The notes beneath the pieces were generated by a model that had not been told where the DNA came from, ran no database searches, and saw only the letters and a list, made by a program, of their open reading frames with translations. From Phycisphaeraceae bacterium (lineage in GTDB: Bacteria; Planctomycetota; Phycisphaerae; Phycisphaerales; Phycisphaeraceae): DNA of 64,000 bases. Positions within the stretch are counted from its first letter, which is position 1; every line of letters begins with the position of its first letter. Below, in pieces: positions 1-64,000 of this stretch. The stretch is taken from positions 2,240,001-2,304,000 of the forward strand of contig OY771506.1 in NCBI GenBank assembly GCA_963674705.1. The letters are read 5' to 3'. The translations under genes were made by a program, and so were the position numbers.

Positions 1-192
1 TTCTTCAGCGCGCCGGTTGTGCTGATGCACCTGCGTTACCTGCTGATACACAGCACGTGGTGGCAAAATACTTCTGTCACACAACCACGCTTGGCCGGCC
101 CCGTGCTCGCACCGGCCTGCTACGGCCTGATGCTCTTGCTCTTGCTTATCAATAGCGGAACCCCCGGCGCTTTTATCTACTTCCAGTTCTAA
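1..192 (+). CDS. MBOAT family O-acyltransferase (AlgI/DltB-like), 3' end only
   Basis: Frame 1 is open from the window edge and ends in a hydrophobic helix plus ...GAFIYFQF-stop, the typical AlgI/DltB-family C-terminus. Confidence 0.8.
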   Translation, partial: FFSAPVVLMHLRYLLIHSTWWQNTSVTQPRLAGPVLAPACYGLMLLLLLINSGTPGAFIYFQF

Positions 193-207
193 CAAGGTCT
201 CTTCAGC

Positions 208-1137
208 ATGCTGATCTATCGATCACTCATCGCGTTCATCGTCCTCGCCGTGGCGTATTCCGTGCTGCTGCCTTACACCGAAATTAACGGCTTCCGCCGC
301 GGCTCGCAGTGGGAGCTGAACGTCATGACCGCGGAAACCTTTGCCTATCAAAAGCCGAAGACTTCTGTCGTCGTCACCGGTTCCTCCATCAGCTACTGGC
401 TTAACGATCTGCCGGACGACTGGTACAACCTCGCCATGGCCGGTGAAGGCGCGCTGACCGGGCTATCCATCATCGACCAATCCGATCTCCAGCCGCACAC
501 CGTCCTCGTCGAGATCAACGTGATCGACCGACCTGTCAACGCTGATCTACTCACCGGCCTGTACGGCCCCGGCATCCGGCAAGCCAAGCAGCACCTGCCC
601 ATGCTCCAGGAGGCCAACGAACCCTCGCATGTCACGCTCCGCTGTATGCACCTGGCCGACTACTACGCAACTCGCATCGCCGAACGTCTCGGTTACGACC
701 AGCCCGATCCGTCACAATCATCGGAACCCAGCACAACCCCGATCAGGGAAACCGCCAAACTCGAATCCGGCGGCAACATCCTTCGCGCCATCCGCCTCGA
801 AGCCGTCAAGACCGGCTACGATGAATCCCTTCTCACCACCCGCCTGCACACCCTGCGCAGCCTTATCGAGAAACTCGAAGCCCGAAACATCCGTGTCGTA
901 CTTTTTGAAGCCCCGGAAGATGCCGCCACTTACGATTCACCCCGTCGAAACCAGTTGCGCCAGCTTACCCACCAGGTCCTCCCGGCCGACAGCTTCACCT
1001 ATCTCGACACACCGCTGGACCAGACCTACCAGACCCGCGACGGCGTCCACATGACCGCCGAAAGCGCCGCCCGCTACTGCCACTGGCTCGTCAACAACCT
1101 GCCCACCCCCAACACCCTCGTCTCCGCCTCACCCTGA
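208..1137 (+). CDS. SGNH-fold protein (DltD/AlgJ-like MBOAT partner)
   Basis: N-terminal TM helix, TGSS block I-like motif, YNLAMAG, C-terminal DGVH catalytic motif; directly follows the MBOAT gene. Confidence 0.65.
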   Translation: MLIYRSLIAFIVLAVAYSVLLPYTEINGFRRGSQWELNVMTAETFAYQKPKTSVVVTGSSISYWLNDLPDDWYNLAMAGEGALTGLSIIDQSDLQPHTVLVEINVIDRPVNADLLTGLYGPGIRQAKQHLPMLQEANEPSHVTLRCMHLADYYATRIAERLGYDQPDPSQSSEPSTTPIRETAKLESGGNILRAIRLEAVKTGYDESLLTTRLHTLRSLIEKLEARNIRVVLFEAPEDAATYDSPRRNQLRQLTHQVLPADSFTYLDTPLDQTYQTRDGVHMTAESAARYCHWLVNNLPTPNTLVSASP

Positions 1138-1190
1138 ATACACTCAGCACGGTCGGGCGACCCACGCCCAGCGCAGCGTGCAATGCACGG

Positions 1191-1339
1191 GCGCGCGAGC
1201 TGGCAGCTCGCGGCTACGGGAAGGTGTGAACGGCGACGTACGCGCTCATTGCTGTCTGTCGCTCAATAGCCGCGAGCTGCCCCCTCGCGCGAATCTCACA
1301 ATCACCCACCCCATAGCCGCGAGCTGCCAGCTCGCGCGC
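1191..1339. repeat. Cluster of three TAG/GTAG-type REP-like hairpins (TAGCCGCGAGCTGCCAGCTCGCGCG)
   Basis: Copies at 1191-1217 (minus), 1267-1291 and 1314-1339; related copy at 46598-46622. Confidence 0.8.
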
Positions 1340-1481
1340 ACCCTCGTGCAAATCTTTGCGCAAACTTCCACTCACCTCTGCACGAACTGATCCACACTCT
1401 TCTCACCCACACCCATCTGAACACCGTTCCCCTCACCCCCGATTCTCACTCCCAAACCCGTATCAGACCGATAAACTTCCC

Positions 1482-2660
1482 ATGGTGCGCTCATCGCACA
1501 TCCTGGAGCTGGCTGTCGTTGCGCTACTCGGTATCGCGGTCATCATGGTCAACTCGGCCGGCGCCCGCGTGGGCTCACCCGACCCGGATCATGCGGGTCT
1601 TGTCGCCGGGACGACGCAGATTCTTACAAGCCGGCCCATCATCTACGCCGTATTGGCGATCGGTGTCATGATGCTGGCCAGCCGGATCAACGTTCGCCAG
1701 CTCTTTGCCGTCCGTGGCTGGACCAATCCGCTCGCCTTCATCATCGTCGGGGCACTGACGCTGGCAGCGCTCACGCTCGTGCCCGGTATGGGTAAAAGCG
1801 TCAACGGCGCCAGCCGCTGGCTGTACCTGGGCCCGAAAAGCTGGGGCCTGAGTTTCCAGCCAAGCGAACTGGTCAAGTGGGTCATGGTCATCGCCATCGC
1901 CTGGTGGTGTGCACGCCGGCGCGGCCTGATGCACACCTTCCGCCACGGCCTTGTCCCGCCGCTGATTCTGCTGGGCATCGCCTGCTTCATCGTCGTCATC
2001 GAAGACCTTGGCACGGCCGCCCTGATCGGACTCGTCGCGGTCTGCATGCTCATCGCCGGCGGCGCTCGCATCAAACACCTCGCGTGCATCGTCCCGATAG
2101 GCATGGTCGGCCTGGTCGCGGCCCTCTTCCATAGCCCGTACCGTATCAAGCGATTGATCGCCTTCCTCGATCCCTGGGCCGATCCCGAGGGCGCGGGCTA
2201 CCACCCGATCCAGTCCATGCTCGCCGTCAGCCAGGGCGGGCTCTCCGGCAGGGGACTGGGCCACGGCATCCAGAAGTTCGGCTACCTGCCCGAAGACACC
2301 ACCGACTTCATCTTCGCCATCATCTGTGAAGAGATGGGCATCGTCGGCGCAGCCGTGATCGTCTGTCTCTTCCTGGTGATCCTCTGGGTGGGTCTGGGCA
2401 TCGTCCGGGACTGTAAAGACACGTTTGGCCGGCTCGTCGGGCTGGGTGTTTTATTAACGGTCGGTCTTCAGGCCGCGATTAACATCGCCGTCGTCGTCGC
2501 CGTCGTCCCGACCAAGGGCATCGCACTACCGCTGGTCAGCTCCGGCGGCACGGGCTGGATCATGACTGCTTTTGCCTTGGGTTTGGTCGCCGCACTCGAT
2601 AACGCCAACTACCTCGAAGCCGAGGAAGAACTGGAAGGCCTCGTCCTCGAACCCGCTTAG
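1482..2660 (+). CDS. ftsW: FtsW/RodA/SpoVE SEDS-family peptidoglycan glycosyltransferase
   Basis: NGASRWL, FQPSEL, DLGT, GYLPEDTTDFIFAIICEE, LPLVSSGG motifs; ATG at 1482 preferred over the ORF-track start 1356. Confidence 0.9.
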   Translation: MVRSSHILELAVVALLGIAVIMVNSAGARVGSPDPDHAGLVAGTTQILTSRPIIYAVLAIGVMMLASRINVRQLFAVRGWTNPLAFIIVGALTLAALTLVPGMGKSVNGASRWLYLGPKSWGLSFQPSELVKWVMVIAIAWWCARRRGLMHTFRHGLVPPLILLGIACFIVVIEDLGTAALIGLVAVCMLIAGGARIKHLACIVPIGMVGLVAALFHSPYRIKRLIAFLDPWADPEGAGYHPIQSMLAVSQGGLSGRGLGHGIQKFGYLPEDTTDFIFAIICEEMGIVGAAVIVCLFLVILWVGLGIVRDCKDTFGRLVGLGVLLTVGLQAAINIAVVVAVVPTKGIALPLVSSGGTGWIMTAFALGLVAALDNANYLEAEEELEGLVLEPA

Positions 2661-2720
2661 CGCGCTTACAGAATCCAACGATTTATTATCACCGCCATTT
2701 TCCCCAGCAACCCGACTTAC

Positions 2721-2750
2721 TCAAGCCTCAAGTCTCTAGCCTCAAGCCTC
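2721..2750. repeat. Heptamer tandem repeat (TCAAGCC)n
   Basis: tcaagcc tcaagtc tctagcc tcaagcc in the ftsW-MFS spacer. Confidence 0.75.
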
Positions 2751-2838
2751 ACCCCCAACTACACACAAGACCTCATTCTATTTATACTGACGGAGACATC
2801 TGAATACCCCCACACCACTTGGAAAGGCCTTGCGTACC

Positions 2839-4458
2839 ATGACTTCAGCCCCCTCGTCTGTTTCTGCGCCCTCGTCGGCACTGATTCCCGTTCGTTATCA
2901 GGTGCTCATCGGGGCCATTATCGTCCAACTCATCCTCGGCACGGTGTACGGCTACAGCATCTTCTGGCAACCGCTGCACGCCGAGGTCTTCCCGCAGGTG
3001 ATCACTCAGGCCGAGAAAGCCACGATGATCGCCGACAGTATCGATACGTCCGGCATGACGGTCGTCGCCGATGCCGAGGCTGTGAAGGCGCAGCTTGCGA
3101 CACAGCAGGGTTATCTCAAGTACGCGTTCTCGATCTGCATCCTGTCATTTGCGATCACGATGATCTTTGCCGGACGCGTGCAGGACGTGCGGGGGCCTAG
3201 ACAACCGGCGATCATCGGCGCGGTCCTGATGGGATTGGGATTTCTTGCCGCATCGTTTATGAATTACCCCTTCGTGTTTTTCATGACACACGCGATGCTC
3301 ACTGGCGGCGTCGGCCTGATCCTGCTGTTGATCTTTGATGCATTGCTGGGTGGACATGAGACGGTCCGGGAGAACCCGATGCTCCGATACGTGCCGCAGG
3401 CGATCATCATCGCTGTCGCCGTTGCGGGTGTTACCACCGGCACGCAGTTTGTCGGCAAGCTCGGAGCGGTCGACAAGATCTTTATGCTTTGGGCGACGGT
3501 TGGCTTCCTCGCAGGTGCCGGTATTGGTTTCGCGTACGTCTGCCCGATCGCGGCTCTATACAAGTGGTTCCCCAATGCCAAAGGATTGGTCGGCGGTATC
3601 GCGGTCGCGGGCTTCGGTTTTGGTGCATACCTTTTCACAAACAAGACCATCGGTGCGGTTGGTTACATCATGGACCACGGGATCACTGACTTTTTCCTGG
3701 TTCATGGATTGGTCTGCCTGGTTGCCGTGACCTTCGGCGCCTTACTGCTTCGGAATCCTCAAAGTGTTGCAGCACCCAGTGCCGCTGGTAGCAGCAGCGA
3801 TTCAACGTGGCGTGACACACTCAAGAAACCTTCGTTCTACATGCTCTGGCTCATGTTCTTCTCCGGCGCCATGGCGGGCCTGATGGTCATCGGCATCATC
3901 AAGGGATTTGCCGGCGACCAACTGGTCTCGGGTGCCAAAGCTGCCGCTGATAGTGCGGGCAAAGTGCTCAGTGATGTTGAGATAGACGAGTGGAAACAGA
4001 AGGGTGTTGCGGCGGTCGGTGCACTGGCGATCTTCAATGCGATCGGTCGTATTGTCTGGGGCCTGGTTTCTGACAAGGTTGGCCGCACCTTAGCCATGAT
4101 GACTATGTTCATCTTCCAGGCGATCACGATGTGCGTCTTGACCCTGGCAACGAACGAATGGTCCATCGCCGTTGTTGCCTGCATCGTTGGTTTCAACTTC
4201 GGCGGTAACTTTGCCCTGTTCCCCTCGGCGACCGCTGACCTCTTCGGGGCGAAGAACGTCGGCGCCAACTACGGCTGGGTCTTCACCAGCTACGGTATCG
4301 CAGGCGTCATCGGGATCGCGGCGGGTAATATGGCCAAGCAACAGACCGGCAATTATGAACCGGCGTTCTACGTCGCCGCCGTTCTGTGCGTGATCTCCGC
4401 TGTCCTCGCCATCGCCCTCGGTAAATCAATCGCCAAGGCCAAAGCCGCCGCAGCATAA
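2839..4458 (+). CDS. OFA (oxalate/formate antiporter-like) MFS transporter
   Basis: LGTVYGYSIF, KWFP..KGLVGGIAVAGFGFG, FNAIGRIVWG, TADLFGAKNVGANYG motifs; multiple TM helices. Confidence 0.85.
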   Translation: MTSAPSSVSAPSSALIPVRYQVLIGAIIVQLILGTVYGYSIFWQPLHAEVFPQVITQAEKATMIADSIDTSGMTVVADAEAVKAQLATQQGYLKYAFSICILSFAITMIFAGRVQDVRGPRQPAIIGAVLMGLGFLAASFMNYPFVFFMTHAMLTGGVGLILLLIFDALLGGHETVRENPMLRYVPQAIIIAVAVAGVTTGTQFVGKLGAVDKIFMLWATVGFLAGAGIGFAYVCPIAALYKWFPNAKGLVGGIAVAGFGFGAYLFTNKTIGAVGYIMDHGITDFFLVHGLVCLVAVTFGALLLRNPQSVAAPSAAGSSSDSTWRDTLKKPSFYMLWLMFFSGAMAGLMVIGIIKGFAGDQLVSGAKAAADSAGKVLSDVEIDEWKQKGVAAVGALAIFNAIGRIVWGLVSDKVGRTLAMMTMFIFQAITMCVLTLATNEWSIAVVACIVGFNFGGNFALFPSATADLFGAKNVGANYGWVFTSYGIAGVIGIAAGNMAKQQTGNYEPAFYVAAVLCVISAVLAIALGKSIAKAKAAAA

Positions 4459-4515
4459 ACCCCAACGGCGTGGCCGATTCACCGGCCGTGCCCATACCTA
4501 CATCCTAAACTCACA

Positions 4516-4546
4516 CAACCCCCGGCCCCGAAAAGGTCGGGGGTTG
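4516..4546. terminator. GC hairpin downstream of the MFS gene
   Basis: caacccccggcc...ggtcgggggttg inverted repeat; no clear U-tract. Confidence 0.4.
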
Positions 4547-4558
4547 TACAATACGACC

Positions 4559-4891
4559 ATGTCAGAAAACAACAACCAACTCGAACCCGTCACCCTCCAC
4601 GACTTCCAGCAGTACATCCACGACCGCTACTACGCCACCGACTCGGCACGCGGCACGCCCGGCACGTTCATGTGGCTCATCGAAGAGATTGGCGAACTTG
4701 CCACCAACCTCCAGAAGATCAAAGGCGAAGGCGGCAACACCTCCGGCGGCTCCACCCACGAAGACCTCGAAGGCGAATTCGCCGATGTCCTCGCCTGGCT
4801 CTGCACCCTCGCGAATATCAACGACGTCGATCTCACCACCGCGATCACGAAGAAGTATCTAGCCGGTGGGGGACCGAAGGGGCACAAATAG
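4559..4891 (+). CDS. MazG-like nucleotide pyrophosphohydrolase (single domain)
   Basis: WLIEEIGELA...EFADVLAWLCTLAN motif. Confidence 0.85.
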   Translation: MSENNNQLEPVTLHDFQQYIHDRYYATDSARGTPGTFMWLIEEIGELATNLQKIKGEGGNTSGGSTHEDLEGEFADVLAWLCTLANINDVDLTTAITKKYLAGGGPKGHK

Positions 4892-4980
4892 GGTGTAGGG
4901 TTTGGGGTGTTGGGCGTAGGGTGAGGAATTGATGATTTGTGCTAACGGCTAACGGCTAACGGCTAACGGCTAACGGCTAA
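4889..4980. repeat. Heptamer tandem repeats (TAGGGTG)n then (GCTAACG)5
   Basis: The first array begins with the mazG TAG stop; perfect GCTAACG units at 4941-4980. Confidence 0.85.
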
Positions 4981-5127
4981 TCGCTCTACCTCCCCCAACG
5001 CCGGTTCTGAGCACAGCGAAGGGCCGGGTATCTTCTCTATCTGTACACCACATCACTCACAAGCGCACCAAACAACCCGCGCAAACCATACGCGATCATT
5101 TGCTTCGACCAGCATCGCCCATTTAAC

Positions 5128-7098
5128 TCAAACCGACCGCGTTTCAATCGTGTCGGTTTTCACAGAAGTGCGACCGCGCAACAATTCATTGATCGTCCGC
5201 GCGATCCCCTTTGCATCCAATCCCACCTCAGCAAGCTGTTCCTTGCGGCCGGCCTGCTTGATCCACTTCATCGGCAAACCTGACCGCTTGATACCTTGCG
5301 TCGACAGGCCCGCTTCATTGCACGCTTCCAGCACGCCTGACCCGAATCCGCCGGCCAGCGCGTGATCTTCGATCGTCAATACCGGGATGCCCGCGCCGAT
5401 TACCTTACGCAGCAGTTCCATATCCACCGGCTTGGCGAAGCGTGCATCGTATAGCGCGATATCGTAGCCGCCCGAATCCCCGGAAGACTTGTCGTTTAGC
5501 ATCCGTACCGCTTCCGCCGCCGCGTACACCGGCATGCCGTACGCCAGCACGACCAGGTCCGGCTTCGCTTCCGGCGCGATCACCAGATTTGCCTTGCCCA
5601 ACTCAAACGCCGGGCATTCGCTTTCTGTCTGTAGCGGCTTCTCCGCCACGTTATCTCGCGGATAACGCAGGAACGTCGCGCCCGCATCGTAATCCTTCAT
5701 AAACCGCAGCGCCGCTTTGAGTGTCGGCTCATCGCACGCCGCCATCAATACCGCACCGGGCAGCACGCGGAACATCGAGATATCCATGAACCCGTGATGC
5801 ACCGCGCCGTCTCCGCCGACCAGACCCGCTCGGTCCATGCACACACGCACCGGCAAACCCTGCAGCGATACTTCCTGGAACACCTGGTCCAGTGCCCGCT
5901 GGCTGAACGTCGAATACACCGCAAAGAACGGCTTCAATCCCGTCTTCGCGATCCCCGCACACATGTCCATCGCATGCGATTCGCATATCCCCGTGTCGCG
6001 CGTGCGGTCCGGATACTTTTCAATGAGTTTATCCACGCCCGTTCCCGGGCCCATCGCCGCGGTCACCGCATAAATCTTCTCATCCTCATCCATCAGTTCG
6101 AGCATCGCATCGGCAAACGCGCTGGTGAAGCTGCGCCCGCCTTTGACTAACTCCGCCCGACTTCCATCCACCACGAAAGGTTTGGGCGAGTGGAACGTCG
6201 TCGCATCATTCTCGCTGAACTTGAATCCCTTACCCTTGATCGTCTTGGCGTGCAGCAGCACCGGGCGGTTGATGTCCTTCACCTCGTTGAACATGTCCAC
6301 CAGCGTCGGCAGGTCATGGCCATCGATCGGCCCGATGCACACCAGCCCGAAGTGCTCGAACATGTGGTCCGTCGCGATCGCGTGCTTGAGCATCTCGCCA
6401 CCACGGTGATAAATCTCTTCGAGGATCGATCCGCCCGGGATATGTTCGAGGACACGATGAGCACGCTTTTTGAAGTCCCCGTACGTCGGGCTGACGCGGA
6501 TGCGGTCGAAGTACGCCGCCATCGCGCCCTGCGGATCGCTGATCGACATCCCGTTATCGTTCAGCACCACCAGGAACTGCCGATCCAGTGTCCCGGCATT
6601 GTTCAGCCCTTCAAAGGCTAATCCGTTCACGATCGACGCATCCCCGACCAGCGCGACCGATTTACGATCCGCTTCGCCGTTCAGTGCATCGCCACGCGCC
6701 ATCCCGACCGCCGTCGAGATCGCCGTGCCTGCGTGCCCGACCGAGAACAGGTCGTAGTCAGATTCTTCCGGATCGGGGAACCCCGCCATCCCCTCGCGCG
6801 TCCGCAGCTTCGGCAGCAGCCCCAACCGCCCGGTCAGCAGCTTATGCGGATAACACTGATGCCCCACATCAAACAGCAGCCGGTCCCGCCCGAAGTCGAA
6901 CACGTAATGCAGCGCAATCGTCAGCTCCACCACGCCCAGGTTCGGCGCCAGATGCCCGCCCGTCTTCGCTACCTGATCGCAGATCGCCTGGCGTATCTCC
7001 TGCGCCAGTTGCGGTAACTGGTCCACCGACAACCGCTTAAGCTCGGTCGGGCTCTGAATCGTCTTGAGCAGGGGGCTGTCCATGGGGGTGATGTTCAA
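5128..7098 (-). CDS. dxs: 1-deoxy-D-xylulose-5-phosphate synthase
   Basis: GGHLAPNLGVVEL, FDVGHQCYPHK, GHAGTAIS, DRAGLVGGDGAVHHG; the start may be the ATG at 7083. Confidence 0.96.
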   Translation of the reverse strand: MNITPMDSPLLKTIQSPTELKRLSVDQLPQLAQEIRQAICDQVAKTGGHLAPNLGVVELTIALHYVFDFGRDRLLFDVGHQCYPHKLLTGRLGLLPKLRTREGMAGFPDPEESDYDLFSVGHAGTAISTAVGMARGDALNGEADRKSVALVGDASIVNGLAFEGLNNAGTLDRQFLVVLNDNGMSISDPQGAMAAYFDRIRVSPTYGDFKKRAHRVLEHIPGGSILEEIYHRGGEMLKHAIATDHMFEHFGLVCIGPIDGHDLPTLVDMFNEVKDINRPVLLHAKTIKGKGFKFSENDATTFHSPKPFVVDGSRAELVKGGRSFTSAFADAMLELMDEDEKIYAVTAAMGPGTGVDKLIEKYPDRTRDTGICESHAMDMCAGIAKTGLKPFFAVYSTFSQRALDQVFQEVSLQGLPVRVCMDRAGLVGGDGAVHHGFMDISMFRVLPGAVLMAACDEPTLKAALRFMKDYDAGATFLRYPRDNVAEKPLQTESECPAFELGKANLVIAPEAKPDLVVLAYGMPVYAAAEAVRMLNDKSSGDSGGYDIALYDARFAKPVDMELLRKVIGAGIPVLTIEDHALAGGFGSGVLEACNEAGLSTQGIKRSGLPMKWIKQAGRKEQLAEVGLDAKGIARTINELLRGRTSVKTDTIETRSV

Positions 7099-7189
7099 TG
7101 TTCAATCTGTGCTAACGGCTAATGGCTAACGGCTAATGGCTAAAGGCTTACCACATATTTCGCCATCAGCTATCAGCTTATAGCTTATC
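7092..7189. repeat. Heptamer repeats (TGTTCAA, GCTAAYG, GCTATCA types) between ispA and dxs
   Basis: gctaacg gctaatg gctaacg gctaatg gctaaag at 7111-7145. Confidence 0.75.
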
Positions 7190-7244
7190 CCATTCATCGG
7201 CATATATCTTGATTACGGGCCAGACTCGGCCGAAGATCGCCCAA

Positions 7245-8156
7245 TTACCGCTTCCGCACCGCCATGTAATCACATAATTCACGAAGCGGATCCGCTTTAT
7301 CGTCGAATTCCTCTAACGCATCCGCCGCCGTCGCGTGCAATCGCTCGATCTGCGCTTGCGTACCCTCAATGCCCAGCACACTCGGGTACGTCAGCTTGCC
7401 CTGCTCCGCGTCCTTCTGCGTGTTCTTGCCCAGTTCATCAGCCGTGGAAGTCACATCCAATAGATCGTCCACTGCCTGGAACATCAGCCCGATTGCCTCG
7501 GCATACCGCGTCAGCGCCGCCAGCTTCGCCGCCGTCCCGCCCCCGCATATCCCGCCCATCCGGCAGGCCGCCCGCAAAAGCGCCCCCGTCTTGTTCTTGT
7601 GGATCATTTCAAGCCGAGCAAGCAACGCCTCTTCCTCGCCATCGTCCTCAACCGGAGGCATCGCCAGCGTGTCCTGCACCTGCCCGACGATCATGTCGTT
7701 GGTCCCGATCGACAGTTCACGCATCACCTCAAGCGCCCGCTCCGCCGACTTCATCCGCGTCGTAATCAGCTCAAACGCCAGCGAAAGCATCGCGTCGCCC
7801 GCCAGCACCGCCATCGCCTCCCCCGCGTGCTTGTGCAGCGTCGGCCGACCTCGCCTTAGTTCATCATCATCCATCGCCGGCAGATCGTCATGCACCAGAC
7901 TGAACGCATGCACCATCTCCACCGCCGCCGCCGCCGGCAAAGCCTGCTCCGGCCTCCCGCCCACCGCCTCGCAGCAGCGGATCACCAGAATAGGCCGAAT
8001 CATCTTCCCCCCGCCCAGCAGCCCATACGCCACCGCCGCCTTCAGATTCTCCGGCAACGGCCGATGGCGCAGAAACGCCGTCAGATACGCCTCCACGTTA
8101 CGTGCAGGCAAGGTGATCTGCTCAATATCCAATCGATTTACATCCACTAAAGTCAT
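7245..8156 (-). CDS. ispA: Polyprenyl (farnesyl/geranyl) diphosphate synthase
   Basis: GGKMIRP, SLVHDDLPAMDDDELRRG, KTGALL, FQAVDDLLD; lies upstream of dxs in the common ispA-dxs arrangement. Confidence 0.9.
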   Translation of the reverse strand: MTLVDVNRLDIEQITLPARNVEAYLTAFLRHRPLPENLKAAVAYGLLGGGKMIRPILVIRCCEAVGGRPEQALPAAAAVEMVHAFSLVHDDLPAMDDDELRRGRPTLHKHAGEAMAVLAGDAMLSLAFELITTRMKSAERALEVMRELSIGTNDMIVGQVQDTLAMPPVEDDGEEEALLARLEMIHKNKTGALLRAACRMGGICGGGTAAKLAALTRYAEAIGLMFQAVDDLLDVTSTADELGKNTQKDAEQGKLTYPSVLGIEGTQAQIERLHATAADALEEFDDKADPLRELCDYMAVRKR

Positions 8157-8349
8157 TGTACTTTCCGCAAAGGCGAGCCGGGTATTGTACCGGATGCAGT
8201 GGGCCGGTTCTACGCCAAAGCCCGTTTCAGCCGGTTACTGGGTGATTAGTAGTGTGTTGTAAGCAGTTTAGGCAAGATAGGGGGGTGAACAGACTCAAGA
8301 AAACGCACAGATCACGCCCACTCACCACTGCCCACCCACTCTTTAATGG

Positions 8350-8426
8350 CTGCGGAGCGTCGCTCCGCAGGCAGTCCACCCCACGCGCCCAGCAACACCC
8401 CACATAGCCCGACCATCCTGGTCGGG
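8350..8426. repeat. REP-like hairpins
   Basis: ctgcggagcgtcgctccgcag and tagcccgaccatcctggtcggg. Confidence 0.55.
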
Positions 8427-8461
8427 TCAAAGCCTTGAGATCCAATAAAGCAGACTCGTGC

Positions 8462-9142
8462 TTACTGTGACTGTCTTTTGATCCGTCCCCTTCGCCAAAC
8501 CTGTATCTTGCGGATAACGAGTGTTAACAGCAGCCCCCATATATACCATTGGATGCTACCGAAAATATACAACGTCAATACCGCCCCGATATTGGTTGAA
8601 GCGGCGGTCGATAAGAATACGGCGAGAAATCCTATTGGGAAGTCAATACACGCCCATGCAAGCCATATCATCGCATCAGCATCTGCACCTGGTCCAGTAA
8701 TTTTGATTCCATGCCTTTCACAAACGATATAGAACACAGTAAATCCTATCGTTCGCAGCAATATCAAAACAACCGGTAACTTCCAGTATGCCAACAGCGG
8801 CCGATTATCATCTTCATGAGTAGCACTACCTGCTGAATTTAGATCTCTACGTGTGTCAGTATACTCAAGATCAGTACCACCACGCATTGCACATTTAACT
8901 TGAACGCGTCGCTTTTGCATCCACGTAAATAGGGCAATTGAAACAAGAATCCCGAAGAATGCTGGCAGCGTCAACAATACACACAACGCCACCAGCACAT
9001 ATGGCCACATGGAACTAGACATCATCGCATCAGCAATTGTGTTAGCAGTTATCCAGATAACTATCTGGCTAATGATGGAGATAAACATCCCACCTGATAC
9101 CGCATAGATCAAGGCCTTGATTGTTCGTCTATTTATACGCAT
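8462..9142 (-). CDS. Hypothetical membrane protein, AT-rich relative to the flanks
   Basis: 226-aa ORF with about 5 hydrophobic segments and visibly lower GC. Confidence 0.55.
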   Translation of the reverse strand: MRINRRTIKALIYAVSGGMFISIISQIVIWITANTIADAMMSSSMWPYVLVALCVLLTLPAFFGILVSIALFTWMQKRRVQVKCAMRGGTDLEYTDTRRDLNSAGSATHEDDNRPLLAYWKLPVVLILLRTIGFTVFYIVCERHGIKITGPGADADAMIWLAWACIDFPIGFLAVFLSTAASTNIGAVLTLYIFGSIQWYIWGLLLTLVIRKIQVWRRGRIKRQSQ

Positions 9143-9249
9143 GAAGTGATCCCCGTGAATAACTGATGCGATTAACTATCAACAGATAGATTATACACAG
9201 CAAAACAGGCCCGGACCTACAATAAAATCTCTGCCCCACACCCCAAATC

Positions 9250-10392
9250 CTACCCACCCCTCCCCACCACCTTATCAAACCCAACCCCCGTCATCGTGCT
9301 CAACCAGTCCGCGACTACCTGCGCGCCGTCATCCGGTTTAGTGTCGCGCATGATCTGGCGCATCTTTTCTAACTGGTTCTTATTACCCAGCAATGCCTTC
9401 AAAGGACCGGCCAACTGGTTCACGTTTTCGATCGGGTCGATGTAGTCCTTCTGCAAAATCGCGGCACCTGCGCTGACTAATGGTTGTGCGTTCAGCTTCT
9501 GGTGCTCATCCTTGTGATACGGATAGGGCAAAAAGATCGTCGGCACCGCGTTTGCCCATGCTTCCGCGACAGAGCCCGCGCCCGCTCGGCCGATCGCGAT
9601 CGTCGCCGCCGCCCACACCGCGCCCATCTTGTTGCAGTACGCATAAGCAAGCCCGCGCACACCCGCCTTGTCGTACGCCGCCTGCACCTTCTCCTGATCA
9701 TCAGGCCCGGTCAGGTGAATGATCTGCCAACCCTCCAGTGCCTTCCGGTGCTGCGCCCGCGTGCACAGCTCCATCATCATCTGATTGATCGATGTCGAAC
9801 CCTGCGAGCCTGCAAACACGAGGATCGTGTCGAGGTCGGGGCGCAGGCCTAAATCCCACCGTGCCTTCTCGACCTTCATTGTCCCGATCACCGACCGACG
9901 CAAAGGCATCCCGATCAACTGCGCGCGTCGTAACTGATCCGTCGGGTACGAAGTAAATACTTCCGTCGCCTTGTTTGCCGTGAACTTATTCGCCCGGCCG
10001 GGCACCGCATCCAGATTCAACATCGCGCAAGGCACACCCGCCTTCTGCGCTGCCGACACCGCAGGTCCGGAAACAAACCCGCCCGTCGACACCATCGCCT
10101 TGGCGTCCGTCCGCGCGATCAACTCCAGCACGATCTGTTCGCTCTGCTTATACGCCTGGTAAAACGCCCACAACGCCTTGGGCCGCATAATCAAAGGCAG
10201 CGCCGGCAAGGCCGTGTACTGAAGGTTCTCCTTCTGCATGATCCGCTGATCGACCGCACGGCCCGACACCAGAAAATGACACACCGCCTGCGCATCCGCC
10301 TCCCGCAACCGCTCCAGCACCGCCAGGTTCGGATAAATATGCCCCCCCGATCCCCCGCCTGCAAACAAAATGGTGCGACGCTTCTTAGCCAT
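9250..10392 (-). CDS. murG: UDP-N-acetylglucosamine:lipid I transferase
   Basis: GGGSGGHIYP, TGGFVSGP, PGRANK, GSQGS, RAGAGSVAE, PYPY..DEHQKLNA. Confidence 0.92.
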   Translation of the reverse strand: MAKKRRTILFAGGGSGGHIYPNLAVLERLREADAQAVCHFLVSGRAVDQRIMQKENLQYTALPALPLIMRPKALWAFYQAYKQSEQIVLELIARTDAKAMVSTGGFVSGPAVSAAQKAGVPCAMLNLDAVPGRANKFTANKATEVFTSYPTDQLRRAQLIGMPLRRSVIGTMKVEKARWDLGLRPDLDTILVFAGSQGSTSINQMMMELCTRAQHRKALEGWQIIHLTGPDDQEKVQAAYDKAGVRGLAYAYCNKMGAVWAAATIAIGRAGAGSVAEAWANAVPTIFLPYPYHKDEHQKLNAQPLVSAGAAILQKDYIDPIENVNQLAGPLKALLGNKNQLEKMRQIMRDTKPDDGAQVVADWLSTMTGVGFDKVVGRGG

Positions 10393-10452
10393 AGGCTATC
10401 AGCATAACAATAAAGTCGGCTTCACCACAGAGGGCGAGGAGGAATATAAGAT

Positions 10453-11529
10453 GGAACTCGGATGGATCGGATACAAACGGATAACAAGCTGGAAGAGGGG
10501 AAAAGGGTAATCACATGCGACCCAATGCAACGCATTCTTTATTAGCCGCGTTGCCACGCAACGCGGGCAGTCGCTTCACACGTGCTCAATTCCGGTCCCT
10601 TCTCCCCGCGCAACATATTCGATCTACGCTGTAACCGCATAAACAAGAAGGCAATTAGCCACAGATAAACACAGATGAACACAGATGAACACGGATCAGA
10701 AAAGAGCCTGTTTTGAATATCTTGATCAAAATGCTTGTTTTAGCTTTTTAAACCGTGATGAATCTGATGCTACAGAGATTCTCATGTTTTGCATCTGTGT
10801 TCATCCGTGTTCATCTGTGGCTAAACATAGTCTGGATACATGCTTCGAGCATAGATCGAATATGTTGCAAGAGGAGAGGGAGTCAACTCAACAAAATCTG
10901 TGTAATCACCGCAATCTGCGGATACTTCTTTTTCCATCCGCTTGCATCCGATGCATCCGAGCTACTCAACCTTCTTCCCTCGCCCCTTCATCCAATCCGC
11001 ACACAACTGAACCACCACCGCGAACACACCCAGCCCGCCGCCGAGAAGTACGCCCACCATCGCCCCCAACACCGTCGCCGTCCCCGTCGGCTCAAGCTCC
11101 GCCCAAGGCACCAGCGTCTCGAACAGCTTCGGCGCAAGTAACGCCGACACATACCCGAACACCCCAGCCAACACCATCCCGATCAACGCCGCAACTGTCA
11201 CGATCACGAACACGCTGACAATATTCAGTTTCATCGCACACCCCTTTAAGAAACAGACTTGAACCACAGAGACTCAGAGACACAGAGAAATGCATTTTAA
11301 CAGGGATGAACACAGATAAACACAGATAAGAGGAAACAAGAAGTATCCGCAGATTTCGCAGACTTCACAGATTCATAAGTTAAAGCATTCTTCTTAATCT
11401 GCGCAATCGCTGTAATCTGCGGATACTACTTCTGCTTCTTTTTACCTCTTATCCGTGTTCATCTGTGTTCATCCCTGTTCCAATTCGCCTTTCTCCGCAT
11501 CCGTATGCATCCGCACCCATCCGCGTTCC
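10453..11529. mobile_element. Nested inverted-repeat region (9- and 10-bp tandem units) enclosing a small gene
   Basis: IR pairs: 10453-10482 with 11499-11529 (and with 10936-10961), 10655-10696/10793-10824, 11299-11330/11448-11479, 11342-11373/11396-11427; mobility is inferred only. Confidence 0.6.
10962..11234 (-). CDS. Small hypothetical membrane protein (2 TM)
   Basis: ATG at 11234 preceded by an AAAGGGG SD-like sequence; two hydrophobic Gly-rich helices. Confidence 0.65.
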   Translation of the reverse strand: MKLNIVSVFVIVTVAALIGMVLAGVFGYVSALLAPKLFETLVPWAELEPTGTATVLGAMVGVLLGGGLGVFAVVVQLCADWMKGRGKKVE

Positions 11530-11536
11530 CGATCGA

Positions 11537-12031
11537 TCACCCCTCCGGCGGATACTCCGGCACCGCTTCCGTCTGCGCTTTGCGATACGCCAGCAGTTTC
11601 TGTTCGATCTCCTTGTCAGCTAGCGCCAAGATCGACGCCGCGAAGAGCGCCGCGTTGACCGCGCCGTGGCTGCCCATGCTCATCGTCCCGACCGGGATGC
11701 CCTTGGGCATGTTGCACGTCGAGAGTAGCGCATCCAGCCCGCCCATCAGCTTGCCATCCATCGGCACGCCGAGCACGGGCAGGTGTGTCCCCGCCGCCAT
11801 CACACCTGCAAGGTGTGCACTCATGCCCGCCGCCGCGATGATGACCTTGATCCCGCGCTCCGCAGCCGTGGTCACAAAGTCGTGTGCACGCTTGGGCGTC
11901 CGGTGCGCGGAGCAGACCTTCATCTCGTAAGGGATGCCAAGTTGATCGAGCACCGCCGAGCATTGCCGCATCGTCTGCGCATCGCTGGCACTACCCATCA
12001 CAATACCGACAAGTGGTTTATTTTCGCTCAT
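11537..12031 (-). CDS. purE: N5-carboxyaminoimidazole ribonucleotide mutase
   Basis: VGIVMGSASD, SAHRTP, AAAGMSAHL, GGLDALLST, MPKGIPV. Confidence 0.96.
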   Translation of the reverse strand: MSENKPLVGIVMGSASDAQTMRQCSAVLDQLGIPYEMKVCSAHRTPKRAHDFVTTAAERGIKVIIAAAGMSAHLAGVMAAGTHLPVLGVPMDGKLMGGLDALLSTCNMPKGIPVGTMSMGSHGAVNAALFAASILALADKEIEQKLLAYRKAQTEAVPEYPPEG

Positions 12032-12132
12032 GCCTGTAAGGTATCCAACTCGGCCGGACACGTAAACACGGCCGGTTTTACAGGGAATTTTCAACATATA
12101 AAGGGCGGCCAGCAGTATGAAAGGTAAAACCC

Positions 12133-12606
12133 ATCTTAGTCCGCAACATCCAAGCAGCCGACCGTCCCTTATTGCGTGAACGCATCATCCAGTGGTGGGG
12201 CGCCGACAAGGTCGTCTCGCGCGGCAGGCTCATCGCGCCCGCCGATCTCGATGGCTGGGTCGTCATCCAGGACAATCATCTCATCGGCGCACTCACCTAC
12301 GAGTTACACGATAGCGAAGTCGAGATCGTCACCATCAACGCCGATCTGCCGGGTAAAGGTATCGGCAGCGACCTGATCAAACGCACGATCGACCACGCCC
12401 GCAACTCAGGCTGCCGTCGCGTCTGGCTCATCACCACCAACGACAACCTGAATGCTTTACGTTTCTACCAACGCCGAGGCCTGCACCTGGCCGCCATCTA
12501 CCCCAATGCCCTCGAACAATCCCGAAAACTCAAACCACAAATCCCAGAAGTTGGCAGCTTCGGCATCCCGTTGCGCGATGAGATTGAATTGGAAGTGAAA
12601 CTGTGA
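12133..12606 (+). CDS. GNAT family N-acetyltransferase (start uncertain)
   Basis: GKGIGSDLI acetyl-CoA motif, VWLITTNDNLNALRFYQRRG; the frame stays open upstream of TTG 12172 to a stop at 12118. Confidence 0.85.
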   Translation: MLVRNIQAADRPLLRERIIQWWGADKVVSRGRLIAPADLDGWVVIQDNHLIGALTYELHDSEVEIVTINADLPGKGIGSDLIKRTIDHARNSGCRRVWLITTNDNLNALRFYQRRGLHLAAIYPNALEQSRKLKPQIPEVGSFGIPLRDEIELEVKL

Positions 12607-12646
12607 ATTTGAGAGCTAATCACGATTAATGATGCGTTTACGTCGT

Positions 12647-12778
12647 AATGACGAATAACGAATTCACGAATGACGAATCAATACCAAATGCTTCAATGTC
12701 CAATGGCTAACAACTTACGATGTTCGTCATTGGGTATTGGATATTCTTTCGTCATTCGTGAATTCGTCATTCGACATT
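12647..12778. repeat. Inverted pair of heptamer-like arrays (ACGAATG/CATTCGT)
   Basis: aatgacgaataacgaattcacgaatgacgaat versus ttcgtcattcgtgaattcgtcattcgacatt, between convergent genes. Confidence 0.8.
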
Positions 12779-13623
12779 TACATCATGTCCTTCCAAGCCT
12801 CCGGCAAAACCTGCAGCCAGTACCGGCCGTGGATGCGTTCGACGAAGACCTTGCAGCCGAACGCTTCGCTTAATCGCTCCGGCGTGATGATGGATTCGCA
12901 CGGGCCCTCGGCGATGAATCGGCCTTGCTGCATCAGCATGACGCGGTGCGTGCGGGGTGAAAGTTCCTCGACGTGGTGCGTGATCATCAGCACCGCCGGC
13001 GCGTCCGGCTGATCCAGCACCTGTTCGACGGTTGCCAGCACCTGCTCGCGTCCGGATAGGTCCAGGCCGCCGGTCGGTTCATCGAGGATCAGTAGCTGCG
13101 GCACATGCACCAGCGCCCGCGCGATCAGCGCTCGCCGCTGTTCGCCGGTCGACAGCAGGCCGAAGCGGTGGTCCATCCGATGGCCTAATCCGACCAAAGT
13201 CAGCAGATGTCTGGCACGGTCGCGCTGCGTGTCCGTGTACCGATCGTAAAGCCCGACGGTTGCGAAAAACCCTGTTATCACAGCCTCAGTGGCGTTTAAG
13301 TCCGCATCGACCACCGCGCCGAAGACATGGTAACCGCCCGTGTCGGTCGTGGGATTGACCAGCCCGATGCGTCGGCGGAGCATGCGGATATCCGTGTGGC
13401 CCAGTGTTTGGCCCAGCACGGTGACCTTGCCTTCGGTCGCGAACATCTGCCCCGTCAGGCATCGCGCGAACGTTGTTTTTCCGCAGCCGTTAGGCCCTAT
13501 GATGGCGGTGTACTTGCCGCGCTCAAGCCGGCAACTGACGTTATCCAGGATCGTCGTGCCCTGGCGCGAGACTGTCAGGCCTTGGACGTTCACCGCATCA
13601 TTGTTTGGGTTCATCGCGTTCAC
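12778..13623 (-). CDS. ABC transporter ATP-binding protein (ModF/YlmA-like)
   Basis: GPNGCGKTT, LSTGEQRR, LLILDEP, ITHHVEE. Confidence 0.88.
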   Translation of the reverse strand: MNAMNPNNDAVNVQGLTVSRQGTTILDNVSCRLERGKYTAIIGPNGCGKTTFARCLTGQMFATEGKVTVLGQTLGHTDIRMLRRRIGLVNPTTDTGGYHVFGAVVDADLNATEAVITGFFATVGLYDRYTDTQRDRARHLLTLVGLGHRMDHRFGLLSTGEQRRALIARALVHVPQLLILDEPTGGLDLSGREQVLATVEQVLDQPDAPAVLMITHHVEELSPRTHRVMLMQQGRFIAEGPCESIITPERLSEAFGCKVFVERIHGRYWLQVLPEAWKDMM

Positions 13624-13664
13624 CGGCTAACATCCTACCTTGAACCGAAGCTGATGGAGTACGC

Positions 13665-14804
13665 ATGGACCTCAAGCACGAAAAGTACCTGTTAGAACTG
13701 ACCGCACTGCCCACCGCCACGGGCCACGAGGACCGTGTGATGGCCTGGGTTGAACGCTGGGCGCAGCGGAAGAAGAACGTTGAACTTACGCGCGACCGCT
13801 GGGGCAACATCATGCTCAAGCGCGTCGGCGCGCGTTCGCGCAGGCCGATCTTCTTCACCGCGCATATGGATCACCCTGCGTTTGTGGTTACCGAGCAGAT
13901 CGGTCCACGCAAGATCAAGGCCGACTTCCGCGGCGGCGTGCGGGATGAATACTTCTTTGGCTCGCGTGTCTGCCTGCACTTAGGCGACATCGGGCCATGC
14001 AAGGGCAAGGTCGTGAACCTAGTTCAACCCAAGCCGCCTGCGGTGGATAAGCAGGTCACGATCGAACTCGTTAAGCCGGTCGTCGCGGAGCCAGGAGATG
14101 TCGTGACTTGGGATTTACCTGCGCCGAAGATCACGCGCGGCCTGTTGAAAGCCCCGGCATGCGACGACCTTGCAGGTGTTGCGGCGGCGATATCGGCGTT
14201 TGAAGTGCTGCTCAAGAGCAAGAAGCGAGGTTTGGATGTGCGTGTATTACTGACGCGCGCTGAGGAGATCGGCTTCATTGGCGCGATCGGCGCTTGCAAG
14301 AGCGGGATCATCCCGAAGGGCGCGCGGTTGATCGCGTTGGAGACATCCAAGAGTTTTGCCGAGTCGCCGGTCGGTGGCGGGCCGATCGTTCGGGTCGGTG
14401 ACAAGACCAAGAGTTTTGATCCGGACCTGACGTATGCGGTGAGTCGCGTCGGGCTCGACCTTGAGCAAGAAGACAAAAACTTTAAGTGGCAACGCAAGCT
14501 CATGCCCGGCGGGACGTGCGAAGCTTCGGCCTATCAAACATACGGTTTTACCGCTACATGTTTATGCCTTGCATTGCAAAACTACCACAACATGAACGAA
14601 GGTTTTCCACCACTGCACGGGCGCACAAAACCGTCTGTGCGCAAGGCTGTGCGCATCGATTCGGAAGCGATTTCGGTCGCGGATTATCACGGCCTGGTGC
14701 GCATGCTTGTCGAGGTCGGCAAGCGCCTGGATGACAAGAAAACGTCGTTATCGTTCAAGGCCAGGCTCGATCCGCTTTTTGCGCGGCGGCGCTCGGTCCT
14801 TTGA
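13665..14804 (+). CDS. M42/M20/M28-type zinc metallopeptidase
   Basis: AHMDH, ACDDLAG, RAEEIGFIGA, GGTCEAS, NYHN motifs. Confidence 0.8.
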   Translation: MDLKHEKYLLELTALPTATGHEDRVMAWVERWAQRKKNVELTRDRWGNIMLKRVGARSRRPIFFTAHMDHPAFVVTEQIGPRKIKADFRGGVRDEYFFGSRVCLHLGDIGPCKGKVVNLVQPKPPAVDKQVTIELVKPVVAEPGDVVTWDLPAPKITRGLLKAPACDDLAGVAAAISAFEVLLKSKKRGLDVRVLLTRAEEIGFIGAIGACKSGIIPKGARLIALETSKSFAESPVGGGPIVRVGDKTKSFDPDLTYAVSRVGLDLEQEDKNFKWQRKLMPGGTCEASAYQTYGFTATCLCLALQNYHNMNEGFPPLHGRTKPSVRKAVRIDSEAISVADYHGLVRMLVEVGKRLDDKKTSLSFKARLDPLFARRRSVL

Positions 14805-15087
14805 TCGCAATTTCTTTTAAACCTTAGTTATTCCATGCGGTAGAGCAAACGCTGCGTAGGCTGCGGATTCTGCGCGGCCACAGCGCGTCTGGCGAGTGTT
14901 GCGCCCGCGCATGGGCTGCGCTATCGGACGCAGGTGTTGCGCCGGGGTGGATTTCGACAGTGGGTTAATCCGTCGGGTTCCGGGCCGTTTCTGGGCAGTT
15001 TAAGAAAATTATTAATCGCAGTAATAGCGTTATTTACACGGATCCGGGATGTCTATGCGCGCACGCATTTTCAACGTCTGGCATGCG

Positions 15088-15102
15088 TGGCACTGGCGTT
15101 GC
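15088..15102 (+). promoter_or_regulatory. sigma54 (-24/-12) promoter of the flg operon
   Basis: TGGCAC-TGGCG-TTGC, an exact GG-N10-GC consensus, with an AT-rich tract upstream at ~14998-15037. Confidence 0.75.
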
Positions 15103-15171
15103 GACTGACCGTCGGGGCGGCGTGCCGTTACGCCGCGCTTCGGTGAGTAGTTTGAGTAGGAAGTATTGAAG

Positions 15172-15396
15172 ATGCGTGAACAAGTCTGGTTGCCACTGAT
15201 CCGCAGCTCGGAATCGACGTCGATCGGCGAGGCGATCCTCCGCTTGGCGTCGCTGGCCGAGGCCGCGCATCTGCAACAGACATCCGAAGCTTACTTGGCG
15301 GATCAATCGAGCGAAGTGGGGTCCGACGGACCGGCCCCGCGGGACGTAGTCGCTGCCGACACCGGCGGCCGGTTGCACAAGGAGGTGGACCGATGA
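15172..15396 (+). CDS. Small hypothetical protein at the head of the flg operon
   Basis: AGGA upstream; the stop overlaps the flgF start (ATGA). Confidence 0.4.
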   Translation: MREQVWLPLIRSSESTSIGEAILRLASLAEAAHLQQTSEAYLADQSSEVGSDGPAPRDVVAADTGGRLHKEVDR

Positions 15397-16175
15397 ACTA
15401 CGGCCTGTACTTGTCCGCTTCCGGCGTTCTGACCAATACATATCGTCAGGACGTCTTTGCCAACAACCTGGCGAACGTCGAGACGAACGGGTTCAAGCCC
15501 GACGTGCCGATGTTGCGCCAGCGAGATGCCGAGTCTGTGGAAGATCAACTCGGTTTTGATGTATCCAATGAGATCATGGACAAGCTTGGCGGCGGGGTGC
15601 TGGCGGCGAAGCAGCGCATCAACTTCGCACCGGGTTCACTCAAAGCCACGGGTAACCCACTGGATGTCGCGCTGATCGAGAAGAACCAGTTTTTTGCGGT
15701 GCAAGAGGTGGATGCTTCGGGTCAGGTGTCGGTCGCGCTGACGCGCAACGGGCAGTTCGCGCGTAACGATGCGGGCGAGTTGGTAACAATGACCGGCAAG
15801 CGAGTGCTTGATAACAGCGATCAACCGATCGTGATCGAAGGCCCGGGTAAACCCACGATCGATAGCGCGGGCAACGTTCAGATCAACGGCCAGCCTATCG
15901 CGCAGCTGCAAGTCACAAGCGTGACGGATCTGGACGGCCTGCAGAAGCGGGGCGAGGGGCTTTTTACATTTAAAGGTGAAGACACCCGCCAACCGGTCAA
16001 CGCTGAAACGATCGATCTGAAGCAGGGCTACCTTGAATCCAGCGGGACGAATCCGATCACGGCAATGATGAACGTCGTTGCTGCCAGCAAGGCGGTCACG
16101 AGCAACGCGAACATGATCCGTTACCACGACCAGGTGCTTGACCGTGCGGTCAACACGTTGGGACGGGTTTCTTAA
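15393..16175 (+). CDS. flgF: Flagellar basal-body rod protein FlgF
   Basis: ANNLANVETNGFK, TGNPLDVAL, TRNGQF, GYLESS; position before flgG. Confidence 0.85.
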   Translation: MNYGLYLSASGVLTNTYRQDVFANNLANVETNGFKPDVPMLRQRDAESVEDQLGFDVSNEIMDKLGGGVLAAKQRINFAPGSLKATGNPLDVALIEKNQFFAVQEVDASGQVSVALTRNGQFARNDAGELVTMTGKRVLDNSDQPIVIEGPGKPTIDSAGNVQINGQPIAQLQVTSVTDLDGLQKRGEGLFTFKGEDTRQPVNAETIDLKQGYLESSGTNPITAMMNVVAASKAVTSNANMIRYHDQVLDRAVNTLGRVS

Positions 16176-16235
16176 CGGATAACGGATAGTGAGAAACACA
16201 CCGGCTGATATAGCCGGCAACACGACGAGGTAACC

Positions 16236-17045
16236 ATGGCGATCAACGCACTTCATTCGGCTTCCACAGGACTCAGCGCCCTATCGACCGCGCTGGATGT
16301 ATCCGCCAACAACCTCGCCAACGCAAACACGATCGGTTTCAAAGCGGCTCGCACCAACTTTGAAGACCTGCTTTACCTGCAGAAGGCGCAGCCGGGCGTT
16401 GAGAGCGCTAACGGCGATCGCAGGCCGGCAGGTATCCAGGTCGGTCTTGGCACGCGCGTCAGCAATACGCAGGCCGACTTCCGCACGGGAAGCCCCGTCG
16501 GTACCGGGCAGGACTTTGACATGATGATCGACGGCGAGGGCTTCTTTAAAGTCGCGATCCTCCCCGATCAGGGCGACGGTTTCGGCTACACACGTGCGGG
16601 AAACTTTTTCCGCAACGTTGATGGTGACCTGGTGCTGGGCAACTCGAACGGGCCACGGCTTGAGCCCGTGATCAACGTGCCCGAAGGTACGACCAATATC
16701 AATATCACGCCCGAGGGTCTGGTCTCCGGTTTGGAGCCGGGCGGTACAGAGCCGACCGAGTTCGGCACGATTCTGATTTCGGACTTCGTGAACCGCGCGG
16801 GTCTGCAAAACATCGGCAGCAACATCTATATCGAAACCGCCTCATCGGGTGCGGCGATCGAAGCCCAGCCCGGCACGAGCACGCTGGGTGTGATCATGCA
16901 CAAGTTCACCGAGTCGTCGAACGTCGATCCGGTGACGGAGCTGGTGACGCTGATCAAGACGCAGCGTGCGTTTGAAATGAACAGCCAGTCGATCCAGGCA
17001 GCGGATGAGGCGCTGCAGACGATCGGCAACCTGACACGGTTCTAA
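16236..17045 (+). CDS. flgG: Flagellar basal-body distal rod protein FlgG
   Basis: ANNLANANTIGFK, FEDLLY, QVGLG, YTRAGNF, ESSNVDPVTELVTLIKTQRAFEMNS. Confidence 0.93.
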   Translation: MAINALHSASTGLSALSTALDVSANNLANANTIGFKAARTNFEDLLYLQKAQPGVESANGDRRPAGIQVGLGTRVSNTQADFRTGSPVGTGQDFDMMIDGEGFFKVAILPDQGDGFGYTRAGNFFRNVDGDLVLGNSNGPRLEPVINVPEGTTNINITPEGLVSGLEPGGTEPTEFGTILISDFVNRAGLQNIGSNIYIETASSGAAIEAQPGTSTLGVIMHKFTESSNVDPVTELVTLIKTQRAFEMNSQSIQAADEALQTIGNLTRF

Positions 17046-17080
17046 TTCGAGTAAGTAAGCAAGCGCTCCGACGGGCAAGG

Positions 17081-18205
17081 ATGACCGAGATGCTAGACAT
17101 TGATCCCAACAATACGCCGACGGCAACGCTTCGCAGGATGCTGATCCTGTTGCTGGCGGCGCTGGTGCTGGCGATCGGTCTGGTGGCCCGCGCGGATTCG
17201 GTTGACCTGTATGACCAGATCGGTGTCAAGGGCACGTCGGTGACACTGGGGCAGATCGCGGAATTAAAGGGTCCTGCGGCGCTTGAACACGCGGACCTGG
17301 TTGTGATGGAGCTGGGTGAAGGCCGAGATGAAAAGACGATCACGCTTTCGACAGTGAGTAAAGCGCTGGATAAGGCGGGCGTGAACTGGGGGCTGGTTTC
17401 GCTTCGTGGGTTTAATGAATGTCGGGTGACGCGCCTGATTGAACCCGAGGTGGTCGACAGCGAGCTTGGTCAAGCGGTGAGCGCGAACGTCGAGACGCCG
17501 ATCGGGCTGAACACATCATTGACGCTGCGCGGCATGGTTGAAGAGCTTCTGGCTGAGCGGGCCGGTGCGACGCTTGAGCAGCTACAGGTCAGCTATTCGA
17601 CGCGTGATGAAAAGCTACTGGACACACCGATTCTGAGCAAGAGTGTTGAGATCGAACCGACGATGCTGAACACGCTTGGGAACGTTCCGATTGCGGTGCG
17701 TTTGTACGAGGGGCCGCGGGTTGTGGAGAGCTTCAACATCACTGCGAAGGTGAAGCGTGTGATGCTTGCGGTGGTGACATCGCAGCGTGTTGCGCGGGGC
17801 GACAGGTATTCGCGAGACAACGTCGAGGTGCGTGAGTGCATCATCGACAACAGCGATGTCACGCCGATCACCGACCCGTCCCTGGTTTATGGCCAGCAGG
17901 CGTCGATGTCGCTGAACGCGGATCAATTATTGACGGTGCGGGCGGTCCGTCCACCGGTGCTGATCAAGCGAGGCGACCTTGTGACGGTGCGTTGTTTCAT
18001 CGGCGGATTGATTGTAAAGACCGTGGGCATCGCGAAGCAGGACGGGGCGCTTGATGAAGTGATCGAGATCAAGAACGACACGACACATGAAACGTATCTG
18101 GCGACGGTGACGGGACCGAAGCAGGCGGTCGTCTCGATCGGCGGCGGAGCGTCGGATGATGGATCGGTTGCGGTGGCTGAGACAAACCAGGAGGCAGTGA
18201 ATTGA
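17081..18205 (+). CDS. flgA: P-ring formation chaperone FlgA
   Basis: Signal peptide; C-terminal LIKRGDLV...AKQDGALDEVIEIKN; gene order. Confidence 0.85.
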   Translation: MTEMLDIDPNNTPTATLRRMLILLLAALVLAIGLVARADSVDLYDQIGVKGTSVTLGQIAELKGPAALEHADLVVMELGEGRDEKTITLSTVSKALDKAGVNWGLVSLRGFNECRVTRLIEPEVVDSELGQAVSANVETPIGLNTSLTLRGMVEELLAERAGATLEQLQVSYSTRDEKLLDTPILSKSVEIEPTMLNTLGNVPIAVRLYEGPRVVESFNITAKVKRVMLAVVTSQRVARGDRYSRDNVEVRECIIDNSDVTPITDPSLVYGQQASMSLNADQLLTVRAVRPPVLIKRGDLVTVRCFIGGLIVKTVGIAKQDGALDEVIEIKNDTTHETYLATVTGPKQAVVSIGGGASDDGSVAVAETNQEAVN

Positions 18206-18216
18206 AGTATGCAAGC

Positions 18217-18915
18217 ATGAAGTATCTGGCAGCCGGCCTGGTATTGATGGGTAGCTCGTTCGCGATCGCGTCGGGGCCCTCGTCGTCGTTATATGTTGCC
18301 GATGAGCAGCCGGCATATCGCGCGCCGGGCGAAGAGCCGAGCACGCTTTCGCCCGCGATTGCGCAGAACAGTTTCTACGCGGTGCAGGTGCCCGAACCGA
18401 GGCAGTTCGCTCAGAACGACCTGGTCACCGTCATCATTCGTGAGTCATTCAAGACCGACTTGAAGGCATCGCTTGAGACGAAGAAAGATACAAAGGTTGA
18501 CGGCGAGATAACCGACTTCATTGACGTCAACAAGTTGCTTGAAGCGATTGTCGAGCCGAATACGTTCTCGAACGGGAATCCGGCCGTCGGCGTGAACTTC
18601 AGCAAAGACTGGAACGGTGACGGCGATTACTCGCGTGAAGAAAGCATGACGGGTCGGATGACGGCTCGCGTGGCTGATGTGAAGCCGAACGGCACGCTGG
18701 TGCTCGAAGCGCGTCAGACCATGATCAACGACAAGGAAGAAGTGGCGGTTGTATTGACCGGCACGTGTCGTGCGGCGGATGTCACGATTGACAACACGGT
18801 GCTGTCGACTGAGCTGTATGACCTGCACCTGGATAAGCAGCACAAGGGCGCATTGAAAGAGACAACGAAGAAGGGGTTGATTACGAAGATTTTTGATGCG
18901 TTGTTTGCGTTCTGA
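18217..18915 (+). CDS. flgH: Flagellar L-ring protein FlgH
   Basis: DLVTVIIRE, ARVADVKPNGTLVLE, LTGTCRAADVTIDNTVLS. Confidence 0.9.
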   Translation: MKYLAAGLVLMGSSFAIASGPSSSLYVADEQPAYRAPGEEPSTLSPAIAQNSFYAVQVPEPRQFAQNDLVTVIIRESFKTDLKASLETKKDTKVDGEITDFIDVNKLLEAIVEPNTFSNGNPAVGVNFSKDWNGDGDYSREESMTGRMTARVADVKPNGTLVLEARQTMINDKEEVAVVLTGTCRAADVTIDNTVLSTELYDLHLDKQHKGALKETTKKGLITKIFDALFAF

Positions 18916-18960
18916 ATCAGTATTGGAAGATCCACGGCGGAGCCGTAAGGGATTGAAGTC

Positions 18961-20049
18961 ATGATGAATTTGCGAAGCATTTTAATGATGATGGTTCTGG
19001 GTCTGCTGCTGAGCGTGGCATTGCCTGCGGGGGCGGTGCAGGTTCAGGACATTGCTCGTCTGAAGGGATCGGAATCGAGCAAGATCATCGGTATGGGTCT
19101 GGTGGTCGGTCTACCCGGCACGGGTGACGGCGGGAAGTTTGAGCCGGCGATGCGTCCATTGGCGCAGATGATCGGTCGTTTTGTGGACCCGAACACGATG
19201 GCCAGTGAGTTGAAAGACTCGAAGAACGTGGCGCTGGTGAGTATCACGGCGGAGCTTCCGGAGAACGGCGTGCGTGAAGGTGATCGCGTGACGGTGCGTG
19301 TTTCTTCGGTGGGTCCGGCGAAGAGCCTGGCGGGCGGCACGCTGTTGATGACGCCGTTAATGGCACCGCGGCCGGATGTCGAGTTGATTTACGCGTTTGC
19401 CGAGGGTCAGGTAACGATCGAGGATGAAAACACGCCGACGGTCGGGATCATTTCGCAAGGCGCGCAGTTGACACGCGACATCATGACGCGTCACGTGGAG
19501 AACGGGCAGGTGACGCTGGTGATCGACGAGGCGCATGCATCCTGGCCCGTTGCTCGTAACTTGGCGCAGAACATTAATGATGAATTGAATCCCGAGGGGA
19601 CGCCCTTGGCGCGGGCGATCGGGCCGAAGAACGTGACGGTGCAGTTGCCGATGTGGGAGCGTGCGGACCCGTCGCTGTTCATCAGCAAGCTGATGGTGAT
19701 GTCTTTCCCGACACCGCTGATGCCTTTGGAGGCGCGTGTGGTGATTAATAAGCGCACGGGGACGATCGTGATGTCGGGTGATGTAGAGATCAGCCCGGTG
19801 GTGATTTCGAAGAGTGGTTTGACGATCACTCGGATCACGCCGACGCCGCAGCCGGATCAGTTCAACCCGGTGGAGACCGAGGATCGGTTCATCGGTGTGG
19901 ACCCGTCGGGGCAGGGCGGCGCGAAGCTGGCGGACCTGATCGAGGCGTTTAACCAGTTGAAGGTGGATGCGAAGGACCGGATCGAGGTGATCGAGGCGAT
20001 CAATGCTGCGGGTCACCTGCACGCGAAGCTTGAGTATCAGCAGAACTAA
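18961..20049 (+). CDS. flgI: Flagellar P-ring protein FlgI
   Basis: GMGLVVGLPGTGDG, KNVALVSITAELP, AKSLAGGTLLMTPL, ARVVINKRTGTIV. Confidence 0.93.
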   Translation: MMNLRSILMMMVLGLLLSVALPAGAVQVQDIARLKGSESSKIIGMGLVVGLPGTGDGGKFEPAMRPLAQMIGRFVDPNTMASELKDSKNVALVSITAELPENGVREGDRVTVRVSSVGPAKSLAGGTLLMTPLMAPRPDVELIYAFAEGQVTIEDENTPTVGIISQGAQLTRDIMTRHVENGQVTLVIDEAHASWPVARNLAQNINDELNPEGTPLARAIGPKNVTVQLPMWERADPSLFISKLMVMSFPTPLMPLEARVVINKRTGTIVMSGDVEISPVVISKSGLTITRITPTPQPDQFNPVETEDRFIGVDPSGQGGAKLADLIEAFNQLKVDAKDRIEVIEAINAAGHLHAKLEYQQN

Positions 20050-20052
20050 ACC

Positions 20053-20469
20053 ATGAACGTTCAGCTCATCAACAACACGATGGCGGCGGCCTCACTTGTT
20101 CGGGAATCCGAGCGGGAGGGGGGCGACTTTGCATCGGTGTTGAAGGGTCAGCGGGGTGTGGCGACGGCTGAAGAGAACTACGGGTTGAGCGAAGAAGAAT
20201 CGCAGACGATCCGGACAGCGGCTGAACAGTTGGTGGCGACGACGTTTATCAACCCGATGCTGGCGAAGATGCGTGACGATCCGTTTAAGAGTGATCTGTT
20301 CCACGGCGGAAGGGGTGAAGAGGTGTTCGGGCAGCAACTGGACACGATGTACTCAGACCGGATCGTATCAAGCACGGATTTTGCGATCGTGGACGCTGTG
20401 TATGACCGGATCGCCAGCAGCGCGGCGAAGAACCACAGGCAGGAATCGAAAGTAGACACCCATGCTTGA
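20053..20469 (+). CDS. flgJ: Short FlgJ (rod-binding domain only)
   Basis: AAEQLVATTFINPMLAKMR...GGRGEEVFGQQLD; follows flgI; no muramidase domain. Confidence 0.8.
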   Translation: MNVQLINNTMAAASLVRESEREGGDFASVLKGQRGVATAEENYGLSEEESQTIRTAAEQLVATTFINPMLAKMRDDPFKSDLFHGGRGEEVFGQQLDTMYSDRIVSSTDFAIVDAVYDRIASSAAKNHRQESKVDTHA

Positions 20470-20980
20470 TCCGAAGAAAGCCAACCTGGTTCTGAAGCTT
20501 GAGGCGACGCTGAAGCAGCAACTGACCCTGCACGGCGAGCTGCTCGAGTTGCTTCAGCGCAAGCGAGAGGTGTTGCGCACGAGTGACAACGATTCGCTGA
20601 CGGGTGTTTGCATCCTGGAGCACGAGAAGCTGCAGAAGATTGCGGAGCTTGAGAAGCAGCGGTTGAAGCTGGTGGCGCAGTTGACGCTGCTGGTGGAGCC
20701 GGGCGCGCGAGAGCCGATGCGGATGGCGCAGTTGGCGGACAAGCTCGGGGAGCCGGTGCGTGGACGGATGCTGGTGGCGCGGCATCAGTTGCTCGAGAAG
20801 ATGAAGCAGGTGCAGGCGGAGACGAACATCGTGCGTCGAGCGACCGAAGCGATGGCGAACCATTTGCAGGGCGTGGTGCAGACATTGGGTGCGCTTAGCG
20901 CGGGCGTGGCGACGTATGGGCGGCGCGGCGCGTTACCACAGAAGCAAGCGGCGGTGAGTACGTTCAGTGCGACGGCGTGA
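20462..20980 (+). CDS. flgN: Flagellar export chaperone FlgN
   Basis: Helical protein between flgJ and flgK with a C-terminal TYGRRG motif. Confidence 0.8.
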   Translation: MLDPKKANLVLKLEATLKQQLTLHGELLELLQRKREVLRTSDNDSLTGVCILEHEKLQKIAELEKQRLKLVAQLTLLVEPGAREPMRMAQLADKLGEPVRGRMLVARHQLLEKMKQVQAETNIVRRATEAMANHLQGVVQTLGALSAGVATYGRRGALPQKQAAVSTFSATA

Positions 20981-21020
20981 TTGAGAGTGGCTAACAGCGA
21001 TTAGCTAAAGGCATAGAACC

Positions 21021-22739
21021 ATGGGAATGCTTGGCACCTTACAGATCGGCAAATCGGGGCTGCTCGCCTCGCAGGCGGCGCTACAGGTGGTGGGCAACAA
21101 CCTGGCGAACCTGGCGACGGAGGGGTATCACCGCCAGAACATCACGCTTGAGCCGGAGACGGCGCAGCAGATCGGGCCGGGGATGTTCATCGGACGGGGC
21201 GTGACGATCCAGTCGATCACACGCGCAGCGGATGAGGCGCTGGAAGCGCGGCTGCGCAATGCGATCTCGGATGAGGGCGCGGCGGATGTACGCCAATCGT
21301 TGCTCGGGCGGATCGAAGCGATCCAGAACGAATTCACGGACACGGACCTGTCGACGATTATGTCGGAGTTCTTCAACGCGTTCAGCGAGTTGTCGAACAA
21401 CCCGCAGGATATGTCGCTGCGATCGATGGTGATCGAGCAGGCGGGGACGCTGACGTCGTTTATCCGCGAGCTTGATTCGAACCTGGGCAGCATGGAGCAG
21501 CAGACGATCGCGCAGATCGATCAGACGACGGCGACCGCGAATGATCTGCTGAACCGGATCGCAACGTTAAACCAGCAGATCAGCGTACAGAGCCGGGGCT
21601 CGGGCGGCGCACCTTCGCTGCGCGATCAGCGTGACGCGCTGCTGGCCGAGTTGTCGCAGTACATGGATATCTCGACGGTCGAGCAGGAAAGCGGCTCGGT
21701 CGATGTGTTTGTTGGTTCGCTGCCGATCATCTTGAACAGCACCAACCGGGGGATCGAGGTTGTCAACAAGAGCATCGACGGCGAGACGGTGACGCAAATC
21801 GTGATCTCCGCGGACAAGAGCCCGTTGGACCTGACGTCCGGCGAACTCGGGGCGTTGATCGAATTCAAGGAAGGGGATATCAAGGACGCGATCGGCGCGG
21901 TGGACGAGCTTGCCTCGCAATTGATCTGGCAGGTGAACCGTCTGCACTCACAGGGCCAGGGTACGGAGCTGTTGGATGGCGTGACGACGGCTTCGTTGGT
22001 GAGTGATCCGACGTTGACGCTGGACGATCCGGACAATGGGCTGGCGTTTACGCCGCAGCACGGTTCGTTCCAGTTACACGTGATCCAGCAGTCGACGGGG
22101 CAGGTGGTCACGACGACGATCGATATCGACCTGGACGAAATCAATCCGGCGACGAATACGACGCTGAACTCGCTTGCGGCAGATATCAATGCGGTAGCGA
22201 ATGTGACGGCGTCGGTGAATGCGGCGGGGCAGATCGTGATCGATACGGGCACCAGCGACTTCCAGATCGCGTTCGGCGACGACACGTCGGGTGTTCTTGC
22301 GGCGCTTGGGATCAATACGTTCTTCACGGGTAAGGATGCGTTTGACATCGATGTGAACACGGTTGTGGAAGAGAGCCCGGGCCTGATCGCCGCGGCATAT
22401 TCCGGGCCGGAGGGTGCGAACCCGGGTGATAACAGCGTGGCGCTGTCGATCGCGTCGTTGCGTGATGACGGGTTGGACGATCTGAACGGCCTGAGCCTGA
22501 CGGAGTACTGGAGCCGACACGTCGGCGACTTTGCGGTGCGTCGGGCGCAGTCGCGTGAGGAGCTGGCGTCGACGACGGTGATCCGTGAAGGATTGGCGAC
22601 GCAGCAACAGTCGGTTTCGGGTGTGAACGCGGATGAAGAAACGATCGACCTGATCATGTACCAGCGAGCGTACCAGGCGAGTGCGCGGCTGCTGACGGTG
22701 ATTGATGAATTGATGCAGACATTGATGGCAGCGGTTTAG
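21021..22739 (+). CDS. flgK: Hook-associated protein FlgK
   Basis: GNNLANLATEGYHRQ, LRDQRD, SVSGVNADEE...YQRAYQASARL. Confidence 0.93.
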   Translation: MGMLGTLQIGKSGLLASQAALQVVGNNLANLATEGYHRQNITLEPETAQQIGPGMFIGRGVTIQSITRAADEALEARLRNAISDEGAADVRQSLLGRIEAIQNEFTDTDLSTIMSEFFNAFSELSNNPQDMSLRSMVIEQAGTLTSFIRELDSNLGSMEQQTIAQIDQTTATANDLLNRIATLNQQISVQSRGSGGAPSLRDQRDALLAELSQYMDISTVEQESGSVDVFVGSLPIILNSTNRGIEVVNKSIDGETVTQIVISADKSPLDLTSGELGALIEFKEGDIKDAIGAVDELASQLIWQVNRLHSQGQGTELLDGVTTASLVSDPTLTLDDPDNGLAFTPQHGSFQLHVIQQSTGQVVTTTIDIDLDEINPATNTTLNSLAADINAVANVTASVNAAGQIVIDTGTSDFQIAFGDDTSGVLAALGINTFFTGKDAFDIDVNTVVEESPGLIAAAYSGPEGANPGDNSVALSIASLRDDGLDDLNGLSLTEYWSRHVGDFAVRRAQSREELASTTVIREGLATQQQSVSGVNADEETIDLIMYQRAYQASARLLTVIDELMQTLMAAV

Positions 22740-22818
22740 CAGACGAAAGGATTGTTGCCGTGAGCGATCACGGTCAAGCGTAAGTGGGGTAATTAACCCG
22801 ACACGGGCCTAGAAGAAC

Positions 22819-24768
22819 ATGGCTACCACACCAGCCTTATCCCGGACGACCTCGTTGATGCAGGGCAACCTGATGTTGTCGCGTCTGCGTCAAACGAACT
22901 CGAGCATGTACGATCTGCAGCGGCAGATCAGCACGGGCTTGAAGCAGTCTGTGCCTTCGGACGATCCCAGCGCGACTAGCGGGATCATGTTCCTGCAGGA
23001 CGCTTTGTCTTCCCGGAGCCAGTACCAGAGCAATCTGAATCACGCGTTGGCGGTATTGAACGACATCGACCAGGCGCTGGGTGAGTCGAACAATATCCTG
23101 GTTGAGTCGCAGACGATCGCATCGAGCCTGATCAACGCCAGCACGGAGGAGCGCGAGGCCGAGGCTTTGGTGATCGATGCGCAACTTCAGGCGATGATGG
23201 ACATCGGCAACCTTCAGCTTAACGGTCTGTCGATTTTTGGCGGCAACGCCGGGGCGGCTGATAACGGTCTGATTTTCGAGGCATTTCTCGGCGGCATCCG
23301 TTACACGGGGTCGGATGAAAATCTCGCCGCCGACTCGGGCGTGTTGGAAGAGTATGCGTTTACGAGTAACGGTGTCGAAGCGTTTGGCGCACTGAGTGCG
23401 CGGGTGGCATCCATTATTGATCTGGACCCCGACGCGACGGTGGATACGAAGATCAACACGCTCGATGGCGTGAAGAGTCTGGGCGTTACACTGGGTGAGG
23501 TGAGTCTGACGGTTGATGGCACGCAGGTCATGGTGGACCTGAGCGATGCGAACACGCTGGGCGACGTACTTTCCCGACTCAACCTGGCGATCGACGACAT
23601 CAATCCCGCCGCGGGCTGGCTCGCTTTGGGTACGACGGGTTTTGAGCTGACCAACACCGCCGGCCACACGATCGTGATCGATGACATTGGCAACGGCCGG
23701 GTTGCGACCGATCTGGGCCTTGAATTGACCGCTATCCAACCCGGCGGTGTCACACGCTTCGGTGGCGACGTGCAACCACGACTCACACTCACTACCGAAC
23801 TGTCGGACCTCGGCCCGGCGATCGACTTGGCCAGCGGCCTGCTGATCACGCAAGGTGAACAAACACGCACGGCTGACTTCTCCTCGGCGAACACGGTTCA
23901 GGACCTGGTCAACGAGATCGATCGTTTGCAACTTGGATTACGGCTTGAGATTAACGATGAGGGCACCGGGTTGAACCTGGTCAGCGAGGTCAGCGGCATC
24001 AGCCTGTCCGTCGGGGAGAACGGCGGGACGACCGCGAGCGACCTGGGCATCAGGACTTATGGCCCGAACACATCGCTCTCCGACTTCCGTAACGGTCTTG
24101 GCATCGAGCCGATCACCGGGCAGGACGACATGCTGTTCACGGTAAACAACGGCATGAGTTTCGGTGTCGACGCGTCGGGGCTCGGGACGGTGGATGAGTT
24201 GATCACGGCGATCGAGGACGCGGCGACCGCGGCCGGACTGACGGTGGGCGTCAACTTCAGCGTGGACTACGTCAGCAGCGGCAACGGACTGGTGTTCACT
24301 GACAACACAGCCGGCATCAATGGATTCACGATCGAGCGTGTAGGTGAGAGCCTTGTGGCGGACCAGTTGGGCATGCTCAAGGAAGACGGCACCGCGCTAA
24401 CGTTCACCAGCAGTGATGAAGCGATGGTGCGTGTGGAGAATGTTTTTACACATTTAACAGATTTACGTGATGCATTACTAAATGATGACACGCTTGGCAT
24501 CACAATTGCTGCAGGCAAGTTGGATGTGGACACCCAACAGGTGACCCAGGCCCGCGCAACAGTCGGTGTGAGGGCTCAAAGAGTAGAGCGACAGATAGAG
24601 CGCTCAGAGGATTTAAAGCTCATGGAAGAAACAATGCTCAGCGATTTGCGGGACGCGGACCTGACGGAAGTCATCACGCGTTATTCGCAGCTACAAGTTG
24701 AGCTACAAGCTTCACTGCAGATCGGTGCGCAAAACCTGCAGTACAGCCTTTTGGACTTCTTGCGTTAG
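22819..24768 (+). CDS. flgL: Hook-associated protein FlgL (long form)
   Basis: QISTG..PSDDP N-terminus; flagellin-like C-terminus SDLRDADLTE...SLLDFLR. Confidence 0.88.
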   Translation: MATTPALSRTTSLMQGNLMLSRLRQTNSSMYDLQRQISTGLKQSVPSDDPSATSGIMFLQDALSSRSQYQSNLNHALAVLNDIDQALGESNNILVESQTIASSLINASTEEREAEALVIDAQLQAMMDIGNLQLNGLSIFGGNAGAADNGLIFEAFLGGIRYTGSDENLAADSGVLEEYAFTSNGVEAFGALSARVASIIDLDPDATVDTKINTLDGVKSLGVTLGEVSLTVDGTQVMVDLSDANTLGDVLSRLNLAIDDINPAAGWLALGTTGFELTNTAGHTIVIDDIGNGRVATDLGLELTAIQPGGVTRFGGDVQPRLTLTTELSDLGPAIDLASGLLITQGEQTRTADFSSANTVQDLVNEIDRLQLGLRLEINDEGTGLNLVSEVSGISLSVGENGGTTASDLGIRTYGPNTSLSDFRNGLGIEPITGQDDMLFTVNNGMSFGVDASGLGTVDELITAIEDAATAAGLTVGVNFSVDYVSSGNGLVFTDNTAGINGFTIERVGESLVADQLGMLKEDGTALTFTSSDEAMVRVENVFTHLTDLRDALLNDDTLGITIAAGKLDVDTQQVTQARATVGVRAQRVERQIERSEDLKLMEETMLSDLRDADLTEVITRYSQLQVELQASLQIGAQNLQYSLLDFLR

Positions 24769-24828
24769 TAAGCGCAAGGCTTGCGCTACCCGCCGGCGTT
24801 ACGGCCAGCGGCGGGTAACGGTAGATGG

Positions 24829-24898
24829 CGGCAGGAGCCGTCAACCCGGGTCGGAGGCCCGGGCTCGGAAATCCAGGACGGACGGCCGTGTTTGAGGA
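24829..24898 (+). promoter_or_regulatory. Putative CsrA-binding GGA hairpins in the fliW leader
   Basis: cggc-AGGA-gccg, cccgggt-CGGAG-gcccggg, tcc-AGGAC-gga, plus GAGGA SD. Confidence 0.55.
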
Positions 24899-24906
24899 CT
24901 GTGGTC

Positions 24907-25356
24907 ATGTTGATCAATACCTCGCGATTCGGTGAAGTGGACGTGGACCAGACCCGCATCATCAGCTTCCCCAAGGGGCTGCTTGGCTTTCCGAAGTACA
25001 GGCAGTTCGTGCTGATCGAGGCCGGCGAAGACAGCTACTTCTGGTGGCTGCAATCGATCGAGCTTCCTGACCTGGCGTTCGTGGTCACGGACCCGAGCCT
25101 GTTCGTGCCGACCTACAAGGTCCCGATGAAGGCCGAGCAGATGCAGGAGATGGGCCTGGAGTCGCTGGCCGACGCCCAGGTGTTTGTGATCGTGAACAAG
25201 CGCGGTCAGGTCCTGACCGGGAACCTGCAGGGGCCCCTGGTCATCCACTGCGGCAAGCGTGTCGGTGAGCAGTTGGTCTTAAGCGATCGGCGTTTCACGA
25301 CCCGTGTTCCTCTGATCGAGCTGGGCGCCCCGGCGGTTACGGCGGCCTCGGCCTGA
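24907..25356 (+). CDS. fliW: Flagellar assembly factor FliW
   Basis: MLINTSRFGEV, FPKGLLGF, WLQS..LAFVVTDP, TGNLQGPLVI. Confidence 0.93.
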   Translation: MLINTSRFGEVDVDQTRIISFPKGLLGFPKYRQFVLIEAGEDSYFWWLQSIELPDLAFVVTDPSLFVPTYKVPMKAEQMQEMGLESLADAQVFVIVNKRGQVLTGNLQGPLVIHCGKRVGEQLVLSDRRFTTRVPLIELGAPAVTAASA

Positions 25357-25439
25357 ACCTCGCCGGGCCTTGAGTGTGCGGGTTCGGCTAAGAGAAGACG
25401 TGCATTGAATACGAACGTGAACAACAGCGAGACGCGCAC

Positions 25440-25480
25440 GCCGCAAGGATGCGGCAGCTACGCGACAAGGCCCAAGGAAG
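25440..25480 (+). promoter_or_regulatory. Putative CsrA-binding sites in the csrA leader
   Basis: gccgc-AAGGAT-gcggc hairpin followed by CAAGGAAGGAG at the SD. Confidence 0.65.
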
Positions 25481-25492
25481 GAGCCCGAACCA

Positions 25493-25753
25493 ATGCTGGT
25501 TCTATCGCGTCAACGCGACGAGACGATCATGATCGGCGACGAGATCGAGATCACGGTCGTGGATATCCGGGGGGACAAAGTGAGGCTGGGAATCTCCGCG
25601 CCCAGGCAGGTCCAGGTGCACCGCAAGGAGGTCTACGAGGCCATCCAACGCGAGAACACGTCAGCCACCCGGGTCCAGGTCGACGACCTGAACACTGCGG
25701 ATCAAAACCTGCGAAAGCACAACGGCAAGCCGCCGGGTGCACGCCAACCATAG
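25493..25753 (+). CDS. csrA: Carbon storage regulator CsrA
   Basis: MLVLSRQRDETIMIGD...VRLGISAP..VHRKEVYEAIQREN, with the C-terminal extension typical of FliW-regulated CsrA. Confidence 0.96.
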   Translation: MLVLSRQRDETIMIGDEIEITVVDIRGDKVRLGISAPRQVQVHRKEVYEAIQRENTSATRVQVDDLNTADQNLRKHNGKPPGARQP

Positions 25754-25864
25754 ATCGAGGCCTAGCCTCAGCGTGGCGAGGGCCTGTCACCCAAGCCGGT
25801 TTCCCGGATTTTTAACACGATGTGTACTTCTCGCCGGCAACAAACTAAGCACGGCGAATGACCG

Positions 25865-25884
25865 GACAATCAAGGAGGATTGTC
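25865..25884 (+). promoter_or_regulatory. Hairpin presenting the flagellin SD (AAGGAG) in its loop; putative CsrA site
   Basis: Perfect GACAATC/GATTGTC stem ending just before ATG 25886. Confidence 0.7.
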
Positions 25885-25885
25885 A

Positions 25886-27355
25886 ATGACACGGATCAAC
25901 ACCAACGTTTCTTCGCTGATAGCCCAGCGTAACCTGGCCAAGACCAATGATGACCTGAGCACCAGGCTGCAGCGGCTGAGCACGGGTCTTCAGATCAACC
26001 GCGGAGCGGATGACCCCGCCGGCTTGATCGTCTCTGAACGCTTGCGGACAGAGATCTCCGGCGTCGGGCAGGCTGTGGACAACATCGAACGTGCCAGCAA
26101 CGTCATCGCGACCGCCGAAGGCGCTCTATCGGAAATCAGCGACCTGCTGATCTCCATGAAGAGCCTCGTGGTGGAAGCGGCGAACACGGGCGCCTTTTCT
26201 GATGATGAAATCAAGGCCAACCAGTTGCAGATCGACTCGGCCATCGACTCGATCACACGTATCGCCAACACCACCAGTTTCGCCGGCCTCAAGCTGCTCA
26301 ACGGCTCGCTGGACTATGTCCACCAGGGCCTGACCGCCAGCCAGATCAGCGACGTCAAGATCACCGGCGTGAACTTCGGCACCAACTCAACGTTGCCGGT
26401 CACCGTCGAAGTGCTCAACTCCGCTGAGACCGCGACGATGTACATCTCCGCCGCCAATCCGGCGACCGGATCGACGATCCTCTCCAGCATCAACTTCTCC
26501 ATCGCGGGGGTTAATGGTGTGGAGGTCTTCGAGTACGTCTCCGGTACGAAGCTGTCGGCGATCGTATTCGGTTTGAACGCGGTGTCCGACGCCACGGGCG
26601 TCTCTGCATCGCTGGTGAACACCTCTGCGATCCAGATCAACAGCCTGTCGTTTGGTTCGGAAAATTACGTTTCGGTCAAGAAGCTCAATAACGAAAACCA
26701 GAGCTTCCGCGTCGTGGACGCACTGGGCGGTACGGAAATCAACCGTGATGAAGGTGCGGACGTGCTGGCACTGGTCAACGGCAACCTCGCGCTGGGTGAC
26801 GGCCTTGATGTGACCCTGCGGACAACCTCGTTGAGCCTGGAACTGTCGCTGACCTCCGGGTCCGCGCAGACACTCAATACGCCTTACACCTTCACGATCA
26901 CCGGCGGTGGGGCGACCTACCAGATCGGCCCGAGCATCAACAGCCAGCAGCAGATCGGCTTCGGCATCCAGTCCGTGGCCGCGAACAACCTCGGCAACTC
27001 GGTCGTCGGCTACCTCAGCAGCATGAAGAGCGGCGGCTCCAACTCGCTGGTGCAGGGTTCAGACCCGGCCGACCAGGCCAGGATGGCTGCGGATGTACTC
27101 GACGAATCGATCGACCAGGTCTCGATCCTCCGAGGCCGACTCGGCGCCTTCGAGAAGAACACGTTACAGACGACATTGCGAAGCTCGCAGATCGCGATGG
27201 AGAACCTGACGGCTTCCGAAAGCGACATCCGCGACACCGACTTCGCCGAAGAGACCGCGAAGTTGACACGTGCCCAGATCCTGCAGCAGGCAGGCACGCA
27301 GACACTGGCGATCGCGAATCAGAACGCCTCGAACGTACTAGCACTGCTCGGCTAA
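25886..27355 (+). CDS. fliC: Flagellin
   Basis: RINTNVSSL, RLSTGLQINRGADDPAGL, LRGRLGAF, SESDIRDTDFAEE, QILQQAG. Confidence 0.95.
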   Translation: MTRINTNVSSLIAQRNLAKTNDDLSTRLQRLSTGLQINRGADDPAGLIVSERLRTEISGVGQAVDNIERASNVIATAEGALSEISDLLISMKSLVVEAANTGAFSDDEIKANQLQIDSAIDSITRIANTTSFAGLKLLNGSLDYVHQGLTASQISDVKITGVNFGTNSTLPVTVEVLNSAETATMYISAANPATGSTILSSINFSIAGVNGVEVFEYVSGTKLSAIVFGLNAVSDATGVSASLVNTSAIQINSLSFGSENYVSVKKLNNENQSFRVVDALGGTEINRDEGADVLALVNGNLALGDGLDVTLRTTSLSLELSLTSGSAQTLNTPYTFTITGGGATYQIGPSINSQQQIGFGIQSVAANNLGNSVVGYLSSMKSGGSNSLVQGSDPADQARMAADVLDESIDQVSILRGRLGAFEKNTLQTTLRSSQIAMENLTASESDIRDTDFAEETAKLTRAQILQQAGTQTLAIANQNASNVLALLG

Positions 27356-27445
27356 CGTTCCGCGCCGGCCCTATCGGTGGGGTAGGGCAGCGCGGCGCCG
27401 AGTGGCGTGAGTTCGTTGGAAAGGCAATACGCCTAAGGTGACCGG

Positions 27446-27478
27446 CCCTCACCCCGGCCCTCTCCCAAGGGGAGAGGG
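27446..27478. repeat. CCCTCACCCC..CCCTCTCCC-N-GGGAGAGGG repeat/hairpin after flagellin
   Basis: ccctcaccccggccctctcccaaggggagaggg; a widespread short palindromic repeat type that may also act as a terminator. Confidence 0.6.
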
Positions 27479-27501
27479 AGTAAGCGGTCTGAAGTTTCAC
27501 C

Positions 27502-29265
27502 ATGGATTTGGACGCCGCGATCCAGTTTGCCGCTTCGGCGCTAAGCGCGGGGCGATTGGCGGAAGCCGAGACAACCTGTAAATCAATCCTGGCCGCTGAA
27601 CGTGATTCAGCGGTCGTTTTGCAATTGCTCGGGCTGATCAAACACCGCAAGCAACAATACGATGCTGCGGTCAAACACCTCAAGCGTTCGGTTCAGCTCA
27701 ATCCCGATCAAGCGGTCTGGCACTTCAACCTGGGTGTCTCCTGTCGTGCGGCGGGGAAACTCGAAGACGCCCGGCAGGCCTATTTGCATGCGGTACGGCT
27801 CGATCCGACGTACACCTCGGCGCATTACAACCTCGGTTCGGTATTGATTGCGCTTGGTGAGACAGATCAGGCGCTTGAATGCTTTAAAACCACGCTGAAG
27901 CTGGACCCTGAGCACGGCAACGCGTGTTTCCATGCGGGGGCGCTATACCGGGATGCGGGTAATAACGGCCGGGCACTGAAGATGCTGCGCAAGGCGGCGC
28001 AATTATTACCCGATGATGAGCAGGTCCTACTTGCGCTGGCGGTGGTGTTGATTGATGCGGCCGAGTTGGATGAGGCGAAAACACTGTTAGAGGGGGTGCT
28101 GCGCGATAAGCCGGGGTCTGGCGGGGCGGCGACGAACCTGGCGGTGGTTTACGAGCGGATGGGCGAGCCGGCGCAGGCGTGGGAGTTGATCGAACCGTTA
28201 CTCGGTGAATCGGGTGTGGGGGCGGATGCGGCGCTGGTGTTTGCGGATTTTGCGAAGAAGCTGGGCAAGGAAGGGCGTGCGATCGAGGCACTGCACGATT
28301 CGCTTGAACAGGATGATGGGGCAGGCGATCGGCAGATGTTGTGCCACTTCGCGCTTGGCCGGCTGTATGACGAGCGGGGCCAAGCGGACGAGGCGTTTGA
28401 GCACTTTGAACAAGGCAACGGATTAAAGCATCGGCGGTTCGATCCTGATGAGCACGAGCAATACGTCGAGATGATCCTGCGTGCGTTTGATGGAGGTTCA
28501 CTAACCAGGCATGAGCGAGCGACGAACGCGGATGGTCGGCCGGTGTTCATCGTGGGGATGCCGCGGTCGGGCACGAGCCTGGTGGAACAGATCCTGGCGA
28601 CACACGAACAGGTAACAGGCGGGGGCGAGTTGCCGACGGTGTCGAACCTGGCGCGTCAGCTCGAGCATTTAACGAACGGGGCCGATGGGAAGCGAGCGTA
28701 TCCGGATGTCATTACGCAAGCGCAGCTAGATGAGATGGCGCGGATATATTTGGCGCAGATCGAAAGGATCGATGCCGGGGCGTCGCGTGTGACGGATAAG
28801 ACGCCGACGAATTTTTTGTATTTAGGTTTGATCGCACGCATGCTGCCCGGGGCAAAGATCATCCACTGCAAACGCGATCCGATGGCGGCGTGCTGGTCGT
28901 GCTATACCAAGAACTTCGTCGGCAGCCATGCCTACAGCTACAACCTCGAGCATCTGGGTCTGTATCACCGCCAGTACCAGCGGTTGATGACGCATTGGCG
29001 GCGGGTGCTGGATGTCCCGATGCTGGAGGTGGAGTACGAGCGGCTGGTCAGCGAGCCGGAGACACAGATGCGTCAGTTGATCGGGTTTGCCGGGCTTGAA
29101 TGGTCAGACGTTTGCCTGCGGTTCCATGAGAACAAACGGCGGGCGCCGTCGGCGAGCTACGACCAGGTGCGTCAGCCGATCTATACCAACGCGATCGACC
29201 ACTGGCGGCGGTACGAGAGGCATCTTGGCCCGCTGCGCGAGGCGCTGGGTAGGTCGGCGGCGTGA
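27502..29265 (+). CDS. TPR-repeat-containing sulfotransferase
   Basis: N-terminal TPRs; FIVGMPRSGTSLVEQIL (PAPS loop), TDKTP, IIHCKRDP, YERLV, ASYDQVRQPIY. Confidence 0.9.
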   Translation: MDLDAAIQFAASALSAGRLAEAETTCKSILAAERDSAVVLQLLGLIKHRKQQYDAAVKHLKRSVQLNPDQAVWHFNLGVSCRAAGKLEDARQAYLHAVRLDPTYTSAHYNLGSVLIALGETDQALECFKTTLKLDPEHGNACFHAGALYRDAGNNGRALKMLRKAAQLLPDDEQVLLALAVVLIDAAELDEAKTLLEGVLRDKPGSGGAATNLAVVYERMGEPAQAWELIEPLLGESGVGADAALVFADFAKKLGKEGRAIEALHDSLEQDDGAGDRQMLCHFALGRLYDERGQADEAFEHFEQGNGLKHRRFDPDEHEQYVEMILRAFDGGSLTRHERATNADGRPVFIVGMPRSGTSLVEQILATHEQVTGGGELPTVSNLARQLEHLTNGADGKRAYPDVITQAQLDEMARIYLAQIERIDAGASRVTDKTPTNFLYLGLIARMLPGAKIIHCKRDPMAACWSCYTKNFVGSHAYSYNLEHLGLYHRQYQRLMTHWRRVLDVPMLEVEYERLVSEPETQMRQLIGFAGLEWSDVCLRFHENKRRAPSASYDQVRQPIYTNAIDHWRRYERHLGPLREALGRSAA

Positions 29266-29284
29266 AACGCGGTAGCATATCGGT

Positions 29285-29956
29285 GTGCTGGCGATAGAGA
29301 ACCTGCAAATCAGAGCGAATCCCTTTGATGGCCCCGCGCTCATCGAAGGCTTATCTATCAAGGTGGAACGCTACCAGGCGGTGGGGATTGTTGGGCCTTC
29401 GGGGTGTGGCAAGTCGACGCTGCTGCGTTCGATCGCGGGGTTGATTGATCCGGTGGGCGGAGAGGTGGCGATCGATGGTCGCTCGCCGATGGAGCTTGGC
29501 TACCCTGAGTTTCGTAGGCGCGTGATGCTTGTGCCGCAACGGCCGACCGTGTGGGATGGATCGGTGTGTGACAACCTGCTGCGGCCGCGCAGTTTTGATG
29601 CGGTTAGACATGAATATACGCGTGGCGGTTGCGAGGCGATGCTGGGCAAGGTCGGCTTGGCTGATAAGTTGGATGCGTCCGCGGCGACGTTATCCGAAGG
29701 AGAAAAGCAACGCGTTTGCCTGGTTCGTGCGGTGTTGGCTGAACCTGACTTTTTGCTTCTGGATGAGCCGACGTCTGCGCTTGATGGCGGATCGGTGGGG
29801 TGGGTAGAGTCGCTGCTTCGTCAAGCGATGAGTGATAACGATGGGATGGGGGCGTTAGTTGCGACACATGACCGCGCCTTTGCAGAACGCTTTTGTTCAA
29901 ACGTGATCGACCTGGCTGATTACATGCCTGCGGGGAAGGTGGTGAGTCATGCTTGA
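29285..29956 (+). CDS. ABC ATP-binding protein (FetA/YbbL-like)
   Basis: GPSGCGKSTL, LSEGEKQR, LLLDEPTSALD; coupled to a UPF0014 permease. Confidence 0.82.
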   Translation: MLAIENLQIRANPFDGPALIEGLSIKVERYQAVGIVGPSGCGKSTLLRSIAGLIDPVGGEVAIDGRSPMELGYPEFRRRVMLVPQRPTVWDGSVCDNLLRPRSFDAVRHEYTRGGCEAMLGKVGLADKLDASAATLSEGEKQRVCLVRAVLAEPDFLLLDEPTSALDGGSVGWVESLLRQAMSDNDGMGALVATHDRAFAERFCSNVIDLADYMPAGKVVSHA

Positions 29957-30779
29957 ATTGGCGGTCGATGAGTATGTCAGCCACGCGATCGTATTAAGTG
30001 GTTGGGACCTGGCGATCGCGGCGGGATTGGTCGTGTTGGCAGGGCTGATCAGCCTCTTGTTGCGTTTGGGATTGGAGGGCCGATTAGCGATTGCGTCGCT
30101 GCGGACGGTGGTGCAGTTGATGCTGCTGGGGCTGGTGCTGCGGTTTGTGTTTGACCCGAGTGCGCATTGGTTGTTGGCGGTGGTGGTGGCGGTGATGCTG
30201 CTCATGGCAAGTCGGGAGGCGGTGCGGCGGTCGGAGAGCCGGTTCCGTGGGTTGACGCTGCTTGCGCTGGTGAGCCTGACGCTCAGCGCGATGTTCACGA
30301 CGGTGATGGTGACGGGCGTGATCGTGGGAGTGGAGCCCTGGTACGAGCCTCGCTACATGATCCCGCTGCTGGGCATGATCCTGGGTAATGGGTTGACGGG
30401 TGTGTCGCTGTGTGTGGATACGTTGCTTACGGCGCTGCGTGAGAAGCACGGACACATCGAGACGGATTTAGCATTGGGTGCGACGCGCTGGGAAGCGGCG
30501 CGCGGGCCATTGCGCGACGCGGTGCGGCGGGGATTGATCCCGATCATCAACAGCATGAGCGTGGTGGGGATTGTGTCGATCCCCGGGATGATGACGGGCC
30601 AGATCCTTGCGGGGGCCGATCCTGCCGAGGCGGCGAAGTATCAGATCGTGGTGATGTTCATGATCTCCGCGTCAACAAGTTTGTGCTGCATGTTGATGGC
30701 GCTACTGATTTACAAACGGATGTTCAACAGCCGGCATCAGTTGCGTAGTGAGCTGATCGTGAAAGCGGGGGGAAGTTAG
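29949..30779 (+). CDS. UPF0014 / FetB-like ABC permease
   Basis: RTVVQLMLLG, PWYEPRYMIPLLGMILGN, GIVSIPGMMTGQILAG. Confidence 0.88.
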   Translation: MLELAVDEYVSHAIVLSGWDLAIAAGLVVLAGLISLLLRLGLEGRLAIASLRTVVQLMLLGLVLRFVFDPSAHWLLAVVVAVMLLMASREAVRRSESRFRGLTLLALVSLTLSAMFTTVMVTGVIVGVEPWYEPRYMIPLLGMILGNGLTGVSLCVDTLLTALREKHGHIETDLALGATRWEAARGPLRDAVRRGLIPIINSMSVVGIVSIPGMMTGQILAGADPAEAAKYQIVVMFMISASTSLCCMLMALLIYKRMFNSRHQLRSELIVKAGGS

Positions 30780-30790
30780 ATAAGAGTATT

Positions 30791-30969
30791 AACCACAGAG
30801 GCACAGAGATCACAGAGAAGAGTTTATTTAACAGGGATGAACACAGATAAACACGGATACACGATGTATAGGAAAAGCATTTGAAATGCCTGCTTCCTCG
30901 CATCTGTGTTAATCCGTGTTTATCCCTGTTCCCAATTGCCTTTCTCTGTGTTCTCTGTGCCTCTGTGGT
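30791..30969. repeat. Composite nested inverted repeat (outer ACCACAGAG 9-mer array, inner AACAGGGATGAACAC 10-mer array)
   Basis: Outer pair 30792-30819/30942-30969, inner pair 30830-30858/30902-30930. Confidence 0.85.
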
Positions 30970-30980
30970 GAAACTGAATT

Positions 30981-31772
30981 TTAATCGCCATCGAGCAGTC
31001 GGCCGATGCCGCCGAGGATGGAGCCTTCGCCCTTGGCACTGCCGCCGGAGGAGGGGGCGTGCGCGATGATGCGGTCTGCCATTCTGCTGAAGGGCAGGGA
31101 TTGTATCCAGACGGTGCCGGGGCCGGTAAGGGTGGCGAGGAAGAGTCCTTCGCCGCCGAAGAACATGCTCTTGAGGTTGCCGGCACGTTGGATGTTGTAG
31201 TCGACGCCGGGGTCGAAAGCGACGAGGCAGCCGGTGTCGACCTTGAGCGTTTCGCCGGGGCCGAGTTCTCGTTGGATGATGGTGCCGCCGGCGTGGATGA
31301 AGGCGAGGCCGTCGCCGACGAGTTTCTGGAGGATAAAGCCCTCGCCGCCGAAGAAGCCTGCGCCGAGCCGCTTATTGAAAGCGATGCTGACTTTCGTGCC
31401 GAACGCGGCGCAGAGGAACGCGTCTTTCTGGCAGATGAGTTGGCCGCCATGTTCGGGGAGGTGGACCGGGATGATCTTGCCGGGATAAGGCGCGGCAAAG
31501 GCGACTTGTTTCTTGCCCATGCCGTTGTGTGTGAAGTGCGTCATGAACAGTGACTCGCCGGTCAGCGCGCGTTTACCGACGGAAAGGAGTTTACCCATCA
31601 CGCCTTCGTTAGCGGTTGAGCCGTCACCCATCTTCGCTTCGAAGGTGATGCCGTCTTCCATGTAATTCATGGCTCCGGCTTCGGCGATCACGGTTTCGCC
31701 CGGGTCGAGTTCGACGAGCACCATCTGCATGTCGTCGCCGACGATTTCGTAGTCAAGTTCATGGCTTTTCAT
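30981..31772 (-). CDS. TIGR00266 / AIM24 family protein
   Basis: [60 protein letters not shown]. Confidence 0.88.
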
Positions 31773-31912
31773 TGTGTCTCCCTTTGATTGTGCCTGATGC
31801 TGTATGTCAGGAATATAGCGGAAATATAGAGTATAGCGTCAGTCTGTCATGGATTTGTGAAATATGTTGTTGGGCGGCGCAGAAGTGGGAAGATTTGTCG
31901 CGTTGGTGTGGA

Positions 31913-33409
31913 TTAGTCTGTTGGATCATGTGTAGCGCGTTCGGATTCGGAGCAGATGCCGTTAAGCATGCCGCTGAAGACGACGTGGTGCAGGGGCAGG
32001 ACGCTGTACCAGTAGAGCAGGCCGATGAGCCCGGCGGGCCTGAAGCGTGCGGTTTGTGTCAGGCGTGTACGCGGTGGTGTGCTATTTCCCGGTTGGTTTT
32101 CGAGCGGTTCGATGTTGAACTCGAGCGTCGCTTTTCCGGGCAGTTTCATTTCGGCGATGAGCAGCAGGCGTTGCGGCGTGATCCGTGAGACGCGCCAGAA
32201 GTCGAGTGCGTCGCCGGTGGACAGGTGTTTGGGGTCTCGACGTCCTCGCCGCAGGCCGGGCCCGCCGACGAGTTTGTCCATCATGCCACGCAAGCGCCAG
32301 AGCCAGTCGGCCGCGTAGTAGCCATGTCCGCCGCCGACCAGGCAGACGGCGTCGAAGACCTCTTGGGGTGATGCGCTGACTTCGATCCGCCGTTCATCGA
32401 CGAAAATCTTGCCACCCGCCCAGTCCGGGTCGCCGGGGATCGGGCCGGAGTCAGACCATGCGGTCTCGACCTGGTCGCGTTTGACTTTACCGACCGCGGC
32501 GCGGATGGCTTGCTCGGTGGTGAGTAGTTCCTGCGGCATCAGACGTTGTGCCTCATCATTTCGACAAACCACACGGTTACGCAAGCCTTCGGCGAGTGGT
32601 CTGGCCATGCGGTAGCTGACCGGTGTGACCAGGTGGATCCACATCGAGCTGAGCCTCGGTGTCAGAACGGGCACGGGCAATATCCACCGGCGGGGCAGGT
32701 CGAGCGCCTCGGTCATGATGCGCATCAACTCACGGTAGGTCAGCACGTCGGGCCCGCCGATATCCAATGTTTTGCCGATCGTCTCAGGTGTTTTCAGGCA
32801 GGCGACAAGATAGTGCAGCACGTTGCGGATGCCGATCGGTTGGCTTTGTGTTGTTACCCATTTGGGTGTAATCATCACCGGCAGGCGTTCGACCAGGTAG
32901 CGCAGGATTTCAAATGAGGCGGAGCCCGAACCGATGATCATCGCGGCACGCAGGATGGTGACGGGGACGCCGGCACTTGCCAGCGCTTCTTCGACCTCCC
33001 GGCGGGAGCTGAGGTGTTCGCTCAGATCATCACCCAATTCCCCAAGCCCGCCGAGATAGATGATCCGCTGCACGCTCGCTTGTTTCGCGGCCCGTGCGAA
33101 AGTCTCAGCCATGATCCTGTCCTGCTCGGCGTATCCTTTACCGACCGCCTGCATCGAGTGCACGAGGTAGTATGCGGCAAAACAGCCACGCATCTGTTGC
33201 GTGAGATTTTCTTCATCAAGGATGTCTGCCTGCCTGCAATCAACGCGCGGGTCGTCGGTCCACGGCCGGGCTTGCAACTTGTCCACTGAACGCACGAGGC
33301 AGCGCACGTTATATCCCGCGTCCAGCAGGTGGGCGCCGAGCCGACCGCCAACGTAACCCGTCGCGCCGGTCAGGCAGATCGTGTTTTGGGTGTTTGAATC
33401 CTGCCCCAT
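31913..33409 (-). CDS. NAD(P)-dependent SDR/epimerase with DUF2867 domain (YbjT-like)
   Basis: TGATGYVGGRL, AYYLVHSM, LSEHLSSR, IIGSGSASFE, GDALDFWRV, AEMKLPG. Confidence 0.88.
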   Translation of the reverse strand: MGQDSNTQNTICLTGATGYVGGRLGAHLLDAGYNVRCLVRSVDKLQARPWTDDPRVDCRQADILDEENLTQQMRGCFAAYYLVHSMQAVGKGYAEQDRIMAETFARAAKQASVQRIIYLGGLGELGDDLSEHLSSRREVEEALASAGVPVTILRAAMIIGSGSASFEILRYLVERLPVMITPKWVTTQSQPIGIRNVLHYLVACLKTPETIGKTLDIGGPDVLTYRELMRIMTEALDLPRRWILPVPVLTPRLSSMWIHLVTPVSYRMARPLAEGLRNRVVCRNDEAQRLMPQELLTTEQAIRAAVGKVKRDQVETAWSDSGPIPGDPDWAGGKIFVDERRIEVSASPQEVFDAVCLVGGGHGYYAADWLWRLRGMMDKLVGGPGLRRGRRDPKHLSTGDALDFWRVSRITPQRLLLIAEMKLPGKATLEFNIEPLENQPGNSTPPRTRLTQTARFRPAGLIGLLYWYSVLPLHHVVFSGMLNGICSESERATHDPTD

Positions 33410-33492
33410 GATTTGAACCTGTCTGTAAGAGTATATTCGCAATGTCTGTGTGTTTGGATTCAGGAGGGGGAAGTTGTGGCGTGTATTGACAG

Positions 33493-33522
33493 AAAAGGCC
33501 CACGTTCGGCAAACGTGGGCTT
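33493..33522 (-). terminator. Intrinsic terminator downstream of trpG/pabA
   Basis: gcccacgtt/aacgtgggc stem with an A-tract on the left (U-tract on the minus strand). Confidence 0.6.
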
Positions 33523-33552
33523 CGTGGGGTGTATTTTATATGTGGCGGGTGA

Positions 33553-34167
33553 TTAGCCGGTTTTTTCGAGTTTGGGGGCGGGCAGGTGAAGGAAGTTGGC
33601 GAGCATGCGGGGGCCTTCGAGCGTGAGGAAGCTTTCGGGGTGGAATTGCACGCCCTCGAGCGGTGCGTCGCCAAACACGCCGGGCTTTGCACGCAGGGCC
33701 ATGATCTCATCTTCTTCGGTCCACGCGCTGATCTCGAAGCGTTTGTCATCGAAGCTGTCCTTGCGGATGACAAGGCTGTGATAGCGTGTGGCGGTGAAGG
33801 GGTTAGACAAACCTTCGAAGATGGTTTTGCCATCGTGGTGGATGGGGGATGTTTTGCCGTGCATCAGGCGGACGTTGCGTTCGACGATCATCCCGTGGCT
33901 GTGGCCGATGGATTGATGACCGAGGCAGACACCGAGCAGCGGCACCTTGCCGGCAAAGGTCGTGATGATGTCGCAACTCACCCCGGCTTCCTTAGGCGTG
34001 CACGGCCCGGGCGAGACGATGACATGGTCCGGCTTCATCGCCAGCGCCTCGTCCGCGGTGATCTTGTCGTTACGTATCACCCGCAGGTCCAGCGACGCAT
34101 CCAGCTCCCCGATCCGCTGGACGAGGTTGTAGGTGAAGGAGTCGTAGTTGTCGATGAGTAGGATCAT
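33553..34167 (-). CDS. trpG: Anthranilate/aminodeoxychorismate synthase component II (glutamine amidotransferase)
   Basis: [41 protein letters not shown]; trpG versus pabA cannot be resolved. Confidence 0.9.
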
Positions 34168-34315
34168 GGGGATAGGGTATAGGGTTTAGGGTGTAGGGTC
34201 TAGGGTGAAGATCGGGTGTGGGGTTTGGGGTGTGGGGGTAGGAGATTTTTAATCGCTGATCGTTAATCGCTAATGATTCTTTTCCACGCCGGTCCTGAGC
34301 GAAGCGAAGGGGCGG
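34168..34315. repeat. Heptamer arrays (TAGGGTN, TTAATCG) and a GCCGGTCCTGAGCGAAGCGAAGGG repeat
   Basis: Direct reading; a related copy gccggttctgagcacagcgaaggg lies at ~5000-5023. Confidence 0.7.
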
Positions 34316-34323
34316 GTGCTGTT

Positions 34324-34710
34324 TCAATCAACTGTAAACACCGGGCTCCAGAATGGCATGATCATCGCAATGGAATAGGTGCATAGAGTCAGACTTACCA
34401 ACATGGCTACCACCACATTGATAATCAAGCTGGCGCCGTGATGCTTAGTAAGCACAAATTCCTTCACGATGACTACGGCCAGAATCGTTAGTGTGCATAT
34501 GGTTAATGGTACATACCAACCCAAAATGAACAGAGTTAAAGTAGGCACATCTGTATCAAAGTCTTCGTAGACATTGATGAATACCCGTGTGCGATAATAG
34601 ACAATCGCAGCCGTCGCTACGCATATAATCATCGCAAGCCCGCAGGTGATGTGAGACAATAAGGTAATTGTGGTAGCTGGGTCTGTTTTTTCGGGTGTGT
34701 TGCTCATCAT
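34324..34710 (-). CDS. Small hypothetical membrane protein (3 TM), AT-rich
   Basis: 128 aa; GGGG SD-like; FINVYEDFDTDVPTLT resembles a PilC/GspF periplasmic loop segment. Confidence 0.6.
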   Translation of the reverse strand: MMSNTPEKTDPATTITLLSHITCGLAMIICVATAAIVYYRTRVFINVYEDFDTDVPTLTLFILGWYVPLTICTLTILAVVIVKEFVLTKHHGASLIINVVVAMLVSLTLCTYSIAMIMPFWSPVFTVD

Positions 34711-34723
34711 GCCCCCATGTCTT

Positions 34724-34761
34724 CACCAACCACCAACCACTAACCACTAACCACTAACCAC
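34724..34761. repeat. Heptamer repeat (CACYAAC)5 overlapping the leuS stop
   Basis: caccaac caccaac cactaac cactaac cactaac cac. Confidence 0.85.
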
Positions 34762-37626
34762 AATATTAATCAACCGCTTCGGCACCACGATCACTTTCCG
34801 CACCGTTTTACCCGCGAGGTGTTCGGCGACGTTTTCGTCGGCTCTGGCGGCGGCTTCGATCGCCTTATCGTCGGCATCCGCGGGGACGGTGACTTTGCCG
34901 CGCAGTTTGCCGTTGACCTGGACGGGGTATTCGATTTCATCATCCACAAGCAGGGCGGGGTCGGCCTTCGGCCAATCGGTGTTTGCGATGGATGAATCGT
35001 GGCCCATGCGCTGCCACAGTTCCTCGCAGACGTGCGGGGCGATCGGCGCGAGCATAGGGAGCATGTTCTCGGCGACTTCGCGCGGGATGGTCTTAAGTGA
35101 AACCAACTCGTTGTTCAATTCGATCAGCGCAGCGATTGCGACGTTGAAGGCCATGCCGTTCATCGAATCGGTGACGCGCTTGATCGTCTTGTGCAGCTTG
35201 CGTTTCAAGGCTTCATCAGTCTTGTCGGATGTTACCAGCAGCTCTCCGGCGTCTTCGTTGACGAAGTTACGCCACAAGCGTTGCAGGAATCGGTGGACAC
35301 CGACGATGTCGCGCGTGTTCCAGACCTTGGATTGATCGAGTGGGCCGAGATACATTTCGTAGAGGCGCAGCGTGTCGCAGCCGTACGATTCGCAGACTTC
35401 ATCCGGGCTGACCGCGTTCTTCAGGCTCTTACCCATCTTGCCGAACTCACGGTTGACGGGCTCGCCTTCGTAGAGGTATTTGCCGTCCTTGTCGTCGACC
35501 TTTTCGGCTTCGACGTAGACGCCGCGCTGGTCGGTGTAGGCATACGCCTGGATGTAGCCCTGGTTAAACAGTCGGCCGAACGGTTCGGGTGTACCGACGT
35601 GGCCGAGGTCGTAGAGGACTTTGTGCCAGAAGCGCGCGTAGAGCAGGTGGAGTACGGCGTGTTCTGCGCCGCCGACGTAGAGGTCGATGCCGTTCTTACC
35701 CATCCAGTAGTTTTCGGCCTCTTCACTGACGAAGCGGTTGCTGTTGGTCGGGTCGAGGTAGCGCAGGTAGTACCAGCATGAGCCGGCCCATTGGGGCATG
35801 GTGTTCAGTTCGCGCGTGTACTTCTTGCCGTTGTGTTCAACAACCTTCCAGCTTTCCGGGGCGCGGCTGAGCGGGGTCTGCGGCGGGGCATCGGGATCGT
35901 CGCTGGCGTGCGGCTTGAAGTCTTCCATTTCAGGAAGTTCGACGGGCAGGTCTTCTTCAGGCACGGGGACGATGTGGCCGTCCTCCGCGTGGAGGATGGG
36001 GAAGGGTTCGCCCCAGTAGCGTTGCCGGCTGAACAGCCAGTCGCGCAGTTTGTATTGGACGGTGCCTTTACCGAATCCGCGGCGTTTGAGCCAATCGGTG
36101 ATGGTTGATTTGGCATCGGGGGTAAGCAGGCCGTTCAGGCTGACCTCTTCGTTTTCGGAGTGGATGCCCGCGCCTGTGCCGGGGAATGCTGCGCTGAATG
36201 TGTCGGGGTGCAAGACGTAGTAGGCACGCAGTTCGTTGAGGTCTTCGGTGTTGCAATCCTTGGGTGCATGTTCCTTGAGCCAGTCGACGGTCGGCAGGAC
36301 GACGGGCTTGATATCGATCTTAAATTGCTTGGCAAAGTCGAAGTCGCGCTGGTCGTGTGCGGGGACGGCCATGATCGCGCCTGTACCATAGCCCATCATG
36401 ACGTAGTCGGCGATCCAGATCGGGATCTTGTCGTTGTCGACGGGATTCAGTGCGTACGCGCCGGTGAAGACGCCGGTCTTTTCCTTGTTTTCCGCCTGGC
36501 GGTCGACATCCGTCTTCGCGGCGGCTTCTTTTTTGTATTGCTTGACGGCGTCGCGCTGCTCGGGTGTGGTGATCGAATTCACCAGCGGGTGTTCGGGCGC
36601 AAGCACCATGTACGTCGCGCCGAAGAGCGTGTCGGGGCGCGTGGTGAAGACGGTGATGACATCTTCAGGGGATTCGGCTGAGCCGTAGGCGAGCGGGAAG
36701 TGGACCTCTGCGCCTTCGCTGCGGCCGATCCAGTTGCGCTGCATGAGCTTGATCGGCTCGGGCCAATCGACGAGTTCCAGGTCATCTGCCAAACGTTCGC
36801 AGTACGCGGTGATGCGCAACATCCACTGCTTCAAGGGGCGTTTGAAGACGGGGTGGTTGCCGCGTTCGGATTTACCTTCGTTCGTCACTTCCTCGTTGGC
36901 GAGCACGGTCCCAAGTGCGGGGCACCAGTTGACGGGGACCTCTGCCAGATAGGCGAGGCGATATTCATCGAGCAGACGTGCCTGCTGATCGGGTTGGAGT
37001 TCGGTCCATTTGCGTGCGCCGGGCACGACACCACCGAGCGTGTCCATGACGCCTTCGGCAGAATCGCTGACGAGGTCGCCGTCCGGGCCGATGTCGTAGT
37101 CGCCGGCTTCGAGCGCCTGGATCAGTTCATCGATCGGCTCGGCTTTGCCGGCGACAGGGTTGAACCAACTGTTGTAGAGCTGCAGGAATATCCACTGCGT
37201 CCACTTGTAGTAGCCGGGATCGGTGGTCGCCAGGCAGCGGTCCCAGTCATAACCCAGGCCGAGGCGTTTGAGCTGGCGGGTCATGTTGGCGATGTTCTTG
37301 TCGGTGGTAACGCGCGGGTGCACCCCATGCTCGACGGCGAACTGCTCGGCGGGCAGGCCGAAGGCGTCGTAGCCCATCGGGTGCAGGACGTTGTGTCCTG
37401 TCATCCGCTTGTATCGGGCGACGATGTCGGTGGCGATGTAGCCCAGCGGGTGCCCGACGTGCAGGCCGACGCCTGACGGGTAGGGGAACATGTCCAGGAC
37501 GTAGAACTTGGGCCGATCCGGCCTGAAGTTGTCATCGCTCGGATTGGGTGTTTTGAAGGTTTTGTCGTCGGCCCAGTTCTTCTGCCAACGGTCCTCGATC
37601 GCGGTAAAGTCGTAGTTATGGCTCAT
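34747..37626 (-). CDS. leuS: Leucine--tRNA ligase
   Basis: MFPYPSG.GLHVGH, FTTRPDTLFGAT, GTGAIMAVPAHD, KMGKS, VQVNGKLRG. Confidence 0.97.
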   Translation of the reverse strand: MSHNYDFTAIEDRWQKNWADDKTFKTPNPSDDNFRPDRPKFYVLDMFPYPSGVGLHVGHPLGYIATDIVARYKRMTGHNVLHPMGYDAFGLPAEQFAVEHGVHPRVTTDKNIANMTRQLKRLGLGYDWDRCLATTDPGYYKWTQWIFLQLYNSWFNPVAGKAEPIDELIQALEAGDYDIGPDGDLVSDSAEGVMDTLGGVVPGARKWTELQPDQQARLLDEYRLAYLAEVPVNWCPALGTVLANEEVTNEGKSERGNHPVFKRPLKQWMLRITAYCERLADDLELVDWPEPIKLMQRNWIGRSEGAEVHFPLAYGSAESPEDVITVFTTRPDTLFGATYMVLAPEHPLVNSITTPEQRDAVKQYKKEAAAKTDVDRQAENKEKTGVFTGAYALNPVDNDKIPIWIADYVMMGYGTGAIMAVPAHDQRDFDFAKQFKIDIKPVVLPTVDWLKEHAPKDCNTEDLNELRAYYVLHPDTFSAAFPGTGAGIHSENEEVSLNGLLTPDAKSTITDWLKRRGFGKGTVQYKLRDWLFSRQRYWGEPFPILHAEDGHIVPVPEEDLPVELPEMEDFKPHASDDPDAPPQTPLSRAPESWKVVEHNGKKYTRELNTMPQWAGSCWYYLRYLDPTNSNRFVSEEAENYWMGKNGIDLYVGGAEHAVLHLLYARFWHKVLYDLGHVGTPEPFGRLFNQGYIQAYAYTDQRGVYVEAEKVDDKDGKYLYEGEPVNREFGKMGKSLKNAVSPDEVCESYGCDTLRLYEMYLGPLDQSKVWNTRDIVGVHRFLQRLWRNFVNEDAGELLVTSDKTDEALKRKLHKTIKRVTDSMNGMAFNVAIAALIELNNELVSLKTIPREVAENMLPMLAPIAPHVCEELWQRMGHDSSIANTDWPKADPALLVDDEIEYPVQVNGKLRGKVTVPADADDKAIEAAARADENVAEHLAGKTVRKVIVVPKRLINIVVSG

Positions 37627-37713
37627 GATGGAGATAAGGATATTCGCTGGTAGGGGTTATGGCCAGAAGGCAGCCGTTAGCCCTTAGCTGTTAGCCGTTA
37701 GCACGGATTCAAG

Positions 37714-37862
37714 GCTCGGCGCGGGTCTCCCGACCCCGCCGGTATTTTGTGACCGAAGGTCTCCAAGCTTCAGAGCCAGCCAGGCCGTGACAATATTTAC
37801 GGTTCGCACCATGGAAACCTTCAGGCAGCCGTTTCGGCGGGGTCGGGAGACCCGCGCCGAGC
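37714..37862. repeat. 149-bp REP/MITE-like element, copy 1
   Basis: Perfect 28-bp terminal IR gctcggcgcgggtctcccgaccccgccg, plus inner IR gaaggtctcca/tggaaaccttc. Confidence 0.85.
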
Positions 37863-37863
37863 G

Positions 37864-37896
37864 AGGACATCTAATATAACTTATATTAGATGTCCT
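37864..37896. other. Perfect 33-bp AT-rich palindrome
   Basis: aggacatctaatataa-c-ttatattagatgtcct. Confidence 0.85.
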
Positions 37897-38022
37897 GCTT
37901 CAGGGGTGGCAAGGGCGTGAGGCAGGGGATGTTGGGATGTTCAAGGTTCAAGGTTCAATGTTCAATCGAATACCGAGCCGCCGTGGGCACACGGCGGACC
38001 GCGTCGGGGGCGACGCGGCTCT

Positions 38023-38171
38023 GCTCGGCGCGGGTCTCCTGACCCCGCCGGTATCTTTGGACCGAAGGTCTCCAAGCTCGAGAGCCAGCCCGACCGCGAC
38101 TATATTGAAAGTTCATACCATGGAGACCTTCGGTCAGCCGTTTCGGCGGGGTCGGGAGACCCGCGCCGAGC
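38023..38171. repeat. 149-bp REP/MITE-like element, copy 2
   Basis: Direct repeat of 37714-37862; perfect 15-bp inner IR gaccgaaggtctcca/tggagaccttcggtc. Confidence 0.85.
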
Positions 38172-38193
38172 GCAGTGAATGGAAGTGGTCGGG

Positions 38194-39573
38194 TTACCAG
38201 TTGGCGTGGCGGGCGGCGTGGGTGGCTCGGGCTATCTGGATGAGGTAAATCAGCAGGCCCAGCAGCAGGATACCACCGAGCCAGAGGAACAAGATCAGGT
38301 CCATGGAGATGTTGTATTGCAGACTGAAGTCCCAGAGCACACCCAGCTCGATAAGGATGATGAATAACGTCAGGTTGACGTGACAGACAAAAGCCCAGAA
38401 GACCATGAATCCGCTTTGGTAGCAGGCGGCGCGGATGGCGGCGGGCATGAGGTTTCTGCCATTGCGCCATCCCTCGAAGCAGCCGATCAGACTGGCGCCG
38501 AAGCCGGCGGTGGCGATGGTCGCGGCTACAAGCATGCCGCCGATGATCGAGCCAGCCAACATCGTGCCGTACATCATCTCTTCAAAATCGAAGTGGAAAC
38601 CTTCACGATGCCAGCTTTCAACGCATACAAGTACGATGTATATGACTGCGACGCCGAGAAACGAGCCGATCATCTGTCCGATGATGGTGTAGTTTAAGCA
38701 TCGGCGGTGGCCGAGGTCCGGGCAGAGCGTGTGCAGATTTTGGCCTAGTTTGGTGGGTTGGACACCGGAAAGGGTGGAACGCTTCAACCACCAGACCGGG
38801 CCTGCGGGTTTGTCCAAACCGGGGCGGGTGGTTGGGTCGAGTGATGGGCCGACCAGGTTCCCGCACTCAGGACAGGATTGATCGGGGCGGAGCCCAAGCA
38901 GTTGATAGCCGCACTTCATACAGCGGGCGGGCCAGCGTGACATCTCGGCGGGCGGGTCGTGCGTTAATGCCCGCAGGATGATCCACAACTGCCAGAGTCC
39001 CAAGCTGGTAAGTAACAGGAAACGACAGGCTTCGATCCGTTGATACCACTCCCAGCCAAGCCCATCTTGAAACTCTTCAGACAGCACGACAAGGATACTT
39101 GCGATCAGAAGGAGCACTGCGGCGTGAGGTGTTAACAGAAGCAAACGCTTGAGTGCACGCACGTAGCTGAAGCGGATTTTTTCATCCCGGGCGGAGAAAC
39201 CCATGAACATTGCCGCGGCAATGAGCCAGTCCACCTCGATAAACAGCCAGATCATGATGGTCAGCGCCCAGGCGAAGGGGTGGCTGAACTCGCGCATCAA
39301 GTTCGCAAAAGGAGCATGCATAACAAGGCCGAGGCTCTGGGGGGATGAGAAGAAGTAGTCGTAGTTGGCCACTACGTTTGCAACAAATAGAGCAAGTAAA
39401 CACATCACCAATCCGAACAGGTGCACCGCCCAGGCTTTGATCAGCGGCATATCATCGGCCCGTTTGACCGTCCTGACAGGCAGGAATAATCCCCACAGGC
39501 AGGCCTGGGTGACGGTGAAACATGTTTCAGGTTTATGATGAATACTTCCCACGGGTTGTCCGAATAGCTGCAT
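38194..39573 (-). CDS. Multi-pass membrane protein with a central zinc ribbon
   Basis: CMKCGYQLLGL...CPECG between two TM bundles. Confidence 0.7.
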   Translation of the reverse strand: MQLFGQPVGSIHHKPETCFTVTQACLWGLFLPVRTVKRADDMPLIKAWAVHLFGLVMCLLALFVANVVANYDYFFSSPQSLGLVMHAPFANLMREFSHPFAWALTIMIWLFIEVDWLIAAAMFMGFSARDEKIRFSYVRALKRLLLLTPHAAVLLLIASILVVLSEEFQDGLGWEWYQRIEACRFLLLTSLGLWQLWIILRALTHDPPAEMSRWPARCMKCGYQLLGLRPDQSCPECGNLVGPSLDPTTRPGLDKPAGPVWWLKRSTLSGVQPTKLGQNLHTLCPDLGHRRCLNYTIIGQMIGSFLGVAVIYIVLVCVESWHREGFHFDFEEMMYGTMLAGSIIGGMLVAATIATAGFGASLIGCFEGWRNGRNLMPAAIRAACYQSGFMVFWAFVCHVNLTLFIILIELGVLWDFSLQYNISMDLILFLWLGGILLLGLLIYLIQIARATHAARHANW

Positions 39574-39682
39574 TTATTAGCGGTGTCGGGGTTTACTGTA
39601 CCAGATGTCGGGCCGGGGTCGTTGCGGAGTCGGGCGGTTTTGCTACCCTTGCAGGGCTGAATCCGACCTTGGAGATTTGCCC

Positions 39683-40825
39683 ATGCCCGACCGCGTAGAA
39701 GTAGCACGCCAGGCCGCACAAGGCCTGCGAAAACTCGCCGAATCCGCCGACCAGACGCCGGTGCTTATCGGTTTTGACGGATTCGTCGACTCGATCATCC
39801 AGATTGTGGATAAACGCACGAGCGTTGAGTCATACGAGCCGATCGGCACGATTGATCAGTTCGGCAAGCGGGTTTGTGCCGCGGCAGGCCATAGCTCGAA
39901 CTTCGAGATGGTCACGACGCTCGAAAAGCTGGGCGGCAACGGCCCGATCATGGCCAACGCGATGGCGACGGCGGGCGTGAACGTGACATACATCGGCGCT
40001 CTAGGGTTGCCGGAGTTGCACCACGTGTTCCAACCGCTGGCCGCCAAAGCGGATATCCATTCCGTGGCGAACCCGGGCCTGACCGATTGCCTTGAGTTCG
40101 ACGATGGCAAGCTGCTGATGGGCAAGTACGCGCACCTGATCGATCTGGACTACCAGGCGGTGGAGAACACGATCGGGGCGGAGACGTTCAAGCAGATCGT
40201 CAAGCGCAGCAAGCTGATCGGCATGGTCAACTGGACGATGCTGACGCGGCTGCAGACGATCTGGGAGCAGATGGCGGATGTGACCTTGCCGCAGATCGGC
40301 GGGGAGCGTCGGCTGGTATTTGTCGATTTATGCGATCCCGCGAAGCGCACGGATTCGGACCTGGATAGCGCTCTGAAGGTGCTTAGCCGAATGGACAAGC
40401 ACGCGGACGTGATCCTGGGTTTGAACCTGAGCGAATCGAGCCAGGTGGCGCGCGTGATGGGGATCGAGATCGATGGCGATCACGAAGCGGCGATCGAATC
40501 AACCAGCGCGCGGATCCGCGAGCAGTTGGATATCTATTGCGTCGTGATCCACCCTCGCAAATCCGCGGCCGGGACATTGCGGACGGCAAGCGGCACGGAG
40601 TCCGGCCGGTACGTCGGGCCTTTCACGCAGAAACCCAAACTCTCGACCGGCGCCGGCGACAACTTCAACGCGGGTTTCTGCTTGGGTCAGCTTGCGGGAT
40701 TGAACGTCCTGCAAAGCCTATGCTGCGGCACGCACACATCCGGTTTCTATGTCAGGAACGCGCACAGCCCGAGCCTGGAAGAGCTGGCCGCGTTTTTGGA
40801 TAACCCGCCGGCGGCGGAGGATTGA
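39683..40825 (+). CDS. PfkB-family carbohydrate kinase-like protein
   Basis: GFDGFVD, KLGGNGPIMANA, STGAGDNFNAGF; GGAG SD before ATG 39683. Confidence 0.8.
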   Translation: MPDRVEVARQAAQGLRKLAESADQTPVLIGFDGFVDSIIQIVDKRTSVESYEPIGTIDQFGKRVCAAAGHSSNFEMVTTLEKLGGNGPIMANAMATAGVNVTYIGALGLPELHHVFQPLAAKADIHSVANPGLTDCLEFDDGKLLMGKYAHLIDLDYQAVENTIGAETFKQIVKRSKLIGMVNWTMLTRLQTIWEQMADVTLPQIGGERRLVFVDLCDPAKRTDSDLDSALKVLSRMDKHADVILGLNLSESSQVARVMGIEIDGDHEAAIESTSARIREQLDIYCVVIHPRKSAAGTLRTASGTESGRYVGPFTQKPKLSTGAGDNFNAGFCLGQLAGLNVLQSLCCGTHTSGFYVRNAHSPSLEELAAFLDNPPAAED

Positions 40826-40838
40826 TTGCCAGTAAAGA

Positions 40839-42446
40839 TCACCGTTCAAAGGCGAATGCCGAATCACGCTTGGCTGCGCGCGTGGCGAGGAAGAGGGCGA
40901 TGACGGCGAGGATTATCATCAGCATGAAGAACGGCAGAAAGTCTCTGCTCAGCCAGCGATCGATACCGATCTCTTCACGAGAACTAAGTGCCATGCCGAT
41001 TGATAACCAATGAAGTTTCGCTTCAATAATCGGAGGCAAGATAACAGCCATCACGATACCTCCGGTCATGATGCCTGCATAGATAGTGTGTCTTAGCAGG
41101 CAGGCCATCCAGACGGCAACGCTGTAGATCATCCAGTACAAGGTGGGCATGACACCCAGGTAGGCATCGCCTGGCAGGTATGCGACGTGGCCGGCAAGTA
41201 TTTGAGCAAGCAGCCAAGGCAACAGCATGGTCAGTTCGACAATCACCAAGCCGACGAGGTACTTGCTCCAGAACCATAAACGTGGATCGATCGGACGGGA
41301 CCGCCAGAACGTGAGTATCGCCTGTTGATAGTCACCGACGAAAGTGCCGACACCCACCACCATTGCCAGCACCACCCCGATTCTGGTGCTCCATTCTTCT
41401 ACCCAGACCGCGAGCCGTCCGGTCAGACCACTGGCGGGAAAATTATCAAAGACACAAAGAAAGTACACGAATATAACGAGCAGCGATAAGCTCAAAATGA
41501 TCATCGGGAAAGAATCGCGACACTGTTTCCATGCAATGGCAGTGAAAGGAGAACGTAGTGGTTTCGCAAGTTGGATAGGGGGATCGAGATTGGTTGATAC
41601 TGATGGCGAATGGTTATCCAAGCGTGACATGCTTGCATAACGCAGCAAAGTGTAAGTTATGAGAAGTGTGGCGACAGCTATCTGCGCACCTATTGTTAAA
41701 CGAAGTTGGTCATAGTGAATATTACAGGCGACAATAGGTCCAACGGGACTTAAAGCCATCATCGCGGATGTCAGGTGTTCTCTGAATTCCCACATGTTCT
41801 GGTGAAACTCAGGGACTATTGGCGCCAAATGAAATACAACCTGTTCCATGATCCAATCAAGTACGATCGGCAGGATTGCGAGCGGGATAATCACGCCGAT
41901 TCCCCATAGCCCTGCTCGTAACTCGGTCCGTTGTCGCAAGCCCACGGCAACCGTCCAGAGATAAACATTACAGCCTATGCAGATGGAAGCTATTGTTAAT
42001 GCAAGCATTTCTTGCTTATCAACACCGCCTATATCGCTGTCCAGCTTTAGCCAGTATTTGTCGATCTCGTAACCCATCCGGCTTAACTGATAAATGATCA
42101 GAAGCCAGATGGTGTAGATTCCAAGTACCAACACGATCGGGATCAACCAGGCGGCGGCGCCGAGGAGTAAACGGATTGCGGCTGCTTTGTATAGGCGAAC
42201 TGGCAGCGAGCGCAGCAGCTCGAGTGTTCCACCGGCTCTTTCGCCCGCGGCGACACCCATGGCGATGAACAACGCACCCACTAGTGAAAACACGATCGTG
42301 AGCCAAAGTGACACAACGTCTGCCTCGGACGGCTCAAAGATCAATGTGAACAAAATCACCGATAACCCGATCGCGCACAACGATGCGCAACGCCACTTCT
42401 GTTCGTGATACTCCTTGATAATCAGGCTGCGTATCGGGCCGCTCAT
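40839..42446 (-). CDS. ABC-2 type permease-like membrane protein (two repeated halves)
   Basis: LIIKEY..., GERAGGTLELLRSLPV and IAWKQCR..., FWRSRPIDP repeats; follows an ABC ATPase. Confidence 0.72.
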   Translation of the reverse strand: MSGPIRSLIIKEYHEQKWRCASLCAIGLSVILFTLIFEPSEADVVSLWLTIVFSLVGALFIAMGVAAGERAGGTLELLRSLPVRLYKAAAIRLLLGAAAWLIPIVLVLGIYTIWLLIIYQLSRMGYEIDKYWLKLDSDIGGVDKQEMLALTIASICIGCNVYLWTVAVGLRQRTELRAGLWGIGVIIPLAILPIVLDWIMEQVVFHLAPIVPEFHQNMWEFREHLTSAMMALSPVGPIVACNIHYDQLRLTIGAQIAVATLLITYTLLRYASMSRLDNHSPSVSTNLDPPIQLAKPLRSPFTAIAWKQCRDSFPMIILSLSLLVIFVYFLCVFDNFPASGLTGRLAVWVEEWSTRIGVVLAMVVGVGTFVGDYQQAILTFWRSRPIDPRLWFWSKYLVGLVIVELTMLLPWLLAQILAGHVAYLPGDAYLGVMPTLYWMIYSVAVWMACLLRHTIYAGIMTGGIVMAVILPPIIEAKLHWLSIGMALSSREEIGIDRWLSRDFLPFFMLMIILAVIALFLATRAAKRDSAFAFER

Positions 42447-42526
42447 GGGTTCTTCCCGGGGAGGTGTGTATTTTGTGCGTTTAGCGGGGCAGTTTTACTG
42501 CCCCATACCGGCAGCTTGCTGGCGGG

Positions 42527-43429
42527 CTAAACGGGGGTGGGTTCCGCCGCATTGGTGTTCCCGGCGACATAGGCTTCGAAGATTTCATCAAGATTCAGGT
42601 CGACGACGCGGTGTTGGGTGCCGGCGTGGCGCAGTTGTTCGATGTAAGGCTCGGGATTTTCGAGTGTGACGACCGCTTCGCCGTTGTTTCGGACAAGGTC
42701 GAGGATGTTGGGCGGGGTTTGTTGTTCGTTGTAGGTGTCGCGTGGCAGGACGATGCGCTTGACCTGTTCGCGCAGCGATTCGGTTGGGGCGTGCTTGATG
42801 ATCTTGCCGTCGTGCAGGATCGCGACCGTGTCGGCGATGGGTTCGACTTCGTACAGCAGGTGCGAGCTGTAGAAGATCGTTCTGCCTTCAGCTTGCAGGT
42901 GCGTGATCAGGTCGCGGTTAAATTGCTTACGCATGATCGGATCGAGCCCGAGGGCCGGGTCGTCGAGGATGACCAGTTCCGGGCGGTGCGCCAGCGCGAG
43001 CAGCAAGCCGAGGCGGACGTTTTGCCCTTTCGAGAGGGTGCGGATTTTGCTTTTTGCCGGCAGGTCGAACTGCTTGAGGTATCGGCTAGCAAGGTCGTGG
43101 TCCCATGTGCTGTAGAAGGGGGCGATGAAGCGGATGAGTTGTTCGACGCGCATCCAGCCGTACATCTGCTGGTCCTCGGCGAGGTAGCCGACCCGTCCCC
43201 GGACGGGGATCGGATCGACCTGCGGGTCCATGTTCAGGACATTGATGTTGCCGTGCGTGGGTTTGAGCAGACCCAGGAGCATGCGGATGGTAGTGGTTTT
43301 GCCCGCGGCGTTTCGGCCGAGAAACGCGAAGGTCTCACCCTGGTTGACGGTCAGGTCGACCTGCTTGAGCACCTGGTGGCTGCCGAAGGTCTTACCGACG
43401 TTGGAAAGTTGGATGGCGGGGGTGGTCAT
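42527..43429 (-). CDS. ABC transporter ATP-binding protein
   Basis: GRNAAGKTT, LSKGQ, ILDDPALGLDP, SSHLL. Confidence 0.9.
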   Translation of the reverse strand: MTTPAIQLSNVGKTFGSHQVLKQVDLTVNQGETFAFLGRNAAGKTTTIRMLLGLLKPTHGNINVLNMDPQVDPIPVRGRVGYLAEDQQMYGWMRVEQLIRFIAPFYSTWDHDLASRYLKQFDLPAKSKIRTLSKGQNVRLGLLLALAHRPELVILDDPALGLDPIMRKQFNRDLITHLQAEGRTIFYSSHLLYEVEPIADTVAILHDGKIIKHAPTESLREQVKRIVLPRDTYNEQQTPPNILDLVRNNGEAVVTLENPEPYIEQLRHAGTQHRVVDLNLDEIFEAYVAGNTNAAEPTPV

Positions 43430-43845
43430 GGCGTTGTCTCCGTCGATTCCGCGGCGGAAGGGTCACGTGTTTGTGACTGGATCACGGTTTCAAGCAGTTC
43501 ATGCAGAGCCTCGGCATTGAGCCCGAGCATCAGGCCTCGGCGGACGAGTTGAGCGAGTTCATCGTTGAGTTGCCGGCGTTGATTGTCGAGTTGAGCGGAA
43601 GCGGTGGGTTTGCTGCTGACGTACGTGCCGTCGCCGTGACGTTTTTCGAGCAGTCCCTCGGCGGTCAGCCGCTCGTAAACCCGGAGGACCGTGTTGTGAT
43701 TGACCGCCAACTCACGAGCTAACTCACGTATGGAAGGCATCTTATGGCCCGCATCGACGATCCCGACCATCACCAGGGCGCGAACCTGGTCGGCGATCTG
43801 CCTGGAGATCGGCACGCTGGACGCTTTTTCAATGCGGATGAACAC
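43426..43845 (-). CDS. GntR-family (YtrA-like) transcriptional regulator
   Basis: PISRQI, MPSIRELARELAVNHNTV, GDGTYV; GTG start; overlaps the ABC gene. Confidence 0.9.
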   Translation of the reverse strand: MFIRIEKASSVPISRQIADQVRALVMVGIVDAGHKMPSIRELARELAVNHNTVLRVYERLTAEGLLEKRHGDGTYVSSKPTASAQLDNQRRQLNDELAQLVRRGLMLGLNAEALHELLETVIQSQTRDPSAAESTETTP

Positions 43846-43864
43846 GGTAGACTCCCGGGCAAAG

Positions 43865-43903
43865 TGACTACATATATATAACAGTAGTCAGTTGGGTTTG
43901 TCA
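43865..43903 (-). promoter_or_regulatory. sigma70 promoter with an overlapping GntR operator
   Basis: Minus strand TTGACA-N18-TATATA; inverted repeat TGACTAC-N12-GTAGTCA at 43865-43890. Confidence 0.7.
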
Positions 43904-44016
43904 AGACTTTTTGCCCACTTCAGGAGAGATATTCCGGGTGATCGGATGAACTTGAGATGAGTCACGCTACCGACAGATTCTCAACGCCTCTTCACGAGTG
44001 TCAGTGATGCATTAAT

Positions 44017-46530
44017 GTGAACGTGTCTGGATGCTATGATTCAGTAATTCAAGGAAGATATCCCTCGGAAGTTGCCACTTTGAGTACCGCCCCCACACAA
44101 TCTGGTTCACGACGACGCCAGCCGATAGAGATTCGGCGGGTGGATGTGTCGAAGCTGTTCGACAAGCTGCCGCCGCACGCGCTGGAGGCCGAGTGTGCGT
44201 TGCTGGGATCGTTGATCCTGGACTGGCGTGTCTGCGGCGAGGTGATCCAGATCATCAAGAGCGCGGAGGATTTGTACAAGCCCGCCCATGCCGCGATCTA
44301 TGAGACGCTGATCGAACTGTACGACCAGGTGCAGTCGATCGATATGGTCCAGCTTAAGCAACGGCTCGATGATAAAGGATTGCTGGATCAGGTCGGCGGG
44401 CTGGATTACCTGATCGAGCTGGCGGAGTCGGTACCCTCGGCGGCGAGCGCATCATATTACGCGAACATCGTGCGCGAGAAAGCGGCGCTGCGTCGGCTGA
44501 TCGAGTCGGCGGGGCAGATCCTGGATGATTGCTACAACTCATCCGAGCCGGTCGGCGACCTGCTGGATAAGGCGGAGCGTGCGATTTTCGAGATCGCGGA
44601 AAGCAAATCGAGTACCGATGCGGCCGAACTCGGCGAGCTTTTGCAGGAAACTTACGACCACCTGCAAAGCGATGAAGGCATGCGCACCGGCCTGGAGACC
44701 GGGTTCATCGAGCTGGATGAGATGACCAACGGTCTGCAGCCGGGTGAAATGATCATCGTCGCGGCTCGGCCAAGTATGGGTAAAGCGCAGCCGCTGGATG
44801 CGAAGGTGCTGACGCCGGATGGCTGGGTTGAGATGGGGGCCCTTTCGGTGGGTGATGCGTTGGCATCGGTTGATGGCGAGCCGTCTCGTGTGCAAGGGAT
44901 ATTCCCACAGGGCCAGAGACAGGTGTACCGCATCACACTTTCCGATGGTCGATCGACGGAGTGTTGTGCTGAGCATTTATGGCGGGTGCATTATCGCGGT
45001 TGGGATGAGCCGAGGGTTATCGATACGGCCCGGTTAGTGCAGATGCTGGAGCGTAAGCGCTATCAAAACCGTTTGTGGATCGAGACATTCAGCGGTGAGT
45101 TCGGTTCAGATGAGAATCTGCCGATCGATCCATGGGTGCTGGGTTGCCTGATTGGTGATGGAACACTGTCGGGAACGTCGGTCCGCTTTTCAACGAAATC
45201 GCACACGGTTTTAGAGCAGATGGCGTCGCGTTTGGATTCGGCCATGACGATCAATCCGGCCGGGGGATACGATTACCGGATTGTCAGGAACGGCGGCGCT
45301 CACTGTGCGGGTGTACAGGGGGTGCAGGCAAACCCGGTGAAAGAAGTGTTGCAGGGGCTTGGGCTCTGGGGCTGTGACGCGACACAGAAGTTTATCCCTG
45401 CTCGATTTAAAACAGCTTCCCGTTCGTCACGTGCCGCATTACTCGCAGGTTTGATGGATACGGACGGATGGGTTGAACGTTGGGGGAGTATGCGTTTCTG
45501 CACGTCCAGTGTGCAATTAGCGCACGATGTGGTCGAACTAATCCGGTCGTTGGGGGGGACGGGCTCATTTACGCGTAAACAAACCACGTATAGTTACCGC
45601 GGCAAAACGCTCAACGGGCTACCTGCTTACGTGTGTAATCTCCAGCATCCCGATGCCGGCGAGTTTGTCACGATCCCGGAAAAGCAGACAAGAATTAGTG
45701 CCAGGATAAGACAACGCCGATTGAATATTGTTTCAATTGATCCGGTTCGGATTACACAGACTCAGTGCATCGCTGTCAGCCATCCGTCAAGGCTGTATGT
45801 GACCGATGACTTCATCGTTACGCACAATACGGCCTTCGCTTTGAACATCGCTGAACACATGGCGGCGACGACGCGGCAGCCTTGTGCGGTGTTCAGCCTG
45901 GAAATGTCGCGCCAGCAGTTGGCGCAGCGTCTGTTGTGCTCGCGGTCGGGCGTGGATTCGCACAAGCTGCGGCGGAACATGCTCAACCAGGATGACTTCG
46001 GCAAGCTCGCGCTGACGGTGGGTGAATTGTCCGAGGCGCCGCTCTACATCGACGACACGCCGGGGCTGTCGCTGTTGAGTCTGCGCGCCAAGTCGAGGCG
46101 TTTGGCGGCACGGCACGGGATCAAGGCGATCTTTATCGACTATCTGCAGTTGATGAGCGCGCCGGGATCGGAAAGCAGGCAACAGGAAGTCTCGAACCTG
46201 AGTCGAGGGATCAAGGCGCTGGCGCGTGAATTGAGTGTGCCGGTGGTTTGTCTGAGCCAGTTGAACCGTGCGGCCGAGCAGCGTGAAGGGCATCGACCGC
46301 GAATGAGCGACCTGCGTGAATCAGGTTCGATCGAGCAAGATGCGGACGTGGTGATGATGCTGCACCGCGAGGATTACTTCCACCGTGGTGAAGAGGATTA
46401 CGAAGACACGAACACCGCTGAGATCATCCTGGCTAAACAGCGTAACGGCCCGACGGGCACGGTGAGACTGCACTTCCACGGTTCCACGACCCGCTTCCAC
46501 AACCTGGCGACGCAACCGGGCGGGTATTGA
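44017..46530 (+). CDS. dnaB: Replicative DNA helicase, intein-containing
   Basis: [17 protein letters not shown]|intein|[46 protein letters not shown]; the true start may be TTG 44080. Confidence 0.96.
44785..45828 (+). mobile_element. Intein (348 aa) with LAGLIDADG homing endonuclease; Ala1, class 3 signature
   Basis: Starts AQPLD after P-loop GK and ends VTHN before Thr+1; EHLW (block B), TQCIAV (block F); LGCLIGDG and LAGLMDTDG motifs. Confidence 0.92.
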
Positions 46531-46715
46531 TCACATTTTTAGCCCCCGGCTTGCAGGGGGTGGCTGTGATGCGTTATTCAAGTTTAGCACGCAGGGTCGC
46601 GCGGGCTGGCAGCCCGCGGCTATTGGGGGTTCTATTGTTTGGTGAAGTGGGGGACAGTGATTGCACAATCCGTTACACTTCCGTCTCCTAACCCTGAGAC
46701 GGAGAATGTTCACCC

Positions 46716-47708
46716 ATGCTAGCTACCCCTGAATTTAAAACCGCGGTCACGGCTGTTCGTTTGGCGGCGACGGTGACGCAGGCTGTCCAGCAGAACCTCG
46801 TAACCGAAGACACGCTTCAGAAGAAAGACCGCAGCCCGGTGACGGTGGCGGACTTCGCCAGCCAGGCGGTGGTGTGCAAGGCCCTGATGGATGTCTTCCC
46901 GAACGATCCGGTGGTTGGCGAGGAGGATGCCAAGGAACTGCGTGAGCCGGGCAACGCCGCCCTATTGGAAAACGTGGTGAATCATGTGATCAAGGCCAAG
47001 GGCGCGGCATCACCTGAGACGGTATTGAGTTGGATCGATCGTGGTGGAGCCACACCGCCTGCTGACGGCTCGATGAAGCGGTACTGGACGCTGGACCCGA
47101 TCGACGGGACGAAGGGCTTTTTACGGGCTGAGCAATACGCGATCGCGCTGGCGCTGATCGAGGATGGGAAGGTCGTCTTTGGCGTGCTGGGTTGTCCGAA
47201 CCTGCCGGCGATGGATGGATCGGGCACGGGTGTGCTGATGGTCGCGGCGAAGGGTAAGGGGGCAGTCGCCCTGCCGTTGGATTCGGCATCGTTTGATGGC
47301 AAGCCGATCAAGGTCAGCGATATCACTGATCCGGCCAAGGCGCGGTTCTGCGAATCGGTCGAGAGCGGGCACTCCAGCCATGATGACGCGGCGAAGATCG
47401 CGGAATTGCTGGGTATCACCGAAGAGTCGGTCCGGATGGACAGCCAGGCGAAGTACGCGGCGGTTGCTCGTGGTGAGGCGTCGATTTATCTGCGTCTGCC
47501 GACCAGCGCCGAGTACCGCGAGAAGATCTGGGACCACGGCGGCGGTTCGATCGTGGTCGAAGAGGCCGGCGGCACGGTGACGGATGCGTTCGGCAAGCCG
47601 TTGGACTTCACGCACGGGCGTAAGCTCGAGCAGAACCGCGGGATCATCGCAACCAACGGCGCGATTCACGACAAGGTCGTGGAAGCGGTTGGGAAAGTGA
47701 TTGGTTAA
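46716..47708 (+). CDS. 3'(2'),5'-bisphosphate nucleotidase, HAL2/SAL1-type
   Basis: KKDRSPVTVADFASQ, GEED, WTLDPIDGTKGFLR, GVLGCPNL, ESVESGHS, RMDSQAKY, EKIWDH. Confidence 0.9.
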   Translation: MLATPEFKTAVTAVRLAATVTQAVQQNLVTEDTLQKKDRSPVTVADFASQAVVCKALMDVFPNDPVVGEEDAKELREPGNAALLENVVNHVIKAKGAASPETVLSWIDRGGATPPADGSMKRYWTLDPIDGTKGFLRAEQYAIALALIEDGKVVFGVLGCPNLPAMDGSGTGVLMVAAKGKGAVALPLDSASFDGKPIKVSDITDPAKARFCESVESGHSSHDDAAKIAELLGITEESVRMDSQAKYAAVARGEASIYLRLPTSAEYREKIWDHGGGSIVVEEAGGTVTDAFGKPLDFTHGRKLEQNRGIIATNGAIHDKVVEAVGKVIG

Positions 47709-47787
47709 TTTTGAAGTGTGAATGCTGAATTCTGAATAATGCAGTTATAGGACTGCTTTGTTGAGCCATTCTGATTCAGCGGTGTTA

Positions 47788-48000
47788 TCAGGCTTTGACG
47801 TCGAGTTGCGTGCCCATGTGCGGATCTGCGCTGGGCACGGTCTGCTGTTGAATTTCCGCGGCCGCCTGCAAGAGAGAGATGGCGGCATCGCCCTGTGCCC
47901 GTGCGGCGTCGAGGGTCTTGGCGGCGACGCGCATGCCGACTTCCTGGGCCAGTTGGGCCTGGCTGAGGCTGGATGCACCGCTAGCTGAGATACTGGACAT
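47788..48000 (-). CDS. YjfB-family putative motility protein
   Basis: 70 aa: QEVGMRVAAKTLD...QGDAAISLL...HMGTQLDVKA. Confidence 0.75.
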   Translation of the reverse strand: MSSISASGASSLSQAQLAQEVGMRVAAKTLDAARAQGDAAISLLQAAAEIQQQTVPSADPHMGTQLDVKA

Positions 48001-48007
48001 AGTTTTT

Positions 48008-48035
48008 ATATCGACCGATCGGCGTTTGAGGTTGA
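48008..48035 (-). promoter_or_regulatory. sigma28-like promoter of the YjfB-like gene
   Basis: Minus strand TCAA-N16-GTCGATAT ending 7 nt before the ATG. Confidence 0.55.
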
Positions 48036-48069
48036 ATGGTATCCGGTTGCCGCGTTTGGAGATGGATAG

Positions 48070-48106
48070 AAAAGAAAAAACCCCCGGGCGTTGTTGCCCG
48101 AGGGTT
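48070..48106 (-). terminator. Intrinsic terminator of the porin gene
   Basis: aaccc..cgggc/gcccg..gggtt stem with a long U-tract on the minus strand. Confidence 0.75.
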
Positions 48107-48139
48107 CGGAGTTTGTACGAGATTCTGATTGCTAGTTGC

Positions 48140-49462
48140 TTAGAAGAGCAACTGGAACTGCGAACGTACGGCCATTTCGTCTTCGGTGCCGGTGATCACG
48201 CCGAGCATGTTGCTGGTCGGGCTGGCGCCGAAGGGATTGGCGGTCGGTACGTCGTCGTTCAGGTAAACAACATCGGTGGTGAACCGGGCACGACTACCAT
48301 TGATGTAGTAGTTGAAGCCGGCGGTCCAGGCGCTGAAGTCATCTTCGCCATCGACGTCGCCATCGATGTATTCCCAGCGTGCGAAGATTTCGAATTTATC
48401 CGGGACGAGGTCCAGGCCGCCTTGCACCACGACACCGGTCATGTCGCGATCGGAGGCGGTGGATTCGTCGGGATCGATGTTCGCGCCGATGTAGGCGGCG
48501 AACAGGTTCACACCTTCATTCTCGTAGGACACGTCGACGGTCCAGGCGTTGTAGTCGGAATCGCCGCCGTTGCGGCCGTCACCCAACTCGTAGTGGTATG
48601 CACCACCGAGGACGATGCTGGTGCCTTCGCCATCCCAGCCGGTGAAGTCCTTGGCCTGCTTGAGATCGCCTTCCAGGGCGATGTCGCCGCGGACGGTCAG
48701 GGCCAGTTCGGATGTGTCGTTGTCGAATTCGCTGACGTCGGCGTTGGCGCCGTCGCTGAACATACCGCGGACCATCCAGTTATCTTCGCTGTAGGTCAGC
48801 AAGACACCTTCGGAGCGGTTGAGTGTGAAGAATTCGTTCATGATCGAGCGTTCAGCGGTGAGCTGGCCGGCGAGGCCGACGAGTTCTTCGCGGTTGAACG
48901 GCAGCTTGATGACGCCGCCGGCGACCTTGAGGTTGTCGCTGATCTGATAGCTGATGTCGTATTCGAGCAGGTTGGTGTCGCCACCGTCACGTGTATGCTC
49001 GAGCACGACGTGGTAGCCGATCTTCGGATCGGCGACGTGACCGTCGAGTTTCAGCCAGACGGCGCGGCTCTGGAATCCGCCTTCATCTTCATCACCAGTG
49101 TTGGTGTCCTGGTTGTTGTAGATGTAGCGGAAGTTCAACTGACCGCTGAAGTACATGGCAAAAGCGCCATCGGGGCTAGCGATGAAGAATCGCTTGCCGT
49201 CGTGGCCGGCGACCGCGCCGTCGTTCAGAAGCGACGCACGTGTGTCGGCATCAGAAAGCACTTCCATGATCAGGCCCTTCACCTCTTCAGCGCGACGCTC
49301 GTTGAGCCAATTGTCGCCCTGTTCGGATTTGACCTGGGTCAGTTCGGTACGCAGGGCGTCGATCTGAGCTTGCATATCAGCAATCTGATCGCCCTGTGCC
49401 GGGGACAACAATCCCAGCCCGGCAATGGTAAACGCGGCAGTGGTCCATTTGGTTCGTAACAT
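48140..49462 (-). CDS. Outer-membrane porin-like beta-barrel protein
   Basis: Signal peptide, N-terminal coiled coil, alternating beta-strands, C-terminal RSQFQLLF. Confidence 0.75.
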   Translation of the reverse strand: MLRTKWTTAAFTIAGLGLLSPAQGDQIADMQAQIDALRTELTQVKSEQGDNWLNERRAEEVKGLIMEVLSDADTRASLLNDGAVAGHDGKRFFIASPDGAFAMYFSGQLNFRYIYNNQDTNTGDEDEGGFQSRAVWLKLDGHVADPKIGYHVVLEHTRDGGDTNLLEYDISYQISDNLKVAGGVIKLPFNREELVGLAGQLTAERSIMNEFFTLNRSEGVLLTYSEDNWMVRGMFSDGANADVSEFDNDTSELALTVRGDIALEGDLKQAKDFTGWDGEGTSIVLGGAYHYELGDGRNGGDSDYNAWTVDVSYENEGVNLFAAYIGANIDPDESTASDRDMTGVVVQGGLDLVPDKFEIFARWEYIDGDVDGEDDFSAWTAGFNYYINGSRARFTTDVVYLNDDVPTANPFGASPTSNMLGVITGTEDEMAVRSQFQLLF

Positions 49463-49875
49463 GATGATTAAGCTCCGTTCCGTGGAAAAGGAATCTCTCG
49501 TACTTAAGGGTCTCTATCGGGAGGAACCCGTCGACATGCTGAATTTTGTGGCAATTTCCACGCGATGATTCTCGCCATTTCTCTGATAGAAGGCAAATCG
49601 CTGTGGAAAAGTCGCTTATGAACAATAATCGAAGATGGTCCGATAACCACGATGCCCTGTAAAGCATCACTCAGGGGCGACTTTCCCGGACAACGCGCAA
49701 AACATGCGCGAGCAACTCTCCAACTCGGGCGAGTGCCTTAGATCTGCATCGGAATTTTGTGGTAAAACCCGGTTGAGAAGTCGGGAGGCGATCCATTATC
49801 GGACATGGCCTTGCCGATGGAGCTGTCAGATCTATCTATATATAGATACGGTGTTTGCGGGCTAGCCGATGGACG

Positions 49876-50949
49876 TCAATCTTCATCTTCAAAGTCATCG
49901 TCGTCCTCTTCTTCCCACTCATCGAGCTCGTCGATTTCATCTTCCAACTCGTCTTTGTCGTCATCCTGGGAATTAGGCTGGGCCTCGGGGTTTTCGGCTT
50001 CATCGTTCTTCGCGCGATTGGCGCGTCGGTTGGCGCGGCGTTCGGCCCGTAGACGCGATGCTTCGTCCGGCCAGTCGTATTGCATCTCGCCGGTCTCCGG
50101 ATCACGCCAGTCTGTGGCTTCTGCATCTGAAGTGATGCCGGTCGGGTCTATGTGATCGGATTCAGGGCGGAGTATGAGGCGGATATCGCCGCCGGCTTTG
50201 TCCTGCTCGACGCCGACCCGGCGGGTACGGACCAGTTCGAGTACAGCCAGGAAGAGCCCCACCATCTCGCCACGGCCTTTTCGGCCGATAAAAATCTGCT
50301 GCAACGTCATCGGGCCGTCTCGCTTGAGCCGGTCGGCGATATCCTCGGCGTGCAGGGAGATGGGGGTATCGTCGTAGGTGACCTCGACCTGCGGTTTGTG
50401 GCCGATCGAATCGAGGATGCGGCCGAATGCCTCGCACAGGTCCATGATGTTGGCGTCTTCGAGGTCGATCTCGGCCTCTTCGGCGTTTTCCGACTCGTCG
50501 GGCTGGGCTTTTTTCTTTTCGTCCTTGGGCCGGGCGGTGGGATGAGCGGCGAAACGGCTTTCCCAGTCGCGCTGACGGTCTTCCAGACCGATCGCGGCCT
50601 CCTTGAAGCGCTTGTAGGCCAGTAACTGCTGGACCAGCTCGTAGCGCGGGTCGGTCGGGTCCTCGATGGCGTCGGTTGCGACTTCGTCCTCGGTCTGCTC
50701 GGTGACGTAGGGGACGAGCATCTGGCTCTTGATTTCAACGAGGGTCGCGGCCATGACGAGGAATTCGCCGGCCAGATCGACATCGATCTCCTGGATCACT
50801 TTCAGGTGATGCAGGTACTGCTCGGTGAGTCTGGACATGGGGATGTCGTGCAGGTCGATTTCGTGACGTTTGACCAGGTACAGCAGCAGGTCCAGCGGCC
50901 CGGCATAGGCATCGAGCTGTACGCGGTAGTCCTGACTGGTGCCTGTCAT
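49876..50949 (-). CDS. scpA: Segregation/condensation protein A
   Basis: YAGPLDLLLYLV, AGEFLVMAATLVEIKS, ELVQQLLAYKRFK, FLAVLELVR; acidic tail. Confidence 0.92.
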   Translation of the reverse strand: MTGTSQDYRVQLDAYAGPLDLLLYLVKRHEIDLHDIPMSRLTEQYLHHLKVIQEIDVDLAGEFLVMAATLVEIKSQMLVPYVTEQTEDEVATDAIEDPTDPRYELVQQLLAYKRFKEAAIGLEDRQRDWESRFAAHPTARPKDEKKKAQPDESENAEEAEIDLEDANIMDLCEAFGRILDSIGHKPQVEVTYDDTPISLHAEDIADRLKRDGPMTLQQIFIGRKGRGEMVGLFLAVLELVRTRRVGVEQDKAGGDIRLILRPESDHIDPTGITSDAEATDWRDPETGEMQYDWPDEASRLRAERRANRRANRAKNDEAENPEAQPNSQDDDKDELEDEIDELDEWEEEDDDDFEDED

Positions 50950-51072
50950 CGGCTCACTCCATTAAGCCCGTCTGAGTTTGGCGTGCCAGGTCTGGGATTG
51001 CGGACCCTTGGCACGGGGTTGACCGCGGGTACGGTCTTGCACGATCATGGCACTTTAAGCAGGTTTTTCAGA

Positions 51073-52107
51073 ATGGACAAGGCTGCATTGAACTTAAGCG
51101 CACAATCCGACCCACGCCAGCAGGCCGACCTAGCCCGGCAGGTACTTGATGCAGAGGCTGATGCGATCCGTCAGATCGAGATCACCGAGGCATTTCACGC
51201 GGCGGTCGATGTCATATTGAAAGCCAAGGACGGCAATCTCGTCGTCTCCGGGCTGGGTAAGAGCGGGCTGATCGGGCAGAAACTGGCGGCCACGTTTGCC
51301 AGCACCGGCACGCCCAGCCACTTCATGCATCCGGTCGAAGCGATGCACGGCGATCTTGGCAAGGTCCGCAAGGGCGATGTCGTGCTGCTTCTATCGCATG
51401 GCGGGAATACCGATGAGGTGGTTTCGCTGGCGGAGTTGTTGATGCTCGACAACGTGCCGGTGATCGCGATGGTGGGAAAAGAAGATTGCGAGCTGGCGCG
51501 GATCGCGACGGTGACGCTACTCATCGGCGACATCACCGAAGCATGTCCGCACAATCTGGCGCCGACGGCGAGTACGGCCGCGATGCTGGCGCTGGGCGAT
51601 GCGCTGGCGCTGGTGGTCAGCCGCAGGCGCAACTTCGGCGTCAGTGACTTCCAGAAGTTCCACCCCGGCGGCGGACTTGGCAGGCAGTTGATGCCGGTCG
51701 TTCACGCGATGCGTTTCAAGGCCGGTGACAATCAGCCGTTGATCGGATTAGGTTTGAGCGTGCAACAGGCGTACGCCAAGGCCGAAGAGTTCGCCAACGA
51801 AGCGGGGCTGCGAAGAGCGGGGGCGCTATTGATCGTCGATGATGATGGCAAGCTGGCCGGCATCGTGACCGACGGCGACCTGCGATCTGCATTGATCAAC
51901 AAAGGTCCCGAAGTATGGGGCGGGCCGATCCGCGAACTGATGACGACAAACCCGACGACGTTGCCGCACACATCGTTGGTAAGGGATGCGGTACACATTG
52001 TGCGCGAAAGGCGTTTCGATGAGATTCCCGTGGTGGATGGGGAGGGTAAGCCTGTCGGGCTGATCGACGTGCAGGACCTGGCGGCGCTCAAGGTTATAGA
52101 AGGTTGA
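51073..52107 (+). CDS. kdsD: KpsF/GutQ arabinose-5-phosphate isomerase
   Basis: SGLGKSGLIG.K.AATFASTGTP, EAMHGDLG, EACPHNLAPTAST, FHPGGGLG, CBS pair. Confidence 0.9.
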   Translation: MDKAALNLSAQSDPRQQADLARQVLDAEADAIRQIEITEAFHAAVDVILKAKDGNLVVSGLGKSGLIGQKLAATFASTGTPSHFMHPVEAMHGDLGKVRKGDVVLLLSHGGNTDEVVSLAELLMLDNVPVIAMVGKEDCELARIATVTLLIGDITEACPHNLAPTASTAAMLALGDALALVVSRRRNFGVSDFQKFHPGGGLGRQLMPVVHAMRFKAGDNQPLIGLGLSVQQAYAKAEEFANEAGLRRAGALLIVDDDGKLAGIVTDGDLRSALINKGPEVWGGPIRELMTTNPTTLPHTSLVRDAVHIVRERRFDEIPVVDGEGKPVGLIDVQDLAALKVIEG

Positions 52108-52250
52108 ACCACAGAGAAGACTATTGAAACAGGGATGAACACGGATGGACACAGATAAGAATTTAGATTGCTTAACTTCTTATCCTGTTCATCCGTGTTT
52201 ATCCCTGTTCATTTTATGCTGTCCTCTCTGTGCCTCTATGTCTCTGTGGT
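52108..52250. repeat. Composite nested inverted repeat (same architecture as 30791-30969)
   Basis: accacagag...ctctgtggt outer pair; aacagggatgaacacggat.../atccgtgtttatccctgtt inner pair; begins at the kdsD TGA. Confidence 0.82.
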
Positions 52251-52258
52251 AAAAACAA

Positions 52259-52771
52259 ATGTCCAAAGATATCCCTGATATTCAACTGATCGTATTCGAT
52301 GTTGATGGCGTCCTCACTGATGGTTCGCTGATCTATGACAATACAGGCAACGAATTCAAGCGATTCAATATTAAGGACGGCTTTGGTATCCGTGCGGCGC
52401 GGTTCAGTGGTTTGCAGGTGGGTATTTTGACGGCCCGTTCGAGCGAAGTTGTGAAGCGTCGTGCGGAGGAACTAAAGATCGACCATTACTTTGCCGGCTG
52501 CAAGGATAAGGCGGCGGGGATCGAAGCGATCGCGGAACGGGCGCATGTGTCGCTGGAGCAGACTGCGTTTATGGGTGATGACATTCTGGATCTGCCGGCG
52601 CTGAAAAAGGTTGCCTACCCGATGGCGGTTGCGGACGCGGCGATCGAAGTCCTGGAGGCCGCGAAGTTCGTTACAGAAGCCAAAGGCGGGCGCGGCGCGG
52701 CACGTGAAGCGGTCGAGCATATCCTGCGATCGCAAGGGAAGTGGGAAGCGGTGCTGGAAGCGTTTGGGTGA
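52259..52771 (+). CDS. kdsC: KDO-8-phosphate phosphatase
   Basis: FDVDGVLTDG, KRFNIKDGFGI, FMGDDILDL, GGRGAARE. Confidence 0.93.
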   Translation: MSKDIPDIQLIVFDVDGVLTDGSLIYDNTGNEFKRFNIKDGFGIRAARFSGLQVGILTARSSEVVKRRAEELKIDHYFAGCKDKAAGIEAIAERAHVSLEQTAFMGDDILDLPALKKVAYPMAVADAAIEVLEAAKFVTEAKGGRGAAREAVEHILRSQGKWEAVLEAFG

Positions 52772-53018
52772 ATAAGAAGTTTAACCGCAGAGAACGCGGA
52801 GTGCGCAGAGTAAGATAGATCTACTAATCTGATCAGTTTGGGGGATGAGATTGAAGCGCAACAATCCGTTTAGCGGGCGATCGCAGATCGCCGTGTTTTC
52901 TATGAATTACCCAACATATCGATGTGTTGATCTATTTGATTGAGTTCCAAGTGTTATATATTTAATGTCGAATGTCGTCAGATATGAAAAATCGAACAGG
53001 CCGGTTCATGCGCATGGG

Positions 53019-53912
53019 TCAGGCATGGAAAATCTCAAAGAAGAGTTCATAGTGTTCACCACGGTCGATGACAATGAACGAAACCGCTAATCCCATCAGT
53101 GGAATATCGTCTGCCTTTGGATCATTCGGCTCGGTGGTAAGGGGGATCTGAGCCATGAACCATCCTCGGCCGTTTTCATCCATTGGACTGTATTCCATGT
53201 TGGATTCGATCACACCGATCAGTCGATCGTTTGGGATGACGACAGACCATGGATCGTTACCCCCGAAGAAGGTCGTAACTCGCTTCTTAAGTTGATTCGC
53301 CTCCCATTCACTGCCCGAAAGGAAGGCTTTTGCCGCACGGTCGTAGCGATCATCGGCCATCATCGACACCCACTGCCAGAATGCTCCCAGGTAGTTTTCT
53401 TTTGTGTCAATGCGTGGGAAACGGATGAGTGATGATGTGTCTGAAATGTTTCGGTCTTCAAACACACGACTTCTTACGTTTGTGATGTCATTGGACCGCT
53501 TTGAGAATGATCGAAGCCTCGAACTTACCTCATCAACGATCGCATCTGTGATATGAAAACTTCCAAACAGAAGTAGGAACAGGGATATCGCTCCCATTGA
53601 GATAACTTCTGATCTTCTCAGGTCCGTTGACACTAAGACGGCTGTGACTGCCGTCCATGCAAGAATGCCGCCACATAGGGCCATGCCTGATGGCAGCATG
53701 GAATAGAATAGTACCTCTGCCGCATGGGTGGACAGACATACCCGACACACGATGATGGCTGTGATCCATACTGCCGCTAAGGCGAGCACCACGACAACCA
53801 CGTCAATGGGTAAGTAATAAATACCAAGGCCGGTGACTAGATATAGAACTGCGGTTGCGGGGGTCCACACCCATACACGCAGATTTCCTGTATTTTTTGG
53901 AACCTTCTTCAT
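53019..53912 (-). CDS. Hypothetical protein: N-terminal TM part plus a soluble C-terminal domain
   Basis: 297-aa ORF, lower GC than neighbours, two compositionally distinct halves. Confidence 0.55.
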   Translation of the reverse strand: MKKVPKNTGNLRVWVWTPATAVLYLVTGLGIYYLPIDVVVVVLALAAVWITAIIVCRVCLSTHAAEVLFYSMLPSGMALCGGILAWTAVTAVLVSTDLRRSEVISMGAISLFLLLFGSFHITDAIVDEVSSRLRSFSKRSNDITNVRSRVFEDRNISDTSSLIRFPRIDTKENYLGAFWQWVSMMADDRYDRAAKAFLSGSEWEANQLKKRVTTFFGGNDPWSVVIPNDRLIGVIESNMEYSPMDENGRGWFMAQIPLTTEPNDPKADDIPLMGLAVSFIVIDRGEHYELFFEIFHA

Positions 53913-53950
53913 ACCGGTTTGAAGGTCTCATTCAGTGTGATCGAATAACT

Positions 53951-54262
53951 TCATTCGAATGAAGTCAGCAATTCATTCAACTCACTGATGGCCTTGCCAT
54001 CCCCGGCGGCGTTGGCTTTTTCCAGGCCTAGCTCAAGCGTCACCCTGGCGGCGGGGGTGTCGTCGAGGGCGTCCTGGGCTTTGGCTTTCTGGTAGTAGGC
54101 GTAGAGGTAGTTGGCATCGATCGCGAGGGTTTTGTCGAGCCAGGTGATGACACTCGGGTAATCCCCAGCTTTGACGTGTTCCATCGCGATCATGTAGGTG
54201 ATGTCAGCATCGGCAGGGTCGGCGGCGTGGAGTTTTTCGAGTTGTTCGAGTCGATCTGGCAT
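53951..54262 (-). CDS. Small TPR protein
   Basis: RLEQLEKL..DP.D..ITYMIAME; TLAIDANYLYAYYQKA. Confidence 0.75.
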   Translation of the reverse strand: MPDRLEQLEKLHAADPADADITYMIAMEHVKAGDYPSVITWLDKTLAIDANYLYAYYQKAKAQDALDDTPAARVTLELGLEKANAAGDGKAISELNELLTSFE

Positions 54263-54278
54263 GTGGGGATTGTAGCGG

Positions 54279-54385
54279 GGGGTTGGGGATTCGGGGCTGG
54301 GGATTGGGGGAAATCAATAGAACAGTGATGGAATCTGATGCTCTGTGGCATCCCCCAATCCCTAAATCCCAACCCCCAATCCCCA
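54279..54385. repeat. Inverted heptamer arrays (GGGGATT/AATCCCC)
   Basis: ggggttggggattcggggctggggattgggg versus ccccaatccctaaatcccaacccccaatcccc. Confidence 0.75.
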
Positions 54386-54428
54386 AAATACTTGCGAAAA
54401 TCGTTCAATTTTCTCATACTTAACCCCC

Positions 54429-54914
54429 ATGAAAATAGGCGTCATCAGCGACACGCATGATCGGCTGCCCCCATTTCGACGGGCAATAGCATTATTCGAG
54501 CGGTTAGGAGTGGAGGCGATCCTGCACGCGGGAGATGTGATCGCTCCTTTTGCAGCGAAGTTGATCGCGCAAGATGCGGTGTCCGTGCCGGTGTATTGCG
54601 TCTATGGCAACAACGATGGTGAGCGAGCGGGATTGAAGAAAGTGTTGCCACAGATCGTCGATGGTCCTTTGCGGATTGAGCTTGGTGGCAAGACGATCGT
54701 GATGCATCACTGGATCGAATGGCTCAAGCCTGCCGACATTGCTCGGGCGGACATCGTCATCACCGGCCACACCCACGAAGTCGTCAACCAGACAAGCGAC
54801 GGCATCCTCTACCTCAACCCCGGCGAGTGCTGCGGCTGGGTCAACGACCGCTGCACGATCATGGTGCTGGACACGGAGCAGATGAAGGCGGATCTTGTGG
54901 AGATAAAGGGATAG
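54429..54914 (+). CDS. YfcE/MJ0936-family metallophosphoesterase
   Basis: ISDTHD, HAGD, GNND, GHTH, NPGE. Confidence 0.88.
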   Translation: MKIGVISDTHDRLPPFRRAIALFERLGVEAILHAGDVIAPFAAKLIAQDAVSVPVYCVYGNNDGERAGLKKVLPQIVDGPLRIELGGKTIVMHHWIEWLKPADIARADIVITGHTHEVVNQTSDGILYLNPGECCGWVNDRCTIMVLDTEQMKADLVEIKG

Positions 54915-54931
54915 GGTGTGGGGCGGTTCCT

Positions 54932-55032
54932 ATTTATGATTTAGGATTGGAGATTTATGATTTGTTCAGATCGGTGTGACTAAGGCAATGCTGGTCTTTT
55001 AAATCATCAATCCTAAATCATAAATCCTAAAT
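54932..55032. repeat. Inverted heptamer arrays (GATTTAT/ATAAATC)
   Basis: atttatgatttaggattgg versus caatcctaaatcataaat. Confidence 0.78.
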
Positions 55033-55128
55033 TCCCTGCCCTTTCGCGGCTGCACCGCGAATGCTACACTGGCTCAAATCCGGTTCGGCTGCCGGATATG
55101 TCTACCCCTACCTAAATACACATAAACC

Positions 55129-58100
55129 ATGCCCAAACGTGACGATATCCGCACAATCCTCATCATAGGCTCGGGGCCGATCGTGATCGGTCAGGGCTGT
55201 GAGTTCGACTATTCTGGCACGCAGGCCTGCAAGGCGCTGAAGGAAGAGGGGTTCCAGGTCGTGCTGGTCAACTCCAACCCGGCGACGATCATGACGGACC
55301 CGCAGTTCAGCGACCGGACCTACATCGAACCAATCACGCCCGAGGCAGTGACCAAGATCATCGAGAAGGAGAAAGGCGGCGACTACGAGATCGACGCTCT
55401 GCTTCCGACGCTGGGTGGGCAGACGGCCCTGAACTGTGCGTGCGAGCTGTACGACACGGGCGTTCTGACCAAGCACGGCGTCGAGATGATCGGGGCGTCT
55501 CGTGAAGTCATCTACCGGGCGGAAGACCGCCAGCAGTTCAAAGACATCATCGAATCGATCGGGCTCAAGTGTCCGGATGCCGGGGTCGCGAATTCGATGG
55601 ATCAGGCGTACGAGATCCTCGACCGGGTGGGGCTGCCCGCGATTATCAGGCCGGCGTTCACACTCGGCGGGACGGGCGGCGGCGTGGCATACAACCGCGA
55701 AGAGTTTGCCGACATCGCCAAGCGTGGGCTTGATGCGTCGATGAACCACCAGATCCTGATCGACCAGTCGCTGCTTGGCTGGAAGGAATACGAGTTGGAG
55801 GTCATGCGGGACCACGACGACAACGTCGTGATCATCTGCTCGATTGAGAACTTCGATCCGATGGGCGTACACACCGGCGACTCGATCACGATCGCGCCGG
55901 CCCAAACCTTAACAGACAAGGAATATCAGCGGCTGCGTGACGCTTCGTGTGCGATCATCCGTGCGGTGGGCGTGGAGACGGGCGGATCGAACATCCAGTT
56001 CGGCGTGAACCCGGACAATGGGGATGTGGTCGTCATCGAGATGAACCCGCGTGTGTCGCGGTCCAGTGCGCTAGCCAGTAAAGCGACGGGCTTCCCGATC
56101 GCGAAGATCGCGGCGAAGCTGGCGGTCGGTTATTCGCTGTGGGAACTGCCGAATGACATCACGGGCAAGACGGTCGCGTGCTTTGAGCCGACGATCGATT
56201 ATGTCGTGACGAAGATTCCTCGTTGGACGTTTGAGAAGTTCCCTGAAGCGGACGAGACGCTGACGACGCAGATGAAGTCGGTCGGCGAAGCGATGTCGAT
56301 CGGTCGGACGTTCAAGGAGAGCCTGCAGAAAGGCATCCGCTCGATGGAGGTCAAGCGGTTCGGGCTAGGTCTTGATGCGAATGATAAATGGCTCAATGCC
56401 AAGCGTGGTGTGAAGAACGCGGACGGCTCGAATGTAGAATGGCCGATCGAAGAGATGAAGCTCAGTCGCAAGCTGACGGTACCTTCGCAGGGCCGGATGT
56501 ATTACCTGCGGTATGCGTTCAAGATGGGCTGGTCGATCGACCAGGTCTACGCAGCCACGAAGATCGACAAGTGGTATCTCGATCAGATCAAGCAGCTCGT
56601 AGATTTTGAGGAGGTGTTGTGCGGTTTCGAGAAGCTCGAAGATTTGCCGCGCGAGGTGCTTTTCAAGGCTAAGCAGTTGGGGTATTCCGACCCGCAGTTA
56701 GCGAACCTTTACCTTGGCAAGATCAGCACGGACACGATTTTAGCAGTGCGTGCTTATCGTAAGTCGCTCAAGGTAGAGCCGGTGTACAAGCTGGTGGATA
56801 CCTGTGCTGCGGAGTTCGAGGCGGCGACGCCTTATTACTACTCGACGTATGAGACGCCGATCAAGCAGATCGAGAACGGCGCCGTTACATCGGTGTTAGA
56901 TGATGAAGTCCGCGTGACGGATAAGAAGAAGGTGATCATCTTGGGCGGTGGACCGAACCGGATCGGGCAGGGCATCGAGTTCGACTATTGCTGCGTGCAG
57001 GCCGCGTTCGCTGCGGACGAACTGGGCTATGAGTCCGTCATGATCAACTCGAATCCGGAAACGGTATCGACCGACTACGACACATCTGATTTGCTGTTTT
57101 TCGAGCCGTTGACGCTGGAAGATGTGTTGAACATCTGCGAAAGGCTGAACGGCGGGGCGTTCGGGGATGAAGATTCGGCTGGGAATGTCCATGGCGTGGT
57201 CGTGCAATTCGGTGGGCAAACGCCGTTGAATCTGGCGCACGGTCTGGAGAAGGCCGGCGTACCGATCATTGGGACGTGTGTGGATTCGATCGATTTGGCG
57301 GAAGACCGCGAGCGATTCAGCGAGCTGATCAAGAGCCTGGGGATCAAGCAGCCTGCCAACGGTATTGCGTACGATGTGGATGAAGCGATCAAGATCGCAA
57401 ACGACATCGGGTATCCCGTGCTGGTCCGACCGAGCTTTGTGTTGGGCGGGCGTGCGATGGCGACGGTGTTCGATGATGAACAGTTGCGTCACTACATGGC
57501 GATCGCGCTGGGCGCCAGCGACCTGGCGGGCCAGCCGATCCTGATCGACCAGTTCCTGGCCGAAGCAGTCGAGTGCGACGTGGATGTTGTGGGTGACTTC
57601 TTTTCCGATACCCGAAACCCGAATCCCGATACCCGCGCTCTCGTTTGCGGCGTGATGGAGCACATCGAGGAAGCCGGCATCCACTCCGGTGACTCGGCTT
57701 GTGCGATCCCTCCTTACTCCTTGCCTGCGGATGTGGTGGAAGAGTTGAAGGATTTGTCGCGGAAGCTGGCCGAATCGCTGAACGTGCGGGGGCTGATGAA
57801 CGTGCAGTGGGCGGTGCGTCGGCCCGGTGATGCTAGAGATAAGCACGAGATCTACGTGATCGAGGTGAATCCACGTGCGTCGCGGACCGTGCCGTTCGTG
57901 AGCAAGGCCTGTGGTGTGCCTTGGGCGCTCAATGCCGCGAAGGTGATGATCGAGAAGCAGCTCAGTGATTTGGGCATGACCGAAGAGGTTGTGCCGAAGC
58001 ACACGTCGGTGAAAGAATCGGTGTTCCCATTCAGCAAGTTCCCGGGCGTGGATGTGATCCTTGGGCCGGAGATGCGGTCGACAGGCGAATGCATGGGTGC

Positions 58101-58599
58101 GGATACGAACTTCCCGGTCGCGTTTGCCAAGAGCCAGATGTCGGCCGGCGTGTCGCTGCCGTTGAGCGGGAAGATTTTCCTGTCGGTACGAAACAGCGAT
58201 AAACCTGCGTGTGAACCGATCGCGAAACGGCTGATCGACATGGGCTACGAGGTCTACACCACAGGCGGCACGTACTCGCACTTGGCGGATTGTGGTATCG
58301 AAACGAACCGGTTGCACAAGATCAGTGAAGGCAGGCCAAACGCGATCGACATGATTAAGAACGGCGAGCTTGGTCTGCTGATCAACACCCCGACTCGTAA
58401 GGGACCGGCCACGGACGAGGGCAAGCTGCGTGCGACGGCGGTTCGGTTCAACGTGCCTATGATCACGACGCTGACGGGTGCGAGTTGTGCGGTCGATGCG
58501 ATTGCCGCGTTGCGGGCTGATGCCTGGACGGTGCACGCCTTACAGGACTACTTCCCACATACGGCCAGGCGTGTCGTAGATACGGTTGTGTCCAGCTAA
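55129..58599 (+). CDS. carB: Carbamoyl-phosphate synthase large subunit
   Basis: [62 protein letters not shown] domain. Confidence 0.97.
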
Positions 58600-58610
58600 G
58601 GCTGCTTATT

Positions 58611-58702
58611 GCCGCGAATGAACGCCAATAAACGCGAATGATTGGGGATGTGATACTGAAGGATCAAGTGATTATTTGCGTAGATTTGCGTTCATCCGCG
58701 GC
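58611..58702. repeat. Inverted 10-mer array pair
   Basis: gccgcgaatgaacgccaataaacgcgaat versus atttgcgtagatttgcgttcatccgcggc. Confidence 0.75.
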
Positions 58703-58721
58703 TCAATACCATTTTGGCAAT

Positions 58722-58746
58722 AAAAAACCCCGCGACGAGCGCGGGG
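58722..58746 (-). terminator. Intrinsic terminator of the small lipoprotein gene
   Basis: ccccgcg/cgcgggg stem with a U-tract on the minus strand. Confidence 0.7.
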
Positions 58747-58779
58747 CGTGTGGTTCACATTAACGTATTGTTTAAAAGA

Positions 58780-59040
58780 TCAAGGCACCGGGTAGGGGGT
58801 AAGGCGGCTGTTGCGGTGCATGAGCATGAAGCGATCCAGATCATCCCATGCGGCGCGGAGGTTATTGTCGAAGATCCGGGCCTTGTCGTTGGCGTACATC
58901 TCGCTACTGCGAGTACTAGTCGCCAATTCCGGGGTCATATTGTGGCGAACCTGGCCGGCGGTCACTCGGCCGCAACCGGTCATTGACGCCAGGGACAGGC
59001 CAAGCACCAGAAGGCACAACATCTTGGTCATGTGTCGCAT
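58780..59040 (-). CDS. Small putative lipoprotein
   Basis: Hydrophobic signal ending LASMTG-C; has its own terminator. Confidence 0.65.
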   Translation of the reverse strand: MRHMTKMLCLLVLGLSLASMTGCGRVTAGQVRHNMTPELATSTRSSEMYANDKARIFDNNLRAAWDDLDRFMLMHRNSRLTPYPVP

Positions 59041-59135
59041 GAGATACCACCTAAATACTGGTCAGGAATGAAGGTGCATTGTCCGGATTTGGGGGCCGGT
59101 TGTCAAACGGATTCTTGCAATCCCGCTGGGATTGA

Positions 59136-59960
59136 TCAGGGTTCAGTCTGGTCGGGATTATCGGGCGTCTCAGGTGCCGGGGGGCTCTGATTGGCCCCCG
59201 GAAGCAGTGTCTGGGCCTCTTCCAGGGCATTCTCCTGTCCTGAATCCAACTTGGGCTTTGGGATTTTGATCCGCAGGGTCAATTCCGAGCCGTAGGGGGG
59301 GATCGCCTCTTTATTGATCTGCAGTTGCTGGAAGTCGGTGTCCTGAGTGGTATCGGTCTTGCGGACGATCAAATCATCTCCGAAGTTGACCAGAGATACG
59401 ATCGTGCCTGCCTCGTTGGCCATGTAGTATTCCCTGCCCTGCCATTCACGGAAGTCCGAGCCGGTAAAGAGCCATTTGCATGGTTCGATCGGCTCACCGG
59501 TTTCTTTGTCCAGTACCCAGTCGTAAGCGGGGACTTCCACTTCCTTGCCGTCTTTTTCGTAGACGAAGCTAAGCATGAGCTCGGGGCCGGTCGGCGGATC
59601 GGTGAGGATCTTGTCCTCTACCAGGCGGTTTTTCTGGGGTGAGCCGGGTTCCAGGCCCAGCTTGATCAGTTCCAGGTGGATCAGGCTGGGTTCGATATCG
59701 ATGGTGACGATGGCCTCGTGCTCTCGGCCTTTGGGCCCGGGCGTGGTCGCGACCAGTTCCAGCCATTGCGGTTCAGCAGGGACCATCTTTGCTTTCAGAT
59801 CGATGACGCGGTTTTCGCGATCGACGGTCATGATTTGTTCTGCTTCGTCGACCGGTGCGGATTCGGCATCGTTCACAGCAGGGGGCTCGGCTTGCAGCAC
59901 GCTTGCAACCGCCAGGCATGCGGCAGTGGATGTAAACCATCGTTTCAGTCGTTGGGTCAT
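59136..59960 (-). CDS. YdjY-domain secreted protein
   Basis: Signal peptide; WLELVA...REHEAIV, LGLEPG, WLFTGS, GTIVSLVNF; GGAGG SD. Confidence 0.7.
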   Translation of the reverse strand: MTQRLKRWFTSTAACLAVASVLQAEPPAVNDAESAPVDEAEQIMTVDRENRVIDLKAKMVPAEPQWLELVATTPGPKGREHEAIVTIDIEPSLIHLELIKLGLEPGSPQKNRLVEDKILTDPPTGPELMLSFVYEKDGKEVEVPAYDWVLDKETGEPIEPCKWLFTGSDFREWQGREYYMANEAGTIVSLVNFGDDLIVRKTDTTQDTDFQQLQINKEAIPPYGSELTLRIKIPKPKLDSGQENALEEAQTLLPGANQSPPAPETPDNPDQTEP

Positions 59961-60104
59961 CGGAACCTCCTGCGAGGTATAGTTGGGGGCGCGGGCTTAG
60001 GGTAAACTGACGGTTGACAGAGGGCGGTTACTGACGAACGTCTGACCAGTTGAGATACAATCATACCCGGGCAGTAGTCAGGAGGCAGATCAGTGGGCGA
60101 AGAC

Positions 60105-61151
60105 ATGATTGGCATCGGCTTCATCGGGGCGGGTGGGATCGCCAGGCATCGCCATATCCCTGGATTGAAGGCTGTGCCCGGCGTAAAACTGGTCGCGGTC
60201 TGCAATCGAAGTGAAGTCAGTTCGCGAAAGGCGGCCGCGGAGTTCGGTTTTGCAGAGATAGAGCAGGATTGGCTAGACCTGATCGCACGGGATGATGTGA
60301 ATGCGGTGTTCATCGGGACCTGGCCTTACACGCATTGCGAGATGTCGATCGCTGCGCTCGCGGCGGGAAAGCATGTGTTCTGCCAGGCGCGGATGGCGAT
60401 GAACCTTGCGGAAGCCGAGCAGATGGTGGCCGCCGCACAGGCCAAGCCCGAACTGGTAAACATGTTGTGCCCTCCGCCGCACCGTATGCCGTATGAACCG
60501 TTTGTTCGGACTGCGATCCGCAAAGGGGTGCTGGGTGAACTGCGCGAGGTCGAGGTGGCTTGTCTTGATGCGAGCTGTGACAAACCGGATGTGATTTCCT
60601 GGCGGGAGCGGATCGAGTATTCGGGCAAGCAGGTGATGCAGGTCGGTATCTGGGCGGAATTGCTCAACGCCTGGGTTGGTGAGTACGAGATGCTAAAAGC
60701 GACGTGCCACACACCCGTGCCCTCGAAAACCGGTCCGGATGGCAGGTCCTACACCATCCAGATCCCGCAGGTGGTGCTCATCGAAGGGCGTTTGGTTAAC
60801 GGGGCGTCGATCAATGAACAACATTCCGGTGTCAGCCAGGAACCGCCGATGAATTCGATCACCATCTACGGCTCGGCGGCACGCTTGCGTTACCACATCG
60901 GCGGGCAGTTGCTGTTCGGCAAGACCGGCGAGCCGCTGAAACCCGCGGAGGTGCCCGAACAATTGATGTGTTCCTGGCAGGTGGAATCGAGCTTCATCGC
61001 CGCGGTCCGTGCGGCTCGGGCCGGGGTGCCGCCCCAGCAACGCCGGGTCAGCCCGGATTTTGTGGAGGGTTTGAAGTACATGAAGAAGGTGGAGGCGATT
61101 CATCTGTCGGCCCAGACCGGTCAGGCTGTCAAGGTGTGTGAAGCTGGATGA
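60105..61151 (+). CDS. Gfo/Idh/MocA oxidoreductase
   Basis: IGFIGAGGIA, VAVCNRS, IGTWPYTH, GKHVFCQARMA; start could be GTG 60093. Confidence 0.88.
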   Translation: MIGIGFIGAGGIARHRHIPGLKAVPGVKLVAVCNRSEVSSRKAAAEFGFAEIEQDWLDLIARDDVNAVFIGTWPYTHCEMSIAALAAGKHVFCQARMAMNLAEAEQMVAAAQAKPELVNMLCPPPHRMPYEPFVRTAIRKGVLGELREVEVACLDASCDKPDVISWRERIEYSGKQVMQVGIWAELLNAWVGEYEMLKATCHTPVPSKTGPDGRSYTIQIPQVVLIEGRLVNGASINEQHSGVSQEPPMNSITIYGSAARLRYHIGGQLLFGKTGEPLKPAEVPEQLMCSWQVESSFIAAVRAARAGVPPQQRRVSPDFVEGLKYMKKVEAIHLSAQTGQAVKVCEAG

Positions 61152-61516
61152 GTGAACAGCCATCTTCCGATACAGGCGAGCCGTTGGATGCGGACAAGCT
61201 GACGTGGTCGGTGTTGCTGGGTCGATGGATCGAGTTTGCCCGCGGTGCGTTGGCCTTGCCGGATAACGCACAGGGGCGGGCGTTACGCGATAGCGTGGCT
61301 GACATCATCGCACTCCAGGCGGTATGGTTTGCGTTGCAGCACATCGATGAGCTGGATGCGGATGAAAAAGCGTTGGGTCTGGATCGTGCGGAAGTGTTGA
61401 TCGAACGACACACAGCGTTCATCAACAAGCGGTGGGAAAACCGTGAACTGCCTTCAGAGTTGACATCGCTTATAGCAGATGCGCACGAAGCGATAGCTAA
61501 GTCGCGTTCATCATGA
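61148..61516 (+). CDS. Hypothetical protein
   Basis: 122-aa helical ORF overlapping the upstream stop (ATGA). Confidence 0.65.
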   Translation: MSEQPSSDTGEPLDADKLTWSVLLGRWIEFARGALALPDNAQGRALRDSVADIIALQAVWFALQHIDELDADEKALGLDRAEVLIERHTAFINKRWENRELPSELTSLIADAHEAIAKSRSS

Positions 61517-61597
61517 TCTTTAATTGTTCTAAGTAACATCATGGACTTCGATGTTGACGAATACTGCATAAAAATAAGGTAAAAACGCGAAATAGGC

Positions 61598-61626
61598 CTT
61601 ACATTTTCCTCTGACTTTGTTATATT
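61598..61626 (+). promoter_or_regulatory. sigma70-like promoter
   Basis: CTTACA-N17-TATATT with an extended -10 TG, in an AT-rich tract. Confidence 0.5.
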
Positions 61627-61829
61627 GTTCCGATCATCCCATTTGGTACGGAGGCCATGAATCGGATGCAATCACTTCGGACTTCTTTTTCTTTTAGTGA
61701 ACGGGTTCTGTCGACGAGGCAGTCGGCAGTTGTGGAGGACATCATCGTAAGAGGTTAATTGTTTACTGCGCGTAGTTGCGCAGCGTTTTTATTTATTTGA
61801 TGGGCGCTGATCGTGCCCGACAATCCCAT

Positions 61830-61990
61830 ATAAGAGCCAAGCCCGGATACCGTCTGCTGGAGGGGAGAGCCAGGAGGGAGAGGAATCGTGGCCGGTCCCC
61901 GGGCAAGGATGTGGTGGCAGTGTTGTCACCACGGGACGGGGAGAAAGATACGCACCCCGGTAGAAACCGGCCGGGGTGCTGTTTTTTTTG
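61830..61990 (+). ncRNA. Candidate CsrB/RsmZ-like GGA-rich small RNA
   Basis: 9 GGA trinucleotides in 61845-61942, short hairpins and a plus-strand terminator, with no credible CDS; 5' end uncertain. Confidence 0.45.
61952..61990 (+). terminator. Strong intrinsic terminator on the plus strand
   Basis: gcaccccgg/ccggggtgc stem followed by TGTTTTTTTT. Confidence 0.85.
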
Positions 61991-62063
61991 TACTTGTAGC
62001 GGCCGTGTATTTTGAAACGTCAATCAGCAACGGGGCGCGACTAATGGTTGCGGCCTTGCACGG

Positions 62064-62810
62064 TTATGTGTTTTTGAGGATGTCCAGATAGGCCTTGACG
62101 GTAGCAGTCATTCCGAGTTCAAGCGCATCGGCGATCAGTGCGTGGCCGATGGATACTTCCATGATGTTGGGGATGGTGACGAATCGGCCGAGGTTATACA
62201 GGTTCAGGTCATGTCCCGCATTCATGCCCAGTCCCAGATCGGTGGCGCAGGCGGCCGCCTCAGCAAATTTTTTGTATTCATTTTCCAGAACGTCGCCGCC
62301 TTGCTCATATGCGACGGCGTAGCTCTCCGTGTACAGCTCGATCCGATCGGCGCCGGTCTGAGGAACAAGTTTAATCTGCTGCGGATCCGGGTCCATGAAC
62401 AGGCTGACCCGGCAACCTAGTGACTTCAGTTCATCTACGATCGGTTTGAGACGCTCGAGGTTGGATGCGATGTTCCAGCCGTGGTCCGAAGTGGACTGAT
62501 CCGGTGAATCAGGCACCAGCGTGCATTGGTCGGGCTTCACGTTACGGGCGTGGTTCATGAATTCGCCTAGAAACGGGTTACCTTCGATATTGAATTCCCG
62601 GCCGTGGTATTCCGGTTCGGCCAGGAGTTTGGCGATGTCCCCGACATCGTGATGACGGATATGTCGCTCATCTGGTCTGGGGTGCACCGTGATGCCGGCG
62701 CTACCGGCTTGCAGTGCGAGTCGGGCCGAATGGACGACGTTGGGAGTGTCACCTTGCCGTGCATTACGTAAAAGTGCGACTTTATTGACGTTTACGCTCA
62801 GGAGAGTCAT
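62064..62810 (-). CDS. pdxJ: Pyridoxine 5'-phosphate synthase
   Basis: LSVNVNKVALLRNAR, ITVHPRPDERHIR, QCTLVPD, RIELYT, NAGHDL, EVSIGHALI. Confidence 0.96.
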   Translation of the reverse strand: MTLLSVNVNKVALLRNARQGDTPNVVHSARLALQAGSAGITVHPRPDERHIRHHDVGDIAKLLAEPEYHGREFNIEGNPFLGEFMNHARNVKPDQCTLVPDSPDQSTSDHGWNIASNLERLKPIVDELKSLGCRVSLFMDPDPQQIKLVPQTGADRIELYTESYAVAYEQGGDVLENEYKKFAEAAACATDLGLGMNAGHDLNLYNLGRFVTIPNIMEVSIGHALIADALELGMTATVKAYLDILKNT

Positions 62811-62953
62811 GTATTGATTACCAGTGGACCAAGAATGTAGAAAATAACTGAATTATAAAGGGGGGTGGACTTGTAAACCTGTATTTAAGTCCTGTTATCG
62901 TATCGTGATGGTACGATTGTGTCTCAAACGTTAGAAAATCAGATTGATTTATC

Positions 62954-62982
62954 TTTACTTTTAGTGGGACCCGGGATAGAGT
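62954..62982 (+). promoter_or_regulatory. sigma70-like promoter upstream of the structured RNA
   Basis: TTTACT-N17-TAGAGT preceded by an AT-rich tract. Confidence 0.55.
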
Positions 62983-62988
62983 GATATC

Positions 62989-63222
62989 AGTAGTGTAGAG
63001 GCCGACCGGGATGACCGGCCCCCGTGGTGCGGCTTGCTGATGCGAGCCAAACGGTGAGGTCGACCGGACCGGGCCAGCGAGACGGCCCAACGCAACGAGC
63101 GAAGGGCTGAATGGTGAAGCCGGCCGTGTAGTGCCGAGTGGTTCCTGCCGATAAGGGGTTGCGTCAAGCAACAGGGACCCAACCGACGCTGTGCGGCCGG
63201 TCCTTATTGGCAACGACCCCCT
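62989..63222 (+). ncRNA. Unassigned highly structured RNA candidate
   Basis: GC-rich island in an AT-rich spacer; several G-U-containing stems and a likely pseudoknot; promoter directly upstream. Confidence 0.55.
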
Positions 63223-63327
63223 TCAATCAATCATCCCGATCTATGCGATACAAGTACGGGTGCGATTTGTTGAACGTTGTAGTAACTGATTCGAGGTAAA
63301 ACGTTTCTGGCAGATCAGGGCGAAGTT

Positions 63328-63729
63328 ATGACCATCATTTGGAAACAGGGATATACCACGGGTTCACCGGAGTTGGATCAGCAGCACCGGGAAATGTTCG
63401 ACATGCTCAACAAGCTGGAGGACATGATTGCTCAGGGGGTCTATGAAGGGCCGAAGGTCGACGCACACCTCAAATCATTGGGCACGTATGTCACGCGTCA
63501 CTTCAGCGACGAAGAGTGCTGCATGGAAAAAGCGCAATGCCCGATGGCCCAAAAGAACAAGCAAGAGCACGAACAGTTCCTTAACAAGTATGTTGAATTA
63601 ACTTCAAAATTCAGCAAGCATCGATCATTACAATCGCTCAAAGAAGTCCATAGCTGGGCGGAATCCTGGACCCATGAGCATATTGCCTTTCTCGACATTC
63701 ATCTGAGAACGTGTATCAACCGGGGATGA
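63328..63729 (+). CDS. Single-domain bacteriohemerythrin
   Basis: W...YTTG..ELDQQH, HFSDEECCM, KQEHEQF, HEHIAFLD; one of the His ligand positions appears to be Asn (QKNKQEH). Confidence 0.85.
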   Translation: MTIIWKQGYTTGSPELDQQHREMFDMLNKLEDMIAQGVYEGPKVDAHLKSLGTYVTRHFSDEECCMEKAQCPMAQKNKQEHEQFLNKYVELTSKFSKHRSLQSLKEVHSWAESWTHEHIAFLDIHLRTCINRG

Positions 63730-63918
63730 GGGTAATCCCTCGCATTTGGATGAAGTCGGCTAGCCAGAACCACGATATAGGTTAGGGTCATCGGACGGTT
63801 GGCGTCCGATAGTACGTGATGGCTGTACGCCTTGCGTTGCGTGCCGCTTGGGTACTTCTACTACTTTGTACATGGTGAATTGGGCCAATCGTATACGGAC
63901 CTGTGCAAGGGGTAGCTG

Positions 63919-64000
63919 ATGTCTGTGCTGGATAGTTACAGATTAAATTCGCTTGGCAGGTTCATCGTGCGCTGGCGCGCGGCATTGCTGGTCGCATTGC
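63919..64000 (+). CDS. Start of a possible membrane protein (truncated by the window edge)
   Basis: AAGGGG SD, then MSVLDSYRLNSLGRFIVRWRAALLVAL... Confidence 0.35.
   Translation, partial: MSVLDSYRLNSLGRFIVRWRAALLVAL

Follow-up and report, generated by a model that had tools for sequence, protein, structure and literature searches.

In enterobacteria, GlmY and GlmZ are paralogous sRNAs of about 150-200 nt that have in common one irregular helix recognised by a protein, and one of the two can be a decoy. In the ligands of FinO/ProQ-domain proteins, such as FinP and RocR, the protein docks on the 3' terminator hairpin with its U tail, and the 5' part is separate. The CsrB/RsmY/RsmZ sponges are stand-alone, multicopy sRNAs with their own promoter and terminator. 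The locus analysed here, called type A, lies near the end of the window, as we call the whole stretch of 64,000 nucleotides that was analysed. It is a conserved, structured non-coding locus and one of three paralogues in its genome (G000). It is very probably a functional structured RNA element, and there is a good likelihood that the family to which it belongs acts in trans. Very few sRNA families have been annotated in this region of the tree; one review gives eight Rfam sRNA families for the entire PVC group (PMC9029176). In the literature on sRNA, structured RNA, CsrA, Hfq and 6S RNA in Phycisphaera and Planctomycetes we found no such RNA described, and candidate-motif supplements could hold it. 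Apparently, this is an undescribed modular small-RNA family of Phycisphaerales, in which type A is specific to one genus.

The type A element occupies the spacer between pdxJ on the minus strand and a hemerythrin gene on the plus strand, with the following features in window coordinates.

62064..62810, minus strand: pdxJ (pyridoxine 5'-phosphate synthase; PF03740, E 1e-84), divergent and upstream, a synteny marker that adjoins 8/8 type-A loci
62954..62982, plus strand: predicted sigma70-type promoter, -35 TTTACT at 62954-59, 17 nt, -10 TAGAGT at 62977-82
62989..63208, plus strand: predicted small RNA, type A, about 215-220 nt, both ends deduced (promoter, U-rich tail)
63202..63208, plus strand: 3' tail CCUUAUU, a weak U-tract and predicted terminator end
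63328..63729, plus strand: single-domain hemerythrin gene, the downstream neighbour (PF01814 in 8/8 type-A loci)

The initial annotation had proposed a structured plus-strand non-coding element with its own promoter, TTTACT-N17-TAGAGT, in a GC-rich block within an AT-rich spacer, and the analysis supports this picture. The GC content is 68% in the element block, 37% upstream and 46% downstream. The promoter lies where it had been placed, and the motifs TCTTTAC and TA.AGT are unchanged in all eight type-A orthologues, with a spacer of varying sequence between them. A consensus promoter scan left the site at 62954-62982 unlisted, just under the tool's own threshold, and our promoter picker always returns a best site (far-upstream picks in 5/32 rows), so that the promoter claim rests on the alignments. 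The proposed extent, 62954..63222, was right at the promoter but too long at the 3' end, since the conserved element stops near 63201-63208. The terminator scan called zero sites in the window region of the type A tail; within type A, the six more distant orthologues have runs of 3-7 U at this place, and in the other two types and other genera the run is mostly 4-8 U long. Because the tail is weak in the window species, transcription there may plausibly run on into the hemerythrin gene in some cases. A contig of a public run, which may be the window's own source, equals the stretch with zero differences; the two runs compared were contigs of a single study and confirm the DNA only. Two neighbouring features were also seen. 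A CHASE-domain sensor gene starts just past the hemerythrin gene (window 63919-64000; L082:2305-3096) and runs off the window. The spacer behind pdxJ (61840-61990) is GC-rich and purine-rich, with a strong hairpin and a U-tract at 61957-61990; an open frame across it is similar in G004, and it may hold a small RNA or a terminator.

BLAST found type A homologues in seven of ten congeners, that is, with the window copy, in eight of the 11 genomes of the genus, and only two short matches besides these outside the genus. All eight copies sit between pdxJ and the hemerythrin gene, with lengths of about 200-310 nt, and their alignment has 96 invariant columns. In its RNA columns, type A shares 70-78% identity with six congeners, where four-fold sites of pdxJ are 36-43% identical, so that silent sites of this gene are mostly saturated; for the closest congener the values are 93% and 71%. 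This comparison points to purifying selection on type A. Long insertions occur at helix ends, and loop and wobble positions stay fixed, a pattern that would fit a structural or protein-bound RNA. In G002, G003 and G005 (L013, L014, L015), the 5' domain or the apical loop is extended by long G-rich hairpins, up to about 90 nt, that carry repeated GGGGAAAC-like units.

RNAalifold, unprompted, folded type A into a 5' interrupted helix (P1-P3), a hairpin (P4) and a long 3' helix, as listed here.

63000..63075, plus strand: 5' domain from RNAalifold, with P1 63000-03/63072-75, P2 63006-09/63064-67 and P3 63016-20/63058-62
63021-63057, plus strand: variable insert closed by P1-P3, up to about 90 nt longer in some orthologues
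63083..63109, plus strand: P4 hairpin of 6 bp, a tandem purine (AA/GA) internal loop, 3 bp and a variable loop
63119..63201, plus strand: shared 3' module, with a 15-bp G-U-rich stem, a C.A mismatch, 2 bp, a 2x2 loop (AG/AC) and UGG/CCA
63134-41 (CCGAGUGG) and 63179-86 (CCAACCGA), plus strand: core of the 3' helix in the 20-sequence alignment, with UGG/CCA at 63139-41/63179-81
63142..63178, plus strand: variable apical part of the 3' module, predicted to be mostly unpaired

The window fold has a z score of -2.31, and 3/200 shuffles were equally stable. The proposed fold pairs in 99% of cells across the eight orthologues. Covariation from type A alone is modest (2/44 pairs changed on both sides, 14/500 shuffles): P1 is invariant in sequence and therefore shows none, P2 is shorter in G003 and G005, and P4 retains 9/9 pairs in 8/8 copies, with one compensatory change and four one-sided changes. 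In the apical part of the 3' module, the G run at 63155-58 (GGGG) is invariant in 8/8 copies. The nine helices listed in the initial annotation all pair fully in the window, and its 15-bp stem (63119-33/63187-201) is conserved with 15/15 pairs in 8/8 orthologues, but four others pair much less well across the orthologues. The helices 63031-37/63042-48 and 63022-25/63051-54, which fall in a variable, poorly aligning region, and 63071-75/63084-88 reach, together with a proposed pseudoknot, only 64% of cells paired, with zero covariation. Among 500 shuffles, helices of at least 8 bp arose in 498, at least 11 bp in 126 and at least 15 bp in one, so that only the 15-bp stem is beyond chance by itself.

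The pseudoknot, an 11-bp pairing of 63146-56 with 63202-12, forms 11/11 pairs in the window and 7, 5, 5, 3, 5, 2 and 3 of 11 elsewhere. It had been put forward together with a resemblance to the double T-loop of T-box stem I and RNase P. The defining features of a T-box include the AGCGA of the AG bulge, the stem I apical loop and the UGGNACC bulge (PMC11404447). AGCGA occurs in 4/8 type-A copies, GGUG in 4/8 and both in 2/8; their bases form P4, whose 3' arm overlaps AGCGA, and a variable linker. The antiterminator bulge UGGNACC is absent, as the initial annotation had itself stated: type A reads UGGUUC (UGUUUC in G010), and these bases pair within the 3' helix. The gene for RNase P RNA lies at another place in the genome (rnpB, RF00010, at G000:3526071-582, 269 bits), and the type A locus has no RNase P match. 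We regard a tRNA-binding RNA or ribozyme built on the pseudoknot and a T-box-like double T-loop as extremely unlikely for type A: the motifs and the 11-bp pairing do exist in the window, but the pseudoknot and the two motifs together are limited to it and, partly, to its closest relative. As judged from the orthologous sequences, the pseudoknot and the T-box-like features are accidents of the window's species.

The 3' helix is shared beyond type A. In 20 diverse members, whose alignment was fitted to the covariance model, 94% of its cells are paired and 11/20 pairs changed on both sides, a result reached in 0/500 shuffles. An independent MAFFT alignment of 12 members showed such changes in 6/22 pairs, and none of 500 shuffles reached its covariation score. 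In the distant members the UGG/CCA register is preferred; the helix then runs almost without a break over about 23 positions, with the C.A mismatch and the 2x2 loop. Within the G000 genome, 13,238 loose motif pairs were found, and the full 14/14 outer stem in two places only, type A and paralogue B. The stem base GCCGRCC/GGYCGG is also present in ordinary terminators of this lineage, so the similarity of the paralogues may be partly convergent, and what argues for homology is the length of the helix, its inner core and the layout of promoter plus 5' domain. GCCGAGUGG may resemble tRNA D-arms, and the helix, by its length, RNase III substrates.

The two paralogues, which the initial annotation had missed, were found by different routes. 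Among 301 genomes searched with the pattern GACCCAACCGACGCTGTG at 2 mismatches, 80 matched, mostly by chance judging by 30 inspected loci, and this search revealed paralogue B. A covariance model of the 3' helix uncovered the third type, C.

G000:C1:1558811-1558946 (L006:1400-1535), plus strand: paralogue B, about 135 nt, flanked by a CAAX-protease gene and, in convergent orientation, a 2H phosphoesterase gene
G000:C1 about 1321880-1322050 (L113:1444-1605), minus strand: paralogue C, about 155 nt, with a core that has diverged in G000

Paralogue B has TTGACT-N16-TAGATT upstream, an 8-U tail and the 3' helix in common with type A, with compensatory changes. Type B was found in 5/11 genomes of the genus, and the convergent 2H phosphoesterase beside it was Pfam-checked in G000 and G007. 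Type C is present in 11/11 genomes and has an invariant 13-nt segment with a C-rich loop, which includes an anti-Shine-Dalgarno-like CCCUC, in 10/10 aligned copies; it is a candidate base-pairing RNA. The canonical core of type C is eroded in the five genomes with type B (partly in G010) and intact in the six where B was not found, which are 76-94% complete. This split hints at a shared, redundant function and may be a single evolutionary event. Promoter-like hexamers are conserved at fixed distances in all three types. The 5' domains differ among family members and mostly fold as a closed multi-hairpin unit. In two type-B copies and in five other genera (7/32 rows) the helix is preceded, at a distance of 18-27 nt, by a UACG/UACA motif; given this occurrence in other genera, the ancestral form may have been most like type B.

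Across the family of Phycisphaeraceae genomes, the third model matched 25/144, and 20 were accepted, namely the 11 of the genus and G025, G030, G031, G075, G141, G184, G242, G261 and G317. G166, G195, G341 and G096 were dropped for their plain-terminator look and G321 as uncertain; the model matches G111 and G338, which also look like plain terminators, were dropped as well. One genome of the sister family, G045, has a clear copy. The members come from 11 genera of two families and keep both the length of the helix and its internal core; each carrier has 1-3 copies. In the class and phylum samples (150 genomes each), the accepted matches were G000 and G045 only. Among weak class matches of 30-33 bits, G441 and G465 were read as plain terminators after genes, and only score and length were used to discard G469 and G370. 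In the genome_contigs collection, a pattern scan gave 11 loci, 10 of which score 60-80 bits and are titled Phycisphaeraceae (8), Planctomycetota (1) and uncultured bacterium (1); the other, L131, was rejected as coding sequence. Of 19 loci in metagenome_contigs, two are real (L140 and L149, both type C) and 17 were rejected. Viral contigs gave 0 loci with the first pattern and 120 with a loose one, of which 100 were scored (best 20 bits) and none accepted, and the plasmid and phage collections gave zero matches to the family. Per genome, the searches scored about 30-35 out of 500-3300 first-look candidates, and the model missed type C in G000. As far as found, the family appears to be confined to one planctomycete order, Phycisphaerales, a range that is a lower bound because few candidates per genome were scored.

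One may ask whether the shared 3' part is simply an intrinsic terminator that has become longer, or what remains of a small mobile element, with no common function. The stem base shared with ordinary terminators, the patchy distribution (20/144) and two near-identical copies in G184 would fit, but length and core of the helix are kept over all those genera with compensatory changes, promoter-like hexamers and a folded 5' domain accompany the copies, the UACG/UACA motif recurs ahead of the helix both in type B and in the five other genera, copy number is low and the plasmid and phage collections gave no match. We give this explanation little credence. The two copies in G184, both with promoters, are on separate contigs (L096, L108) and reflect a recent duplication or an assembly effect.

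The initial annotation had named a riboswitch-like leader upstream of the hemerythrin gene among its readings. The position was correct in all eight type-A loci, but the leader reading is weakened, because the 3' helix recurs beside unrelated or convergent genes. Neighbours across genera are indeed unrelated (trpF and aroA, ddl and FKBP, flgM, a PEP-CTERM protein, a glycosyltransferase, an esterase), and in type B, G317, G141 and G075 the next downstream gene runs convergently, which makes a leader role impossible for these copies. The switch was to work through an alternative 8-bp pairing, 63013-20/63195-202, that keeps 6-8/8 pairs; this is not evidence for switching, because other helices already hold both arms, and helices of this length are the rule in shuffles. 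A cis leader (riboswitch or attenuator) of the hemerythrin and CHASE genes that uses this pairing would also agree with the same-strand gene downstream, with the weak U tail in the window species and with G006 (L023:2200-2640), which is without the type A RNA and without hemerythrin residues 1-70, residues 71-133 remaining. On the other hand, the linkage to hemerythrin may be plain within-genus synteny, because pdxJ is linked just as tightly, and the part that defines the family is the 3' helix rather than an aptamer-like 5' part. We regard a cis leader as quite unlikely. Since 5' domains and neighbours differ and several copies face convergent genes, trans action is the likely mode of the family.

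The view that the element belongs to no known Rfam family was confirmed by covariance-model searches with Rfam 15: the best E value in window 62000-64000 was 5.6, the whole window had none at the gathering score, and 17 loci holding family members had 0 matches at E<=1. The window gave no match to tmRNA, tRNA (ARAGORN) or SRP RNA (RF00169); in G000 the tmRNA is at G000:4163111 and the SRP RNA at G000:4083760. Regarding tRNA genes of this genome, 30 form an array of about 12 kb on the minus strand, beyond the window (G000:C1:622407-634804), and ARAGORN called two tRNA-SeC genes (G000:C1:708446 and 1821572).

A divergent 6S RNA had also been suggested, and a 6S-like gene is located elsewhere: the sole RF00013 match in G000 (3994574-692, minus strand) scores 36 bits against a cut-off of 46.4, with a long helix and a central bubble by eye. 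Type A lacks the 6S rod with a central bubble; its consensus fold has three separate domains, and its 5' and 3' ends do not pair with each other. Several bacteria carry more than one RNA polymerase-binding RNA. A second such RNA with a 6S or Ms1-like role and a non-canonical fold would be consistent with the length of about 200 nt, the long irregular helix and the conserved sigma70-type promoter, but the locus does not match the 6S model, the 6S-like gene lies elsewhere and the ends do not pair around a bubble, which makes this role very unlikely.

As for protein partners, Hfq was not found in G000, the only genome searched for it, nor was Ro60/TROVE in G000 (96.6% complete), and the end pairing of Y RNA is also absent. 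ProQ, RapZ and SpoVG were each found in 0/144 family genomes. CsrA has three gene matches over the cut-off in G000. One of these genes is in the flgK-flgL-fliW-csrA-flagellin cluster of the window (21021-27355; named from translations and the CsrA match), and the two others stand alone elsewhere in G000 (L274:1716-1931; L275:1817-2113). GGA is not enriched (3 versus 5.8 expected in type A, 50 versus 58 over 12 representatives, 1/32 rows with p<0.05) and is almost all paired in type C; a CsrA sponge was rejected on these counts.

Alternatively, the members may be base-pairing regulatory sRNAs, whose 5' or apical single strands pair with mRNAs and whose 3' helix merely terminates and stabilises. 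The invariant CCCUC loop of type C and the exposed G run retained in type A speak for it. Type A, however, has no long conserved single-stranded seed, and the target set of the type C loop is not clear: it has 11 perfect complements in G000, one at its own locus and only about two just before ATG, and a reversed control gives 6. Moreover, Hfq and ProQ were not found, as described, and the predicted pairing between paralogues (-1.5 to -12.5 kcal/mol) gives an inconsistent signal. We consider base pairing as the common function unlikely, though worth keeping in mind.

Our preferred reading, held tentatively and at somewhat less than even confidence, is a stand-alone sigma70-transcribed RNA in which the 3' helix is both terminator stem and family-wide protein dock and the 5' domain is paralogue-specific. 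Transcription by sigma70 polymerase would start from about 62989 and terminate at the U-rich tail, and the terminator stem would be the base of the 3' helix itself. A protein may recognise the helix core (C.A mismatch, 2x2 loop, UGG/CCA), and the 5' domain would give each paralogue its own role as decoy or scaffold, so that trans action would go through the protein docked on the shared 3' helix. A bolder version, which we hold to be improbable but not negligible, is that these are modular ribonucleoprotein RNAs of a new class, in which the two-turn 3' helix recruits a new chaperone and interchangeable 5' domains set each job. If this were true, the C-rich loop of type C would pair with mRNA and types A and B would be decoys or scaffolds; it would mean an sRNA regulatory system on a new chaperone, in bacteria for which the searches described above turned up none of Hfq, ProQ, RapZ, SpoVG and Ro60. 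With the usual sRNA partners not found in G000 or the family, a covarying family of three paralogues that share one helix is a bait for the RNA-binding protein that would take their place, and one constant module with three different 5' domains offers a natural comparison. The narrow distribution limits general interest for now, and expression is predicted only.

Compared with known systems, type A resembles T-box stem I in the AGCGA and GGUG strings of the window, but these co-occur in few orthologues, the UGGNACC bulge is absent and the neighbours are not amino-acid genes. It resembles 6S RNA (RF00013) in a length of about 200 nt and a long irregular helix, but its domains are separate and do not make up a single rod around a central bubble, and it has no model match. 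With the CsrB/RsmY/RsmZ sponges the family has in common the multicopy state and the layout of promoter and terminator, in a host with three CsrA genes; it differs from them in showing no enrichment of GGA and in conserving a long helix where the sponges have GGA loops. The ligands of FinO/ProQ proteins are similar in the 3' hairpin and U tail as dock and in the separate functional 5' part, as proposed here; in contrast, the ProQ/FinO domain was found in 0/144 genomes, and the helix here has about 23 bp with a conserved internal core. GlmY and GlmZ are likewise paralogous structured sRNAs with a shared irregular helix and otherwise differing parts. They differ in that there is no sequence or Rfam match, RapZ was found in 0/144 genomes and Hfq not in G000; and, in comparison with that pair, the shared helix here is 3' terminal and the paralogues are three.
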